Shown one piece after another: positions 1 to 28,906 of a stretch of 28,906 nt of DNA. The stretch is taken from sequence record KM389305.1; one strand, written 5' to 3'. The translations under genes were made by a program, and so were the position numbers. The DNA is from Escherichia phage CBA6. The notes beneath the pieces are model-generated. The model searched no databases, had not been told where the DNA came from, and saw only the letters and a program-made list of their open reading frames with translations. Each line of letters begins with the position of its first letter. Positions within the stretch are counted from its first letter, which is position 1.

Positions 1-275
1 CATCGACGTATTCGGTGTATTTCACACTGCTCGTGAACGTGATACGTTTTCACTCAATCGAAAATGTAACCACAGGGGAGCAGTATGAAAAATTTGATCG
101 AAAAGAGAAAACGTCGACCATGGCCAATTTTATGGGAACCAAAATCGACAAGGCCAATATCATCGTGTTTTCAGATACTCTGCATGATGCTAAGCGCCTT
201 TCCGCTGCCCATCAAATGTTAAAAGATAATCGCAGCTGCTTTACAAATTTGACTTTAGTAGTGTTTCTGGGCTAG
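1..275 (+). CDS. 3' end of a CDS that begins upstream of the window (hypothetical protein)
   Basis: Frame is open from the window edge to the TAG stop at 273-275; protein-like composition; no recognisable motif. Confidence 0.4.
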   Translation, partial: STYSVYFTLLVNVIRFHSIENVTTGEQYEKFDRKEKTSTMANFMGTKIDKANIIVFSDTLHDAKRLSAAHQMLKDNRSCFTNLTLVVFLG

Positions 276-286
276 ATAATTTGTAT

Positions 287-306
287 GGGGAGGAAACTCC
301 CCATTT
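287..306 (+). terminator. GC-rich stem-loop GGGGAG-GAAA-CTCCCC followed by ATTT; candidate intrinsic terminator or RNA processing hairpin
   Basis: Perfect 6-bp inverted repeat with GAAA tetraloop directly after the stop of the upstream CDS and about 20 nt before the next start. Confidence 0.45.
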
Positions 307-322
307 GAATCGGAGGTGATTT

Positions 323-514
323 ATGCTACGTTGCAAAAGAGGTTCCAACTCCTTTAAGTTGGGCATGCTGACTGGAGTAACGTTCATGATTGCTTTAGAC
401 AGCCTTGTGGGACTGCTTTCCCTTCCTGATTTTAGGATGGAACGATTCATATTGCTCGTTCTATTTGGCGGCGTCTCTATTATCTGTACCCTGAAAGCAT
501 ATAAAAAGATTTGA
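323..514 (+). CDS. small membrane protein (two predicted hydrophobic helices)
   Basis: SD-like GGAGGTGA 4 nt upstream of the ATG; hydrophobic stretches LGMLTGVTFMIALDSLVGLL and FILLVLFGGVSIICTL. Confidence 0.5.
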   Translation: MLRCKRGSNSFKLGMLTGVTFMIALDSLVGLLSLPDFRMERFILLVLFGGVSIICTLKAYKKI

Positions 515-587
515 CCTGATTACACACAGCAATTTTGATTTGAGACTCTATATCATGCTTATATTACTGAATGTTTCAAAGAAAGCG

Positions 588-1040
588 ATGACGCCTATAA
601 CTGAGGGTGTCAATCATTACAACATATACAGCCAAAGCCGGACTGATCTGGGAAAATTCCTATCGCATTTTACCCATCATCCAATTGAAACCTTGGACGG
701 ACACTTCGATTCTATCGAGGGATATTGGTATTGGATAAAATATCGCGATGATGCTCTTCGGCATCTGAGTGGTTATGAAGCCAAGAAGTATGGATTGGAT
801 TTGGGTAAAATACAAATCCCTCTCGTTGATTCAGATTCCCCCATATTGCGTTCTCGTATTATCGCGGCGACATCAGCCAAGTTGTTGTCTATGCCACCAA
901 GACTGCGATTCCAATTGGCTCACAGCCGACTTCCCCTTATTCATGCATATGAGCATCAGGGGAAATATAGTTTTCAATCTTCTATGGATTTTATAATCCA
1001 TCATATTAACCGCTTTCGCTTAGAAGGATATTTGAAATGA
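588..1040 (+). CDS. hypothetical protein, possible NADAR (YbiA/DUF1768)-like domain
   Basis: ORF 540-1040; start at the in-frame ATG 588 (MTPITEG) is an inference. N-terminal segment NIYSQS..LGKF..HF..PIETLDGHF..EGYW resembles the NADAR signature as recalled from memory. Confidence 0.4.
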   Translation: MTPITEGVNHYNIYSQSRTDLGKFLSHFTHHPIETLDGHFDSIEGYWYWIKYRDDALRHLSGYEAKKYGLDLGKIQIPLVDSDSPILRSRIIAATSAKLLSMPPRLRFQLAHSRLPLIHAYEHQGKYSFQSSMDFIIHHINRFRLEGYLK

Positions 1041-1615
1041 AATTTATTCGTCGCATCTTAGAAACATCTTATGAACTCAGCCAGAAAGAACCGAATCGCC
1101 CATCTGTATTTGTGTTCTGTAAACTTGTAGAAGAAACATGTGAACTATCGGACGTGTTCTACGAGATTGCTGCGTCGGAACCTTTGAATGGGGAAGTGGC
1201 GGATGTTATCATCTCGGCTCTGGATTTGTTGTATGTTACTGAATATCAGCATATCCAACAACATGGTTCCATGACAAAAGAAGAAATATTCGATTCTGTC
1301 ATTTATGCGTTGGCTCAGGCCAACCACACAACAAACTTATCAGAGCATACCTTGGAAGATTACTGGTTCTGTGGTGGTGTAGATCCGGTGGATAGGCAGT
1401 TGGCTAGGATCAATCATTACAAAGGCCGCATCACCCGACTTCTGAACCAGCCGCAGCGTTCAAATGACCAAATCTTCGATCTGATCAACGGTGTTATTCG
1501 TCACACGGCTAAACTGGCTTGTGACTGCAATGGCAATCTCAAGAGTACGATCCCTGACGTAGAACGCGCTGTTGAACACAAAGTACAGAAATGGCGCGGT
1601 AAATTTGGTCTATAA
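1037..1615 (+). CDS. all-alpha NTP pyrophosphohydrolase (MazG / dimeric dUTPase superfamily)
   Basis: ATGA start/stop overlap with the upstream gene; acidic helix motifs KLVEETCELSDVFYE and GEVADVIISALDL typical of MazG-like metal-binding EExxE...E..D helices. Confidence 0.45.
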   Translation: MKFIRRILETSYELSQKEPNRPSVFVFCKLVEETCELSDVFYEIAASEPLNGEVADVIISALDLLYVTEYQHIQQHGSMTKEEIFDSVIYALAQANHTTNLSEHTLEDYWFCGGVDPVDRQLARINHYKGRITRLLNQPQRSNDQIFDLINGVIRHTAKLACDCNGNLKSTIPDVERAVEHKVQKWRGKFGL

Positions 1616-1662
1616 GCCGACCCCATACATAATCTTGTGTTTACCATTGACGGGATAGGCCG

Positions 1663-3573
1663 ATGTCTAATATGATTGATATTGAACGAAAATACAAAAA
1701 GCTCACTCACATAGAGCATATCCTTCTTCGCCCAGAGCGTCATCTGGGCAGTATCCGTTCAGCCGTTGGAACGACTTGGATATATGATCCAATAAAAGAT
1801 CAAGTTATATTCAAGGATAATTTTGAATATTCTCCTGCATTGATTAAACAGTTTGATGAAATTATCACCAACTCTGTAGATCATAGCAAAACGCCAGAAG
1901 GTAAAAGCCTCACAGAAATCACCATTACCGTTTCTCCTATGAATGGTCAGATCATCGTGGCTGACAATGGGGGTATTCCGGTTGTTAAACACGGGGAGAC
2001 AAAGGAATGGCTCCCTGAGATGTTATTTGGCTCCCTCTATGCGGGTAGCAACTTCAACGACGACGATGAAGAATACAATAACAAAAAATCAGGTGGGCAG
2101 AACGGTGAAGGGGCTTCACTGGTCAACGTATTTTCAAAATGGTTCCGTGTCACGACAAATGACGGGAAGAAGTCTTACACTCAAACATTTGAAGACAATT
2201 TGAGCAAACGTTCTAATCCGGTGATCAGTAATTTGAATGCCCCTGGGACGTCTATCGCATGGATACCTGATTATGCGCGTCTGGGTGTCAAAGGTCTTGA
2301 TCAAAATAACTTGTTGATGATCTATCGCCGCGCATTTGAAGTGGCTGCTTGTAACCCGTGCCTGAAAGTCATTCTGAACGGGAAACAAATCCGTATCGAC
2401 CGCTTTGGCCATTTTGTGGATTACTTTTGCCAAGGTTCCTCTGTTGATGAAACAGAGGAGTGGTCTGTTGCTGTTGCTCCTTCGCAGGGGACGTTTGTTC
2501 ATGCATCATATGTGAACAGTATCGCCACCCATATCGGTGGTCCTCATGTGGATTACGTTGCTGATCAAATCGTGGCGGCTATTCGGCCTCAGCTGGAGAA
2601 GAAGTTCAAGACCGAACTGCGCCCAGCAATGATTAAGAACCATATGATGCTCTTCATTTCGGCGGATATCAACAATCCACGCTTTGATAGCCAAACCAAG
2701 GAGCGCATGACGACTCCTGTTAGCCAGTTTGGCACGACCTACAAGCCAAGCGAACGTCTGATTCGTAAGGCGCTGGAGTTTGTTGGTGCTGGTCTGTCTA
2801 AGGAACTAGCCTCCCTTCGTAACGATAAGGAAGACGAGGAGTTTGAGAAGGCCAAGAAGGATATCATCAAGCGGGACTATCGTGATATCGAAAAGTATCA
2901 CCCAGCCACCAAGCGTGGTGATCGCTCTAAGTGTATCCTGGTGCTGACCGAAGGTGATAGCGCCTCCAACCCCATCCTCAATGCTCGTAACACTGAGACC
3001 ATCGGGTTGTTCCCTCTACGTGGGAAGTCTATCAACTGTCGTAATGCTACCCGCAGCAAGATCATGGCGAACGAAGAGTTCAAGAACCTGTGTACGATAC
3101 ACGGTGGTGCAGTCCCTGGCCAGCCACTTGATACGAAGCGCTATCCGTTCACTTTAATCGCCACCGATGCGGACGATGACGGCATCCATATCCGTGGGCT
3201 TCTGATCAACTTGTATTGCACGTACTGGCCGGAATACGTCCGTCAGGGTAGGCTGAAGCTCCTGCGCACTCCTTTCCTTCGCCTGTGGGCGGGTAAGGAA
3301 ATGTATGAGTTCATGAACCAAGATGAATACAATGCATTCCTGAAGACCCCAGCGGCCAAGAAGATCACGAAGAAGAAATATCTGAAAGGGCTGGGTGGCA
3401 ACAGTACTGAAGATTTCAAACGTATTCTAAACAACCTTGATGCGTATACTACAACGGTCGTATTGGACGATGAGTATGAAACGGCGTTAAACAACGGATT
3501 CAGCGAAGCGGCATCTGATTACCGCAAGACCTGGTTCAGTGATGTCTGCCTGTTTGAATCTGAGGATGAATAA
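1663..3573 (+). CDS. gp39: DNA topoisomerase II large subunit (GyrB-like ATPase plus toprim), T4 gp39 and gp60 equivalents fused in one ORF
   Basis: 636 aa; GHKL-type motifs EIITNSVDHS and ADNGGIPV; toprim motifs LVLTEGDSASNP and IATDADDDGIHIRG. Confidence 0.9.
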   Translation: MSNMIDIERKYKKLTHIEHILLRPERHLGSIRSAVGTTWIYDPIKDQVIFKDNFEYSPALIKQFDEIITNSVDHSKTPEGKSLTEITITVSPMNGQIIVADNGGIPVVKHGETKEWLPEMLFGSLYAGSNFNDDDEEYNNKKSGGQNGEGASLVNVFSKWFRVTTNDGKKSYTQTFEDNLSKRSNPVISNLNAPGTSIAWIPDYARLGVKGLDQNNLLMIYRRAFEVAACNPCLKVILNGKQIRIDRFGHFVDYFCQGSSVDETEEWSVAVAPSQGTFVHASYVNSIATHIGGPHVDYVADQIVAAIRPQLEKKFKTELRPAMIKNHMMLFISADINNPRFDSQTKERMTTPVSQFGTTYKPSERLIRKALEFVGAGLSKELASLRNDKEDEEFEKAKKDIIKRDYRDIEKYHPATKRGDRSKCILVLTEGDSASNPILNARNTETIGLFPLRGKSINCRNATRSKIMANEEFKNLCTIHGGAVPGQPLDTKRYPFTLIATDADDDGIHIRGLLINLYCTYWPEYVRQGRLKLLRTPFLRLWAGKEMYEFMNQDEYNAFLKTPAAKKITKKKYLKGLGGNSTEDFKRILNNLDAYTTTVVLDDEYETALNNGFSEAASDYRKTWFSDVCLFESEDE

Positions 3574-3574
3574 G

Positions 3575-4906
3575 ATGGTTGCCAAGAGCATTACGGTCAG
3601 TCGGTTCGTCAATACCGACCATAAAGAGTTTTCAATTGTCAACAGTATCCGTCAGGTTCCTCAGATCATTGATAGCCTGAAGCCCAGCCAGCGGAAGATT
3701 CTTTTCGCCGCGCTGGAGTATGGGAAGGAAGAGATCGTAGATCGCCTGGGCATGTTTGCTGCAGCGCGTACCAACTACAAATCCGGCGGCGATAACATGG
3801 GCGGCACTATCATCAAGATGGCCCAGGCGTTCCCTGGCTCTAACAACATCCCTTACTTCGACCGAGATGGCCAGTTTGGTTCCATCATGTCTCCGGAAGC
3901 CAGCTCAGCCCGATACATATCCGTGTCGGTGTCTGAGGTGACACGCAAGATCTTCCGCAAGGAGGATGAAGGCATTCTCACCTATCACTATCTTGGTGAA
4001 GAGCGGTTGGAGCCTAAGTTCTTCCTCCCTGTCATTCCCATGTTCCTGGTGAACGGGATGCAGGGTATCGGCTCGGGGTACGCAGCTGACACCCCATGCC
4101 ACAGCATAGAGTCCGTTTTCGCCAGCCTGAGAGCACTTCTCCGTGGCGAAGACCCTACGGACTTAAAACCGTACTGGAATGGATATAAAGGAGAGACAGG
4201 CTATACTGAGGAAGGAAGAGCATACAGTCGCGGCATCTTCAAACGCATCAATGCTACAACCCTTCACATCACCGAGGTCCCAATTGGTTGGTTCGCTAAA
4301 TCGTATGAGACCAAAGTTCTGTTGCCGTTGTATAAGGCGGGTTTGCTCACTGAATACGCCAATGACACGACCGAAGACGGCTGGGACATTACTGTCGTGT
4401 TCAAACGTGGTGAATTGTCTAAGCTGGATGATGCACAAATCGAGCAGATGTTCAAACTATACTCTGCGAACAAACCCGTCTGGACGGCATGGGATGAAGA
4501 TGGTGTCATCCGACGTTATTCTGGGTGGAAGGAGATGCTGCTTTCCTTCTTCAACTATCGTTTGATCCGTTATGAAGACCGTCGTCAATACCTGTTAAAG
4601 GAGATGACTGATAAAATTCATCGCCTGAACAACCGTGCATTATTCATCAGTTGGGCTGTGGTTACGGATATGCGTCGCAGCATTACAGAACTGAAAGCGT
4701 TGTTTCAAACGGATTATCCAGATTTTGATGGTGATCTTGATGAATTATTCAAGATGTCTTTATCATCAATCACGTTAGACGCACGTGAACGATTGTTGAA
4801 TCAGATAAAGAATCTGGAAGAACAAAGAGAAGAATTAAATAACAAACAAGACATTGATCTCTACAATGATGATTTAGATGATCTTGAAAAGGCATTAAGC
4901 CTATAA
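3575..4906 (+). CDS. gp52: DNA topoisomerase II medium subunit (GyrA-like breakage-reunion subunit)
   Basis: ATG at 3575 two nt after the gp39 stop with GAGGATGA upstream; SSARYISVSVSEV is consistent with the active-site Tyr region; adjacency to gp39. Confidence 0.85.
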   Translation: MVAKSITVSRFVNTDHKEFSIVNSIRQVPQIIDSLKPSQRKILFAALEYGKEEIVDRLGMFAAARTNYKSGGDNMGGTIIKMAQAFPGSNNIPYFDRDGQFGSIMSPEASSARYISVSVSEVTRKIFRKEDEGILTYHYLGEERLEPKFFLPVIPMFLVNGMQGIGSGYAADTPCHSIESVFASLRALLRGEDPTDLKPYWNGYKGETGYTEEGRAYSRGIFKRINATTLHITEVPIGWFAKSYETKVLLPLYKAGLLTEYANDTTEDGWDITVVFKRGELSKLDDAQIEQMFKLYSANKPVWTAWDEDGVIRRYSGWKEMLLSFFNYRLIRYEDRRQYLLKEMTDKIHRLNNRALFISWAVVTDMRRSITELKALFQTDYPDFDGDLDELFKMSLSSITLDARERLLNQIKNLEEQREELNNKQDIDLYNDDLDDLEKALSL

Positions 4907-4910
4907 ATCT

Positions 4911-4928
4911 GGAGGGTGAATTCCCTCC
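4911..4928 (+). promoter_or_regulatory. GC-rich stem-loop GGAGGG-TGAATT-CCCTCC between gp52 and the next gene
   Basis: Perfect 6-bp inverted repeat 5 nt after the gp52 stop; not followed by a T-run; about 20 nt upstream of the ATG at 4949. Confidence 0.35.
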
Positions 4929-4948
4929 AAACCTGTGAGGGGTTCACC

Positions 4949-5227
4949 ATGTTTGTATATTTCCGCAGTCTCTCATTACTGGCATACGTCTATTGGCTGT
5001 TTGATATTCTGTGTCCTCGATTCATCAAAGAGGAAGTTGCCTTCGTAAATTACGAAGGACAAGAAGACGTGTGGATACCGTTGTGTGCCCTTTCTGACGT
5101 TACCGAATTGGATGATGTTGGTATGGTTGGGACCATGCGTTCTTTTAATCTGTTCGGGTTTGCCCTCTTCCCTAAATTAATTGGGGATTTACGCCCTTAT
5201 TTTCCTGATGAAGAAGTGGGGGCGTAA
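4949..5227 (+). CDS. hypothetical protein
   Basis: ORF 4916-5227; start at ATG 4949 (MFVYF) is preferred because GAGGGG lies 6 nt upstream and the earlier ATG sits in the hairpin. Confidence 0.4.
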   Translation: MFVYFRSLSLLAYVYWLFDILCPRFIKEEVAFVNYEGQEDVWIPLCALSDVTELDDVGMVGTMRSFNLFGFALFPKLIGDLRPYFPDEEVGA

Positions 5228-5282
5228 TATGTCAATGGAGATGGTTGATATCCCCGAACCTGAAATATGGATAGACTAGATT

Positions 5283-5696
5283 ATGAAATTACTCGGTTAT
5301 TTTCGTTCTTTACCCACTGGATCTCCTAATGGGGGCCAGTTATATTCTGAAGTCAAAGGGGATGTTGACGACACCCATATCGCCCTATATGCTCGGGATA
5401 TACCAGACCCAACTAAATTTGACCGCCGCGTAGTGGCCGCTGCCAACAGATATGGTGATGTCATCGTTGTAAGCGCCCGTCACCACGACAAATTAATGAA
5501 TGCGCAACTGAAACGATTGAAGGAAGCAGGTGTTATCGAAAACACCCGCACGCGTGAACAAGGGTTTATCGATAACTATGGGCAATGGATGTCTAGGGAA
5601 GAGGCGGCTATTGTAGCCCGTGAAGCTGGACAAACCAATCAAGTTCGTTTGAAGAACACTCCTTTCCGTGAACTCTTTTCCGAAGACCTCTATTGA
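5283..5696 (+). CDS. hypothetical protein (137 aa)
   Basis: Clean ORF with ordered-looking composition; conserved-looking blocks YGDVIVVSARHHD and QGFIDNYGQWMSREEAAIVAREAGQ; no family could be assigned. Confidence 0.5.
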   Translation: MKLLGYFRSLPTGSPNGGQLYSEVKGDVDDTHIALYARDIPDPTKFDRRVVAAANRYGDVIVVSARHHDKLMNAQLKRLKEAGVIENTRTREQGFIDNYGQWMSREEAAIVAREAGQTNQVRLKNTPFRELFSEDLY

Positions 5697-5744
5697 AGAA
5701 AATGGCGGTATAATTGCCGCCTAACCCCATATTGAGATAATACC

Positions 5745-5969
5745 ATGGCAAATGAAATTGGAGATATTGCCCAGTTCCGTGCTATTTCGCGACGCCTGAA
5801 ATCTTATGGACTCATCATAGAAGAAATAGATGAAGATGTCCAAGGCGTATTGGAAGGAATGTTTGGGAGTACAGTTGGAACTGAATTGTTTGAACTTTTA
5901 AAAATGGCGGCTGACAATCAATTCGTCGAATACATCTCTGAAAATGCTATTAATGGTCTGAATAAATGA
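5745..5969 (+). CDS. hypothetical small acidic protein
   Basis: 74-aa ORF; TATAAT-like hexamer at 5709-5714 upstream. Confidence 0.4.
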   Translation: MANEIGDIAQFRAISRRLKSYGLIIEEIDEDVQGVLEGMFGSTVGTELFELLKMAADNQFVEYISENAINGLNK

Positions 5970-6202
5970 ACGAATTATACGAATTTGAACGCGCATATGA
6001 ATCGGCTTCTGTTTCAGGATATATGCAACGTTTGTATCAAGAAATTTGCTTTCGTTTGATGTCGCGCGGGATATCTGTTAATCGTGTCATGTCACAACCA
6101 GACAGTTTTATTATTACACTCACCGACCATCGCCAGAATATGTGTATCATTCAGGTCAGTTGTGTCGACAACGAAATTATACAATGGAGACGTTACGCAT
6201 GA
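5966..6202 (+). CDS. hypothetical protein
   Basis: 78-aa ORF; start overlaps the upstream stop and its own stop overlaps the macro-domain start (ATGA), suggesting translational coupling. Confidence 0.4.
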   Translation: MNELYEFERAYESASVSGYMQRLYQEICFRLMSRGISVNRVMSQPDSFIITLTDHRQNMCIIQVSCVDNEIIQWRRYA

Positions 6203-6804
6203 CCACTTATATTATCACAAATGGCGATTTATTAAAAGCCGCCACGAGTTTCAATCTTATCAATGCCTTTGCTCACGGCGCAAATTGTTGGTCTGTAATG
6301 GGCGCGGGTATCGCCAATCACGTTCGATTGAATTTCCCAGAGATTTACCGCGCCGACCAATTAGATGAACGTGGTCCGGAACAGCGCTTGGGAAACATGT
6401 CCTATGCGTTTGATCATGACACTGGTGTCTGGGGATTCAATTTGTATACTCAATTTTACCCAGGTCCCAATGCTCGCATGCCATCTATCATTAGCTCAGT
6501 CCAGATCATGTTTGAACAAATTCATGATATCGTTGAAGCCAAAGCTGATGAAACTGTCTATGTTGGTTTGCCCGCCATCGGTTGTGGTATTGGTGGCTTG
6601 AATCTCACACATGTGGTGGGCCAGATTAACAAAATCGCCGAAACCATCTTTGAAGATACTCGCCGCCGCGTGGTCCCAGTATTCTATATTCGGGAAGGGG
6701 ATGGATTCGAAAAGGATTTACAAGAACTCTCTCAAATGATCGACTTTGGGATCTCGGTTGTTCCTAATGAAGAAGACGTCATCGAAGAGGAAAGCATCGG
6801 ATGA
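6199..6804 (+). CDS. macro-domain protein (ADP-ribose binding / ADP-ribosyl hydrolase family)
   Basis: Start at ATG 6199 in an ATGA overlap; motifs ITNGDLLKA, NAFAHGANCWSVMGAGIA and VYVGLPAIGCGIGG match the macro-domain signature. Confidence 0.55.
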   Translation: MTTYIITNGDLLKAATSFNLINAFAHGANCWSVMGAGIANHVRLNFPEIYRADQLDERGPEQRLGNMSYAFDHDTGVWGFNLYTQFYPGPNARMPSIISSVQIMFEQIHDIVEAKADETVYVGLPAIGCGIGGLNLTHVVGQINKIAETIFEDTRRRVVPVFYIREGDGFEKDLQELSQMIDFGISVVPNEEDVIEEESIG

Positions 6805-7145
6805 AATCTGAAGTGACGGAAGAAATGTTGGCTAAAGCCGTTCTTCATCCCAAGGTACGGTTTGCATTTTTGCCCACTCGTCTACATGACGGTAATTGGG
6901 TGTGGTTGGAGCATTATGTTCGCGCTCCTATCGGTCTCTACGCCCAACTGCGTTACGGTGGCGAAGTAGAATTGAAACAATATCGCGTCGGTGGAGGGAT
7001 GGGTGGTTTTGATGATGGTGAATATTTTCCTCATCGCAATTTCGCCATGAACGATAATTCATATTTCAGAGTTGAATATGCCACCGCTTGTGGGACATAT
7101 CCTTTGAAACTTCTTTTAGAGAAAGCGGGGGAAACCGATGTATAA
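6801..7145 (+). CDS. hypothetical protein
   Basis: 114-aa ORF coupled to the macro-domain gene by an ATGA overlap. Confidence 0.45.
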   Translation: MKSEVTEEMLAKAVLHPKVRFAFLPTRLHDGNWVWLEHYVRAPIGLYAQLRYGGEVELKQYRVGGGMGGFDDGEYFPHRNFAMNDNSYFRVEYATACGTYPLKLLLEKAGETDV

Positions 7146-7770
7146 ATCTAATTTCTTGGCTGTCGCCGATAGCGAGACTCTGGGGCGCTGGGACGATGCT
7201 ATTATGTTATCCTGGGCGCATACTATCGCCGACCTGACCAAACGCTACACTCTTCAGCAACTCGTTGAAGAGCGAACGACGTTCATAAAGTTGGATGTCA
7301 AAGAGCAGACTAAACTTGGCCGCGTCAAGGATCAGGGGACTGTTGAATGGTGGTTAGGTACGGGTAAGCGAAACCCGTGTGATGCTGCTCGCGCTGTCAG
7401 CCTGTACCCGACCGATCAGGACACCTCTATCTTCCAGCTGGCCGATGAAATCCGCAAAGGTTGTCATCGTCTTGGGATAGACCCGCGCTCGGTTGACTGG
7501 TGTGACCGAAACTTGTTTGATCTCCGCAAGGCCCAACATATCATTGAGGTGACATGTAAGCAGGACTCCAACGAGCCTTGGGATTACCATCACACCTTCG
7601 ACATCGTGAGCTGGCTGAAAGGCGTTGGGCAACAGGATCGTTATGCTGGTATCAAGGCTTGGGAACTGGAAGGCATGGTCTATCATGATCCTCGTTATGA
7701 CGCTGCTCTTGATTGGCTTCGTATTCAGAAGACCATGGAAGACCTGATGGGGCTAAAGGTAGAAGAATGA
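7138..7770 (+). CDS. dexA: DEDD-type 3'-5' exonuclease, DexA-like
   Basis: N-terminal LAVADSETLG (exo motif I), TVEWW, DPRSVDWCDRNLFD and HDPRYDAALD (H-x4-D) agree with T4 DexA as recalled from memory. Confidence 0.55.
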   Translation: MYKSNFLAVADSETLGRWDDAIMLSWAHTIADLTKRYTLQQLVEERTTFIKLDVKEQTKLGRVKDQGTVEWWLGTGKRNPCDAARAVSLYPTDQDTSIFQLADEIRKGCHRLGIDPRSVDWCDRNLFDLRKAQHIIEVTCKQDSNEPWDYHHTFDIVSWLKGVGQQDRYAGIKAWELEGMVYHDPRYDAALDWLRIQKTMEDLMGLKVEE

Positions 7771-7844
7771 AACTTTCTATCTTCTCCTGGGTATTCACGA
7801 TCACGACGTTCATCATAGTGTGTGTTCAATATTGGGGGTTATAA

Positions 7845-8135
7845 ATGTTCTTTGAAATTGTCGGGGTGATTACAACATGCGTCTTCGTCATTATAACTCT
7901 GAGTGTTGTGTATTATTCGTTTATTCATCCAATTTTTCAAGCCATTAGTATCGCACGTTGGCTTACAGCTTGCTCCTTGGCAACCGGAAATAAACCACCC
8001 ACCCTAAAGGAAAGATGGAGTTTCTTCAAATGGGGGTACGAAATCGGTGGAGTTAGGACAACCCGCTACTCCAACAATATTGGAGAATGGTATGGAATAG
8101 GCCGATGGAACCTTTTCAAATCTGATGAAGAATAA
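7845..8135 (+). CDS. small membrane protein
   Basis: GGGGG SD before the ATG; N-terminal hydrophobic segment VGVITTCVFVIITLSVVYY. Confidence 0.45.
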   Translation: MFFEIVGVITTCVFVIITLSVVYYSFIHPIFQAISIARWLTACSLATGNKPPTLKERWSFFKWGYEIGGVRTTRYSNNIGEWYGIGRWNLFKSDEE

Positions 8136-8155
8136 GCCCCGAAAGGGGCTTTTCT
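8135..8155 (+). terminator. rho-independent terminator
   Basis: AGCCCC-GAAA-GGGGCT stem-loop followed by TTTTCT immediately after the stop at 8133-8135. Confidence 0.65.
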
Positions 8156-8196
8156 ATATCTTGACTAAAGTATCATTGTTTAACCAACAAACATAG

Positions 8197-8216
8197 GGGG
8201 TTTCCGATGAAACCCC
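8197..8216 (+). promoter_or_regulatory. hairpin sequestering the SD and start codon of the first gene of the 8207-10785 cassette
   Basis: GGGGTTTC-CGAT-GAAACCCC: perfect 8-bp stem whose left arm is the GGGG Shine-Dalgarno and whose loop and right arm contain the ATG at 8207. Confidence 0.45.
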
Positions 8217-8530
8217 GTCACTCGGACAATAGGATGAAAGAACAAGAAATCATTCAGCACTGTATCAGACTGGGAACATTAAAACCCCTATATCAGGCTT
8301 TGCGTTTTAATGCTATTAAGTTCAAGCCATTATCGAGAACTATTGCGACATTCTTTGCCATGCGTTCTGTTGGAAAAACGATTTTCTTTGAGCATGACAT
8401 TTATTTTTATACAAAGATTAATGGCGAAGATTTAGATAAAATGATTTTCGTGAACGACGACAAAAATATGAAGATAAAGGTGGAAAACGAATTGCGTAGA
8501 ATCAATGACTCTTTGAGGGGAATAATTTAA
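8207..8530 (+). CDS. hypothetical protein (first gene of cassette)
   Basis: 107-aa ORF with SD GGGGG; no recognisable motif. Confidence 0.45.
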   Translation: MKPRHSDNRMKEQEIIQHCIRLGTLKPLYQALRFNAIKFKPLSRTIATFFAMRSVGKTIFFEHDIYFYTKINGEDLDKMIFVNDDKNMKIKVENELRRINDSLRGII

Positions 8531-9192
8531 TGGAAATCGTTGTCTCTGTATCTGATTGTGAATTTGTGTACCGTGTCCTTCAAGGGGATGCACCTTTGCC
8601 GGAAAATAATCAAGAAGTGACATTGTTTTGGTCAGGCGGCGTGGATAGCACATACATGTTGGTTTGGTTATTATCGAAAGGTTATTCGGTTCATACTGTG
8701 TATTGCCATCTGGAAAATAATAATTTCAAATCCAAACGTGAGAATTGTGCGCGAAATAAAATTTATAATTGGATCAACAAGAATGCTCCGCTTCTTATGC
8801 ATCGTTGGACTCATCACCAAGAACCGATTAGTAGCATTCACGTGCCGGACGGCGGGTTTCGTGCGTGTTTAGCACAAGCCCCGATATGGTTATTAAACAC
8901 ACAATTTAAGGGCCGGAGTTTGCCTCCCACATACATATTGGCATATGTCAACGGGGACGACGCGATCCACTGGATCCCAGCTTTCAATAAGGTCATCGAA
9001 GGATACAATATGATGACAAGAGACGGGGAAAGGCCAATTGAAATTTTATATCCTTTGATTAGTCTCAAAAAATCATGGTTTTATCACCATATGTCTCCAA
9101 TACATGGTTTGATGACGTGGTGTGAAATGCCAATTTTGAGAAAAGACTGTAATTGCCCTGCATGTACCCGCCATCGCTATGAGTTATCATAG
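8530..9192 (+). CDS. PP-loop ATP pyrophosphatase, QueC-like (7-cyano-7-deazaguanine synthase family)
   Basis: PP-loop TLFWSGGVDSTYMLVWLL; C-terminal four-Cys cluster TWCEMPILRKDCNCPACTRHR matching the QueC zinc-site pattern; about 220 aa as in QueC. Confidence 0.55.
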   Translation: MEIVVSVSDCEFVYRVLQGDAPLPENNQEVTLFWSGGVDSTYMLVWLLSKGYSVHTVYCHLENNNFKSKRENCARNKIYNWINKNAPLLMHRWTHHQEPISSIHVPDGGFRACLAQAPIWLLNTQFKGRSLPPTYILAYVNGDDAIHWIPAFNKVIEGYNMMTRDGERPIEILYPLISLKKSWFYHHMSPIHGLMTWCEMPILRKDCNCPACTRHRYELS

Positions 9193-9205
9193 GTGAGATG
9201 AGAAG

Positions 9206-9547
9206 ATGAAACCATCTGTTGTGGTGAATGATATCACCATATTGATAAATCTGATCAAGGACATTTTCCCACAACAGGTGGATGTTGAGTATGTGGGAAA
9301 GAACGGGAAGTGCTATCAAGTCGCCCTGGTTCTCAAACACGTATATCCTCAGGCAGAGATTCATTACAGCCAGATTGAAGGGCATGTGTATACTCTTATC
9401 GACGGGAATTATTACGATATCGATGGTATCCATTTCAGTGTTCCTCCAGATACTTGTTTGTTGGATCACAACAGAGGCCATAAACCCCACCGCTGGCATA
9501 AAGGGTTTGTAGGCATCCCAATATTAGAATGGATGAGGAGGCCATAA
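9206..9547 (+). CDS. hypothetical protein
   Basis: 113-aa ORF; His-rich C-terminus [11 protein letters not shown]; no family assigned. Confidence 0.45.
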
Positions 9548-9548
9548 A

Positions 9549-10109
9549 ATGGCAGGAATTGTCAAGTACCTTGGTGACACTCACCTCGGGCATAAAAAAG
9601 TCTTTAAACCTCGTGGATTCGATACTCAAGAATCCCATGATGCTGCGGTTATAGACAGCATATTCCAAGGGCTGAAATCTCGGGATGTCCTTGAACTGGC
9701 GGGGGACATCTGCTTTATCGGCGCTGAGGGGTTCATACGCCTGATGCGCGAAGGAGCCAAGCGGAACATTGATGAGTTCAAGCGCCGCCCCGTTCCCGAT
9801 GAATGGCGTCCGAACTTTATCATCAGGGTGGCACAGGGCAACCACGACAGTTTCAAAATGTTAATGCGGTTGTATCTGGAGGGCTGGATTACATCCTTTG
9901 GTGCCATGTATGAGCGGGATACTTCTGTCGGTCGGATTCTGACTACACACGTTCCGTATCAATTAGATCGTTGGGCGTATAATATCCACGGACATCTTCA
10001 CGAAAAGATCCGCGAAGAACGTGAATATCTGAACTGCAGCTGGGAACAATTCAAACGACCTGTTACTCTAGCTGAATTGTTATACACAAATTTAGGAATC
10101 ATATTATGA
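9549..10109 (+). CDS. metallophosphoesterase (calcineurin-like, small MJ0936/YfcE-type phosphodiesterase)
   Basis: Metal-binding motifs in canonical order: [32 protein letters not shown]. Confidence 0.65.
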
Positions 10110-10438
10110 GAATATTCTTTCCTGGACAAAAGGTTCCCGAAGAAATAGAAAAGGTCGAGTTGTTCGGTTATAAAAGCGGTGATCCGTTCCTGCGATTTTC
10201 TTCACCATGTATTGTAAAGCGCAATCGCGACGGGCATTATGTGCGCCCAATCATTCTCATGGGTTCTGTCATGACGCTGAGAGCTAAAACGGATTCGGTT
10301 GTTATTACTGGAAGTCCCAACATACCCAATGGAAAGACTACGCTAAATTGCAAGCCTATCCTGTCGTCTTGGATGTTAATTGGATTTCTATCTGTAGTCC
10401 TGTCTTATCGTTACCTTACTGACTTGGGGATCTTATGA
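10106..10438 (+). CDS. hypothetical tail-anchored membrane protein
   Basis: ATGA overlap with the upstream gene; C-terminal hydrophobic helix [17 protein letters not shown]. Confidence 0.45.
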
Positions 10439-10785
10439 AAAAGCCAAGAATCACAGGACATCAACTCTGTGTCCTTCTGGGAATGCTGAATTTTGAAACC
10501 CATGATGATCGACGCCTTTGTCATTGGTATTTCAATCCGAAGTCTTGGACGAATGAAAAGGGCAATACAGTATGGACATTCCATGCCCCTCCGATTGCTG
10601 GTGGGTTTCGTTCTGTAAAAGGTGATCCGTGGGATACACGTTCAGGGCAATCATTATTATCTAAAGGTCTGATCGAACCTGCGTTCACTATGGTTCATGA
10701 TGACTCTGAAGAGTATAAGCATTGGCCGAAATCAGAAGTAACGTTCTACCGCCTGACTGAACTTGGACGAGCTTGTACTGAATAA
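10435..10785 (+). CDS. hypothetical protein (last gene of cassette)
   Basis: 116-aa ORF with ATGA overlap to the upstream gene; followed by a terminator. Confidence 0.45.
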   Translation: MKKPRITGHQLCVLLGMLNFETHDDRRLCHWYFNPKSWTNEKGNTVWTFHAPPIAGGFRSVKGDPWDTRSGQSLLSKGLIEPAFTMVHDDSEEYKHWPKSEVTFYRLTELGRACTE

Positions 10786-10803
10786 TAATTTATTTTATTG
10801 AAG

Positions 10804-10834
10804 AAGGGGAAGGTATACTTCCCCTTAATTTATT
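10804..10834 (+). terminator. rho-independent terminator
   Basis: AAGGGGA-AGGTATACT-TCCCCTT stem-loop followed by AATTTATT. Confidence 0.55.
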
Positions 10835-10847
10835 GGGAGAGACAAAC

Positions 10848-11165
10848 ATGATTTCATTAAAAGAAATGTACGAACGCCTCGAAGAACTGAAATCTAAAGA
10901 ACGTCTGTATTCAGAAGAGAATGCAGAAATGTCAGATCTTATCGAAAAAATTGCGTTGCGTGAAAAGTATCTTCAACGTTATATCAATCATCCACCTCAT
11001 ATGGTTGAGCGCATGTCTACAATTCTCGAATTGGACAACAGCGGTGTAACAGGCAAAGACCTGATTGTCAAAGAGATTCATTCCATGGTGTCCCTCGGTC
11101 AGATCTTTGGCCGTGCCGACCAGGATGACATGATCTTTTTACTTGAAAAGGCTCTGGTAAAATAA
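10848..11165 (+). CDS. hypothetical protein
   Basis: ORF 10833-11165; start at ATG 10848 (MISLKE) is preferred because GGGAGAG lies upstream; helical charged protein. Confidence 0.45.
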   Translation: MISLKEMYERLEELKSKERLYSEENAEMSDLIEKIALREKYLQRYINHPPHMVERMSTILELDNSGVTGKDLIVKEIHSMVSLGQIFGRADQDDMIFLLEKALVK

Positions 11166-11686
11166 TGGCTATCAAACCACGTATGATGTTTGCTCATATG
11201 CGATCAGCTGCAGCATATGGAGTAACCAGTTATGCTCGGCGTCTGCAAGTCGGTTGTGTTATCGTAAACCCTGAAACTGATCAGCCTGTGGCTATCGGAT
11301 GGAACGGAACGCCTCCTGGCATGCCGAATGTTTGTGAGATGGAACAACACGGGCAAATTGTTACAAACCCGTGTGTCGTTCATGCGGAGGAAAATGCTCT
11401 AATGCGTATCCCCGAAAATGCAGATGATTTCACAGGGTTGGTTATGTTTGTGACACATAGTCCTTGCCCTAATTGCACTCAAAAGATAATAGATAGCGGT
11501 AAAATCGATAAAGTATATTATCGTGAGCCATATCGTATTATGGATGGAATCAAAAAATTGATGAACGCTGGAATTGAAGTTTATCGGATGGTAGACGATA
11601 TGGCGATTCTTCAGCATGTTTTCGACTATCAAGGAGAAGTCGGATACGAACAAATCTTATCTAATCCTGACAAAGTAAGGAATTAA
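11165..11686 (+). CDS. cd: dCMP deaminase (deoxycytidylate deaminase)
   Basis: Zinc-binding CDA-fold motifs VVHAEENALM and HSPCPNCTQKI. Confidence 0.85.
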   Translation: MAIKPRMMFAHMRSAAAYGVTSYARRLQVGCVIVNPETDQPVAIGWNGTPPGMPNVCEMEQHGQIVTNPCVVHAEENALMRIPENADDFTGLVMFVTHSPCPNCTQKIIDSGKIDKVYYREPYRIMDGIKKLMNAGIEVYRMVDDMAILQHVFDYQGEVGYEQILSNPDKVRN

Positions 11687-11687
11687 A

Positions 11688-12095
11688 ATGCGTTACGTCG
11701 ACCGTATGCTGAGCGAAAATGAATATGTGGTTGCATTCACTCGTCCGACTTGGTGGAGTGGATTCTGGATTTATGTTCTCGTCGCTTTAACGATTATTCC
11801 AACATTTGGTTTCAGTTTGTTATTCCTGATCCCAACTATCTTGAATGTGATGACCACAGAATTCGCAGTCACCAACAAACGGGTTATCGTAAAACGAGGG
11901 TTTATCCGCCGTGATGCTGATGAACTTCGCCTGGGAAAAGTTGAGACCATCAAAGTGGATCAGTCCATCACAGGCCGTATTCTCAGATTTTCAACGATCA
12001 GTGTCATCGGGACAGGCGGTACTCGTTTGCTGGCCACAGGTTGTGCAAAAGGGAATGAGTTCCGTCAAAAAATTTACGAACGCCTGGTGGATTAA
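11688..12095 (+). CDS. membrane protein with bacterial PH-like (bPH) domain
   Basis: Two N-terminal hydrophobic helices followed by a bPH-like segment VTNKRVIVKRGFIRRDADELRLGKVETIKVDQSITGRIL. Confidence 0.5.
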   Translation: MRYVDRMLSENEYVVAFTRPTWWSGFWIYVLVALTIIPTFGFSLLFLIPTILNVMTTEFAVTNKRVIVKRGFIRRDADELRLGKVETIKVDQSITGRILRFSTISVIGTGGTRLLATGCAKGNEFRQKIYERLVD

Positions 12096-12314
12096 ATGAT
12101 TACCGCAGGATACACATTAGATTTGTATTGTGAATGCGTGGAATGCAAATCTTGTGATTGGGCTTGGCAAGAGCACCACCCAAGATGCGGTATGAAGTCT
12201 TATGCTGGTGAAACTTGGGCTGATTGTGCTAGACAAGCCCGTTCGGAAGGATGGGTGATATGCAGGGACAAACAAACTTGTTTTGCCCCTGGACATCCAA
12301 GGAAATCAGGGTAA
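12096..12314 (+). CDS. small Cys-rich protein (putative zinc-binding)
   Basis: 72 aa with 8 Cys including CECVECKSC; start directly follows the upstream stop. Confidence 0.4.
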   Translation: MITAGYTLDLYCECVECKSCDWAWQEHHPRCGMKSYAGETWADCARQARSEGWVICRDKQTCFAPGHPRKSG

Positions 12315-12926
12315 CAACAAACCGTCATCTTCAGGTTTTGTCGTTTGTTTGTTGGAAGTTTCCTTTTTCATCTGCTCTTTCAACGCATTAATTCTTTGAG
12401 CGCGGCGTCGATCTTCCATTTCGACCTCGCGCTTTTTCTTAGAACGTAGCGCAAATTGTTTTTTAACTTCAGGATCTTCTCCTGGTACCAAATGCTCTTC
12501 CGTCCAAATAATGAATTTCCAACCAACTTTAGCACAATGCTCTTTGGTGGCGGTCCACTTCGCTTGGTTCACCAGCCATGTACGCATCGAATTATTGAAC
12601 GTTGATTCCTTCATCGTTTTTGTTTTTCGGGGTTCTTTAATTTGGTCTTTGGGTTTTATTTCAATAAGGGTTATCTGTAACTCTTCAGAGTCTTGTCGAC
12701 GAGTCCATACTTTCAAATCCATAAAATAGCGGTGGGCGCGACCATCAACTGGAGAGATATATGGGATTACGGTTTCTTCGGATGACCAATAAACAATAGC
12801 AGGATTCATATCACAGAATTTGAAGGCGACAAGTTCTAGTGATGAACGAAAAACTATTTTGTTCACATCGCCTTTATATTTCTTGGGATTTACGGGAACA
12901 TACTTCCCCTGCAAATACATAGCCAT
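12306..12926 (-). CDS. head-completion protein gp4-like, with a PD-(D/E)xK nuclease-type signature and a charged C-terminal extension
   Basis: AGGA SD 7 nt before the ATG; motifs YKGDVNKIVFRSSLE, HRYFMDLKV and LIEIKPK (D...E-x-K) resemble gp4 and T7 endonuclease I as recalled from memory; Lys/Arg/Glu-rich C-terminal 50 aa. Confidence 0.45.
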   Translation of the reverse strand: MAMYLQGKYVPVNPKKYKGDVNKIVFRSSLELVAFKFCDMNPAIVYWSSEETVIPYISPVDGRAHRYFMDLKVWTRRQDSEELQITLIEIKPKDQIKEPRKTKTMKESTFNNSMRTWLVNQAKWTATKEHCAKVGWKFIIWTEEHLVPGEDPEVKKQFALRSKKKREVEMEDRRRAQRINALKEQMKKETSNKQTTKPEDDGLLLP

Positions 12927-12978
12927 ATTCTAGTCCTAAATAGTGTCATTACTCTATTCTAATTAAGGGCTTCAGACC

Positions 12979-13947
12979 ATGGCGAATTTCAAGTCGACCA
13001 TCGATAAGATCAAAGTTCTGAACACAAAAGGCTTGGCCAAGTCTCAGAAGCAATTGGTCTATCCATTAGACATAACAGGGGGTAAAACCCTCGGCCATTA
13101 TGTTCTATTCAACATCAACCGAATATCTGGTTATTCATATGGGGACACCACAACCCAAACCGTCGAAAATCCGATACAAAATCCATTGGGTAAGACTCCT
13201 GTGGTTTATGGTTCTAAATCGGGGTCTATTAGCAAATATGCTTGGGCGCGTCATGTCCGCTCTAACGAGTCAATTGTGTTGTGTATGCCCGAATCCATTA
13301 CAACCAACTATGGCGTTGGCTGGAACGGCTCCGAGTTGGGATTAGCAGGTATGGGTGCCCAATTCTTATCACGCGCCGTCCAAGATATGAGTCAATTCAA
13401 ACTTGGGGATGCTTTGAATGTTGGGAAAGAAATGGGGAGATTTGCGGCAACAAAGGCCATTCAATCTGCTTCGGAAGCAATTCCTTTCTTGCCGACAATT
13501 AATGCTCATGATACATTAGAATTGTTTACAGGTACGATGACCAACCCGTATGTGGAGATGATTTTCCAAGGGGTGCGCAACCGAGAAATCCCGTTCACAT
13601 TCAAATTCACTCCAAGATCGCAAAAAGAGGCGAAAATGGTGCGGGAGATTATCCGTTTATTCAAGATGCACATGTATCCAGAATACAAATACAACAAGAA
13701 TTCCAGCGCATTCTATCTTCATCCATCCACGTTTGATATCACGTTCATGGTGCAGGGGGAACGCAATAAATGGTTACATCGAATATCGACTTGTGTTTTG
13801 TCAAACATGTTTGTAAACGAGACGCCGGATTCTTCATATGCTGTCCACAAAGATGACAGCATCGTGTCGACACAAATCGACATGACGTTTATAGAACTAG
13901 AACCGTTGCACAAAGGCCGCTTTGATACCGAAGGCGACAGCTTCTAA
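12979..13947 (+). CDS. virion structural protein, possibly baseplate tail-tube cap/initiator (gp48/gp54-like)
   Basis: 322 aa, first gene of a plus-strand late block; assignment rests on size, position and beta-rich composition only. Confidence 0.3.
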   Translation: MANFKSTIDKIKVLNTKGLAKSQKQLVYPLDITGGKTLGHYVLFNINRISGYSYGDTTTQTVENPIQNPLGKTPVVYGSKSGSISKYAWARHVRSNESIVLCMPESITTNYGVGWNGSELGLAGMGAQFLSRAVQDMSQFKLGDALNVGKEMGRFAATKAIQSASEAIPFLPTINAHDTLELFTGTMTNPYVEMIFQGVRNREIPFTFKFTPRSQKEAKMVREIIRLFKMHMYPEYKYNKNSSAFYLHPSTFDITFMVQGERNKWLHRISTCVLSNMFVNETPDSSYAVHKDDSIVSTQIDMTFIELEPLHKGRFDTEGDSF

Positions 13948-13953
13948 GGAGAA

Positions 13954-14379
13954 ATGATGAAACTCTTATTTGTTGCATTGTTATTCTCTACAGCGTGTCA
14001 TGCTTCAGTGACTTACATCGGTGATTCTATCGCACATGGTTACAAGATAGCAAACAACGGGCAAGGGATAACAAAGATTGGTGCGAGTCCGAGGTCCGTC
14101 TTGAATATGTTAGAAATATCTGATCCGGCTGACACTTTAGTGCTGTCAACAGGGGCATCTAACGATTGCGGTGACATTGATCAAATCAATCAAAATATTG
14201 ACTTTGCTATTTCCAAATTCAAAATGGTATATGTGATGGACGCTCCGCACTGCCCAACGAAAGTGAGAACAGACATATTTCAAAAATGTACTGGTGGTCG
14301 TTGTACTGTTTTATACTTTGTTCCAGGGAAGGACGGCACTCACCCTCGATCATATAACAAACTGGAGCTGATGCCATGA
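13954..14379 (+). CDS. secreted SGNH/GDSL-family esterase (small)
   Basis: N-terminal signal peptide MMKLLFVALLFSTACHA; SGNH blocks in order: YIGDSIAHGY (block I), LSTGASNDCG (block III), GKDGTHPRS (block V, DxxH); GGAG SD upstream. Confidence 0.55.
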   Translation: MMKLLFVALLFSTACHASVTYIGDSIAHGYKIANNGQGITKIGASPRSVLNMLEISDPADTLVLSTGASNDCGDIDQINQNIDFAISKFKMVYVMDAPHCPTKVRTDIFQKCTGGRCTVLYFVPGKDGTHPRSYNKLELMP

Positions 14380-14933
14380 AATATTTTGAGAAATTTCCAC
14401 TCGTGTGGCATCAATTAATTGGTGTCAAAGAGGATGACCAAGTCCTGTTGCAGAACTTAACACGACGGGTTATGGTTATTAAGAAAATTAGGGACATAGA
14501 AGGGCTTCTCCTGCCGTATACTGTTTTTGATGGGGAAACCCCAAGGTCTTTTGCCGAACGCGTCTACGGTTCCTTCGAGCTGTTTTGGATCCCATGTCTT
14601 ATCAATGGTATCATGGACATCGCAGAGGACTGGCCGAAACCGGAGCGCCGTATCATTGAAGAACTGACTGCTCGATACGGCCTTGACGGAATGTGGGATG
14701 TGAAATACTATGTTGACGAATTCGGTCATGAAACAGATCCTAGAGCAATACGTTTAGCATATGGCCTTGGTTCTATGGATGATTCCACGATTATCGCCAA
14801 CTATGGTCTGACAGGTATTACATATCATGATGATGCTATAAACAAAAACGAAGCCAAACGGAATATTCAGGTTCTAGACCCAGATTATGTTTCTTCCTTT
14901 GTTAATCAGCTGGAACAGGAGCTGACCAAATGA
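14376..14933 (+). CDS. baseplate-associated protein (gp53/gp28-like, uncertain)
   Basis: 185 aa with ATGA coupling on both sides inside the baseplate block; family not established. Confidence 0.3.
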   Translation: MKYFEKFPLVWHQLIGVKEDDQVLLQNLTRRVMVIKKIRDIEGLLLPYTVFDGETPRSFAERVYGSFELFWIPCLINGIMDIAEDWPKPERRIIEELTARYGLDGMWDVKYYVDEFGHETDPRAIRLAYGLGSMDDSTIIANYGLTGITYHDDAINKNEAKRNIQVLDPDYVSSFVNQLEQELTK

Positions 14934-16318
14934 TCGAAAATAAAGAATCCCAGGACGGAATTTTAACTCCGTCCACAACATTTGATTTGAAATATATGGC
15001 GATATTACCACACACGCCTGAAGGCGGTACTCCCAAGCCTTATGACCTTTCATCGTTGTTTCAAGAATTCAACGTATATCAGGATCTTGGTCTGGAAGGG
15101 AATGCTTCACCGTCGCTGACAGCTAATATTCTGATCAAAGAAGGCTGGGATATATTGGATACAATGCCAATCCTCGGAGGTGAGGAAGTAGTGGTATCGT
15201 TCAAATCACCTGCGGCTTCTGATTACACTACGCTTTCATTGCGAGTCAGTCGGGTAGGGAGAGTTGCTGATGAATCGAACTCTTCTTCGAAAAAGGCATT
15301 CTGGTTACACTTGGTGACAACAGACGCGTATCGAGATAGCATGTTGCGTAAATCTCTTGGATTAAGCGGTTCTTATTCTGAGATGGCAGCTAAGATCTTT
15401 GAGCAACTGAATTCACGCACCAAATTTGAAGACATAGATCCTTCATATGGGATACAAGAAAGGTTCGCTACCCCTCTTTGGCCTGTACTCCGCTCCATAG
15501 ATTATATGGCCAGCCGTGCATATGACGAATTATTCATGCCATTCGTTTTCTATGAAGACTTTACGGGTTATCACTTCAAAAGCATGACGACGTTGTTCAA
15601 CCAGGGCAACCAGTCTATGACTGCTGAAGAGAAGCAAGAGGCTTCTATTGAAAAGAAATTCTTCCGAGACCCTCAAGACGCGCCGTTGATGCAGGATAAC
15701 AATTTCAACTCAGAACGTTTCATGCGGACTATAATCAAGGCTGAAAAGAAACTGGCGCGTGATCAATACATGGCGAATTATCGGGATATCTTGGCAGTGA
15801 ACGAGCGCGTGTATGACTTTAGTACAAAATCCACGACAGCGACCCAACGCATTTATTCAGAATGGTTTGACAGCACTGCTCACCTTGATCCTTTCCCTTT
15901 GTTCTCTGATCAATTCGACCGCGAGAACGTTAGGTACATTGAAGCGCAACCGGATGGTGCCGAACAAATAGATTACGCACGACGCGTTATAGAATTCAGC
16001 CTCGCGTCAACGGTTATGCGTTTGCTGGTCGTGGGGGATAACCGTCTGAATGTTGGGCAGGTTTATTATATTGAAGATTTGTCTAACCGCCCTAAATCTA
16101 ATGAAAACATTGCCGAGTTAAGTAAGTTATCAACAGGCCATTATATCGTCACAAAGATACGCCACAAGATTTCACGCCTGACAAATGATTATCAATGCGT
16201 CGCTGAGATTGCCAAAGATAGTATGATCCAGAAGGTCTTACCGCCTCAGACTGGTCAAACTGTGGCTTCTACACCAACTCCGACGCCAATAGAGAAAGGA
16301 CAAGCCCAGAAGGTCTGA
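14930..16318 (+). CDS. baseplate hub protein (gp27-like, uncertain)
   Basis: 462 aa directly upstream of the tape-measure-like gene; no lysozyme or beta-helix repeats, so unlikely to be gp5. Confidence 0.3.
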   Translation: MIENKESQDGILTPSTTFDLKYMAILPHTPEGGTPKPYDLSSLFQEFNVYQDLGLEGNASPSLTANILIKEGWDILDTMPILGGEEVVVSFKSPAASDYTTLSLRVSRVGRVADESNSSSKKAFWLHLVTTDAYRDSMLRKSLGLSGSYSEMAAKIFEQLNSRTKFEDIDPSYGIQERFATPLWPVLRSIDYMASRAYDELFMPFVFYEDFTGYHFKSMTTLFNQGNQSMTAEEKQEASIEKKFFRDPQDAPLMQDNNFNSERFMRTIIKAEKKLARDQYMANYRDILAVNERVYDFSTKSTTATQRIYSEWFDSTAHLDPFPLFSDQFDRENVRYIEAQPDGAEQIDYARRVIEFSLASTVMRLLVVGDNRLNVGQVYYIEDLSNRPKSNENIAELSKLSTGHYIVTKIRHKISRLTNDYQCVAEIAKDSMIQKVLPPQTGQTVASTPTPTPIEKGQAQKV

Positions 16319-16328
16319 GAGGTGACAA

Positions 16329-18269
16329 ATGGCAGATAACAATCAACCGACACCAGGGCAGCAAGACATCGTCAAGGTTTTGGATAAAATCAAAAAAGAA
16401 ATGATGGAGCGCAAGCAATTGCGCGCCCAATCCGAGACGAATAAACAGCTCGCCGATGTCAACAAACAACTGCAATCTCTGAAGACACGACAGGCGTCTA
16501 ATCAGGAGCAGAAAGTCCCGCCAATTAAATTCCCATCGGTGAATGATATTGTTGGTGGGTTCGTCCGCGTCAGTCCTATTTTCACAAGGGATTACAGCAC
16601 TTGGATGAAAGACACCGTCAGTCTAACAAAGGACGGCAATGAAGAACTGATGCGTATCGCCACCAAGATCGAAAAATTTGGTGAAGCAGCGAATGGTCCG
16701 GTTGACGACATGTCGGTTGAATATCTTGACATGATATCAGATCAATTGGGCGCGGCCAACGAAGATAGTCTTGAACGCCTTGATGGATTAAAGGATAAGC
16801 TGGCGTTGGTCGGAGGGGAGATCGTAAACCTGACTGACATAATGCTTCAAACGCATAAGGACACTCTTGATTTCAATAAAGATGCCAGTAACGAAACTGT
16901 TACCCGCCTCGACAGCATTGATGACAAATTGGGATACATGAACGAAGATCTTAATGATACTCTGACACGTATCTATGAAAGTGATCAAAAATATAGAGAA
17001 GAAGAGAAATTCCGTCGTGGTGAAGAAGGTAAAGAAAACAAGAACAATCCAGAGGCTGGTTCTATCCCTCCGTCTGAGCCTAAACAAGATGGTCAATCTT
17101 CTGGGTTAGGCGCGGCGCTGGGGGCACTCCTTGGACTGGGCGCGTTAAAACTCCTGATGTCCCCATTAAAACTTGTTGGTGGCTTCATTAAATTATTCAT
17201 GGGGTTTGGTGCTGGGATCGGCGGGTTGCTTGCGCCCCTGAAAGCAGCAACCAAGATGCTTCGAGTTGGACCTCTGGCGTTAATAACATCTGTATTTGAA
17301 TTCGGTAAAGGGTTCTTTAATGCTAAAGAAATCCTTGGTAAAGCGCAAGTATCGATCGTTGATCGGGTTCAGGCAGGGATAACAGAGCTGGTCGGTAGTT
17401 TCGGGGATCTCGCTGATTGGGTTGCTGAAATATTCGGATGGAACAATGCTGGGTTTGGAAAGGCGTTCCGTGAACAAGTGCTGAAAATGACCGAAGCGCC
17501 CGTGCGTTGGTTGAACTCGATTGTTGATTGGGTCACCAACGATTTGTTTGCGGGTATCGGGAAGAGTACATCACTGACCGAAATACCTGGTAAACTTGCA
17601 GATAACTTGCAAGGCCAATTGATAAAATTGGTTGATTGGGTAACGGGTGGAATAACTGGCCTGATAGATGACGGCATGGCGGCTGCAAACAAAGTCGTTG
17701 AAGACATGAAGAAAGGATTTGCAGAAAACGTGAAGAAACCTTTCTTCAACATGTTGAATGCTATCACCAATGCGATGTTTGATATCGTGGATAAGTTTGT
17801 CAGTATTATCCCCGATGCGTTGGGTGGTGAAACGGCCAGGAATAAGATGGCGGAAGCAAGACAGTCTATGCTGATAAGCCAAGACGATAAGGCTCCTGAG
17901 AATGCCTCTGTACCACCGAACAGTCAATCGCCAGCACAACCTAATGCAGATATCCGCACGCTGACTCCAATGCCTTCTGGGGTTTCTTCGGATGCTGTGA
18001 ACGTAACAGATCGCACTTCTCAATTGAAAGATGCATATGCTGGGATCGGGGGAGGTACTCTGGGTGGGGCATATCCGGTTCAGGGGAGAGCGGCTAACAA
18101 CATTGAGGAAGTTAAATCTTCCTACGCCAACCCACCAGCCAGTGTGGTAATGCCTGTACAACAAAATGTTGATAACTCGAAGAAAGTCAGTACGACAAAC
18201 AACTTCAACAGTTCACAACTGGAGCCGTCCAACCGTACTGACGCAGGTCGTATTCTTTGGGATTGGTAA
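16329..18269 (+). CDS. tail tape-measure / baseplate hub protein (gp29-like)
   Basis: 646 aa; N-terminal coiled-coil-like charged region; central Gly/Ala-rich hydrophobic segment GLGAALGALLGLGALKLL...GFGAGIGGLLAPL; SD GAGAGGTGA. Confidence 0.45.
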   Translation: MADNNQPTPGQQDIVKVLDKIKKEMMERKQLRAQSETNKQLADVNKQLQSLKTRQASNQEQKVPPIKFPSVNDIVGGFVRVSPIFTRDYSTWMKDTVSLTKDGNEELMRIATKIEKFGEAANGPVDDMSVEYLDMISDQLGAANEDSLERLDGLKDKLALVGGEIVNLTDIMLQTHKDTLDFNKDASNETVTRLDSIDDKLGYMNEDLNDTLTRIYESDQKYREEEKFRRGEEGKENKNNPEAGSIPPSEPKQDGQSSGLGAALGALLGLGALKLLMSPLKLVGGFIKLFMGFGAGIGGLLAPLKAATKMLRVGPLALITSVFEFGKGFFNAKEILGKAQVSIVDRVQAGITELVGSFGDLADWVAEIFGWNNAGFGKAFREQVLKMTEAPVRWLNSIVDWVTNDLFAGIGKSTSLTEIPGKLADNLQGQLIKLVDWVTGGITGLIDDGMAAANKVVEDMKKGFAENVKKPFFNMLNAITNAMFDIVDKFVSIIPDALGGETARNKMAEARQSMLISQDDKAPENASVPPNSQSPAQPNADIRTLTPMPSGVSSDAVNVTDRTSQLKDAYAGIGGGTLGGAYPVQGRAANNIEEVKSSYANPPASVVMPVQQNVDNSKKVSTTNNFNSSQLEPSNRTDAGRILWDW

Positions 18270-18932
18270 TCAAATTCCGTGGGCAAGGATTAGCTCACGG
18301 AGTTTTCCTTTCGTGTATTCTGTATTTTCATCCGGAACCACAGAATTAGTCTTTTTCAATAAGAACGACTCAGAATTCCAATAAATATCTTCCTTGAGTA
18401 TTGTATCATATAAATGAATAAATCCCACCACTTTATTCAATCCAACCAAAAACCAAATCGGATAACGTTTAATGATAATGTCTGTCAGCAACGGTGGGTG
18501 ACCATTCCCATTTCCTTTGATGTACTGGATAAAGTTCACACCTCTTTCTTTTATTTCCGGAATCATATAACGTTCAAAATGGTCAAGAAAATTATATGAA
18601 AAGTTATCGTACAGGCGGCGATATTCATTATAATTTTCTTGAGCCTGACGGGTGAGTAATGTTGTCACCCATGTTTTTGGTGATTTAACAAAGTTGGCGA
18701 TGATATAATTTTCCACCACTTCACCCTGGGAAGATTCAAACCGACGAGCAAGTTTAGCAAATTGTTTGGCCACGCCCTGTTTAGAATAGAATGTTTCAAA
18801 CTTGTAATTGTTCATCGGCCCATATAGACCATAATCAAAATCTTTGGTGGTGAAATGCAACTTGATCGCCATATATATGCAATAAACGTTAAATGCACGT
18901 TCATATTGCATTTTCTCCCACTCAGTTATCAT
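18270..18932 (-). CDS. gp59: gp59-like helicase loader (loads gp41 helicase)
   Basis: 220 aa; N-terminal FNVYCIYMAIKLHFTTKDFDY and NYIIANFV blocks resemble T4 gp59 as recalled from memory; SD GGGAGAAACGCC before the ATG. Confidence 0.45.
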   Translation of the reverse strand: MITEWEKMQYERAFNVYCIYMAIKLHFTTKDFDYGLYGPMNNYKFETFYSKQGVAKQFAKLARRFESSQGEVVENYIIANFVKSPKTWVTTLLTRQAQENYNEYRRLYDNFSYNFLDHFERYMIPEIKERGVNFIQYIKGNGNGHPPLLTDIIIKRYPIWFLVGLNKVVGFIHLYDTILKEDIYWNSESFLLKKTNSVVPDENTEYTKGKLRELILAHGI

Positions 18933-19075
18933 GGCGTTTCTCCCTGCTTTTCTGTTTCTGTAATCTGTGACGTTCAGAACAGAACTGATTGAACTCCGAC
19001 ATCAAGCCTTTCTCTTTAATGAAAAGCATTGCGTTCCGGAAAGCGATCCCGATTTTTACATATGACGGCGGATTT

Positions 19076-19339
19076 TTACCAACCACGTGATCTCTCCTCT
19101 GATTTAACGAAACGTTGAAACTCTTCTGTTTTTCCTTGGCGATGAATAAACACCAATGCCAAAATAAAACGACGGAATGATTTTGGGATAAGACGATAAC
19201 CGTTTGTCCAATTATAGACAACGTCAGAACAATTCATCATCTTCATCATTTGCAATTCAGAAACTCCCAACTCCCGCATAATGGTTAAGAGATGTAATGA
19301 GTCATTATTCTTTCTTGGTTGTTTGTCAACAAGTTTCAT
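19076..19339 (-). CDS. XRE-family helix-turn-helix DNA-binding protein
   Basis: HTH signature LTIMRELGVSELQMMKMMNCSDVVYNWTNGYRLIPKS; SD GAAGGTAA and a TATAAT hexamer upstream on the minus strand. Confidence 0.5.
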   Translation of the reverse strand: MKLVDKQPRKNNDSLHLLTIMRELGVSELQMMKMMNCSDVVYNWTNGYRLIPKSFRRFILALVFIHRQGKTEEFQRFVKSEERSRGW

Positions 19340-19382
19340 AACATTACCTTCATGACGATATGCCGGAATTATACCTCTGTGG

Positions 19383-19414
19383 GATTTATTGAAAGGGGTT
19401 GCGGAGAACCCCTT
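19383..19414 (-). terminator. stem-loop AAGGGGTT-GCGGAG-AACCCCTT; candidate minus-strand terminator
   Basis: Perfect 8-bp inverted repeat, followed on the minus strand by TCAATAAAT. Confidence 0.4.
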
Positions 19415-19632
19415 TGTTCAACTAAGACGGGAGAACCAGAGGGATATCTTCCAAGTACTCCCCAGTGTTGGTGTCCCAGACCTCGATACTGAAATACTGG
19501 GTGGCATCTTTCAGACCCATACCCCACTTCTTGGCGTGGATAGGAAACTTCTCTTGCACCGCTTCTGGGCTGGTCAGTACCGCCTAACGTCCAGGCCTTC
19601 ATGGTTGTTGTGATACATCAGGAGGAAAATTT

Positions 19633-19842
19633 TCATCCAACAACCTCATAACTGTTGGACAGCTGCTTGCCCTGGGCATTGTAATGGGAATGCTTGACAA
19701 TCTCACCCTGGCGTACCAGGACGCGAAGGCATCCACTCACCATGCTCATGGGGATGTTAGCACCCTCGGCGATTTGAGCATAGGAGCAATTAGGATTTGA
19801 GCGGATGAATTCCTTCACTCGGTTGAACGTTATGCTGCTCAT
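19633..19842 (-). CDS. small winged-helix DNA-binding protein
   Basis: 69 aa; ATGA overlap with the DNA ligase stop; segment YAQIAEGANIPMSMVSGCLRVLVRQGEIVK is typical of a wHTH recognition helix and wing. Confidence 0.45.
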   Translation of the reverse strand: MSSITFNRVKEFIRSNPNCSYAQIAEGANIPMSMVSGCLRVLVRQGEIVKHSHYNAQGKQLSNSYEVVG

Positions 19843-21266
19843 GCGGCCTCCAGCAGTGTGACGATGTTTTCGATGTATGCTTTCTGAATCGCATAAACTT
19901 CAGCCAGCGTGTTGGCCTCTTTCTTGTCAGTGCGGACTTCCACCAGGCGAGGTAGGAACAGGGATTTCAGTGAGTCCTCGGTTTTATCCTGGACACCGTT
20001 AGAGAGCACTGCAGCTATCATGCCAATGAAGTCATCCTGGTTTTCCCACATCCGGAGTCTCAGCTCATCTGAGATCCCCGAAACACCAACGACTAATAGG
20101 CCGTCCGCTGTCTTACAAAGCAGGGAGCCGAATGTCTTGGCATGCTTACCCTTCTGGTCGGCCTCATTGAAGCCAACGATTTCAAGGTCACATTCCACTT
20201 CCATCTTCAGCTTCAGACCTTCAGAGGACGTGCCGTCTTCCCATGGCATATCAGCCGCTTTGCAGATCGTTCCTTCTTCACCACGGGCCAGTGCGTCCTT
20301 GAAATGATCAACCGCCTCTTCAAACGAATGAACGACACGGGTCTCCTGAACCTGAACCAGACCATCGCCTTCATCAAACAGTTGCTGTATGATATCGAAG
20401 CGCTGCTCGTAAGGCGTGTCCACGCGCTCGGCGGCGAACCACTTGTCATACGGCACAACATCCCACACTCGGTAGATCACCTTGTAACGATCTTCCAGGG
20501 GTTCACCCGTTTGGATGACACTGTTGAGCTTACCATTGCCGATAGCCCGAGGCAACACTGTATTCGTTTTCAGATCAATGACGAGGAGTTCACCATGGAA
20601 TACACTTTCACCAATCCCCGCATCGTAGATCAGGTCTTTGAAAACTAATGACAGGTTATCAACAGAACCTCCTGCAATAAGAGAACCGGAACGAGAACGA
20701 ATCTCTGGGTCTCTTCCATAACGACAGATGATGTTGGCGAACATGCCATCTGACTTCAGCTGGCTGAAGACGCCACGCTTAAAGTCCATCGTCTTCAACA
20801 AATCAATCGTCATGTTGCCATAACGATGATATGGGAGGATGTTAATCAGGCGACCTGTGCCTCCGGCTGCGTTGAATGCTGCGTTGATACCTTTCTCAGC
20901 AATCCCCGCTTTAATGTCTCGGTCGAGAATGATCTGGATGAGGGTGTGATAATCAGAGTGAATATTCGTTGCGGCTTTTGCCAGTTCTTGGTCGGCCTTC
21001 ATCCCGCCAATACGACGTTCTGACATCATATCAAGAACGTCATAAACCTGATCCCAGCTACCGACAACGCCGCGCGAAAGCATACGAGGGAATGCATTCA
21101 GATTGAATTGGGTGCGATAATAAGAACGCATTGGATCATAAACGTATTGAAGGAAATCAACCAGTTCCGGATTGGTTCTGAACGCTTCGGTCAACACGGC
21201 TTTCTTAGCATTAGTGCCTTTGGTATCACGAAGATTTTGGATTATTTCTAAGAGAGGAAGCATCAT
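19839..21266 (-). CDS. gp30: ATP-dependent DNA ligase
   Basis: 475 aa; adenylation motif I KSDGMF (KxDG); size matches T4 DNA ligase. Confidence 0.8.
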   Translation of the reverse strand: MMLPLLEIIQNLRDTKGTNAKKAVLTEAFRTNPELVDFLQYVYDPMRSYYRTQFNLNAFPRMLSRGVVGSWDQVYDVLDMMSERRIGGMKADQELAKAATNIHSDYHTLIQIILDRDIKAGIAEKGINAAFNAAGGTGRLINILPYHRYGNMTIDLLKTMDFKRGVFSQLKSDGMFANIICRYGRDPEIRSRSGSLIAGGSVDNLSLVFKDLIYDAGIGESVFHGELLVIDLKTNTVLPRAIGNGKLNSVIQTGEPLEDRYKVIYRVWDVVPYDKWFAAERVDTPYEQRFDIIQQLFDEGDGLVQVQETRVVHSFEEAVDHFKDALARGEEGTICKAADMPWEDGTSSEGLKLKMEVECDLEIVGFNEADQKGKHAKTFGSLLCKTADGLLVVGVSGISDELRLRMWENQDDFIGMIAAVLSNGVQDKTEDSLKSLFLPRLVEVRTDKKEANTLAEVYAIQKAYIENIVTLLEAA

Positions 21267-21324
21267 GTGTCTCCAGGGTTATTCGTCTTGTTATTATAAC
21301 CCCAGAGACTTCAATAGAATTATT

Positions 21325-21663
21325 CTAACTTCTTTCCTTGACAGAAGTGAAAGATTCTTTCCATCCTTTGAATTGTTCAGTCAGGGTTTCTTTCTCCATT
21401 TCCCCATTGGAAACGCTATGGATATATGCAAATGCGTCATAACCATAACCAGGCATTGCTTCACAAATACGAAGAGAGACCAATGTTTCGCCCACAGAAA
21501 CCAGATAATGATCACGACGATGGCTCAGAGGATAGTGATTGTCATGGAATTTGTCGATAACAACGCAGTTCTGTGGTTCGGCGTCAATTGCCAGCCCGTT
21601 GGCTTCGCTACCGCCGCGCCCAAGGGTGCATCCTGGGAATAATGTTTCTACGAGTGTGGTCAT
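21325..21663 (-). CDS. hypothetical protein (His-rich segment FHDNHYPLSHRRDH)
   Basis: 112-aa ORF, last gene of a tightly coupled minus-strand operon. Confidence 0.4.
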   Translation of the reverse strand: MTTLVETLFPGCTLGRGGSEANGLAIDAEPQNCVVIDKFHDNHYPLSHRRDHYLVSVGETLVSLRICEAMPGYGYDAFAYIHSVSNGEMEKETLTEQFKGWKESFTSVKERS

Positions 21664-21664
21664 A

Positions 21665-21874
21665 TTACTTCCTCATCATATTCAATAAATTAATTTTGCC
21701 CTTTGCTTCTGGGGCATACCAAACGTTCTGAGAGTGCCTCTTACAGCACGGACAATCCTTAATGGCAATTACACAGGGAGCCTTGTCCACGGCATATCCA
21801 GCGTCTTCGGCTTCCTTGACGGTGTTAAATGGCAAGTATGCACTTGTGCCTTGCCCTCCACATGAACATTCCAT
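21665..21874 (-). CDS. small Cys-rich protein
   Basis: 69 aa with CSCGG...C...CPCC; start overlaps the upstream stop by 1 nt. Confidence 0.4.
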   Translation of the reverse strand: MECSCGGQGTSAYLPFNTVKEAEDAGYAVDKAPCVIAIKDCPCCKRHSQNVWYAPEAKGKINLLNMMRK

Positions 21875-22074
21875 TAAAAATCCTCCTGAGGTGAATAGAA
21901 TATATCGATTTTCAACGCAAGGCGCTTAACACGGCGAGCGTGACGATGTTCTTTCTTTATCCCCTCGGAACGTTTAGCTACAGAACGACGATTTTTATAT
22001 TTTTCTGAAGGATATTTGTCGTGTCCTGGGCAACAAGATCCAGGATCATACACATCCTTAATTTCGCGCTTCAT
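21874..22074 (-). CDS. small basic protein
   Basis: 66 aa, Lys/Arg-rich, contains GSCCPGHD; start abuts the stop of the upstream small ORF (TGAATG). Confidence 0.35.
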   Translation of the reverse strand: MKREIKDVYDPGSCCPGHDKYPSEKYKNRRSVAKRSEGIKKEHRHARRVKRLALKIDIFYSPQEDF

Positions 22075-22191
22075 TCATTTCTTCCTCTTAAAGGGGATGA
22101 TCAGGGCTATGATTAACAGCATAGCTGTGATCACTCCGCATGCGATAAGACCGAATGCAAATGCTTTCAAAACAAATTGTAAAAGAATCAT
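22075..22191 (-). CDS. 38-aa single-pass membrane peptide (not in the ORF track)
   Basis: Hand-translated minus strand: MILLQFVLKAFAFGLIACGVITAMLLIIALIIPFKRKK; ATG overlaps the stop of the 397-aa gene (ATGA) and its stop abuts the next ATG. Confidence 0.4.
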   Translation of the reverse strand: MILLQFVLKAFAFGLIACGVITAMLLIIALIIPFKRKK

Positions 22192-23381
22192 AATTTCCTC
22201 AGTTTTGCCCTTGTTACCTGAGTTTGTTTAACATCTTTGAATTCGGTCAATTCTTTGACGCGACCACGAATGATCATATCACCTTCCAGGAATTCGGTTT
22301 CCATATAAGAAGTCTTCCATGTAATGGTATTGCCTTCTTTGGTTTTGAAAGTATACAGATACGTGTCACCATAATCAGATGAATACAGGAAAATCCTTGC
22401 TTCGAATTTGACTTGCACTTCTAACATTTCACCGACTTCCCCCACCCAATTTGATACAGAACGCATTTGGCGGGGGGTGTGGATATAATCATAATACTTT
22501 GCTGCTCCCCAACGAACTGTCGTGGAGTCCTTAACGAGGTGATATCCAGGTTCACACATACGTTTCAGACGAACGTTGAAATCATTGTTCTCAGACAACG
22601 CGGCGATGAAAAGCATCATATGGTACATCTCTGATTGAGCATCTTCACGGGCTTTAACTGCCTTGTTATAGAATATCTCAATGTCAGAACCTTTCTCCGG
22701 ACGAGTCCCGCTAGAAATATGACCAAGAACTCGACCAAAATCATCGCTCTTCATGCTCATACCAGACAGCAGAACCTGAAAGCAATTCCGCAAATAACCT
22801 TCAGTGTCAACGTAATCAGGTTCGTTCACTCGATAGATGCCTTCAGGGTCATCTTCATCAGGTGAGAACATTTCATGTATCGACATATAATAAGACATCA
22901 CGGCATCAAGCGATTTCTGATGAGGAACGTAATGGTGCATACAGCTACTGCCGACCAACATTTGAGCGCCGGATTGTTCGTTACGAACAACATATGTGTT
23001 ATGACGACGCACAGATTTATTACAATGCTCACACCAAGACACGTTTTCGGCTTCGAATCTTTGAATGAAATTAGGGTGGATGTCATCTGCTAATTTATTC
23101 AAGATGACTTTTGGATATTGGTGATTGAATTGTCCAATAATGCTCCACCCGCCGTAGGAAACAGGGCGGTCGATGCCTTCACCAGTGAGTGTACAATCCT
23201 GCCACCACCGATAGAATTTTTCACCAGTGATAGAATCGCGATGCTGGGTTTTGTATGGTTCGCTGTATTCGACAAGAGGGAACTCGAGATTCAGGCGCTT
23301 GGCCGTTCTTTCAAGTTTGGCCAGACGTTCCTTGACACGACCAATGTTGTCGATAGGAATACTGAAGGTCTTGGCTTTCAT
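22188..23381 (-). CDS. hypothetical protein, 397 aa, with a Cys/His cluster
   Basis: SD GAGAGG before the ATG; central WCEHCNKSVRRHN...GSSCMHHY cluster; C-terminal beta-rich region; no family assigned. Confidence 0.55.
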   Translation of the reverse strand: MKAKTFSIPIDNIGRVKERLAKLERTAKRLNLEFPLVEYSEPYKTQHRDSITGEKFYRWWQDCTLTGEGIDRPVSYGGWSIIGQFNHQYPKVILNKLADDIHPNFIQRFEAENVSWCEHCNKSVRRHNTYVVRNEQSGAQMLVGSSCMHHYVPHQKSLDAVMSYYMSIHEMFSPDEDDPEGIYRVNEPDYVDTEGYLRNCFQVLLSGMSMKSDDFGRVLGHISSGTRPEKGSDIEIFYNKAVKAREDAQSEMYHMMLFIAALSENNDFNVRLKRMCEPGYHLVKDSTTVRWGAAKYYDYIHTPRQMRSVSNWVGEVGEMLEVQVKFEARIFLYSSDYGDTYLYTFKTKEGNTITWKTSYMETEFLEGDMIIRGRVKELTEFKDVKQTQVTRAKLRKL

Positions 23382-23457
23382 ATTTGCCTCTCATGATATA
23401 GTGAAACTTTTCAAAGTAGGTTAAATGATAGCCGTATGTTTTATTGAAGTAAAGGTT

Positions 23458-23489
23458 TCAAATAAAAAGCCCAACAATTTGTTGGGCTT
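23458..23489 (-). terminator. rho-independent terminator (minus strand)
   Basis: AAGCCCAAC-AATTT-GTTGGGCTT stem-loop followed on the minus strand by TTTTTATTT, 10 nt after the stop of the 23500-23811 gene. Confidence 0.65.
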
Positions 23490-23499
23490 TCTGGGGGAT

Positions 23500-23811
23500 T
23501 TATGGCTGAGGATCGGCTGCGCGATCAGGCGCTGCATTAGGATACAGAGACTCATAGAGATCTTGGTATTTGGCGCTGGTCTCGATGGTCTTGGTGTATG
23601 TTCCGCCAGCGCGGTCAGTAACGACTTTGCGCAGATCAACGGCTTTGATGCCTGTTTCTTTTGCCAATTCGGCCAGAGCTTCGGTAACAAATGTCTGTTC
23701 AGACTTGATACGGATCTGGGCGGCGCGGCAATTTTCCAATGTCTGCATCATCTTTTGACGCAGCTTGGGATCAGAAGGAAGTTGGTAAAACCCGATTTGT
23801 TCAACTGACAT
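23500..23811 (-). CDS. hypothetical protein
   Basis: 103-aa ORF followed by a strong terminator. Confidence 0.45.
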   Translation of the reverse strand: MSVEQIGFYQLPSDPKLRQKMMQTLENCRAAQIRIKSEQTFVTEALAELAKETGIKAVDLRKVVTDRAGGTYTKTIETSAKYQDLYESLYPNAAPDRAADPQP

Positions 23812-23823
23812 AACATATCCTCA

Positions 23824-24156
23824 TTAATGACGAGAACCGAGTGGGCCAATACTGGTCCCCAAACGGCGCAGGAAGAAATAAACGATACTGTGGAAACCAA
23901 ACTTAGGAATAATGTCGACACCTTCAACTTTATAATATTCCTGAGTATTGGTCTGCACTGGCAACGGGAAAGATGGAAGATCGAGCTGAACCAATTCTCC
24001 TGGTTCGCAATGTATCTTAACAGCCTTACCCCAATGCCGTCGATTCTTGTAAAATTCCAATGTCTGCTCTGTAGACAGACTGAGACTGGTTTGTCCAGAC
24101 TGGCACACCTGTTGTGCCGCCTGAATCAGGTCAGCTATAAATGCAACATCCGACAT
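23824..24156 (-). CDS. hypothetical protein
   Basis: 110-aa ORF downstream of the helicase gene. Confidence 0.4.
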   Translation of the reverse strand: MSDVAFIADLIQAAQQVCQSGQTSLSLSTEQTLEFYKNRRHWGKAVKIHCEPGELVQLDLPSFPLPVQTNTQEYYKVEGVDIIPKFGFHSIVYFFLRRLGTSIGPLGSRH

Positions 24157-24219
24157 GATGTGCTCCTGGGTTAATATTCAGATCATAGAGATTATACCCT
24201 ATGACCACCATTATTGAAG

Positions 24220-25650
24220 TTAACCGAAATTCCAACTATTGACGGTCTCGGCTTTTTTAACATCATTTGAGTCCCCCGTTTTATTCAAGTCATGCTTGAT
24301 ATGCACGTTTTCAACATAACGGGCTTCTTCATCAGTCAGGTCTCGTTTGACTTCATTCCAGTCCAAGTCGAACAATATCTGTTTATCTTGGTCCATACCG
24401 AACAAGAAAGATTTGAGTTTCTGCTTGTTGGCATAACGATTTTTCAAGATTGATGCTCTGGCTTTCTTAACAGCCGCCAGTTCGTCTGGGGCATAAAACG
24501 CCATGATAAAGTCAGCGACCTTCGGGATACCGATAGCGTCTGCCAAGTCACTGATATCACCATCAGTTGCTGATTGCTTTTCACGGTTAAACTGCATACC
24601 TGTCCAAACAGGGCAATCAAACTCAAACCCAAGAGCACGGAATTCCCGCGCCACGGATGTATAATACACGTTGGTGTTTTGCATCAAGTGAGCGGGAAGG
24701 CGAGAAGACGCAGATTCCCCCAGGTAGTCAATGATGATAACATCAGGCGTAATTCCTGTTGCAGTCGCATAATCAAGAATATCGCGACGATACAAACCTG
24801 TATGCCCCGCGCCCGAAGGATATTCCTTGATAACAATATCACCCTTCATGGAACCGTCTTGACGGGTTCTCAGTTTTTGTATGGTGGCAATATACTCGTG
24901 CCGTGAGAGCTTCTCTAAGGACTCGAAGTCCCTGCGCATCATACGGGCATCAAGGCGGTGTCGCCAGACGTTCTCGGCCACTTCGAGGGTGAATACGAAC
25001 ACATTCAACCCCTGCTCAGCATAACCAGCAGCCAAATCAATCAGAGTTGTTGTCTTACCTGCGTTGATTGCGCCTGTAACGATGTTCAATGTCTTCTTGC
25101 CAACACCACCACGAGTTGCTTTGTTGAATATCTCTACGGCGAAAGGGATCTTCGCTTCATTAGAGTTCATGTGGTCGTATTGTTGCTCAGCCATTTCCCA
25201 ATAGATGTGACCGAGATATGAATCAAACTGAATCGCCAGGGCTTCTTGCAGCAAAGTAGGGATGTTGTTCATCTCATCTTTGCGTTTCTCATCGCCGTAT
25301 ATGTTAACGGCTTGTCTAATTGCGTTATGAACAGCTTTCTGGCGCGCCCAACTTTCTGTTTCTTTTACTAACCAGTCCTGATGAAAAGTATTGTCATTAA
25401 TATTTTCAAGAGCAGAAATGGCCTGATCAAATACGTGTTCGTTGAGCGAAGTCTTTTCCAGCATAATAGACAGCGCTTCAACCGAAGGACGAGCATTATA
25501 TTCGCAAGTGTAATGGTCTATAAGACCAAATATAATCTTCTCGCCTTCGTTATCGAAATAATCGGCTTTCAAATACGGCTGGATCTTTCTTTGATATTCT
25601 TCATTGTAGATTAATTGGGAAAGCACGACAGATTCGAGTAACATTGGCAA
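24220..25650 (-). CDS. gp41: replicative DNA helicase, DnaB-like
   Basis: 476 aa; Walker A VTGAINAGKTT; size and context match T4 gp41. Confidence 0.85.
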   Translation of the reverse strand: MPMLLESVVLSQLIYNEEYQRKIQPYLKADYFDNEGEKIIFGLIDHYTCEYNARPSVEALSIMLEKTSLNEHVFDQAISALENINDNTFHQDWLVKETESWARQKAVHNAIRQAVNIYGDEKRKDEMNNIPTLLQEALAIQFDSYLGHIYWEMAEQQYDHMNSNEAKIPFAVEIFNKATRGGVGKKTLNIVTGAINAGKTTTLIDLAAGYAEQGLNVFVFTLEVAENVWRHRLDARMMRRDFESLEKLSRHEYIATIQKLRTRQDGSMKGDIVIKEYPSGAGHTGLYRRDILDYATATGITPDVIIIDYLGESASSRLPAHLMQNTNVYYTSVAREFRALGFEFDCPVWTGMQFNREKQSATDGDISDLADAIGIPKVADFIMAFYAPDELAAVKKARASILKNRYANKQKLKSFLFGMDQDKQILFDLDWNEVKRDLTDEEARYVENVHIKHDLNKTGDSNDVKKAETVNSWNFG

Positions 25651-25980
25651 CTACCCCACCAAAATTTTGTTGTAATCCTGAGCATTTTGCTGTATCAGAT
25701 CAACTAAGATATCCCCAGACACCACAGTGAACAAGTCATTTTCTTTCAAATTAACAAATAACAAACGCCATGGTTTCTTCAATATATCCGTCGTAAAGGA
25801 TAACCGAGGTTCTCCATTGTCTACATGGACACCCACTTTTCCTACACGAAATTGAACACCGCGGAACTTGCCTTCCGTTATTTCGATAATAGCTAACTGA
25901 TCAGAACCAGGGTCGATGATTTTGTAATTAACGGGGGAGTCTCCTCCCCCTGCAATATTACTCGGTTGTTTTGATGACAT
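25651..25980 (-). CDS. hypothetical protein at the position of T4 gene 40
   Basis: 109-aa ORF between the UvsX and helicase genes; no motif recognised; call by synteny only. Confidence 0.4.
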   Translation of the reverse strand: MSSKQPSNIAGGGDSPVNYKIIDPGSDQLAIIEITEGKFRGVQFRVGKVGVHVDNGEPRLSFTTDILKKPWRLLFVNLKENDLFTVVSGDILVDLIQQNAQDYNKILVG

Positions 25981-27043
25981 GATCGAGACGCTCCAGCATA
26001 TCTGCAGGCATAACCGAACTCTGAGAGATACCGAACATATTGTTTACATCGTCAACAAAATCTGGGTTTTCCAGCAGTGGATACCAGAAGTCATCCCCCA
26101 GCTCTGACTTGCGATATTTCTTCTCTTTCTCTGGATCAAACCCGCCTTTGGCTGTACGCTGATACCAGGAACCGCTCACCAGATCAACATATCCCAGCAT
26201 GCGTGCAATTTCCAACATGCCAGACCAACGGTCAATACCGCCTTCATACAATACCGTCACAGGGAACTTGGCTTTTTCACGAACAAAGCGGCCTTTCATG
26301 ATGTTAACAGTGAATTGCCAACCCAGAAGATCTTTGTCTTCCTTAACTTGGGAACGGGTGATGAACCACAATTGGTTAGATGATAGGAAACCTTGCTTAC
26401 CGCCTTTGATATTTGGTTCGGCATACTGGTTCCCGATTTCATCATAATAAGAGTTGATCCACACCAAAACGAATTTCTTTTCAGTGACCAACGGAGTGAT
26501 GACACGCCAAAAACTATTGAGAGCACGAGCGCGGGTCATATCTTGTGTATCTTTACCCGCGATGGCGTCATCCACTTCTTTGGTAGACGGCAACTGGCTG
26601 ATTGAGTCAATAAAGACGATGATTTTATCGCCTTTTTGGGCATCATTCAGAAGTTGAGTCAGCTTGATCTTCGTCTTTTCAACGTTTTCGATCGGCAGAT
26701 ATAAAACACGATCCATGTCGATACCCATGGACGTCCAATAGTTTTCATTCGCGCCGCCTTCCGAATCCGCGAAGATACAAATTGCGTCGGGAAACTTGTC
26801 CATGTAAGCCTTGACATCTACCAGACCAAACATGGTTTTGAATGTACGAGAATCACCCACCAACTGCTTAATACCAGATATCAGCCCACCATCAATACGA
26901 CCAGACCAGGCCAAATTCAGGATAGGAATACCCGTGCTACAAATAATATCAGGCTTCAGCGCATCGGTTTTAGACAGCACTTCGGCATTCGGATCCAATT
27001 TCTTTGCTGTCTTGAGCATGCGAGCCATCAATGAATCGGCCAT
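25958..27043 (-). CDS. uvsX: UvsX-like RecA-family recombinase
   Basis: 361 aa; P-loop-like VGDSRTFKT and RecA-core-like composition; uvsX-40-41 order as in T4. Confidence 0.55.
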   Translation of the reverse strand: MADSLMARMLKTAKKLDPNAEVLSKTDALKPDIICSTGIPILNLAWSGRIDGGLISGIKQLVGDSRTFKTMFGLVDVKAYMDKFPDAICIFADSEGGANENYWTSMGIDMDRVLYLPIENVEKTKIKLTQLLNDAQKGDKIIVFIDSISQLPSTKEVDDAIAGKDTQDMTRARALNSFWRVITPLVTEKKFVLVWINSYYDEIGNQYAEPNIKGGKQGFLSSNQLWFITRSQVKEDKDLLGWQFTVNIMKGRFVREKAKFPVTVLYEGGIDRWSGMLEIARMLGYVDLVSGSWYQRTAKGGFDPEKEKKYRKSELGDDFWYPLLENPDFVDDVNNMFGISQSSVMPADMLERLDHVIKTTE

Positions 27044-27558
27044 TTCGTTTCCTCTTGCTTGTTGATCGTGATTAATAAATCGGTGCCCAAGACTTTCTTG
27101 GACAATATGTTAATTGCTTCTTGAATTGCCATTACCGACGGGAGTTTTTCATCACTGATTCCGGAACCCCCGCGTTCTGTTAAATACATATTGCGCAGAC
27201 GATTATGCTGTGCCCTATTGACACATGACAAATTTAACGCAATATTCAAAACATACATTAGTTGTTCGGTTGTAACATCTTTTGGTATAGCATGAACATA
27301 ATATATCGCATCTTCAAAATAGATATGCTGTAATGACTCTGGAATTTCTTCCCCGCCAAAAGCAAAATCTTCAATGCGTTTAAAAAGTGTTTCCGGCTCT
27401 TTGGTTGTAATATGTTGTGTTACAGTAGCCGCACCATCTGGCTCTTTCTTGAAATTGGTCGCAATAACGACATGACCGCCTGGTTTAATAAACTCAGCGA
27501 AGTTCTCTGCCATGCGCGGGGCATGTTCCGCATAATATGATACGACAACTGTAAACAT
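27028..27558 (-). CDS. hypothetical protein
   Basis: 176-aa ORF, start overlapping the upstream stop; no motif recognised. Confidence 0.4.
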   Translation of the reverse strand: MFTVVVSYYAEHAPRMAENFAEFIKPGGHVVIATNFKKEPDGAATVTQHITTKEPETLFKRIEDFAFGGEEIPESLQHIYFEDAIYYVHAIPKDVTTEQLMYVLNIALNLSCVNRAQHNRLRNMYLTERGGSGISDEKLPSVMAIQEAINILSKKVLGTDLLITINKQEETKWPIH

Positions 27559-28115
27559 TAGAACTCCAGGGTCAGAGGGGTTTCTGCGGACTTATCGTAG
27601 TACGCACCGCCAGCAGCACGCAGCCGATTGCGATCATTTTTGCGTTTGTGTGCCAGCATGTAAGTTTCGGCGTCCAGCCCCACGTAAGAGCAAGACGCGC
27701 TCAGGAAATACATCAGGGAACGAACGCAAGGATCGCCCATGAACTGTCCAAAGCGGTAGGTCACCCCGCCGTGGGCAACTATGCCGTTAACGATAGACAT
27801 GGCATAACTATCCTTAGACATTTCCTCTAATTCTTCCTCGATCTCTCCTTTGGTGCGATCGACGAGGATGAAACACAGCATGAAGTGAACCACGTCCACC
27901 AGTTCATAGACCGCCTTCGTGCGGTCGAAGCCGATATCGTTACCATAGACCTTCCAGTCGGCGGTCGTTTCGTCAAGAAACTCTGCCCACTCACGATATA
28001 TGGAGTTGACGACGGCGTTCTGACTCCATACATTCTTCCACTCTTCCCCAAAATAGGCCACGTTGGTGGCCTTTTGGAGTTCGAGCAGACTTTTAATATG
28101 CTCTGCTGTGATCAT
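27558..28115 (-). CDS. all-alpha NTP pyrophosphatase, candidate dCTPase/dUTPase (gp56-like)
   Basis: 185 aa; acidic helical motifs AYFGEEWKNVW, REWAEFLDETTADWK and VYELVDVVHFML; start/stop overlap with the dNMP kinase gene. Confidence 0.45.
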   Translation of the reverse strand: MITAEHIKSLLELQKATNVAYFGEEWKNVWSQNAVVNSIYREWAEFLDETTADWKVYGNDIGFDRTKAVYELVDVVHFMLCFILVDRTKGEIEEELEEMSKDSYAMSIVNGIVAHGGVTYRFGQFMGDPCVRSLMYFLSASCSYVGLDAETYMLAHKRKNDRNRLRAAGGAYYDKSAETPLTLEF

Positions 28116-28681
28116 TTCCGATCCCTATAAAATTTGACGAACGGTTGCCAACCTTCAAACGGATTGACAAATTCATAATCAACTTCCATCTTATCAATGA
28201 AAGCCTCAATGTCATCCTCTATGATACCACCGCGATCCGCCTTTGAAATGCGGGTGATGGGACATTTAGTGCTCAGCGCCCATTCATATTCCTGAGGGGT
28301 ACGCAAATCACTCACGATATAATGAACGTGTGGGTTCTGCTCCACCAAAGGGAGTTGATATCGTTTAAAGAATGACAGGAACAGGTCTGGTTGTACATAA
28401 CGCAAGCCCGTATCGCTGCCCAGATGAAGCCAGATCTGCCGTGGGGTTAAGCCCTTGGGGTTATCAGGGTGTACGAATGGAACGTCCTTCACAGCATCCT
28501 CCACCTCCGCTGGTAGCCATGGGTAGATGAAATTGGCGACACGTCGCAGTTCATCTGAGAAAGACAGACGACGAATATCCTTATCACCCTGAATATGATG
28601 AAACCTGATCAGGGACTCCAAACAGAAGTCCTTGCCGGAGCGCTTGCGCCCCGTGAAGAATTCAAGGTTCTGGTACATCAT
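28112..28681 (-). CDS. gp1: deoxynucleoside monophosphate kinase
   Basis: ORF 28112-28696; start at ATG 28681 is an inference from the ATGA overlap with the upstream stop; P-loop variant FTGRKRSGKDF matches the T4 gp1 signature as recalled. Confidence 0.55.
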   Translation of the reverse strand: MMYQNLEFFTGRKRSGKDFCLESLIRFHHIQGDKDIRRLSFSDELRRVANFIYPWLPAEVEDAVKDVPFVHPDNPKGLTPRQIWLHLGSDTGLRYVQPDLFLSFFKRYQLPLVEQNPHVHYIVSDLRTPQEYEWALSTKCPITRISKADRGGIIEDDIEAFIDKMEVDYEFVNPFEGWQPFVKFYRDRK

Positions 28682-28906
28682 TCGCCATACCCCCACATAA
28701 ATTTCTGATCAACAGGGGAATGTAGTAATGCAGTACGAAGACCGTCATCAGCGATACGGCGTTTGTCAATTTTGGTATCATTGAGTCGACACCACAGGCA
28801 ATATGACATATCCATCATCAATCCCGTGTCTGCTTGATATCCTTTCAGATGTTCTCTGATTTTACCAAAATCACTGCCGATGTCACAGTGATGTAACACG
28901 CCGAGG
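28678..28906 (-). CDS. 3' end of a CDS whose start lies beyond the window (hypothetical protein)
   Basis: Minus-strand frame is open to the window edge; stop at 28678-28680. Confidence 0.4.
   Translation of the reverse strand, partial: LGVLHHCDIGSDFGKIREHLKGYQADTGLMMDMSYCLWCRLNDTKIDKRRIADDGLRTALLHSPVDQKFMWGYGE

Follow-up and report, generated by a model that had tools for sequence, protein, structure and literature searches.

The question raised by this locus was which enzymes are encoded by two overlapping open reading frames, ORF1 and ORF2, located upstream of the topoisomerase II genes of Escherichia phage CBA6, and whether their products act together. The earlier note had tentatively proposed a NADAR-like protein coupled to a MazG-like pyrophosphohydrolase. 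The analysis was performed on a window of 28,906 nucleotides (sequence record KM389305.1), which was assigned to a Salmonella/E. coli Kuttervirus (Ackermannviridae, ViI-like) with 99% identity to Salmonella phage vB_Hercules_SET.

Gene arrangement and the ORF1 start

The order of the genes was that of a T4-like early/DNA-metabolism block, namely rIIA-rIIB, an HU-like gene, ORF1, ORF2, topoisomerase II, a macro-domain gene and DexA. The neighbors of ORF1 were the HU-like gene, a small membrane ORF, ORF2 and topoisomerase II. The coordinates of the features are listed in Table 1. The ATGA overlap between ORF1 and ORF2 was found throughout most Ackermannviridae, with annotated examples from Kuttervirus, Miltonvirus and further genera.

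Table 1. Positions of the predicted genes, their junction and the active-site motifs in the window.
Feature	Position	Strand	Details
ORF1, NADAR-superfamily protein of the His (phage gp30.3-like) type	555..1040	+	161 aa from ATG 555; 150 aa from internal ATG 588; TGA 1040
ORF1 E44-G-Y-W-Y-W-I-K51	717..740	+	catalytic Glu, and Lys at Glu+7, on the core helix; 150-aa numbering
ORF1 His119	942..944	+	just before the C-terminal beta-hairpin; 150-aa numbering
ORF1/ORF2 junction	1025..1040	+	AGGA Shine-Dalgarno 1025-1028 within the ORF1 end, then ATGA at 1037-1040 (4-nt overlap of the ORF1 stop and the ORF2 start)
ORF2, putative all-alpha NTP pyrophosphohydrolase (MazG/dimeric-dUTPase superfamily)	1037..1615	+	ATG 1037, TAA 1615, 192 aa
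ORF2 acidic motif E32-E33-T-C-E36 ... E53-V-A-D56 (EExxE...ExxD)	1130..1204	+	expected to bind catalytic metal ions
DarG-like macro-domain protein	6199..6804	+	same early gene block as ORF1

The region 200-1750 was scanned for sigma-70 promoters and terminators, and the candidates scored no better than those in shuffled sequences. A conserved upstream word, TACACACAGCAAT, occurred only once in the window and was therefore not a repeated promoter motif. Minus-strand ORFs of 43-60 aa within 588-1615 had no support and were rejected.

ORF1 had been placed at 588-1040 by the earlier note. The reading frame from ATG 588 does exist; however, translation probably begins at ATG 555. The resulting 11-residue N-terminal extension was present in 23 of the 24 database orthologues. 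The Met corresponding to position 588 was replaced by Leu or Phe in Erwinia and Serratia ackermannviruses, so that the upstream ATG was the sole start there, and in the Erwinia ackermannvirus locus this ATG was preceded by AGGAG. In the 161-aa form, the conserved domain started at about residue 12. The residues of ORF1 are numbered below according to the 150-aa form.

ORF1 is a divergent member of the NADAR superfamily

When ORF1 was searched alone, nothing was matched in Pfam at E<=1, PF08719 NADAR and PF08010 Phage_30_3 included, there was no match in NCBIfam or PADLOC, and a phmmer search against the PDB sequences was empty at E<=10. A word-indexed protein search returned the Ackermannviridae orthologues only, and distant relatives were reached by an exhaustive profile search, where the family comprised at least 1368 representative clusters (50% identity) at E<=1e-3. 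This family is labelled phrog_652, 'unknown function'. Its profile matched the PDB entries 8BAU (NADAR, E=8.3e-5) and 2B3W (YbiA, E=0.02). Using hhalign, the family was aligned with E. coli YbiA at 95% probability (E=4e-8) and with T4 gp30.3 at 90% probability (E=1.6e-6), including the His discussed below. Hence, the NADAR likeness escaped PF08719 at the level of the single sequence, but was recovered by the family profile. Among 60 relatives of ORF1, PF08719 was matched by four (best E=8.6e-5) and PF08010, weakly, by 15 (best E=9.3e-5); T4 gp30.3 itself scored 237 bits with PF08010.

The structure of ORF1 was predicted with a pLDDT of 96.8 and a pTM of 0.89. The model was an alpha+beta fold with a helical core between two small beta-sheets, superposable on the crystal structures of YbiA and NADAR. 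Its only significant structural neighbors were YbiA, the P. nicotianae NADAR and the G. lovleyi NADAR, so neither an unrelated fold nor an absence of profile matches was observed. Based on the family-profile and hhalign matches and the YbiA-like predicted fold, it was concluded that ORF1 is a divergent NADAR-superfamily member, as the earlier note had suspected.

The sequence pattern on which that suspicion was founded was present in full (N12-I-Y-S-Q-S17, G22-K-F24, F28, P32-I33, D37-G38 and E44-G-Y-W47). Nearly all of its positions were invariant across 24 orthologues and 60 distant relatives, and such near-invariance indicated a real conserved signature rather than a chance resemblance. The Gly following the Glu had been regarded as a defect of the match; this objection fell away, because T4 gp30.3/AdfN, a proven NADAR, reads L-E-G-F-L-Q-G-C-K (PMC11257639).

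The catalytic Glu of known NADARs is E43 in PnNADAR, E88 in E. coli C7 and E36 in T4, and a Lys is located at Glu+7 (K50, K95 and K43, respectively) (PMC11543638, PMC11257639). E44 and K51 of ORF1 were aligned to SSEQY..K of 8BAU, SEHYFQAQK of YbiA and E36/K43 of T4. E44 was invariant in the Ackermannviridae orthologues (25/25), the wider family (60/60) and the multidomain relatives (47/47), and K66 was invariant in the alignments of the orthologues and the wider family. K51 was kept in 23 of the 25 Ackermannviridae orthologues, whereas only 9 of the 60 wider-family members had Lys at this position. The Glu+7 Lys is essential in both T4 AdfN and the E. coli C7 NADAR, and its variability across the wider family means that the chemistry of the family may differ from that of canonical NADARs. 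The position of H119 is occupied by Glu in the YbiA family, by Asp in DarT1-linked NADARs and by His in the phage gp30.3-type (PMC11543638, PMC11125620). H119 was invariant in the 60 distant relatives and nearly so in the multidomain ones; it was aligned to T4 H123 by hhalign and was followed by a strand (residues 120-123) in the model.

Further, ORF1 was compared with known NADARs. The T4 gp30.3/AdfN protein (PF08010, an anti-DarT NADAR) had the same His type and the same Glu-Gly. The two differed in the stretch following the Glu (E-G-Y-W-Y-W-I-K in ORF1, E-G-F-L-Q-G-C-K in T4), in the conserved N-terminal H-x-N-I-Y-S strand of the ORF1 family, in its A-K-x-x-G motif (A-Q-x-x-G in T4) and in gene location, upstream of topoisomerase II for ORF1 and near DNA ligase in T4. 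The sequence identity to E. coli YbiA and the P. nicotianae NADAR (PF08719; 2B3W, 8BAU) was 18-20%, with EGYWYW in place of EHYFQA, His in place of the distinguishing Glu and, in the Kuttervirus clade, SHF in place of SNF. YbiA is a housekeeping enzyme of the riboflavin pathway, a role that a phage does not need. Unlike DarG1 (the DarT1-associated NADAR antitoxin, BC4488 family; 8BAT), ORF1 lacked the beta1-beta2-alpha1 N-terminal extension, carried His rather than the catalytic Asp, had no adjacent DarT gene and stood as an orphan in the genome of a lytic phage.

The fusion partners found in 47 multidomain relatives of ORF1 were DUF4326 (six cases), SLOG/YAcAr (six), Macro (six) and DprA-SLOG (five), and the same domain architectures have been described for viral NADARs (PMC9503650). 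Homologues outside the Ackermannviridae had no recurring neighbor, except in 11 near-identical contigs from one sample; in Vibrio phage K476, the homologue was located between nrdG and an exonuclease. No study of the ORF1 protein was found in the literature on Ackermannviridae or Kuttervirus with NADAR or DarTG.

The macro-domain protein encoded in the same block matched antitoxin_DarG of NCBIfam (E=1.5e-9), DarG of PADLOC (E=1.6e-10) and the DarG macrodomains 5M3I (E=4e-5) and 5M31 (E=2e-3) of the PDB. As this protein was DarG-like, two ADP-ribose-processing folds coexist in the phage, in line with the earlier suggestion that there may be more than one ADP-ribose-removal activity.

ORF2 and its adjacency to ORF1

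The assignment of ORF2 was based on structure, motif and PHROG. By structure comparison, it was an all-helical bundle superposable on MazG or dimeric dUTPase, with dimeric dUTPases and MazG being structurally the closest; 138-151 residues were superposed on the dimeric dUTPases. The EExxE...ExxD motif binds metal in the all-alpha NTP pyrophosphohydrolase superfamily, and E32, E33, E36, E53 and D56 were either invariant or conserved to 90% or more in two ORF2 family alignments. Both the all-helical architecture and the ExxE...ExxD acidic motif were thus held in common with dimeric dUTPases and MazG (5MYD, 1W2Y, 3CRA). The only profile match was phrog_1247, and the family was essentially confined to Ackermannviridae.

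In contrast, no significant sequence similarity to these enzymes was detected. ORF2 had no match in Pfam, MazG and dUTPase_2 included, or in NCBIfam. Against the PDB, the family profile gave nothing significant (the best relevant entry was 7ODY MazZ, E=0.2), and the N-terminal half of ORF2 had no significant match. The hhalign comparisons with E. coli MazG and with the phage's own PF08761 dUTPase were not significant, though the motif stretch was aligned with LEETYE...GELGD of the former. Judged by its modelled structure, ORF2 is an all-alpha NTP pyrophosphohydrolase with dimeric dUTPase architecture.

ORF2 probably serves the control of the dNTP pool. As to its specificity, we infer a Mg2+-dependent (d)NTP pyrophosphohydrolase that would act independently of ORF1 and most likely trims a pyrimidine dNTP pool in a phage that swaps thymidine for hydroxymethyl-dU derivatives. 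Thymidine is replaced in ViI-type phages (PMC5889632, PMC8989533). A precedent is gp18 of phage SH-Ab 15599, a dTTPase/dUTPase with the dimeric-dUTPase fold from another hmdU-hypermodifying phage (PMC13458397); like gp18, ORF2 occurs in a phage building hmdU-derived DNA. However, a bona fide PF08761 dimeric dUTPase is already encoded in the window at 27558-28115, beside the hydroxymethylase genes, which weakens any assignment of specificity to ORF2.

The pairing of the two genes was assessed by searching with the ORF2 profile in the flanks of 80 viral ORF1 loci, 22 from Ackermannviridae and 58 from other phages. ORF1 was immediately followed by an ORF2 homologue in 21 of the 22 Ackermannviridae loci and in none of the other 58. 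In an Erwinia ackermannvirus, ORF1 abutted topoisomerase II, and ORF2 was absent. The adjacency was thus an Ackermannviridae-specific synteny that did not support functional coupling, and the functional pair put forward earlier was rejected. We proposed that ORF1 and ORF2 would be co-transcribed and translationally coupled, yet would form no functional pair.

Probable role of ORF1

ADP-ribose is taken off guanine by all the NADARs tested, including three phage ones, and DarTG1 is countered by T4 AdfN, NADAR-Bas32 and NADAR-Bas60 (PMC11257639, PMC11125620, PMC11543638). By analogy with every NADAR assayed, we infer that ORF1 most likely hydrolyses the N-glycosidic bond that joins ADP-ribose to a nucleobase. 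Its likeliest substrate would be the N2-ADP-ribosyl-guanine put on the phage DNA by host DarT1-type toxins. ORF1 would then be a small stand-alone NADAR of the phage branch (gp30.3/AdfN-like), expressed from the early block. In its active site, Glu44 would position the distal ribose, Lys51 and Lys66 would hold the pyrophosphate, and His119 would stand in for the Glu of YbiA or the Asp of DarG1. It was proposed that ORF1, as an orphan antitoxin, would let phage replication proceed. The same analogy makes ORF1 a probable orphan ADP-ribosyl-nucleobase glycohydrolase directed against DarT1-like toxins. The complete reading, in which a His-type anti-DarT1 NADAR is encoded next to an independent pyrophosphohydrolase without the two being a functional pair, was considered rather likely.

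The N-terminal extension missing from ORF1 is a presumed ssDNA-binding element of DarT1-linked NADARs, and its absence counts against the anti-DarT1 role. The same absence would fit an enzyme that acts on soluble ADP-ribose-derived molecules instead of DNA and blunts NAD+/ADPr-based host immunity, the candidates being second messengers of immunity or toxic products of NAD+ breakdown that contain an N-glycosidic link. Soluble ADP-ribose derivatives were proposed for most phage NADARs by Iyer et al. 2022 (PMC9503650), the SLOG, Macro and DUF4326 fusions noted by these authors also occur in the ORF1 family, and the Glu+7 Lys is variable across it. However, every phage NADAR assayed cleaves ADP-ribose off DNA guanine and counters DarTG1 (PMC11257639, PMC11125620), a soluble substrate has been demonstrated for no phage NADAR, and ORF1 is located among DNA-replication genes, so that this alternative was held to be unlikely. 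Still less probable was the reversal of other nucleic-acid ADP-ribosylation, either on RNA guanosine or cytidine or at marks left by a non-DarT1 phage or host ADP-ribosyltransferase. NADARs do reverse guanosine-ADPr on RNA (PMC11833690) and also cytidine-ADPr (PMC12945103), and the NADAR genes of T4-like phages are early and lie alongside ARTs (PMC9503650), but in the 50 kb inspected of ECML-4, a close relative, no ART was annotated. A catalytically dead NADAR fold, merely binding ADP-ribose or DNA, could be suspected from the replacement of the canonical E-H-Y-F-Q by E-G-Y-W-Y-W and from the lack of a direct Pfam match. This was judged highly improbable, as Glu44, Lys51, Lys66 and His119 were all kept under strong conservation and T4 AdfN is active with the same E-G (PMC11257639).

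Two further alternatives involve both proteins. In a two-step route, ORF2 would convert a dNTP (e.g. dTTP) to a dNMP, from which ORF1 as an N-glycosidase would release the base and a sugar phosphate, helping to prevent thymine from entering the hypermodified DNA. Such a route would agree with the persistence of the ATGA overlap and adjacency among Ackermannviridae genera, including cases where the ORF2 identity was only 28%, with the cleavage of ribosylamino-pyrimidine phosphates by YbiA (PMC11543638) and with the replacement of thymidine in ViI-type phages. Nevertheless, the pair was missing in all 58 ORF1 loci outside the Ackermannviridae and ORF2 was missing in the Erwinia ackermannvirus, the fusion partners of the ORF1 relatives were Macro, SLOG and DUF4326 and not domains of nucleotide metabolism, and the active site of ORF1 was of the His type seen in ADP-ribosyl hydrolases; little credence was therefore given to this route. 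A dedicated Ackermannviridae pathway, where ORF2 makes an NMP or an ADP-ribose-related nucleotide and ORF1 cleaves its N-glycosidic bond, was regarded as very unlikely. If true, it would be a NADAR role outside ADP-ribose biology. A milder speculation is that ORF1 is an anti-DarT1 enzyme tuned to 5-NeOmdU DNA, as AdfN appears to be tuned to hmC DNA.

Recent work has established phage NADARs as orphan antitoxins, which remove ADP-ribose from guanine and overcome DarTG1 (PMC11257639, PMC11125620), and those described so far belong to T4-like, T5-like and rV5-like phages. A large family that the Pfam models for NADAR and gp30.3 fail to detect is now placed in the NADAR superfamily, with a His active site of the phage type. 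ORF2, so far called 'MazG-like' or 'viral tegument-like', would on its model be the second dimeric-dUTPase-fold enzyme of the genome. The ORF1 gene was conserved in all Ackermannviridae examined, which include widely used biocontrol phages of Salmonella, E. coli O157 and Klebsiella. The annotation of ORF1 predicts that its deletion mutants would be sensitive to DarTG1, and the phage offers a second modified-DNA system for asking whether the specificity of a NADAR is matched to the base modification of the phage that encodes it.

Family membership and predicted active site of ORF1

A NADAR-like motif had been described by the earlier note for ORF1, the reading frame that overlaps the start of ORF2. 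All elements of the motif were found in the protein, and nearly all of its positions were invariant both in 24 orthologues, reaching 54% identity, and in 60 relatives with 31-42% identity. The direct profile match to NADAR by which the note had proposed to check this was not obtained: as a single sequence, ORF1 matched no Pfam family (E<=1) and had no NCBIfam, PADLOC or PDB sequence match. Its sole direct match was phrog_652, labelled 'unknown function'.

When 1.84 billion proteins were searched with a profile of the orthologues, 1368 representative clusters were recovered at E<=1e-3; the family consensus was DGxTHINxYS...LGRxLSNF...DGxFxSxEGYWYWL...LRxLxGxxAKxxG...LPLxHYY. The NADAR profile PF08719 was matched by 4 of the 60 family members, and PF08010 (T4 gp30.3) weakly by 15. 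The family profile matched the P. nicotianae NADAR 8BAU (E=8.3e-5) and YbiA 2B3W (E=0.02). Further, hhalign paired the family with E. coli YbiA at 95% probability (E=4e-8) and with T4 gp30.3 at 90% (E=1.6e-6). A jumbo-phage homologue of 35% identity was annotated as 'NADAR domain-containing protein'. Homology to NADARs, the NADAR fold and the conservation of key residues (below) were established.

The fusion partners of the domain in 47 multidomain relatives were DUF4326 (6), YAcAr/SLOG (6), Macro (6), DprA-like SLOG (5), DUF488-N3a (4) and exonucleases. Such architectures are known from viral NADARs (Iyer et al., PMC9503650) and independently support an ADP-ribose-related role. It was also observed that a viral contig (L056:4992-7883) encoded a 963-aa protein with an ORF1-type NADAR domain at its N-terminus.

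A Glu (E43 in PnNADAR) and a Lys seven residues on (K50) are largely conserved across NADARs (Schuller et al. 2023, PMC11543638). E44 and K51 of ORF1 (numbered for the 150-aa form) had the same spacing and were located on helix 43-52. K66 was invariant and aligned with PnNADAR K75; the likewise invariant H119, directly before strand 120-123, aligned with T4 H123. The Gly following the Glu, previously regarded as a weakness of the match, proved to be shared with T4 AdfN (LEGFLQGCK), whose function is lost upon E36A or K43A substitution (PMC11257639).

Organization of the ORF1 locus

Over positions 300-1700, identity was 99.4% with Salmonella phage vB_Hercules_SET and 97-99% with many further Kuttervirus genomes (Ackermannviridae, ViI-like). 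In annotated relatives the gene order was rIIA, rIIB, several small genes, HU-like, a small ORF, ORF1, ORF2, topoisomerase II large and medium subunits, a macro-like 'phosphatase' and DexA; together these genes form a T4-like early/DNA-metabolism block. ORF1 was labelled 'hypothetical' in most records and 'putative N-glycosidase' in one, FrontPhageNews (MW021754); ORF2 was named 'MazG-like pyrophosphatase' or 'viral tegument-like protein'.

Features of the ORF1 locus and related genes
Feature	Position	Strand	Basis or remark
Hairpin GGGGAG-GAAA-CTCCCC	287-302		3' of HU-like gene
Conserved 63-aa hydrophobic ORF	323-514		between hairpin and ORF1; no family match
Conserved upstream stretch	521-554		upstream of ORF1
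ORF1	ATG 588 to TGA 1040	(+)	read from sequence
ORF2	ATG 1037 to TAA 1615	(+)	read from sequence
DarG-like macro-domain protein	6199-6804	(+)	NCBIfam E=1.5e-9, PADLOC E=1.6e-10, PDB 5M3I E=4e-5, 5M31 E=2e-3
PP-loop ATPase	8530-9192	(+)	QueC, ThiI and MnmA matched over N-terminal nucleotide-binding part only
Bona fide dimeric dUTPase	27558-28115	(-)	PF08761, 33 bits vs cut-off 22.9
PF24021 phage ACT-like protein and dNMP-kinase-like gene	27028-27558, 28112-28696	(-)	flank the dUTPase

Both reading frames and their overlap were present as described earlier; the ORF1 stop and the ORF2 start share ATGA, with AGGA 8 nt 5' of the ORF2 start. To judge from sequence comparison, the true start of ORF1 is probably ATG 555 rather than ATG 588. 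The 11-codon extension MLILLNVSKKA (555-587) was an open frame with a similar sequence in all but one of 24 database orthologues. The codon equivalent to 588 was CTT or TTC (Leu or Phe instead of Met) in Erwinia and Serratia ackermannviruses, hence the upstream ATG is the only possible start there. Since the alignment with distant relatives begins only near residue 12 of the long form, this extension is specific to the lineage.

Upstream of ORF1, the pattern TACACACAGCAAT...TTGATTTGAGA..CTATATC was kept among Kuttervirus and Agtrevirus-like loci. A 13-mer of this stretch occurred once within the window and was therefore not a repeated promoter element. Additionally, the PP-loop ATPase of this modified-DNA phage was named 'QueC-like' or 'alpha hydrolase' in relatives.

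ORF2 and the macro-domain protein

ORF2 had neither a Pfam or NCBIfam hit nor a significant match to PDB sequences, and its family was confined to Ackermannviridae, save for faint similarity at the N-terminus in Aeromonas T4-like phages. It matched phrog_1247, 'MazG-like pyrophosphatase' (E=4e-37), and conserved an acidic motif, E32-E33-x-x-E36 with E53-x-x-D56, which hhalign placed, in an alignment without significance, on LEETYE...GELGD of E. coli MazG. From these two results and the structural model, ORF2 is predicted to be an all-alpha NTP pyrophosphohydrolase of dimeric dUTPase architecture. A protein of dimeric-dUTPase fold is a dTTPase/dUTPase in another hmdU-hypermodifying phage (PMC13458397); ORF2 may plausibly act on pyrimidine dNTPs. 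The PF08761 dUTPase showed no sequence similarity to ORF2 and would more naturally supply the dUTPase/dTTPase step of the hydroxymethyl-dU pathway. In the close relative FrontPhageNews, a thymidylate-synthase-like gene came next in this cluster, at a position just past the window end.

The macro-domain product, called Tk.4-like in phage ECML-4 and elsewhere 'phosphatase', had been proposed as a second ADP-ribose activity. It matched DarG macrodomains, so that two distinct ADP-ribose-processing folds are encoded by this phage. In a pairwise alignment, the catalytic-Lys segment FPTKKHW of M. tuberculosis DarG was paired with FYPGPNA, which lacks the Lys; hence the mechanism may differ from that of DarG.

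Proposed role of ORF1

The best-supported reading, by analogy with assayed NADARs, is that ORF1 would be an orphan His-type NADAR removing ADP-ribose from a nucleobase. We propose guanine modified by DarT1-like toxins as the likeliest substrate, because all NADARs assayed remove ADP-ribose from guanine and three phage NADARs, unrelated to one another, overcome DarTG1 (PMC11257639, PMC11125620, PMC11543638). The chief alternative is that ORF1 acts on soluble ADP-ribose derivatives, as Iyer et al. (2022, PMC9503650) argue for most phage NADARs; RNA or cytidine substrates were considered a lesser one. A non-catalytic binding protein was likewise ranked lower. One genuine difference was seen at the Lys seven residues after the Glu, which T4 AdfN and E. 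coli C7 NADAR require. This residue (K51) was retained by 23 of the 25 orthologues from Ackermannviridae, against only 9 of 60 wider-family members, and most of the wider EGYWYW family (two alignments, A3 and A5) had L, G, S or Q at this position; K66 and H119 were kept throughout.

A two-step nucleotide-destruction pathway formed by ORF1 and ORF2 was also a lesser alternative. Their overlap and adjacency were kept in Kuttervirus, Agtrevirus-like, Limestonevirus and Miltonvirus genomes, down to an ORF2 identity of only 28%. Of 80 viral loci with an ORF1 homologue, 22 were from Ackermannviridae, and 21 of these had an ORF2 homologue immediately downstream; none of the 58 others did, and no other recurring neighbours were found around the homologues. 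The exception was a phiEa2809-like Erwinia ackermannvirus (L028:4971-7371), where the ORF1 homologue abuts the topoisomerase II large subunit and ORF2 is absent. A conserved functional module was rejected on account of this genome and the 58 other loci; the link is inherited synteny with translational coupling, not evidence for a shared pathway.

It was already known that NADARs occur in myoviruses (27% in one survey, PMC9503650), T4 AdfN had been characterised, and a few GenBank records of the ORF1 family carried NADAR or N-glycosidase labels. The extent of new knowledge is modest. It comprises the corrected ORF1 start codon, the variability within the family of the Lys at Glu+7, the resemblance of ORF2 to dimeric dUTPases, the finding that ORF1 and ORF2 do not make up a conserved functional module, and firm evidence that the Ackermannviridae gene, with a large, Pfam-invisible family around it, falls in the His-type NADAR branch.

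Follow-up and report, generated by a model that had tools for sequence, protein, structure and literature searches.

Genomic context of the QueC-like gene

The window, that is, the whole stretch of 28,906 nucleotides of Escherichia phage CBA6 (KM389305.1) that was analyzed, is Kuttervirus DNA approximately 99% identical to that of Salmonella phage Vi01 (ViI-like). It carries a gene corresponding to Vi01_023, for which the existing annotation is "QueC-like" (PHROG 1550; E = 1.5e-76 for the match of the protein to this family), and the features of the locus are collected in Table 1. The stop codon of a small upstream open reading frame (ORF) overlaps the start of the gene in the sequence TAATG, and a hairpin upstream of both probably marks the boundary between this transcription unit and the preceding genes. 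No tRNA genes were found in the window.

The gene was 99% identical across 23 phage records, and the ECML-4 protein YP_009101458 was 99.1% identical to that of the window. Comparison with other Kutterviruses gave a dN/dS of approximately 0.03 at a dS of approximately 1.3, confirming that the ORF is a real gene under strong purifying selection, far beyond chance. For the 99.5%-identical Sajous1 gp66, one spectrum has been reported by mass spectrometry (PMC10892097), and our search of the literature yielded nothing useful on expression timing in Kutterviruses.

Table 1. Features at the QueC-like locus (positions in the window)
Feature	Position	Strand	Basis and remarks
Terminator-like hairpin, bidirectional	8134..8151	.	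Consensus scan only
Upstream small ORF, 107 aa, phrog_9302, function unknown	8207..8530	+	Translationally coupled to the QueC-like gene
Shine-Dalgarno-like GAGGGG	8515..8520	+	9 nt 5' of the QueC-like ATG; direct sequence reading
QueC-like PP-loop ATPase gene, 220 aa	8530..9192	+	ORF list; start ATG at 8530, stop at 9190-9192; Vi01_023 / ECML-4 YP_009101458 family; PHROG 1550
PP-loop SGGVDST (aa 35-41), ATP pyrophosphate-binding motif	8632..8652	+	Invariant or near-invariant in 36 members; aligns to QueC S9-S14
N63-N64-x2-K67-x3-E71 segment, family-specific	8716..8742	+	In place of QueC YxQxHxxE; family conservation and mapping to E. coli QueC
R111...Q116-A-P-x-W120 segment	8860..8889	+	In place of QueC VPxRN; Q116 at the R99 position; column counts
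Y139-V-N-G-D143-D144-A-I-H-W148	8944..8973	+	D143 = QueC D127; aromatic 148 = QueC Y131; Asp and Cys of YPDC apparently not kept
P175-L-x4-K181 segment	9052..9072	+	QueC P159...K165; P in 35/36, K in 36/36
Cys4 cluster C198-E199-x7-C207-x-C209-x2-C212, putative zinc ribbon	9121..9165	+	Aligned to QueC C188, C197, C200, C203

Assignment to the QueC/Cap9 superfamily

Alignment of the phage family with canonical QueC by hhalign gave a probability of 97.9% and an E-value of 3.5e-13 over 183 columns, including the Cys cluster. In a search of the PDB, the family profile matched QueC (3bl5; E = 3.5e-9) and Cap9 (9nto_B; E = 7.6e-8) over the full length, whereas other PP-loop families matched approximately the first 35 to 60 residues, a few of them up to about 110, and did not extend to the C-terminal half or the Cys cluster. 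PAPS reductase, TilS, and NadE, which the earlier note had named as possible alternative placements, gave no better profile or fold match than QueC, the full-length QueC/Cap9 match being the better one. By profile and fold, we assign the protein over its full length to the QueC/Cap9 superfamily, with a predicted PP-loop Rossmann core and Cys4 ribbon.

Similarity to canonical QueC at the level of curated models was narrow. QueC (PF06508) was the best Pfam match, barely above threshold (24.5 versus 22 bits) and confined to residues 33-72, and TIGR00364, the curated QueC equivalog, scored 18.6 bits against a cut-off of 150.3. BLASTP against canonical QueC found only 12 identities in 30 residues around the PP-loop, and the canonical phage QueC of CAjan had no tblastn match to the QueC-like gene at E <= 10. 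Weak Pfam matches to tRNA_Me_trans and ThiI lay at the level of the PP-loop. The PADLOC model "QueC" (190 positions), which we take to be the ancillary protein of type IV CBASS, matched the family over its full length with up to 62 bits, exceeding the score of canonical phage QueC, while the PADLOC QatC model gave no match for the window protein and reached at most 13.6 bits in the family.

Conserved and replaced residues

Columns were mapped onto E. coli QueC using 36 diverse family members. The SGGxDS PP-loop that the earlier note had placed near the N-terminus is SGGVDS at residues 35-40 (nt 8632-8649), kept in 34 to 36 of the 36 members, and the four C-terminal cysteines that it had read as a QueC arrangement (C198, C207, C209, and C212) did align with those of QueC. 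Their spacing is C-x8-C-x-C-x2-C in the window protein versus C-x8-C-x2-C-x2-C in QueC, one residue less between the second and third Cys; in most of the distant family members, the spacing is exactly that of QueC (CxxCxxC).

The conservation of QueC catalytic and zinc-ligand residues, proposed as a check in the earlier note, was borne out in part. The PP-loop, E42, D127, P159, K165, and the four putative zinc-ligand cysteines were kept in 35 or 36 of the 36 members, with one Cys column at 31. In contrast, of the four residues that E. coli QueC requires for Q formation (Y35, R99, Y131, and Y189; PMC13329287), three were replaced throughout the family: Y35 mostly by aliphatic residues, R99 by Gln, and Y189 by Glu.

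In the segment that stands in place of YxQxHxxE, the Y35 column holds I, L, V, or F, the Q37 and H39 columns are variable, and an inserted, family-specific NN (N63/N64) is conserved in at least 90% of members; the only residue shared with the QueC motif is E71, which corresponds to E42 and is conserved in 100%. At VPxRN, Gln occupies the R99 column in 32 of 36 members and the N100 column is variable, and hhalign placed both the R and the N of this motif in a gap relative to the phage family. The Y189 column is Glu in 35 of 36 members (E199 in the window protein). Around YPDC, Y139 and D143 are invariant and D144 and A145 are conserved in at least 90%; the Asp column (D133) is variable, the window protein having P there, and E or D stands in the Cys column, these assignments differing by a few residues between alignments, as did those around the NN and DDA segments. 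Confidence in the structure model of the protein was lowest at residues 140-143 and in the Cys region. In Cap9 and QueC, the Y of YPDC stacks on the deazaguanine and the D reads it (PMC13279940). The Y131 column is Y, F, or W in 35 of 36 members (W148 in the window protein); retention of this stacking aromatic counts against a substrate different from that of QueC.

Canonical QueC (E. coli b0444; B. subtilis PDB 3BL5; PF06508 cluster 1 of Libby et al. 2026) is thus like the phage protein in size and architecture (SGGxDS PP-loop, Rossmann-like core, and Cys4 ribbon) and has E42, D127, P159, K165, and the aromatic at Y131 in common with the phage family, but that family does not conserve its YxQxHxxE, VPxRN, and Y189 or, apparently, the Asp and Cys of its YPDC.

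Distribution and neighborhood of the family

At E <= 1e-10, 637 cluster representatives with the same motifs were recovered, amounting to hundreds of 50%-identity clusters. The family was seen solely in large phages; none of these occurrences was accompanied by 7-deazaguanine partners, and many lay within replication modules. It is present in phiKZ-like and Ralstonia jumbo phages and near-universal among the matching ViI-like phage genomes searched. A fold search of BFVD (viral) returned only other uncharacterized or automatically named phage proteins, and no cellular relatives occurred among the 600 candidates listed from 185,579 species genomes with a degenerate PP-loop pattern, which is a weak negative. 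Ten longer members (300-460 aa) had no recognizable extra domain, one of them showing a weak, sub-threshold HTH. In Serratia phage phiMAM1, what looked like a second paralogue (L020 8738-9310) lacked the PP-loop and was dismissed as an artefact of single linkage.

Common neighbors of the gene were SNF2 helicase, family-B DNA polymerase, topoisomerase II, RecA/UvsX, FEN, and Mre11-Rad50, an association with replication modules that is partly confounded by the shared ancestry of the uncultivated contigs and does not hold in the jumbo phages RSL2 and PS119XW. In one contig, SmpB and a CCA-adding enzyme were encoded nearby. Clustering of ORFs from 79 viral loci revealed no universal partner. Upstream ORFs fell into many unrelated clusters, differing even among Kutterviruses; a 120-aa upstream ORF (cluster 2) was confined to one phage group and had no Pfam or PHROG match, and the 107-aa ORF of the window, present in only some Kutterviruses, is consequently not an obligate partner.

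Absence of the 7-deazaguanine pathway

In CAjan, used for comparison, all five pathway genes (queC, queD, queE, folE, and dpdA) are clustered. Its DpdA, FolE, QueD, and QueE, searched by tblastn against the whole Vi01 genome and the window, gave a best E-value of 0.13; none of the corresponding genes was annotated among the 208 features of the complete Vi01 genome, and none of these proteins was encoded within 10 kb of the QueC-like gene in the 79 viral loci. In the window, CxxxCxxC occurs only once, in a shadow ORF of 100 aa that runs opposite the helicase gene. The absence of FolE, QueD, QueE, and DpdA noted earlier for the window therefore extends to the complete Vi01 genome, and the suggestion that the pathway might be split across the genome was not borne out, ViI virion DNA having canonical dG and, as its sole modification, the thymidine hypermodification 5-NeOmdU (PMC5889632), as established by HPLC/UV nucleoside analysis that would miss rare modifications. 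The statement that phage QueC normally sits with such partners is correct for canonical QueC, which is linked to queD, queE, folE, and dpdA, but does not apply to the window protein, which is not canonical.

In two uncultivated phages (L026 and L045), the paralogue (Pfam, 23.8 bits) is accompanied by a canonical QueC (172.6 bits) approximately 6.5 kb away. We favor the other option raised by the earlier note, that this QueC homologue has a different substrate; it is supported indirectly by the replacement of most residues for binding and conversion of 7-carboxy-7-deazaguanine (CDG) and by this coexistence. Because the hosts (Salmonella and E. coli) make CDG, missing phage partners alone do not exclude CDG as the substrate. 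Judged from its sequence and genome, the protein very probably does not serve a 7-deazaguanine DNA-modification pathway as its preQ0 synthase.

Hutinet et al. 2019 (PMC6884629) had already pointed out the orphan status of phage QueC-like proteins; their singletons (ECML-4 YP_009101458), like PHROG 1550, are the same protein family, with no difference. Beyond that study, the present results comprise the residue-level test, the size of the clade and its restriction to phages, its co-occurrence with canonical QueC, and the contexts in the genomes. A role in the thymidine hypermodification of ViI was rejected, given that, in lysates, five other gene products are sufficient for it (PMC5889632), the QueC-like gene is unmentioned in both pathway papers, and the family also occurs in phiKZ-like and Ralstonia jumbo phages.

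Proposed function and alternatives

QueC-family enzymes were long held to serve queuosine/preQ0 biosynthesis only, until work from 2025-2026 showed their repurposing for protein modification in two bacterial immune systems. The phage gene would add a further branch, apparently restricted to big phages, that is routinely misannotated as "7-cyano-7-deazaguanine synthase." The loss of most preQ0-making residues, together with the absence of genome partners, points to a large phage-only QueC branch. We consider it likely that the protein belongs to a so far phage-only QueC/Cap9 branch and acts as an adenylating ligase on another planar substrate rather than as a preQ0 synthase.

The enzyme would combine a compact domain of the PP-loop ATP pyrophosphatase type with a C-terminal Cys4 (zinc) ribbon as its cap. 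From homology, SGGxDST is expected to bind Mg-ATP, a carboxylate or oxo group of the substrate to be adenylated, and a nitrogen nucleophile to attack the resulting acyl-adenylate, so that AMP and PPi leave and an amide-type product remains. The putative ATP/adenylation core (E71, D143, and K181) appears to be retained along with the zinc ribbon and the stacking aromatic W148, and the residues that hold and convert CDG in QueC/Cap9 appear to have been swapped for the family-specific N63/N64, Q116, D144, and E199. Since the CDG-binding residues are replaced by a family-specific set, the substrate is most likely a different planar, nucleobase-like molecule; candidates are small molecules and nucleotides and, possibly, a group linked to the amine of a protein. 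It probably works alone and would be encoded by an early or middle gene, surrounded by genes for DNA replication and nucleotide metabolism. QatC is also without canonical motifs, yet 7-deazaguanine use is still proposed for it by some authors (PMC13329287), a precedent indicating that motif loss alone does not exclude deazapurine chemistry. Kutterviruses infect tractable hosts, which makes the protein a clean target for a potentially new ATP-dependent ligation reaction in replication or host takeover.

It is unlikely that the protein is instead a protein-modifying ligase of the Cap9/QatC kind, coupling host-made 7-carboxy-7-deazaguanine or a related carboxylate to the N-terminal amine of a protein of the phage or the host, or a countermeasure that drains or mimics such chemistry to blunt type IV CBASS/Qat. 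Cap9, the protein-deazaguanylating ligase of type IV CBASS (PDB 9NTO), is a compact domain like the phage protein, and its motif CE(x)6CxxCxxC (PMC13329287) shares with the phage family the "CE" after the first zinc Cys, where QueC has "CY." The full-length match to the PADLOC "QueC" model agrees with such a role, orphan status would be expected if the host supplies CDG, and the small upstream ORFs are often translationally coupled. However, Cap9 keeps the CDG-binding Y/FxQ(x)5E, RN, and YxDC and adjoins CD-NTase and Cap10, and the phage family has neither these motifs nor this context: no CD-NTase, Cap10/TGT, or Qat genes (qatA, qatB, and qatD included) were found near the QueC-like gene, nor is a partner protein conserved across the family. 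QatC of QatABCD is a QueC-fold protein that keeps the PP-loop and Cys4 zinc site and in which the CDG-recognition residues are replaced, implying a non-canonical reaction (PMC13279940). With approximately 400 aa, essential N- and C-terminal extensions, its own motifs, the obligate partner QatB, and a four-gene operon, it differs from the 220-aa phage protein, which has none of these. Phage-encoded homologues are not discussed in the Cap9/QatC literature examined. More speculatively, and with little probability in our view, the Kuttervirus protein might be the cultured representative of a third, virus-borne QueC/Cap9/QatC branch that carries out nucleobase-type ligation on a new acceptor (e.g., a phage or host protein amine receiving a host-derived deazapurine or another planar carboxylate), or that consumes the precursor as a viral counterpart or antagonist of type IV CBASS/Qat deazaguanylation. 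If the substrate is linked to deazapurine-based immunity, a viral side would be added to this arms race.

Similarly improbable is a direct modifier of RNA or DNA bases like ThiI, TilS, MnmA, or TtuA, or a guanine-nucleotide enzyme like YcfA, in which a ring carbonyl would be adenylated and then aminated or thiolated, for example in tRNA of the phage or the host or, at a low level, as a mark on DNA. The weak tRNA_Me_trans and ThiI matches, the location in replication modules, and the single contig with SmpB and a CCA-adding enzyme are compatible with this role. Against it, the protein is a bare catalytic domain of 190-220 aa with no THUMP, PUA, or other nucleic-acid-binding domain, which holds for the longer members as well, and matches of the ThiI/TilS/MnmA/TtuA type cover mainly the N-terminal PP-loop, while QueC and Cap9 match through the Cys4 ribbon. 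Moreover, the C-terminal cysteines align with the QueC zinc site and not with the Fe-S ligands of TtuA/NcsA, ViI DNA has no bulk modification except 5-NeOmdU, and the window is devoid of tRNA genes.

A true QueC that boosts host queuosine/preQ0 or feeds a 7-deazaguanine DNA pathway whose genes lie elsewhere or are too divergent is very improbable: its database names, the marginal Pfam match, and the PP-loop plus Cys4 architecture favor it, but they are outweighed by the short span of that match, the TIGR00364 score, the three replaced essential residues, the partner-free genome with canonical dG, the canonical QueC present beside it in L026 and L045, the failure of CAjan QueC to match, and the same view taken of the ECML-4 orthologue by Hutinet et al. 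2019 (PMC6884629). Recognizing that the protein is not a preQ0 synthase averts false predictions of 7-deazaguanine DNA in therapeutically used phages.

Identity and superfamily placement of the QueC-like gene

The 28.9-kb window was 99.2-99.5% identical to Kuttervirus genomes (Ackermannviridae), namely those of Salmonella phages PS5, Mooltan, and Vi01 and Escherichia phage ECML-4, and corresponded to approximately 6.8-36 kb of the complete Vi01 (ViI) genome. The open reading frame (ORF) under study is Vi01_023, named "QueC-like queuosine biosynthesis" in RefSeq and "alpha hydrolase" or "hypothetical protein" in other records. Its start codon and the stop codon of the preceding ORF share TAATG. 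Against other Kutterviruses, dN/dS was approximately 0.03, with synonymous sites almost saturated, and tblastn located the gene in 195 phage records, the surrounding DNA being matched in 197. Sajous1 gp66, 99.5% identical to the QueC-like protein, was represented by one spectrum from a CsCl-purified preparation (PMC10892097), indicating that gp66 is translated and implying nothing about a virion location. The ORF is a real gene, and the PP-loop near the N-terminus and C-terminal four-cysteine cluster described in the earlier note are both present.

Coordinates of the QueC-like gene, its protein motifs, and associated features
Feature	Sequence	Position	Strand	Remark
QueC-like gene	Window	8530-9192	+	ORF, 220 aa, ATG start
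GAGGGG	Window	9 nt 5' of QueC-like ATG	+	Sequence reading
N-terminal extension	Window	8530-8610		aa 1-27
SGGVDS PP-loop	QueC-like protein	residues 35-40
Cys4 cluster	QueC-like protein	C198, C207, C209, C212		C-x8-C-x-C-x2-C
Canonical QueC and QueC-like paralogue	L026 (uncultivated phage contig)	2423-3220 and 10004-10759
Canonical QueC and QueC-like paralogue	L045 (uncultivated phage contig)	3428-4231 and 9998-10708
Neighboring genes	Window	6142-6804, 9206-9547, 9549-10109, 10106-10438		Two separate phosphatase/phosphoesterase genes (phrog_335, phrog_547), YunG-like (PF24591), DUF7618 protein
Vi01_025 site	Window	9547-9549		Compare 16392-16841 in L001, a viral locus
Membrane-like ORF	Window	7845-8135		96 aa
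Terminator-like hairpin	Window	8134-8151	Both	AAGCCCCGAAAGGGGCTT
Gene strand switch	Window	18269/18270	+ to -

Single-sequence searches detected the PP-loop only; Pfam QueC scored 24.5 bits over residues 33-72, TIGR00364, with its cut-off at 150.3 bits, reached 18.6, and BLASTP with E. coli QueC gave 12/30 identities. PHROG 1550 covered the full length (E 1.5e-76). A profile of 21 close relatives matched B. subtilis QueC (3BL5) over residues 27-214, and one of 36 diverse relatives gave full-length matches to 3BL5 (E 3.5e-9), Cap9, the QueC-like ligase of type IV CBASS (7.6e-8), and QueC PDB 2PG3 (1.6e-7), whereas every other PP-loop family matched mainly in the N-terminal PP-loop region. The alternative placement in the PAPS reductase, TilS, or NadE family was therefore not supported. 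The hhalign alignment to four canonical QueCs (E. coli, phage CAjan, and two uncultivated phages) spanned 183 columns, took in the Cys cluster, and had a probability of 97.9%. On profile comparison, the protein genuinely belongs to the QueC/Cap9 superfamily.

Partner genes and phage DNA nucleosides

The earlier note had seen no FolE, QueD, QueE, or DpdA partner in the window, and this absence extended to the whole Vi01 genome: none of the 208 annotated features was a GTP cyclohydrolase, QueD, QueE, or transglycosylase, and independent tblastn queries of Vi01 and the window with DpdA, FolE, QueD, QueC, and QueE of CAjan, which carries clustered 7-deazaguanine genes, gave a best match of E=0.13. 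CAjan QueC itself did not match the QueC-like gene at E<=10. The sole CxxxCxxC in the window lay in a 100-aa shadow ORF opposite a helicase gene, and when 79 IMG/VR loci were searched by phmmer with the CAjan proteins, DpdA, FolE, QueD, and QueE were not detected in a single one. LC-MS of ViI virion DNA revealed the four canonical nucleosides, including dG, and a single fifth peak, 5-NeOmdU, which replaces approximately 40% of thymidines (PMC5889632). Because partners were missing from Vi01 and the window and the nucleosides were otherwise canonical, a pathway split across the genome was not supported; the QueC-like gene is no evidence for 7-deazaguanine DNA.

Retained and replaced QueC residues

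The canonical QueC signature comprises SGGxDS, YxQxHxxE, VPxRN, YPDC, K165, and C(x)8CxxCxxC; Y35A, R99A, Y131A, and Y189A abolish queuosine formation, and Y131F is partly active (Libby et al. 2026, PMC13329287). In Cap9 and QueC, the YPDC Tyr stacks on 7-deazaguanine and the Asp reads it (Gao et al. 2026, PMC13279940). In our joint alignment of 36 family members with four canonical QueCs, the PP-loop, E42, D127, P159, K165, and the four Cys were retained in 35-36 of 36 members (31 in one Cys column), whereas Y35 was aliphatic, R99 was Gln in 32/36, and Y189 was Glu in 35/36, with Q37, H39, and N100 variable, so that YxQxHxxE, VPxRN, and Y189 were not conserved. In the YPDC columns, where alignments shift by a few residues near the NN and DDA segments, Y131 was aromatic in 35/36 (W148 in the window protein), D133 was variable (Pro in the window protein), and C134 was Glu/Asp. 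Judged by YxQxHxxE, VPxRN, and Y189, the protein is not a canonical QueC. Peculiar to the family are N63, N64, Y139, D144, and A145, all invariant or nearly so, which would, from the model's secondary-structure string, lie on loops at strand C-terminal ends and on helix N-termini, the active-site region of the fold.

Ackermannviridae members share a conserved N-terminal extension (D9, F12, V13, V16, N26), a high-confidence predicted helix ahead of the first strand. The extension is missing from the majority of the remaining family and may thus serve in an interaction particular to this lineage.

Distribution and genomic context of the family

An exhaustive profile search over 1.84 billion cluster representatives returned 1,420 matches at E<=1e-3 and 637 at E<=1e-10, mostly 190-300 aa and aligned over their full length, with the common motifs WSGGxDST, NNxxKxxxE, QxPxW, GYVxxDDA, FPLxKxxK, and WCE...C(G)xCxxC. 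Family-bearing contigs resemble large phages (phiKZ-type structural proteins, topoisomerase II, gp53-like baseplate proteins, SmpB and CCA-adding enzyme), and cultured carriers include Ackermannviridae, the Ralstonia and Burkholderia jumbo phages RSL2, RSF1, and FLC8, the Pseudomonas jumbo phages PA1C, PS119XW, and Noxifer, and Erwinia, Vibrio, and Bacillus phages. No prokaryotic relatives were among the matches listed in two scans of one genome per species. The protein represents a divergent and apparently phage-confined form of an enzyme family already known; this viral group is not covered in a 2026 survey of PF06508 (PMC13329287).

In ORF clustering over the 79 loci, the commonest neighbors outside Ackermannviridae were a helicase cluster, in which SNF2-type and DnaB-type were merged through single linkage (29 of 45 dereplicated groups), a family-B DNA polymerase directly downstream (13 groups), and a Nudix hydrolase. 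Topoisomerase II, RecA/UvsX, flap endonuclease, and an Mre11-Rad50 fusion also occurred nearby. In the window, the gene falls between those for DexA exonuclease and a phosphoesterase, with topoisomerase II and dCMP deaminase a few kb away; in RSL2 and PS119XW, it is surrounded by hypothetical genes. No universal partner emerged from the ORF clusters, and no informative domain fusion was found.

In L026 and L045, a canonical QueC (Pfam 172.6 bits), adjoining ribonucleotide reductase, gp32-like SSB, and RecA, lies approximately 6.5 kb upstream of a family member (23.8 bits) that follows an SNF2 helicase. The two match each other at the PP-loop only, and no remaining 7-deazaguanine pathway genes were found within 10 kb. 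The presence of such different paralogues inside one replication/recombination module argues for distinct functions.

A group of AT-rich uncultivated phages (L035, L047, L063, L076, and about 20 other loci; some contigs 150-330 kb) shares one fixed order, in which an SNF2 helicase is followed by a 120-aa ORF that matches neither Pfam nor PHROG, the QueC-like gene, a family-B DNA polymerase of 1,230 aa, and, further on, a Nudix hydrolase. Their QueC-like proteins have a Lys/Glu-rich C-terminal tail, and the genes are often translationally coupled.

Proposed reaction and substrate

The protein combines an ATP-binding/adenylation core and Cys4 ribbon homologous to QueC and Cap9 with replacement of most substrate-specific residues. 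By analogy with the reactions established for PP-loop ATP pyrophosphatases and for QueC/Cap9, it would adenylate a carboxylate or oxo group of its substrate, which an amine or ammonia would attack with release of AMP and PPi. Retention of the stacking aromatic hints at a substrate that is planar and base-like, and the loss of the Asp that reads guanine, along with the gain of Asn, Gln, Asp, and Glu residues, hints at a different hydrogen-bonding edge. Because the protein is small and has no nucleic-acid-binding domains, a small molecule, nucleotide, or flexible protein terminus seems a likelier target than tRNA or DNA.

A protein ligase resembling Cap9 or QatC (the QueC-fold enzyme of QatABCD), or a counter-defence enzyme, appears unlikely: Cap9 was the best structural match, its "CE" motif is shared, and a 190-position PADLOC QueC model gave members of the family scores as high as 62 bits, but Cap9's substrate motifs are missing from the phage family and no conserved partner gene accompanies it. 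Direct modification of RNA or DNA bases is likewise unlikely, and a true QueC, despite the shared core, is highly improbable given the replaced residues.

Hutinet et al. 2019 (PMC6884629) set aside phages with QueC singletons, so the orphan observation was already published and the gene catalogued; no characterization of the phage clade was found in the literature searched. As a clearly delimited unknown the gene holds moderate interest, which would rise if it were linked to the newly found deazaguanylation chemistry.

Neighborhood in Kutterviruses

The YunG-like gene directly downstream is conserved in Kutterviruses. Vi01, PS5, and Mooltan carry an additional 149-aa gene, Vi01_025 (phrog_17979), between the YunG-like and phosphoesterase genes, which abut in the window, FrontPhageNews, and Guerrero; phages that are 99% identical are thus polymorphic for the presence of Vi01_025. 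Between the membrane-like ORF and the one coupled with the QueC-like gene lies a perfect terminator-like hairpin, bidirectional and with T-runs on each strand, which is a consensus match only. The cumulative GC skew maximum, at approximately 18 kb, coincides with the gene strand switch.

Follow-up and report, generated by a model that had tools for sequence, protein, structure and literature searches.

The window examined here is the whole 28,906-nucleotide stretch of Escherichia phage CBA6 (KM389305.1) that we analyzed. It belongs to a Kuttervirus (Ackermannviridae, ViI/CBA120-like), and 25 kb of it is about 96% identical to Salmonella phage Vi01 and its relatives. Between the genes for the baseplate tail tube cap, gp48 (12979 to 13947, plus strand), and a baseplate wedge subunit, gp53 (14376 to 14933, plus strand), lies a small open reading frame on the same strand (13954 to 14379), whose product we refer to as the mini-SGNH protein. 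The two flanking genes were identified by profile matches (phrog_230, E 2e-115, and phrog_232, E 3e-60, respectively) and by their annotations in relatives. Their surroundings include a gp4 head completion gene on the minus strand (12306 to 12926) and genes for a tail protein of 462 aa and a tape-measure-like protein of 646 aa.

An earlier note on this DNA had described the frame as a 141-aa secreted esterase embedded in the baseplate gene block and coupled by ATGA to the next baseplate gene. The frame is present on the plus strand with a matching translation of 141 aa from 13954, and its TGA does overlap the ATG of gp53 at 14376 to 14379 (plus strand), as read directly and from the junction alignment. 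The placement between gp48 and gp53 also stands, but the idea of a gene belonging to the baseplate block does not. The mini-SGNH gene is a rare accessory insertion and no normal part of the baseplate module.

Alignment with phages CBA120 and SeF6a delimited an insertion of 415 nt, at 13955 to 14369 (plus strand), relative to other Ackermannviridae; it matches the open reading frame precisely and lacks flanking repeats. In CBA120, where the gap between gp48 and gp53 is 13 nt, the junction reads TAAGGAGAAA|GATGCCATGA, and the window has the 415 extra nucleotides exactly at the bar. The span from gp48 through gp53 is thus 1955 nt in the window versus 1535 to 1541 nt in all insert-free relatives matched across both genes, which include Klebsiella, Shigella, and other E. 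coli and Salmonella Ackermannviridae. Of 282 phage records matching gp48-gp53, only one carried the insert, that of Salmonella phage SeF6a (ON809764), which was isolated on S. Typhimurium. A tblastn search with the mini-SGNH protein against 50,697 phage records likewise recovered only SeF6a and one distant prophage. We considered and rejected a role as a virion baseplate component, the gene being missing from nearly all relatives with the same baseplate.

The insert sequences of the window and SeF6a show 100% identity, while the two phages differ at 22 nt in gp48 and 5 nt in gp53. Six metagenomic contigs also carry the insert, altered at a single nucleotide (S45N), and Kuttervirus gp48 and gp53 flanked it on the four of these that were examined. 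The insert is a recent acquisition, either moving among Kutterviruses or retained while its flanks recombine. Searches for its source at the DNA level found no donor, and the closest homologs resemble it in nucleotide sequence over short patches only; neither 5,426 complete E. coli genomes, searched with blastn, nor plasmids, searched with tblastn, gave a match.

The same gp48|gp53 junction holds a 547-aa gene in Dickeya phage phiDP23.1, and the site therefore tolerates insertions. The phiDP23.1 product resembles a nuclease and was rejected as an SGNH relative (hhalign probability, 0.1%).

The inserted gene has taken over the translation signals of the junction. The Shine-Dalgarno sequence AAGGAG at 13946 to 13951 (plus strand), which serves gp53 in relatives, here precedes the inserted frame, and a GGAG within the 3′ end of the insert (14364 to 14367, plus strand), 8 nt before the gp53 ATG, substitutes for the captured signal. 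Both assignments come from direct reading and the junction alignment. The final three codons of the frame (ATG CCA TGA) are resident phage DNA lying outside the insert. The GGAG at 13948 to 13951 is separated from the first ATG by only 2 nt and from the second, at 13957, by 5 nt, which makes a 140-aa product starting there likelier, and gene calls on the metagenomic contigs (P0001) also start at the second Met.

Scans for sigma-70 promoters and terminators around the insert gave matches no commoner than in shuffled sequences, and the T4 late-promoter motif TATAAATA did not occur within the window. A classical phage moron was therefore rejected as a description: the insert amounts to roughly the open reading frame alone, has no promoter or terminator of its own above chance, and shares its translation signals with its neighbors.

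Predicted export signal and fold

Residues 1 to 17 (MMKLLFVALLFSTACHA; 13954 to 14004, plus strand) form a predicted Sec signal peptide with cleavage after A17, as judged from hydropathy and conservation among homologs. Heuristics divide it into an n-region (MMK), an h-region (LLFVALLF), and a c-region (STACHA) followed by Ser. The mean Kyte-Doolittle value of the h-region reaches 2.9 over 9 residues, and together the basic n-region, the hydrophobic core, and the small residues at −3 and −1 are those expected of a signal peptidase I substrate. In 30 of 42 stand-alone homologs, including all 13 of the closest, the catalytic motif likewise follows an equivalent hydrophobic N-terminal segment, and A17 (position −1) is invariant across the four closest sequences. 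Four subfamily cysteines, at positions 72, 100, 112, and 117, are kept in the 12 closest sequences; their conservation would fit an oxidizing compartment.

We also considered lipidation by signal peptidase II. The lipobox pattern [LVI][ASTVI][GAS]C does not match S-T-A-C15, which has Ser at −3, and Cys15 is conserved in no homolog. A permissive PROSITE-style pattern is the sole lipobox form that S-T-A-C15 fits. For these reasons, signal peptidase I cleavage after A17 appears more likely than lipidation, and a lipoprotein was rejected. An uncleaved membrane anchor was rejected as well, the hydrophobic core of about 8 to 10 residues being too short.

Cleavage at the predicted site would leave a mature domain of about 124 aa, which is unusually short, and the GDS motif lies 8 residues past the site. 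Four conserved blocks could be recognized in this domain, all on the plus strand. Block I, G23-D24-S25 (14020 to 14028), contains the presumed nucleophile, Ser25; it is almost invariant in 34 sequences and aligns with the GDS of OatA (5UG1 and 5UFY). Block II consists of Gly43 (14080 to 14082), a presumed backbone-NH donor to the oxyanion hole, which is nearly invariant in the same 34 sequences and follows strand 2 (residues 37 to 40) of the structural model. Block III is a variant, G67-A68-S69-N70-D71 (14152 to 14166), that aligns with T-G-V-N-N of OatA and in which the side chain of the oxyanion hole is presumed to be that of Asn70 or Ser69; G67, S69, and N70 are invariant among the 12 closest sequences. 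Block V, D127-G-T-H130-P131 (14332 to 14346), would supply the rest of the triad, and D127, H130, and P131 are nearly invariant.

Across the 34-member alignment of stand-alone proteins, the nearly invariant positions are D24 and S25 (in GDSIAxG), G43 (VGAsP), S65 and G67 (LSxGxSN), and D127, H130, P131, and Y134 (DGxHPxxY). The earlier note had named a signal peptide cleaved after CHA, a very short mature domain, and the blocks GDS, GxND, and DxxH. All of these were borne out except block III, which literally reads GxSND, one residue longer than GxND. Distant members keep GxND one column earlier.

The same note had proposed structure prediction as a check on the SGNH fold, and the fold was recovered. 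An AlphaFold2 model built from the 34-sequence alignment (pLDDT, 92; pTM, 0.85) shows five strands alternating with four helices, arranged as a three-layer alpha/beta/alpha fold around a five-stranded parallel sheet. It replaced a model built from four sequences, which had a pLDDT of 71.6 and gave marginal Foldseek matches. In a Foldseek search of the PDB, the top 11 matches to the 34-sequence model were PAF-AH and FI6-design scaffolds, the best being the SGNH acetylhydrolase PAF-AH (E 1e-5; probability, 1.00). A family HMM searched against PDB sequences matched OatA domains best (E 3.5e-4), with blocks I and III aligned, and the block V part of the profile weakly matched three GDSL lipase structures in their C-terminal block; phmmer with the single sequence found no match in the PDB. 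We conclude that the product probably folds as an SGNH protein and retains the conserved Ser, Gly, Asp, and His, the geometry of the triad being deduced from the conserved blocks and the confidently predicted fold.

Free and fused members of the family

A word-indexed search of 5.8 billion proteins returned only three clusters, at 99%, 49%, and 48% identity to the mini-SGNH protein. A HMMER profile search of 1.84 billion representatives extended the family to about 135 clusters at E<1e-3, of which 27 reached E<1e-10, and a pattern scan of IMG/VR found no relatives. Scans with hmmscan against Pfam, NCBIfam, PHROGs, and PADLOC gave no usable match to the protein, and neither the Pfam models Lipase_GDSL and Lipase_GDSL_2 nor NCBIfam matched at E values up to 10. 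One fused relative (P0060) touches PF13472 below threshold. The family lies outside current curated models, and we found no paper describing it in the literature searched; the paper on SeF6a makes no mention of the gene.

The domain is found both as free exported proteins of 130 to 155 aa and as an internal module of large proteins. One free homolog lies among the accessory genes of a phage contig of 236 kb, and the NadR-like gene of this contig shares 75% identity with that of jumbo phages of the Klebsiella phage Miami type; another lies in a similar phage contig of 31.6 kb. A further free homolog, 43% identical to the window protein, directly follows gpA in a P2-like prophage of Phytobacter sp. 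V91, and a second Phytobacter copy sits among the conjugative-transfer genes TraI_2 and TraF_2.

The fused members are internal domains of tape-measure, tail-lysin, and type IV secretion system (T4SS) proteins and are about 30% identical to the window protein. A wall-cutting domain is also present in 16 of the 28 multidomain members examined: Phage_lysozyme2 in five, SLT in five, a GH24 lysozyme in one, M23 in one, a weak CHAP match in one, a SleB-like Hydrolase_2 domain in one, and PHROG endolysin or lysozyme models in two. One multidomain member pairs SLT with a T4SS domain, and three further giant metagenomic open reading frames pair the mini-SGNH domain with SLT. A tailspike or depolymerase domain was found in none of the 28.

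In one fused member, a tape-measure protein of 892 aa from a Helicobacter pametensis prophage (BK070131), the domain (residues 523 to 651; 30% identity, E 1e-8) lies just upstream of a GH24 lysozyme (residues 674 to 800) and keeps the motifs GDSIAHGY, VGA.P, LSSG.SN, and D.IHP..Y. The domain is of the same size there, roughly 120 aa, but it forms an inner part of a virion protein that is ejected, whereas the window protein is free and would be Sec exported and made late.

Candidate substrate and possible role in infection

We tentatively favor the view that this accessory gene encodes a late-made periplasmic O-acetylesterase acting most likely on O-acetylated peptidoglycan. The gene would be read with the late baseplate genes. 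Its translation would use the former Shine-Dalgarno sequence of gp53, while gp53 itself would be translated from the new GGAG that the insert provides, both signals being visible at the junctions. Sec export and cleavage after Ala17 should then place a minimal SGNH serine esterase of about 124 aa in the periplasm, where disulfide bonds would probably form through the four subfamily-conserved cysteines. Judging from the conserved blocks and the fold, Ser25, His130, and Asp127 would make up the triad, and the backbone NH groups of Ser25 and Gly43, with Asn70 or Ser69, would form the oxyanion hole. The substrate is most likely an O-acetyl ester on a cell envelope glycan, the best candidate being the 6-O-acetyl group of MurNAc. 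Where the host O-acetylates its peptidoglycan, removing this group may open the wall to the phage's muralytic enzymes, at lysis or at entry. In hosts whose walls are not O-acetylated the gene would be neutral, which fits the rarity of the insert.

Lysozymes and lytic transglycosylases are both inhibited when MurNAc is O-acetylated at C6, and the modification is known or predicted in Helicobacter, Campylobacter, Proteus, Dickeya, and Cronobacter, among others (PMC6174289). An SGNH module beside a muramidase in a wall-penetrating protein makes sense as a de-O-acetylase and none as an acetyltransferase. Taken together, the fusions to wall enzymes and the profile match to OatA point to peptidoglycan rather than to lipopolysaccharide or capsule as the substrate of the family.

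A residue in block III bears on the direction of the reaction. In OatA, a Val or Ile before the oxyanion Asn limits hydrolysis, and esterases have Ala or Gly there (PMC6174289). Ala68 of the window protein aligns with this position, in an alignment offset by the extra residue of block III. Several homologs carry Ile, Val, or Leu in the same column.

Four observations run against the favored reading. The host of SeF6a is S. Typhimurium; E. coli is stated not to O-acetylate its peptidoglycan and Salmonella is absent from the table of organisms that do (PMC6174289), so the proposed substrate may be missing from the known host. The closest stand-alone homologs sit in Enterobacterales elements. Block III departs from the canonical GxND. 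Finally, the fused members are distant enough in sequence from the window protein that substrate specificity may differ between them.

Comparison with characterized SGNH proteins places the window protein apart from each of them. The C-terminal SGNH domain of OatA (PDB 6VJP, 5UFY, and 5UG1) forms the end of a membrane AT3 protein and adds acetyl groups to peptidoglycan, whereas the window protein is a free domain with a predicted export signal and no acyl-donor partner. The two are only 14 to 17% identical, the window protein is shorter (about 124 versus 155 to 179 aa), and it has Ala at the position aligned with the Val or Ile of OatA, with the block II Gly retained. We rejected identification as an OatA protein, there being no covalently linked N-terminal AT3 domain and only a signal peptide upstream of the SGNH domain. 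Ape1 of Neisseria and Campylobacter (PDB 4K3U and 8GLD) is a periplasmic SGNH serine esterase that removes the MurNAc 6-O-acetyl group so that lytic transglycosylases can act (PMC6174289), which is the function proposed here. Identification as an Ape protein was also rejected, since the window protein has no carbohydrate-binding module and lies in no patA/patB/ape cluster. By analogy, the window protein may at most work like Ape.

SGNH esterases are already known in phages as virion tail proteins. Those of the G7C tail fiber type (gp63.1; PDB 4QNL) are large structural proteins that have no signal peptide and act from outside the cell; the window protein, in contrast, is small, has a predicted export signal, and should reach its substrate from within the infected cell. 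The literature searched yielded no free exported phage SGNH esterase made inside the infected cell and no de-O-acetylase module in tape-measure proteins. The existing GenBank label already hints at an SGNH or lipase-like identity.

A broader hypothesis, which we offer as a speculative possibility, is that minimal SGNH domains of about 120 aa serve mobile elements as a de-O-acetylation module, stripping MurNAc 6-O-acetyl groups for the elements' own muralytic enzymes. The module would be deployed either fused, in tape-measure, tail-lysin, and T4SS proteins, or as a free Sec-exported protein, and the Kuttervirus copy would be a recently captured host range or lysis accessory for O-acetylating Enterobacterales. 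Peptidoglycan O-acetylation is a widespread bacterial defense against lysozymes that also blocks lytic transglycosylases, and the passage of phages and conjugation machines through O-acetylated walls has been little studied. If the family is a portable de-O-acetylase, it would explain a recurring unannotated segment of tape-measure and tail-lysin proteins, provide a very small esterase with which to resensitize lysozyme-resistant pathogens, and flag a host range determinant in Kutterviruses used for biocontrol of Salmonella and E. coli O157.

Alternative roles

An esterase in the periplasm could instead remove O-acetyl groups from other surface polysaccharides, such as O-antigen, Vi or another capsule, or enterobacterial common antigen, and so alter the receptor, leading to superinfection exclusion or to progeny that do not stick to debris. 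We consider this less likely. Kuttervirus receptors are O-antigens and capsules, several of which are O-acetylated, and the predicted export signal and the carbohydrate-esterase-like SGNH fold would suit such a substrate. Salmonella is not known to O-acetylate its peptidoglycan. The place of the 43% identical Phytobacter homolog is also suggestive: the site directly after gpA in P2-like prophages houses prophage-expressed cargo, where a lysis helper would make little sense. Weighing on the other side are the partners of the multidomain relatives, which include peptidoglycan hydrolase domains (16 of 28 examined) but no tailspike or depolymerase domains (0 of 28), and the nearest structure by sequence profile, OatA, which acts on MurNAc. 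No PADLOC defense model matches, either. Were the target O-antigen or capsule, the protein would be a new type of phage receptor-editing enzyme working from inside the cell.

The identical SeF6a protein is labeled "putative lipase" in GenBank, and a lipase or lysophospholipase that attacks periplasmic membrane lipids or lipoprotein links could aid the break of the outer membrane at lysis. Late expression and export of the product, as we infer them, would suit this role, and TesA and lysophospholipases, which belong to the SGNH superfamily, appear among the structural matches. The best profile neighbors, however, act on carbohydrates rather than lipids, and the relatives are fused to enzymes that cut the glycan and peptide parts of the wall. 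Our PHROG scan reproduced no match to a lipase family, including the phrog_14008 "lipase" label of SeF6a. We regard a lipase as unlikely, and the database label is probably misleading whether the substrate is peptidoglycan or a surface polysaccharide.

PatB shows that a stand-alone periplasmic SGNH protein can be a transferase (PMC6174289), and the window protein might in the same way receive acetyl groups from a membrane acyltransferase of the host and pass them to peptidoglycan or another glycan, as an O-acetyltransferase like OatA-C or PatB. This seems quite improbable. Neither an AT3 nor an MBOAT domain is encoded in the 141-aa frame itself, the residue aligned with OatA Val490 is Ala, as in esterases, and the block II Gly is kept. 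The relatives, moreover, are fused to lysozymes and lytic transglycosylases, the very enzymes that O-acetylation blocks (PMC6174289).

Lastly, a neutral passenger in an insertion-tolerant intergenic site, with no role in infection, might be suspected from the extreme rarity of the gene (1 of 282 records) and from the unrelated, nuclease-like selfish gene at the same junction in the Dickeya phage, but we think it very improbable, given that the reading frame is intact with all catalytic residues retained, that across several metagenome samples and no fewer than three diverged phage backgrounds the insert varies by at most one nucleotide, and that the ribosome-binding sites of both genes are preserved at the junctions.

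The gp48-gp53 junction in a Dickeya phage

The junction between gp48 and gp53, where the mini-SGNH gene lies in the window, is occupied in the Limestonevirus-type Dickeya phage phiDP23.1 (KM209320; locus L016) by a 547-aa ORF (4014-5657) that bears no relation to the mini-SGNH. Because this ORF matches DUF7487 and has weak matches to Vsr, DUF559, and REase-like domains, it is probably a mobile nuclease. The junction itself looks like an insertion hot spot of the Ackermannviridae. A segB-like endonuclease gene (L016 2213-2950) adjoins gp4 in phiDP23.1.

Other genes near the mini-SGNH gene in the window

The gp4 head completion/head closure gene of the window (12306-12926, minus strand) has an equal-length (206-aa) positional counterpart in two of the loci compared with it, L007 and L008, for which a precomputed Pfam match to PF08722 (Tn7 TnsA-like N-terminal nuclease domain) was found; gp4 also weakly matches a PHROG endonuclease. 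Convergent with gp4, and overlapping it by 9 nt at its 3' end, is a 72-aa ORF with eight cysteines (12096-12314, plus strand), assigned in Salmonella phage SeF6a to phrog_926, of unknown function. Farther along, a 646-aa protein (16329-18269, plus strand; phrog_3799, unknown function) has a long, hydrophobic, Gly/Ala/Leu-rich middle section. Its tape-measure matches are weak only, and its counterpart is labeled tail length tape measure protein in some relatives.

Mini-SGNH domains in other settings

A pattern scan of 185,579 species-representative genomes returned Phytobacter sp. V91 alone. This single genome carries two diverged mini-SGNH copies (L012/L015 6001-6447 and L014 5914-6384), which are 43% and 50% identical to the window protein. 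In a P2-like prophage, one copy directly follows gpA, a cargo position; the other is located amid conjugative-transfer genes (TraI_2 relaxase and TraF_2).

In a Helicobacter pametensis prophage (BK070131), the 892-aa tape-measure protein (L003 4429-7107) includes a mini-SGNH domain at residues about 523-651, and a GH24 lysozyme domain (674-800) follows it directly. The host genus, Helicobacter, is listed among the known or predicted peptidoglycan O-acetylators (PMC6174289).

Metagenome contigs L023-L028 carry a subgroup of open frames of ~203-220 aa, apparently lacking a signal peptide, in which the SGNH domain sits at the extreme N-terminus and is followed by an uncharacterized C-terminal extension of ~80 aa.

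Follow-up and report, generated by a model that had tools for sequence, protein, structure and literature searches.

The five minus-strand genes lying between the helicase and ligase genes of Escherichia phage CBA6 are probably independently acquired accessory genes of a 'hyperplastic' segment, packed as genes ordinarily are in this genome, and their products do not appear to make up one assembly. As a 'system' the cluster is of little importance and its value lies in by-products. The most useful of these is the unannotated 69-aa Cys4 protein, which can be tested as an accessory subunit of a phage DNA ligase. More tentatively, and with less than even confidence in the pair of proposals taken together, we suggest that the 69-aa protein serves the ligase as a detachable zinc-finger subunit and that the 397-aa protein is the founder of a zinc-knuckle/OB-fold phage family.

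Organization and annotation of the cluster

The window we analyzed is a stretch of 28,906 nucleotides from phage CBA6 (KM389305.1), and all positions given here are positions within it (Table 1). The source phage, framed in the initial annotation as T4, is a Kuttervirus (Ackermannviridae) of the ViI/CBA120-like type, and the window is 99.8–99.9% identical to ECML-4 and Marshall. Both of these phages already carry all five genes, including the one for the 38-aa peptide, as hypothetical; as gene calls they are nothing new. The cluster sits inside a T4-like replication module, with a gp41-type helicase on one side and a gp30-type ligase on the other. The sizes (397, 38, 66, 69 and 112 aa), coordinates and junctions of the five open reading frames are exactly as first described, as is their arrangement in a tight chain behind a predicted terminator with the ligase gene downstream, and all five have a Shine-Dalgarno site of the GAGG/AGGAGG type 5–9 nt upstream of the start codon.

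Table 1. Features of the cluster and its borders, in window positions
Feature	Position	Strand	Description
ATP-dependent DNA ligase (T4 gp30-like)	19839..21266	-	Pfam DNA_ligase_A_M, E = 4e-15; so annotated in relatives
Conserved 14-bp hairpin	21269..21309	-	Between the 112-aa and ligase genes; 3' arm holds the ligase Shine-Dalgarno site (GGAG)
112-aa acidic protein	21325..21663	-	Highly conserved; FPGC.LGRGG, FHDNHY and RRDHYLV motifs
69-aa Cys4 protein, putative zinc module	21665..21874	-	Invariant C3, C5, C41, C44
66-aa basic protein	21874..22074	-	pI 9.8; invariant PG.CCP.HD.YP and IKKEHRH.RRV motifs
38-aa single-pass membrane peptide	22075..22191	-	Hydrophobic core and C-terminal KRKK; start overlapping the stop of the 397-aa gene (ATGA)
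397-aa protein	22188..23381	-	Predicted N-terminal alpha/beta domain, zinc-ribbon-like knuckle, helical middle, C-terminal OB fold
Putative sigma70-like promoter	23425..23453	-	-35 TTTACT 23453-23448, 17-nt spacer, -10 TATCAT 23430-23425
Predicted Rho-independent terminator	23458..23489	-	Closes the upstream gp41-helicase unit; 13-bp stem, AAAGCCCAACAAA/UUGUUGGGCUUUU region, then U-tract

The earlier remark that none of the five proteins matches a nameable family also holds: Pfam, NCBIfam and PADLOC scans of all five returned zero matches, and the only assignments are to PHROGs of unknown function. A significant profile or structure match to known anti-phage defence or solved-structure families was found for none of the five. 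A literature search on Ackermannviridae transcriptomes and on any characterised homologue found nothing relevant, and Rfam returned zero RNA families across 18–26 kb of the window.

Transcription and gene spacing

The hairpin at the upstream border (−17.6 kcal/mol, z = −4.9) is matched in stability by 0 of 200 shuffled sequences, its stem is kept in other genera with sequence changes in both arms, and the Marshall and LIMEstone1 records annotate a terminator at the same place. Fold energy, U-tract and these annotations together support the terminator predicted here by the initial annotation. Directly after it, a promoter scan picked up the putative sigma70-like promoter, giving a composite terminator/promoter element in which CTTTACTT is invariant across five Ackermannviridae genera. 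In LIMEstone1 the same element is listed as a putative middle promoter from in-silico prediction (PMC3296691). Its TTTACT-N17-TATCAT fits the consensus TTTACW-N17-TAYWAT of PeSL promoters (PMC4122927), and the order of parts, an intergenic stem-loop terminator followed by a sigma70-like promoter and bordering variable genes, is that expected of a PeSL-type element. A TTGAAR-N10-TATMAT box lies nearest the 397-aa start codon, and a transcript from there would be almost leaderless.

Hyperplastic regions and PeSL (promoter-early stem-loop) cassettes have been described in T4-type phages (Arbiol et al. 2010, PMC2839356; Comeau et al. 2014, PMC4122927). The segment studied here resembles them in its small, packed early genes, mostly of unknown function, between conserved core genes, in the composite of terminator stem-loop and sigma70-like promoter at its boundary, and in the gain and loss of single genes between near-identical phages. 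It differs in that PeSL cassettes were described for Straboviridae whereas this phage belongs to Ackermannviridae, and in that there is one clear composite here; the element before the ligase gene has a −10-like box inside a hairpin and a TATTGAAG box at a spacing that is not that of sigma70.

Scanning of 21325–23381 revealed no terminator-like site on the minus strand, nor was one found before the ligase gene. With the promoter upstream, this lack of an internal terminator and a boundary at the end, the five genes are predicted to be one compact unit that is probably co-transcribed and translationally coupled. Transcription would start at the conserved promoter immediately past the terminator and place all five genes on one mRNA, and ribosomes, aided by each gene's own Shine-Dalgarno site, would be passed along at the overlapping or abutting stop and start codons. 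These junctions are an ATGA overlap (397/38-aa), TGAATG with a 0-nt gap (38/66-aa), TAATG with a 1-nt overlap (66/69-aa) and TAATATG with a 1-nt gap (69/112-aa). Tight same-strand junctions (overlapping or at most 3 nt apart) are nonetheless the norm here, making up 31 of the 46 in the region, or 27 of 42 when the cluster's own four are excluded, and runs of four to five of them occur four times. Spacing tighter than the genomic background would be looked for in an operon encoding a multi-subunit system, and that in the cluster is no tighter. The broader lesson is that, where a phage genome is compact, overlapping stop and start codons are no evidence for a protein complex, and that presence or absence among relatives offers a quick test of complex claims drawn from gene overlap.

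Gene content among relatives

A synteny table covering seven genera revealed that the five genes are not inherited together. Homologues are found in 409 phage records for the 397-aa protein, 278 for the 69-aa, 234 for the 112-aa and 146 for the 66-aa protein. Phage maane, which is viable, has lost the 397-aa gene but still has the 38-, 69- and 112-aa genes; extra genes are inserted in the cluster of phages 241, Ag3 and Zahir; and the 66-aa and 112-aa genes each occur alone in unrelated phages. Since the genes come and go independently among relatives, we infer that their products are not subunits of one machine. The initial annotation had made lack of conservation in relatives a test of its own proposal, and on that test the five-gene arrangement is not conserved but the 38-aa open reading frame is. 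The order of the backbone genes (397-aa gene ... 69-aa gene, ligase, helicase loader) extends to a Vibrio phage in which the homologue of the 397-aa protein has only 23% identity. Conservation of the order over that distance could reflect a common role in DNA metabolism.

The 66-aa protein (PHROG 5428) provides the clearest instance of gain and loss. Among Kutterviruses with 397-aa proteins that are 95–99% identical, its gene is either cleanly present or cleanly absent, and it is missing from 6 of 11 Kuttervirus-type IMG/VR loci; where it is absent, a 2-nt junction separates the 38-aa and 69-aa genes. Homologues with 57–76% identity are found in Felixounavirus, in Morganella and Yersinia T4-like phages and in Pseudomonas phage phiPMW, consistent with a small mobile cassette that would move between unrelated phages. 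We considered and rejected this protein as ligase-associated: it adjoins the ligase in Felixounavirus but not in the Morganella, Yersinia and Pseudomonas phages.

The gene for the 112-aa protein is absent from Limestonevirus, Miltonvirus and Bue1, and elsewhere inserted genes part it from its neighbors. The protein had been called His-rich, a description that amounts to five His residues only. A confident structural model predicts a five-strand sheet with a C-terminal helix, and no structural relatives of this model were found; the product would be a small conserved protein of a fold without recognisable relatives. Several GenBank records label the gene 'DNA ligase', and we rejected the protein as part of the ligase, since the label traces to a propagated pVOG name alone and a homologue in an Alishewanella phage is not near any ligase. 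The label is likely a mis-annotation.

The 69-aa protein and the DNA ligase

In Serratia phage phiMAM1, in KNP4 and in two IMG/VR loci (L042 and L043), a module homologous to the 69-aa protein, a linker of about 20 aa and the ligase form one continuous open reading frame. This fused form is the Miltonvirus arrangement; the module is the ligase's own N-terminus there, whereas in CBA6 it is a separate polypeptide encoded one gene away. Where it is separate it is linked to the ligase gene: the ligase gene is immediately preceded by a homologue in LIMEstone1, Bue1, IMG/VR locus L039 and Vibrio phage D531 (the last recognized by hhalign with 93.9% probability, E = 1.5e-7), and in all 23 Ackermannviridae-type loci examined the gene is found upstream of the ligase and on its strand. 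No homologue was detected near 41 distant ligases.

It is the fusion of a homologous module to the ligase, a Rosetta-stone link, that ties the 69-aa protein to this enzyme. Judged from these fusions and gene positions, the 69-aa protein is a free-standing form of the N-terminal domain of a phage ATP-dependent DNA ligase, and the ligase is its probable functional partner. The Cys4 module, its four invariant Cys being putative zinc ligands, would work with the downstream ligase, in trans in CBA6 and as an N-terminal domain in Miltonvirus, probably aiding the binding of DNA or of a partner by the ligase. Eukaryotic DNA ligase III has an N-terminal zinc finger and NAD-dependent LigA has a Cys4 zinc finger. 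As in those enzymes, a small Cys4 module is attached to, or here encoded beside, a ligase; the likeness noted is one of arrangement, and the module may act in sensing nicks or binding DNA. The 69-aa protein may supply a T4-type DNA ligase with a detachable zinc-finger subunit; if so, Ackermannviridae would have a two-component ligase whose targeting to DNA or the replisome is supplied in trans.

A small 'DNA ligase' open reading frame upstream of a Felixounavirus ligase, pinkbiff_124, scored an hhalign probability of 1% against the 69-aa protein and was rejected as its homologue. The two do have the CxC...CxxC pattern in common.

The 397-aa protein

The Cys/His cluster first noticed in the 397-aa protein is real. 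Its putative zinc knuckle comprises C117, C120 and C147 together with H119/H149, and an alignment of 60 sequences from the wider family shows no variation at the three Cys; H119 is nearly invariant in the wide family and H149 only within Ackermannviridae. In a PDB profile search the knuckle showed a weak, non-significant resemblance (E = 1.3) to ribosomal protein bL36. The C-terminal domain (approximately residues 319–396) is modelled as a five-stranded beta-barrel that can be superposed on known OB folds, and its conserved residues W355, K376, Q386, T387 and R391 hint at binding of single-stranded DNA or RNA. The modelled domain resembles the DNA-binding domains of RPA and the wedge of RecG, and also bacterial and human SSB and the anticodon-binding domain of AspRS; sequence identity to these known OB binders is 4–18%, and the remaining ~310 residues are without a PDB match. 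At the sequence level the protein matches no SSB family. Searching PDB sequences with the protein itself and with two profiles returned nothing significant, and Pfam gave scattered sub-threshold matches only, first for 10 and later for 60 distant members of the family. An HNH or nucleotidyltransferase fold, which the initial annotation had suggested checking, and a primase likewise found no support in any search.

Given the three invariant Cys and the modelled OB fold, the 397-aa protein probably binds nucleic acid. Its family numbers about 8,350 cluster representatives, all uncharacterised phage proteins with no Pfam entry, in settings as different as T4-like hyperplastic regions and the immunity region of temperate phages. 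In maane only the last 14 codons of the gene are left, and the 38-aa gene is joined in frame to the remnant of a homing endonuclease. We call the gene dispensable because of this natural deletion. The maane contig was missing from a whole-contig motif scan that caught the other nine Kuttervirus contigs of the ligase set. The deletion could be an assembly error, though the two reading frames are joined cleanly.

The 397-aa protein would thus be non-essential and, given its putative zinc knuckle and predicted OB fold, most likely an accessory factor that binds single-stranded nucleic acid. It may belong to a very large unnamed phage zinc-knuckle/OB-fold family whose N-terminal ~300 residues have no PDB relative, and, if so, would be an early dispensable nucleic-acid binder, for example in counter-defence, possibly acting with the coupled 38-aa peptide. 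This 'hypothetical protein' is a useful lead in that it combines a family thousands strong, a predicted OB fold and a natural knockout.

The 38-aa membrane peptide

The 38-aa peptide was initially presented as a hidden membrane peptide. It is hydrophobic (GRAVY 1.74, pI 10.5) and conserved, in keeping with a membrane peptide, but it is not hidden: the open reading frame is annotated as Marshall_158, as Ag3 orf00054 ('hypothetical membrane protein') and as LIMEstone1 ORF034, and its product belongs to PHROG 6569 (E = 5e-27). Its Shine-Dalgarno site, GAGGAA, lies within the last codons of the 397-aa gene. Homologues with the ATGA overlap and 82–84% identity are found in Limestonevirus and Agtrevirus, Taipeivirus has a 46-aa analogue, and 14–17 of the 24–26 substitutions in the gene fall at codon position 3. 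The overlap, kept in four genera, and this third-position bias indicate that the 38-aa open reading frame is a real gene. Its product would be a membrane peptide with a basic C-terminus, translated by re-initiation at the ATGA. The T4 superinfection-exclusion proteins Imm and Sp are small membrane proteins from the early region. The predicted peptide is like them in being a short, hydrophobic, single-pass product with a basic cytoplasmic end encoded among early genes, but it has no sequence similarity to them and is much shorter.

Alternative explanations

The initial annotation had taken tight coupling to imply stoichiometric co-expression of a multi-subunit system. That the five gene products are subunits of one multi-protein system is very improbable and is, on sequence comparison, already largely refuted by comparative genomics: all four junctions do overlap or have a gap of at most 1 nt and the genes lie in one unit bounded by promoter and terminator, but the same spacing recurs at most other junctions, near-identical phages differ by an indel of the 66-aa gene, the 112-aa gene may be missing or out of place, the 397-aa gene can be lost, and the 66- and 112-aa genes can be solitary. 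A smaller unit, in which the 397-aa protein and the 38-aa peptide form two components and the other three genes are unrelated passengers, is also unlikely. On this view the peptide would tether the OB-fold protein to the inner membrane or regulate it there, perhaps for action on DNA that is entering or being replicated, or for superinfection exclusion. The ATGA overlap and the Shine-Dalgarno site inside the last codons of the 397-aa gene are kept in Kuttervirus, Agtrevirus and Limestonevirus, Taipeivirus keeps the arrangement with its divergent 46-aa peptide, and a distant metagenomic 397-aa homologue is followed after 2 nt by a 76-aa hydrophobic open reading frame. Yet maane keeps the peptide gene without the 397-aa gene, the latter occurs without the peptide in Miltonvirus, Nezavisimistyvirus and Vibrio, Cronobacter, Aeromonas and Streptomyces phages, and small membrane-protein genes are common all over the variable region.

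We think it quite unlikely that the 397-aa protein serves the T4-like replisome as a core factor in replication or recombination (SSB-like, origin-binding, or a partner in ligase/Okazaki-fragment processing) and the cluster a ligase-centered module. Natural loss in maane, a position remote from replication genes in KVP40-like, S13 and phiWae14 phages and beside integrase and repressor in temperate phages, and a ligase that is complete without the 397-aa protein, with distant ligase loci lacking both the 397- and 69-aa genes, all argue against a core role, although the RPA/RecG-wedge-like OB fold with its conserved aromatic and basic residues would suit one. So would the location of the gene, which throughout Ackermannviridae is between helicase and ligase and in Vibrio phage D531 precedes ligase and helicase loader, the SNF2-type helicase nearby at 27 of 80 distant loci, and the link of the 69-aa protein to the ligase. 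Possible, if still rather doubtful, is an early role in counter-defence or host takeover, in which the protein would bind a nucleic-acid species, be it an immune trigger or effector of the host or else host RNA or DNA, and would be dispensable on permissive laboratory hosts. Such a role would accord with the dispensability of the gene, the scatter of its family over unrelated virulent, jumbo and temperate phages, its early/hyperplastic location behind an early-type promoter, and the position of temperate-phage homologues at the border of the immunity region. It fits less well with the protein's lack of similarity to known anti-defence proteins or, beyond the OB fold, to solved structures, and its strong conservation and fixed synteny in Ackermannviridae would be odd for a fast-evolving anti-defence gene. 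We favor the reading of the cluster as a segment of independently acquired accessory genes.

The hairpin before the ligase gene

The hairpin between the 112-aa and ligase genes (−21.4 kcal/mol, z = −4.6) is also present in phage 241, LIMEstone1, Zahir and Ag3. In the alignment 98.6% of cells are paired, four pairs vary one-sidedly and there are zero double compensatory changes; since the substitutions are one-sided only, covariation support is weak. A TATAAT box (21298–21293) runs from the last part of the 5' arm into the loop, and the 5' edge of the hairpin has a TATTGAAG box. In the T4 late genes e, soc, 49 and I-TevI the ribosome-binding site is sequestered in early read-through RNA and an internal promoter yields an open transcript. 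The ligase hairpin is like these in that it pairs the Shine-Dalgarno site and has TATAAT between its arms, such that upstream and internal transcripts would differ in translatability; unlike them, the ligase case is wholly predicted, and ligase is an early or middle function in T4 whereas the sequestered genes are late. Transcripts reading through into the ligase gene should fold the hairpin and hide the ligase Shine-Dalgarno site, and the promoter-like box inside it would give the ligase a translatable transcript of its own.

Genomic context and existing annotation of the cluster

The 3-kb stretch 21000–24000, which spans the five minus-strand genes encoding proteins of 397, 38, 66, 69 and 112 aa, matches 187 phage records and is 99.8–99.9% identical to the Salmonella phages vB_SenM-AKM_ssTn, Marshall and Maynard and the Escherichia phage ECML-4, all members of the genus Kuttervirus (Ackermannviridae, ViI/CBA120 group). 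The cluster sits within a T4-like replication module in the order UvsX, gp41-type helicase, two small genes, the five cluster genes, gp30-type ATP-dependent ligase, small genes and gp59-type helicase loader. The ORFs and junctions given in the initial annotation are exact, a GAGG-type Shine–Dalgarno site precedes each ORF, and the hairpin bracketing the cluster upstream is indeed strong and terminator-like. The genes can still be called unknowns in that Pfam, NCBIfam and PADLOC gave no match for any of the five proteins, all of which are assigned to PHROGs of unknown function. The 38-aa ORF, however, escapes notice only where an ORF track applies a length cut-off; all five genes are already annotated in Marshall (genes 157–161), phage 241, Ag3 and LIMEstone1.

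The surroundings of the cluster are mosaic, as comparison of window positions 18933–19838 and 25650–25651 with Marshall (L001/L011) and with phage 241 (L002) shows. An HNH homing endonuclease adjoins the helicase gene in Marshall and is absent from the window, in which the ligase-to-helicase-loader interval is ~250 nt longer; the two ligases are only 95.8% identical, as against 100% for the five cluster genes. In phage 241, ViI and Ag3 the 69-aa gene and the ligase are separated by as many as five additional genes, among them an e.6-like gene and genes for small membrane proteins.

Features of the cluster and its flanks, and of comparison loci
Feature	Position	Strand	Remark
397-aa gene	22188–23381	−	
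38-aa gene	22075–22191	−	
66-aa gene	21874–22074	−	
69-aa gene	21665–21874	−	
112-aa gene	21325–21663	−	
Ligase gene	19839–21266	−	
Terminator-like hairpin	23458–23489	−	−17.6 kcal/mol, z = −4.9
Predicted sigma70-like site	23453–23425	−	TTTACT-N17-TATCAT, immediately after terminator
Ligase-leader hairpin, 14 bp	21269–21309	−	−21.4 kcal/mol, z = −4.6; in 58-nt spacer
Element copies, among others	5691–5730	+	
	10796–10830	+	
	21293–21316	−	
	23393–23414	−	
66-aa homologue, Felixounavirus phage pinkbiff (Escherichia)	L008:2501–2689	+	Unannotated GTG-initiated 62-codon ORF, 63% identity
66-aa homologues, Morganella and Yersinia T4-like phages			Early regions
66-aa homologue, Pseudomonas phage phiPMW			tRNA cluster
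112-aa gene labelled 'DNA ligase'			rabagast gp130 (L009), bering, allotria, maane, pertopsoe, moki, STP55, STP-4
maane gp128	108015–108389 (NC_049508)		Annotated 'homing endonuclease'
76-aa ORF, metagenomic contig	L012:7200–7430		

Spacing and inheritance of the five genes

The tight coupling had been taken to imply a multi-subunit system expressed in stoichiometric amounts. Across the equivalent 29 kb as annotated in Marshall, 31 of the 46 same-strand junctions overlap or are ≤3 nt apart (27 of 42 outside the cluster), and runs of four or five such junctions in succession are seen four times. Coupling of these five genes is not special; tight spacing is the packing style of the genome. Nor, judging from their distribution, are the genes a co-inherited set. 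When the 397-, 69-, 112- and 66-aa proteins were searched by tblastn against 50,697 phage records, matches were found in 409, 278, 234 and 146 records, respectively, and the host ranges differed. A synteny table of Ackermannviridae genera places the 397- and 69-aa genes in every genus examined, the 38-aa gene in Kuttervirus, Agtrevirus and Limestonevirus (Taipeivirus has a divergent 46-aa analogue), the 112-aa gene only in Kuttervirus, Agtrevirus and Taipeivirus, often set apart from both the 69-aa gene and the ligase by 1–5 extra genes, and the 66-aa gene in some Kutterviruses only. Six IMG/VR Kuttervirus contigs whose 397-aa protein is 95–99% identical are missing the 66-aa gene and have a 2-nt gap between the 38- and 69-aa genes, so that gain or loss of a cassette by itself recreates the 'coupling'. 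With spacing at the genomic norm and the genes not inherited together, the multi-subunit proposal does not stand. The cluster is an ordinary, already-annotated array of early accessory genes in a well-sequenced phage genus. It offers three leads: the 69-aa protein's connection to the ligase, the 397-aa family, for its size and dispensability, and the conserved hairpin and promoter-like box before the ligase.

The 69-aa protein and the ligase

Residues C3, C5, C41 and C44 are invariant in all homologues of the 69-aa protein. In Serratia phages phiMAM1 and KNP4 and in two IMG/VR contigs the homologue forms the N-terminus of the ligase itself, joined to it by a linker of ~20 residues with no stop codon. 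In LIMEstone1 and Bue1 the gene directly precedes the ligase. Vibrio phage D531, with a ligase of only 35% identity, has a homologue (hhalign 93.9%, E = 1.5e-7; BLASTP 2e-6) 5 nt before its ligase gene. Among IMG/VR ligase loci, it is upstream on the same strand in 23 of 23 of Ackermannviridae type and in none of 41 more distant ones. This classical gene-fusion and neighbourhood evidence argues for the 69-aa protein acting together with the ligase, conceivably in DNA or nick recognition or in tethering to the replisome.

The 397-aa protein and the 38-aa peptide

A word-indexed search found only 20 relatives of the 397-aa protein. When a profile was searched exhaustively against 1.84 billion representatives, the number rose to 8,351 at E ≤ 1e-3 (4,286 at E ≤ 1e-10), almost all of them full-length proteins of 370–420 aa; Pfam has no entry for the family. 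In a 60-sequence alignment C117, C120, C147, G144 and R391 are invariant and H119, R126, W355, K376, Q386 and T387 nearly so. The AF2 model (pLDDT 82) begins with an alpha/beta domain, followed by a small beta knuckle that bears the Cys residues, a helical domain and, at the C-terminus, a barrel. Homologues lie between the DNA end protector and the ligase in D531, among unknown early genes in KVP40-like, Cronobacter and Aeromonas T4-like phages, and near RecA and an exonuclease in Streptomyces phage Zuko. About a quarter (20–27) of 80 distant IMG/VR loci (L110–L189), many of them from one sample so that the counts are not independent, place the homologue in a temperate-phage immunity (lysogeny-switch) region. 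There, on temperate-phage-sized contigs, an integrase and an HTH (HTH_3) repressor lie upstream on the other strand, with DUF739 and HTH_3 genes 0.3–0.7 kb and an SNF2-type helicase ~2.3 kb downstream. Our best guess is an early accessory single-stranded nucleic-acid-binding protein, which may serve either replication or recombination, or counter-defence.

Salmonella phage maane (L027/L086) is a natural knockout of this gene. Only its last 14 codons survive, within gp128, where an F-LimIV-like endonuclease remnant, those codons and the whole 38-aa peptide are fused in frame, after which the 69-aa gene, 112-aa gene and ligase follow in the usual order. A motif scan of whole IMG/VR contigs detected the gene in all of the other nine Kuttervirus contigs in the ligase set and not in maane; the 397-aa gene is thus dispensable for a plaque-forming phage.

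The 38-aa peptide, with a GRAVY of 1.74, is strongly hydrophobic and ends in a KRKK tail, and in Limestonevirus and Agtrevirus it is 82–84% identical with the ATGA overlap always present. Codon differences are 11–13 synonymous versus 6–7 non-synonymous, and third positions account for 14–17 of 24–26 substitutions, a pattern that marks the ORF as a real, selected gene, as had been proposed. An obligatory partnership with the 397-aa protein is unlikely because each gene occurs without the other, the 38-aa gene in maane and the 397-aa gene in several lineages. In a metagenomic contig with a distant 397-aa homologue, a 76-aa two-helix hydrophobic ORF begins 2 nt past the homologue's stop, which may echo the pairing with a membrane peptide or be coincidence.

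Predicted transcription signals

The −35 block CTTTACTT of the sigma70-like site is invariant across Kuttervirus, Limestonevirus, Taipeivirus, Agtrevirus and Miltonvirus, and the LIMEstone1 authors annotated the same element, from sequence alone, as a putative promoter (PMC3296691). In T4-type phages, a terminator stem-loop with such a promoter right behind it is known as the PeSL arrangement; the order here is the same and the hexamers fit the T4/PST consensus (PMC4122927). No terminator-like site was found on the minus strand in the cluster interior, and the five genes would form one early transcription unit.

The ligase-leader hairpin pairs the ligase Shine–Dalgarno site (GGAG) within its 3' arm, a TATAAT box runs from the end of the 5' arm into the loop, and at the 5' edge of the hairpin there is a TATTGAAG box. 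The structure is common to Kuttervirus, Limestonevirus, Taipeivirus and Agtrevirus; 98.6% of positions pair across the four genera, with weak covariation support because substitutions are one-sided only. Read-through into the ligase gene would be translationally masked and the ligase would have its own start point. The hairpin may act as a switch, with read-through mRNA being untranslatable and a transcript that starts within the hairpin translatable. T4 genes e, soc and 49 behave in this way, and the arrangement predicted here resembles theirs.

In the window the octamer TATTGAAG occurs 8 times (1.2 expected; none of 100 shuffles reaches 8) and TTGAAR-N10-TATMAT 5 times (1.0 expected); three copies of the element, in intergenic spacers, have a short inverted repeat across the −10-like box. 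These may represent a phage-specific, perhaps middle-type, promoter/stem-loop element with non-sigma70 spacing.

The 66- and 112-aa genes

The 66-aa protein is basic (pI 9.8) with invariant blocks PG.CCP.HD.YP and IKKEHRH.RRV, and has homologues at 57–76% identity in several unrelated phages. It behaves as a mobile small gene whose putative target is strongly constrained. The first base of the pinkbiff homologue coincides with the last base of the ligase stop codon; in several Felixounavirus records the match falls under a 'DNA ligase' feature or carries no annotation. The 112-aa gene is itself labelled 'DNA ligase' in several GenBank/RefSeq records, a reading with no sequence or structure evidence in support; the label traces to the pVOG name VOG8809, 'DNA ligase [Salmonella phage 38]', and is probably a propagated mis-annotation.

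Follow-up and report, generated by a model that had tools for sequence, protein, structure and literature searches.

The closest described counterparts of the gene reported here are Vi01_050c, Marshall_158, the Dickeya phage protein QHB42145.1 and the protein family phrog_6569; all belong to one family with it, have the same length of 38 amino acids (aa) and occupy the same genomic slot, with no substantive difference. Among functionally described systems, Imm and Sp of phage T4 are superinfection-exclusion proteins, small envelope proteins encoded among the T4 replication genes; Imm has 83 aa and two helices, and Sp is a secreted periplasmic protein. The gene studied here is found in Escherichia phage CBA6 (KM389305.1), a ViI-like phage of the genus Kuttervirus, Ackermannviridae. 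The stretch of DNA that was analysed, hereafter the window, has 28,906 nucleotides (nt). The 3 kb around the peptide gene have 99.8-99.9% identity to the Salmonella phages vB_SenM-AKM_ssTn, Marshall and Maynard and to Escherichia phage ECML-4.

Translation of the minus strand from 22075 to 22191 gives MILLQFVLKAFAFGLIACGVITAMLLIIALIIPFKRKK, with 38 codons followed by TGA, exactly as in the original prediction. The contact with both neighbouring genes that it described was likewise found, with an ATGA overlap upstream and, downstream, a TGA that directly adjoins the ATG of the 66-aa gene (Table 1). The peptide gene is the second cistron of an operon with the order 397 aa, 38 aa, 66 aa, 69 aa (Cys-rich), 112 aa and DNA ligase, which is placed between the genes of a DnaB-like helicase and a helicase loader, in the replication module. 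Its GAGGA Shine-Dalgarno sequence is separated from the ATG by 4 nt and coincides with a ribosome-binding site (RBS) annotated in Marshall. At the other end of the gene, AAGAGGAAG (22089-22081) doubles as the Shine-Dalgarno of the downstream gene; the RBS of Marshall gene 159 is annotated at this position of the tail codons, and the arrangement is the same in all versions compared. The intrinsic terminator of the preceding transcription unit is also annotated in Marshall and ssTn. The 66-aa gene (phrog_5428) behaves like a small mobile or indel gene: some but not all Kutterviruses and Agtreviruses carry it, and where it is cleanly missing the peptide gene abuts the Cys-rich gene directly. The replication-gene block itself seems to be a hot spot for homing-endonuclease insertions. 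Such genes are inserted at differing points of the block, genus by genus, for instance between a regulator and the 397-aa gene in Limestonevirus (Dickeya phage Ds20CZ, locus L003 578-1180) and ahead of the helicase gene in Marshall (Marshall_153, locus L055 2747-3229).

Table 1. Features of the peptide locus; positions are counted from the first nucleotide of the window.
Feature	Position	Strand	Remarks
38-aa membrane peptide CDS	22075..22191	(-)	ATG 22191-22189, TGA 22077-22075; orthologue of Vi01_050c / Marshall_158; member of phrog_6569
Shine-Dalgarno GAGGA of the peptide gene	22196..22200	(-)	Within the last codons (Leu-Arg-Lys) of the 397-aa gene
ATGA overlap, 397-aa stop / peptide start	22188..22191	(-)	Signature of translational coupling
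Codons for residues 10-34, predicted TM helix AFAFGLIACGVITAMLLIIALIIPF	22090..22164	(-)	Hydropathy, apparent insertion free energy, column conservation, alignments
Codons for the C-terminal Lys-Arg-Lys-Lys tail	22078..22089	(-)	Sequence
397-aa gene, phrog_2319 (unknown function label)	22188..23381	(-)	First of the operon; OB-fold domains predicted
66-aa basic protein gene (MKREIKDVYDPGSCCPGH...), phrog_5428	21874..22074	(-)	Downstream of the peptide gene
69-aa Cys-rich protein gene (MECSCGGQG...), phrog_4789	21665..21874	(-)	Found downstream of the peptide gene in every genus
Intrinsic terminator AAAGCCCAAC-AAAT-TGTTGGGCTTT + T-run	23461..23490	(-)	Ends the preceding transcription unit
Sigma-70-like promoter candidate TTTACT-17-TATCAT	23425..23453	(-)	Before the 397-aa gene; consensus match only

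The comparative data identify the 38-codon frame as a genuine protein-coding gene, which purifying selection constrains as strongly as it does DNA ligase. Among the 123 ATG-initiated ORFs of 30-59 aa in the six frames of the window, it is the sole one whose 19-residue Kyte-Doolittle mean reaches at least 2.5 (2.88), and 100 mononucleotide shuffles of the window gave a mean of 0.05 such hydrophobic ORFs. With tblastn, 217 phage records were seen to contain the frame, 213 at a coverage of at least 80%; they come from phages of Salmonella, Escherichia, Shigella, Dickeya, Enterobacter and Yersinia. Twenty-seven related loci, representing 15 distinct nucleotide versions, were taken by synteny. As this extraction demanded an ATG at the ATGA position and a product of 30-50 aa, the ATGA and the intact frame seen in 27 of 27 loci are not independent observations. 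The frame was also intact in all 11 loci (11/11) that were fetched later, either with the peptide as tblastn query or through a look-up of identical proteins. The GAGGA, which was no selection criterion, is present in all 15 distinct versions, covering four genera. Comparing the peptide frame of the window with those of Aglimvirinae phages, we obtained a pS of 0.51-0.63, at which synonymous sites are near saturation, a pN of 0.08-0.11 and an omega (dN/dS) of 0.07-0.14. The pN of the peptide gene (0.11) equals the value for DNA ligase (0.116) and is half the 0.20 obtained with the 397-aa gene.

Judged by its layout in relatives, the start of the peptide gene is built for translation coupled with the preceding gene. 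In two distant members, L051 and L052, which were found independently, the Shine-Dalgarno has decayed, yet the peptide ORF begins within the final bases of the upstream gene as before; L052 keeps the ATGA, and in L051 the overlap is 13 nt, with the ATG at the same place. Because the overlap is kept despite the decayed Shine-Dalgarno, this fits coupling by termination-reinitiation. Conservation of the reading frame and of the start overlap in relatives, which the original prediction had named as a check, came out positive across four genera. A literature search covering Kuttervirus, CBA120 and Sa157lw transcriptomes, ribosome profiling, infected-cell proteomes and exclusion genes returned nothing bearing on the peptide ORF, and the one proteomics paper found dealt with purified virions only.

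These comparative data largely refute the reading that the ORF is not a gene, being a chance ORF, the opposite strand of a real antisense ORF, or a frame reached only by -1 frameshift, and we find it scarcely credible. It can appeal to two records in which an antisense ORF (22016-22231 on the plus strand, 71 aa) is annotated in place of the peptide, namely ChubbyThor gp84 (L010 3161-3352, minus strand) and IME250 gp027 (L007 3161-3343, minus strand), to the low omega of the antisense frame itself (0.14-0.24), and to the position of the peptide ORF in the -1 frame relative to the 397-aa gene. The antisense omega is, however, always above the sense omega, and stop codons interrupt the antisense frame in L016 and L024. 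Its length also varies (63, 71 and 115 aa) and it opposes a long block of genes on the same strand, whereas the start codon and length of the peptide, and in four genera its Shine-Dalgarno, are conserved. Its wobble positions are shared with the peptide gene, which accounts for the low omega, and the antisense frame stays open by chance. A -1 frameshift fusion with the 397-aa protein was rejected, as there is no X_XXY_YYZ slippery heptamer and the open codons upstream are variable in number, mostly 6-15. A known or structured RNA at the site was rejected as well, with no Rfam match and a fold z-score of -1.0.

The gene is not new, as it is already in GenBank/RefSeq records and in phrog_6569. 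The match to this family (PHROGs v4, unknown function label) has an E-value of 5.5e-27 and 94.3 bits, with residues 1-38 on profile positions 1-38 of 38. The peptide is annotated as Vi01_050c in Vi01 and as Marshall_158 (YP_008771776.1), with an RBS feature, in Marshall, and is labelled 'putative membrane protein' in UTK0005, Ds20CZ and the Dickeya phage entry QHB42145.1; the copy in the window differs from that of most Kutterviruses at residue 38 only (K instead of R). The original prediction had called the gene unannotated, which holds for some records, including the closest one, OR122688 (99.9% identical), but not for Vi01, Marshall, UTK0005 and Ds20CZ, nor in view of phrog_6569. In OR122688 the peptide gene and three neighbouring small genes are uncalled, and the resulting gap (L043 2005-2928, corresponding to 21325-22191 of the window) contains the 38-, 66-, 69- and 112-aa genes, each with a PHROG match. 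The record of EspM4VN also has no annotation of the peptide.

Other records carry names that do not suit the genes. In Guerrero the peptide CDS (GUERRERO_47, L039 2001-2117) is labelled 'HNH homing endonuclease', and the same product label apparently lies under the peptide match in AR2819, GEC_vB_N6, STP55 and sal1. This label probably spread from a 124-aa ORF of the Mansal-type phages in which a fragment of an HNH endonuclease is fused to the peptide. The tables of Guerrero, D5lw and ChubbyThor (L039, L041 and L010) name the 70-aa Cys-rich and 112-aa proteins 'DNA ligase', and proteins of 110 and 98 aa 'transposase' and 'methyltransferase'; such implausible names for small genes look like labels derived from neighbours or transferred.

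In order to define the reach of the family, a profile search of 5.8 billion proteins was made, led by a 46-aa member, and it gave 20 clusters, all of 37-46 aa. Their source names are only 'putative membrane protein', 'membrane protein' and 'hypothetical protein', and the long contigs on record for family clusters measure 70-160 kb. An exhaustive HMMER scan of 1.84 billion representatives returned four clusters only, of which two were new, both in the same slot. The whole family amounts to only some 20-25 sequence clusters. Every one is on a contig of Ackermannviridae type, the genomic slot never varies, and members are found in the genera Kuttervirus, Agtrevirus, Limestonevirus and Taipeivirus. 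A 38-aa sequence of the Taipeivirus type, 42% identical to the window peptide in a gap-free alignment, bridges the 46-aa and 38-aa forms. The slot lies after the phrog_2319 gene, with a start overlap, and before the Cys-rich MECSCGG gene; the peptide gene of the window occupies it, as do those of the 27 loci, which were extracted by it, and those of L045-L052, which were found independently.

Across 31 distinct sequences no change is seen at G14, G19, L25, K35 and R36, and hardly any at L15, A23 and L30. All invariant residues are present in the window peptide, and the predicted helix contains a G19xxxA23 motif. The conservation of the KRK tail has two possible causes, because the same bases (AAGAGGAA) are the Shine-Dalgarno of the downstream gene. 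As for named families, there was no NCBIfam match for the peptide. The only Pfam match was to DUF3149, a family of small bacterial membrane proteins, over residues 13-32 only and below the gathering threshold (13.5 against 23.2 bits, E 0.054), and membership was rejected as a similarity of hydrophobic composition. A lipoprotein or u-spanin reading of L15-I16-A17-C18 was also rejected. The lipobox [LVI][ASTVI][GAS]C is not conserved in the family, C18 being F in 8 of 31 members and position -1 being V in the EspM4VN type, and only 20 residues would follow C18, too short for a spanin to cross the periplasm.

Several predictions agree on the form of the product. From the family alignment AlphaFold2 predicts a single unbroken helix spanning residues 2-36 (pLDDT 90), and hydropathy (KD19 2.88) and a simple summed apparent insertion free energy of -4.75 place the transmembrane (TM) segment at about residues 10-34. 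With the KRKK tail, this bears out the single hydrophobic helix with a basic C-terminus that had been proposed. At 38 aa and with one predicted TM helix, the peptide falls within the size class of small membrane proteins (below 50 aa). There is no charged or strongly polar residue in the helix core, and in every subfamily the C-terminal flank has a charge of +3 to +4 and the N-terminal flank at most +1. Under the positive-inside rule a basic flank stays cytoplasmic, so that this excess of charge predicts an N-out/C-in topology, in which the N-terminus of about nine residues would be periplasmic and the KRKK tail cytoplasmic. The product would then be one alpha-helix in the inner membrane of the host. 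As a peptide of 38 residues is complete before it leaves the ribosome tunnel, its insertion would be post-translational, as has been demonstrated for YohP; for peptides this short, such insertion is described in PMC12648545 (section 10) and PMC7549839.

We infer that the peptide may pack in the bilayer against a larger membrane protein, the host's or possibly the phage's, and so alter its activity, beginning in early or middle infection. The target might be a transporter, the DNA-entry route (as in superinfection exclusion), a factor in division or envelope synthesis, or a defence effector in the membrane. The peptide would work on its own account, not as an anchor for its 397-aa neighbour. 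Helix packing within the membrane appears the likeliest mode of action, because there is almost no soluble domain, the core has no polar residues, and G14 and the G19xxxA23 motif are conserved. To a stand-alone, single-pass inner-membrane peptide acting by helix packing with a larger membrane protein, a reading built on sequence and structure prediction, we give an even chance. Two observations on the helix and its tail count against it. A conserved helical face is suggestive only, as the conservation moment of 0.163 over 31 sequences is not significant (permutation p = 0.11), and the conservation of the tail is confounded by the downstream Shine-Dalgarno.

The main rival of this helix-packing reading concerns the 397-aa neighbour. 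This protein is predicted to contain OB folds of the RPA/SSB type, a Cys/His cluster is conserved in it (C117, H119, C120 and C147; CxHC...C), and a sequence search with it against solved structures gave nothing meaningful (best E-value 0.21). Proteins of phrog_2319 are widespread, occurring in Ackermannviridae, in T4-like Aeromonas and Vibrio phages and in other groups, and have neither a family name nor a solved structure. The peptide could be a membrane tether or assembly partner of this OB-fold/zinc protein, the two being delivered together by coupled translation; by extension, a nucleic-acid-binding protein, and perhaps with it phage DNA or a replication/recombination intermediate, would be held at the inner membrane. 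We regard such tethering as unlikely, although three observations point towards it. No family member has given up the overlap of the peptide start with the 397-aa stop, including those whose Shine-Dalgarno has decayed. The partner is predicted to have RPA/SSB-like OB folds and is encoded in the replication module. Thirdly, other Ackermannviridae-type genomes have a membrane or signal-anchored ORF, unrelated in sequence, behind their 397-aa homologue; this arrangement hints at a functional connection and counts against a peptide that works by itself.

Examples of such ORFs behind a 397-aa homologue have 30 aa in Miltonvirus, 130 aa in Vibrio D504 and 97 aa in L038, and in Erwinia phage Bue1 there are two, of 105 and 37 aa, both ATGA-coupled and unannotated (L053 2688-3005 and 3002-3115). 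In Serratia phage 2050H1 the ORF directly behind the 397-aa homologue has 30 aa and is unannotated (L008 3222-3314). The small ORFs of Bue1 and 2050H1 have an N-terminal signal/anchor or a single TM helix. The coupled membrane ORF is replaced by non-homologous sequence in Miltonvirus, Nezavisimistyvirus, a Vibrio phage and an uncultured contig. The 30-aa ORF of Miltonvirus was rejected as a homologue of the peptide (hhalign probability 0.8%) and is a positional analogue only.

Against tethering, the favoured topology leaves only some 4-6 residues (PFKRKK) in the cytoplasm, a scant surface for contact. ATGA overlaps are also common across this operon and in phage genomes generally, a terminator, and not a membrane ORF, comes after the more distant homologues of the 397-aa gene (L031-L037), and the homologue in Aeh1 is in another context. 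The divergence of the two proteins is uncoupled too: identity to the window for the 397-aa protein and the peptide is 71% and 82% in Aglimvirinae, 68% and 37-42% in Taipeivirus, and 70% and 49% in EspM4VN.

The peptide is, moreover, kept in Mansal, D5lw and pertopsoe, which are without the 397-aa gene. These three have lost its codons 1 to about 387, replaced by a truncated HNH endonuclease that matches residues 1-77 of a 200-aa Limestonevirus enzyme at 58% identity. Their homology to the window restarts 30 nt before the peptide ATG, leaving Shine-Dalgarno and ATG intact, and they share a common junction with flanks that are 1.5-4% different (L040, L041 and L042 1743-2117). The three isolates imply that the 397-aa gene is apparently dispensable for laboratory growth. 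In this natural Kuttervirus lineage the HNH fragment reads in frame into the peptide, forming the 124-aa fusion ORF, and retention of the peptide could be incidental on that account. Taken together, membrane targeting of the 397-aa neighbour by the peptide is a weakened proposal. A broader version, in which OB-fold/zinc protein and coupled membrane ORF form a two-part device tying a nucleic-acid-binding protein to the inner membrane, we consider decidedly improbable; the 38-aa peptide would then be the minimal membrane subunit, and such a device could serve to hold phage DNA in place, either replicating or newly entering, or to catch the DNA of a superinfecting phage.

Helix packing must also be weighed against direct damage to the membrane. 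The minimal transmembrane cores of holins resemble the peptide in size, hydrophobicity and charged end, and the same likeness extends to the small membrane toxins reviewed in PMC12648545. A peptide of this kind would oligomerise and depolarise or permeabilise the membrane like a type I toxin or holin, with host shut-off or lysis timing as the outcome, the latter having been put forward in the original prediction. We hold this to be improbable. Charged or strongly polar residues that might line a pore are lacking in the helix core, and the constraint is specific to residues (G14, G19, A23 and L25), beyond what composition would call for. The peptide matches no lysis-category PHROG, its neighbours are genes of the replication module and not of a holin/antiholin context, and no lysis genes (endolysin, holin or spanin) are annotated in the approximately 29 kb of Marshall that match the window. 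A role in lysis timing is therefore unlikely. The three roles offered in the original prediction, namely superinfection exclusion, lysis timing and membrane targeting of partner proteins, are generic ones.

A very improbable alternative to helix packing makes the peptide the small membrane part of a phage Psp-like stress module, related to its partner as PspB/PspC are to PspA. It stems from the many relatives whose corresponding operon also includes a PspA/IM30-family gene with membrane-protein genes behind it; the PspA-like gene of Miltonvirus and Erwinia Bue1 comes directly after the small TM ORF(s). The assignment of EspM4VN gp013 to PspA/IM30 has a Pfam score of 45.2 bits against a cut-off of 33.9. 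The window, in contrast, has no trace of a PspA-like gene or its membrane neighbours, and a PspA-like gene is found in 43 Salmonella-phage records as against 160 with the peptide. The peptide is, besides, equally conserved with and without the cassette (pertopsoe with it, Mansal without). An obligate link between the two was rejected, the cassette being missing in the window and in most peptide-bearing Salmonella-phage records. The cassette is of interest for its own sake. Its PspA/IM30 gene encodes 202-210 aa and is followed by one or two membrane-protein genes (gp013-015 of EspM4VN, L005 3938-5315), and further copies are in L045-L049, L008 3378-3989 and L053 3179-3811. A tblastn search found PspA/IM30-family genes in 233 phage records, T4-like phages included, and a phage-encoded homologue of the phage-shock protein may merit study of its own.

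As a discovery the peptide gene has little weight, since it was already catalogued. Its value is for curation: it is a very short ORF under real selection at the protein level, which several records omit, mislabel, or replace by a spurious antisense ORF. If its target were found, a phage example would be added to the small-membrane-protein modulators, and the target might also explain why a membrane ORF is kept behind the gene of an OB-fold protein in Ackermannviridae.

Compared with known systems, the peptide would be, like T4 Imm and Sp, a small envelope product from the replication neighbourhood of a large virulent myovirus, but the T4 proteins are larger and unrelated to it. It does not belong to an exclusion family (T4 Imm/Sp, P22 SieA and others), as phrog_6569 is its only PHROG match at E <= 0.01 and there is no exclusion PHROG among its matches. 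TisB, Hok and holins are similarly short and hydrophobic with a charged terminus; the peptide differs from them in having no polar or charged residues to line a pore and no lysis-cassette context. Gp11 of Staphylococcus phage PhiNM1 (PMC11237401) is likewise a small membrane protein from a block of phage genes not concerned with lysis, and by analogy a role of the peptide as a host-takeover effector is plausible, although Gp11 has no homology to it and comes from another phage and host group. The modulators AcrZ, MgrB, MgtS, KdpF and CydX, as reviewed in PMC12648545, have no sequence relationship to the peptide, which is phage-encoded. They nevertheless share its build, with fewer than 50 aa, a single TM helix and almost no soluble part, and contacts within the membrane and post-translational insertion would be expected of the peptide as of AcrZ/MgrB-type modulators.
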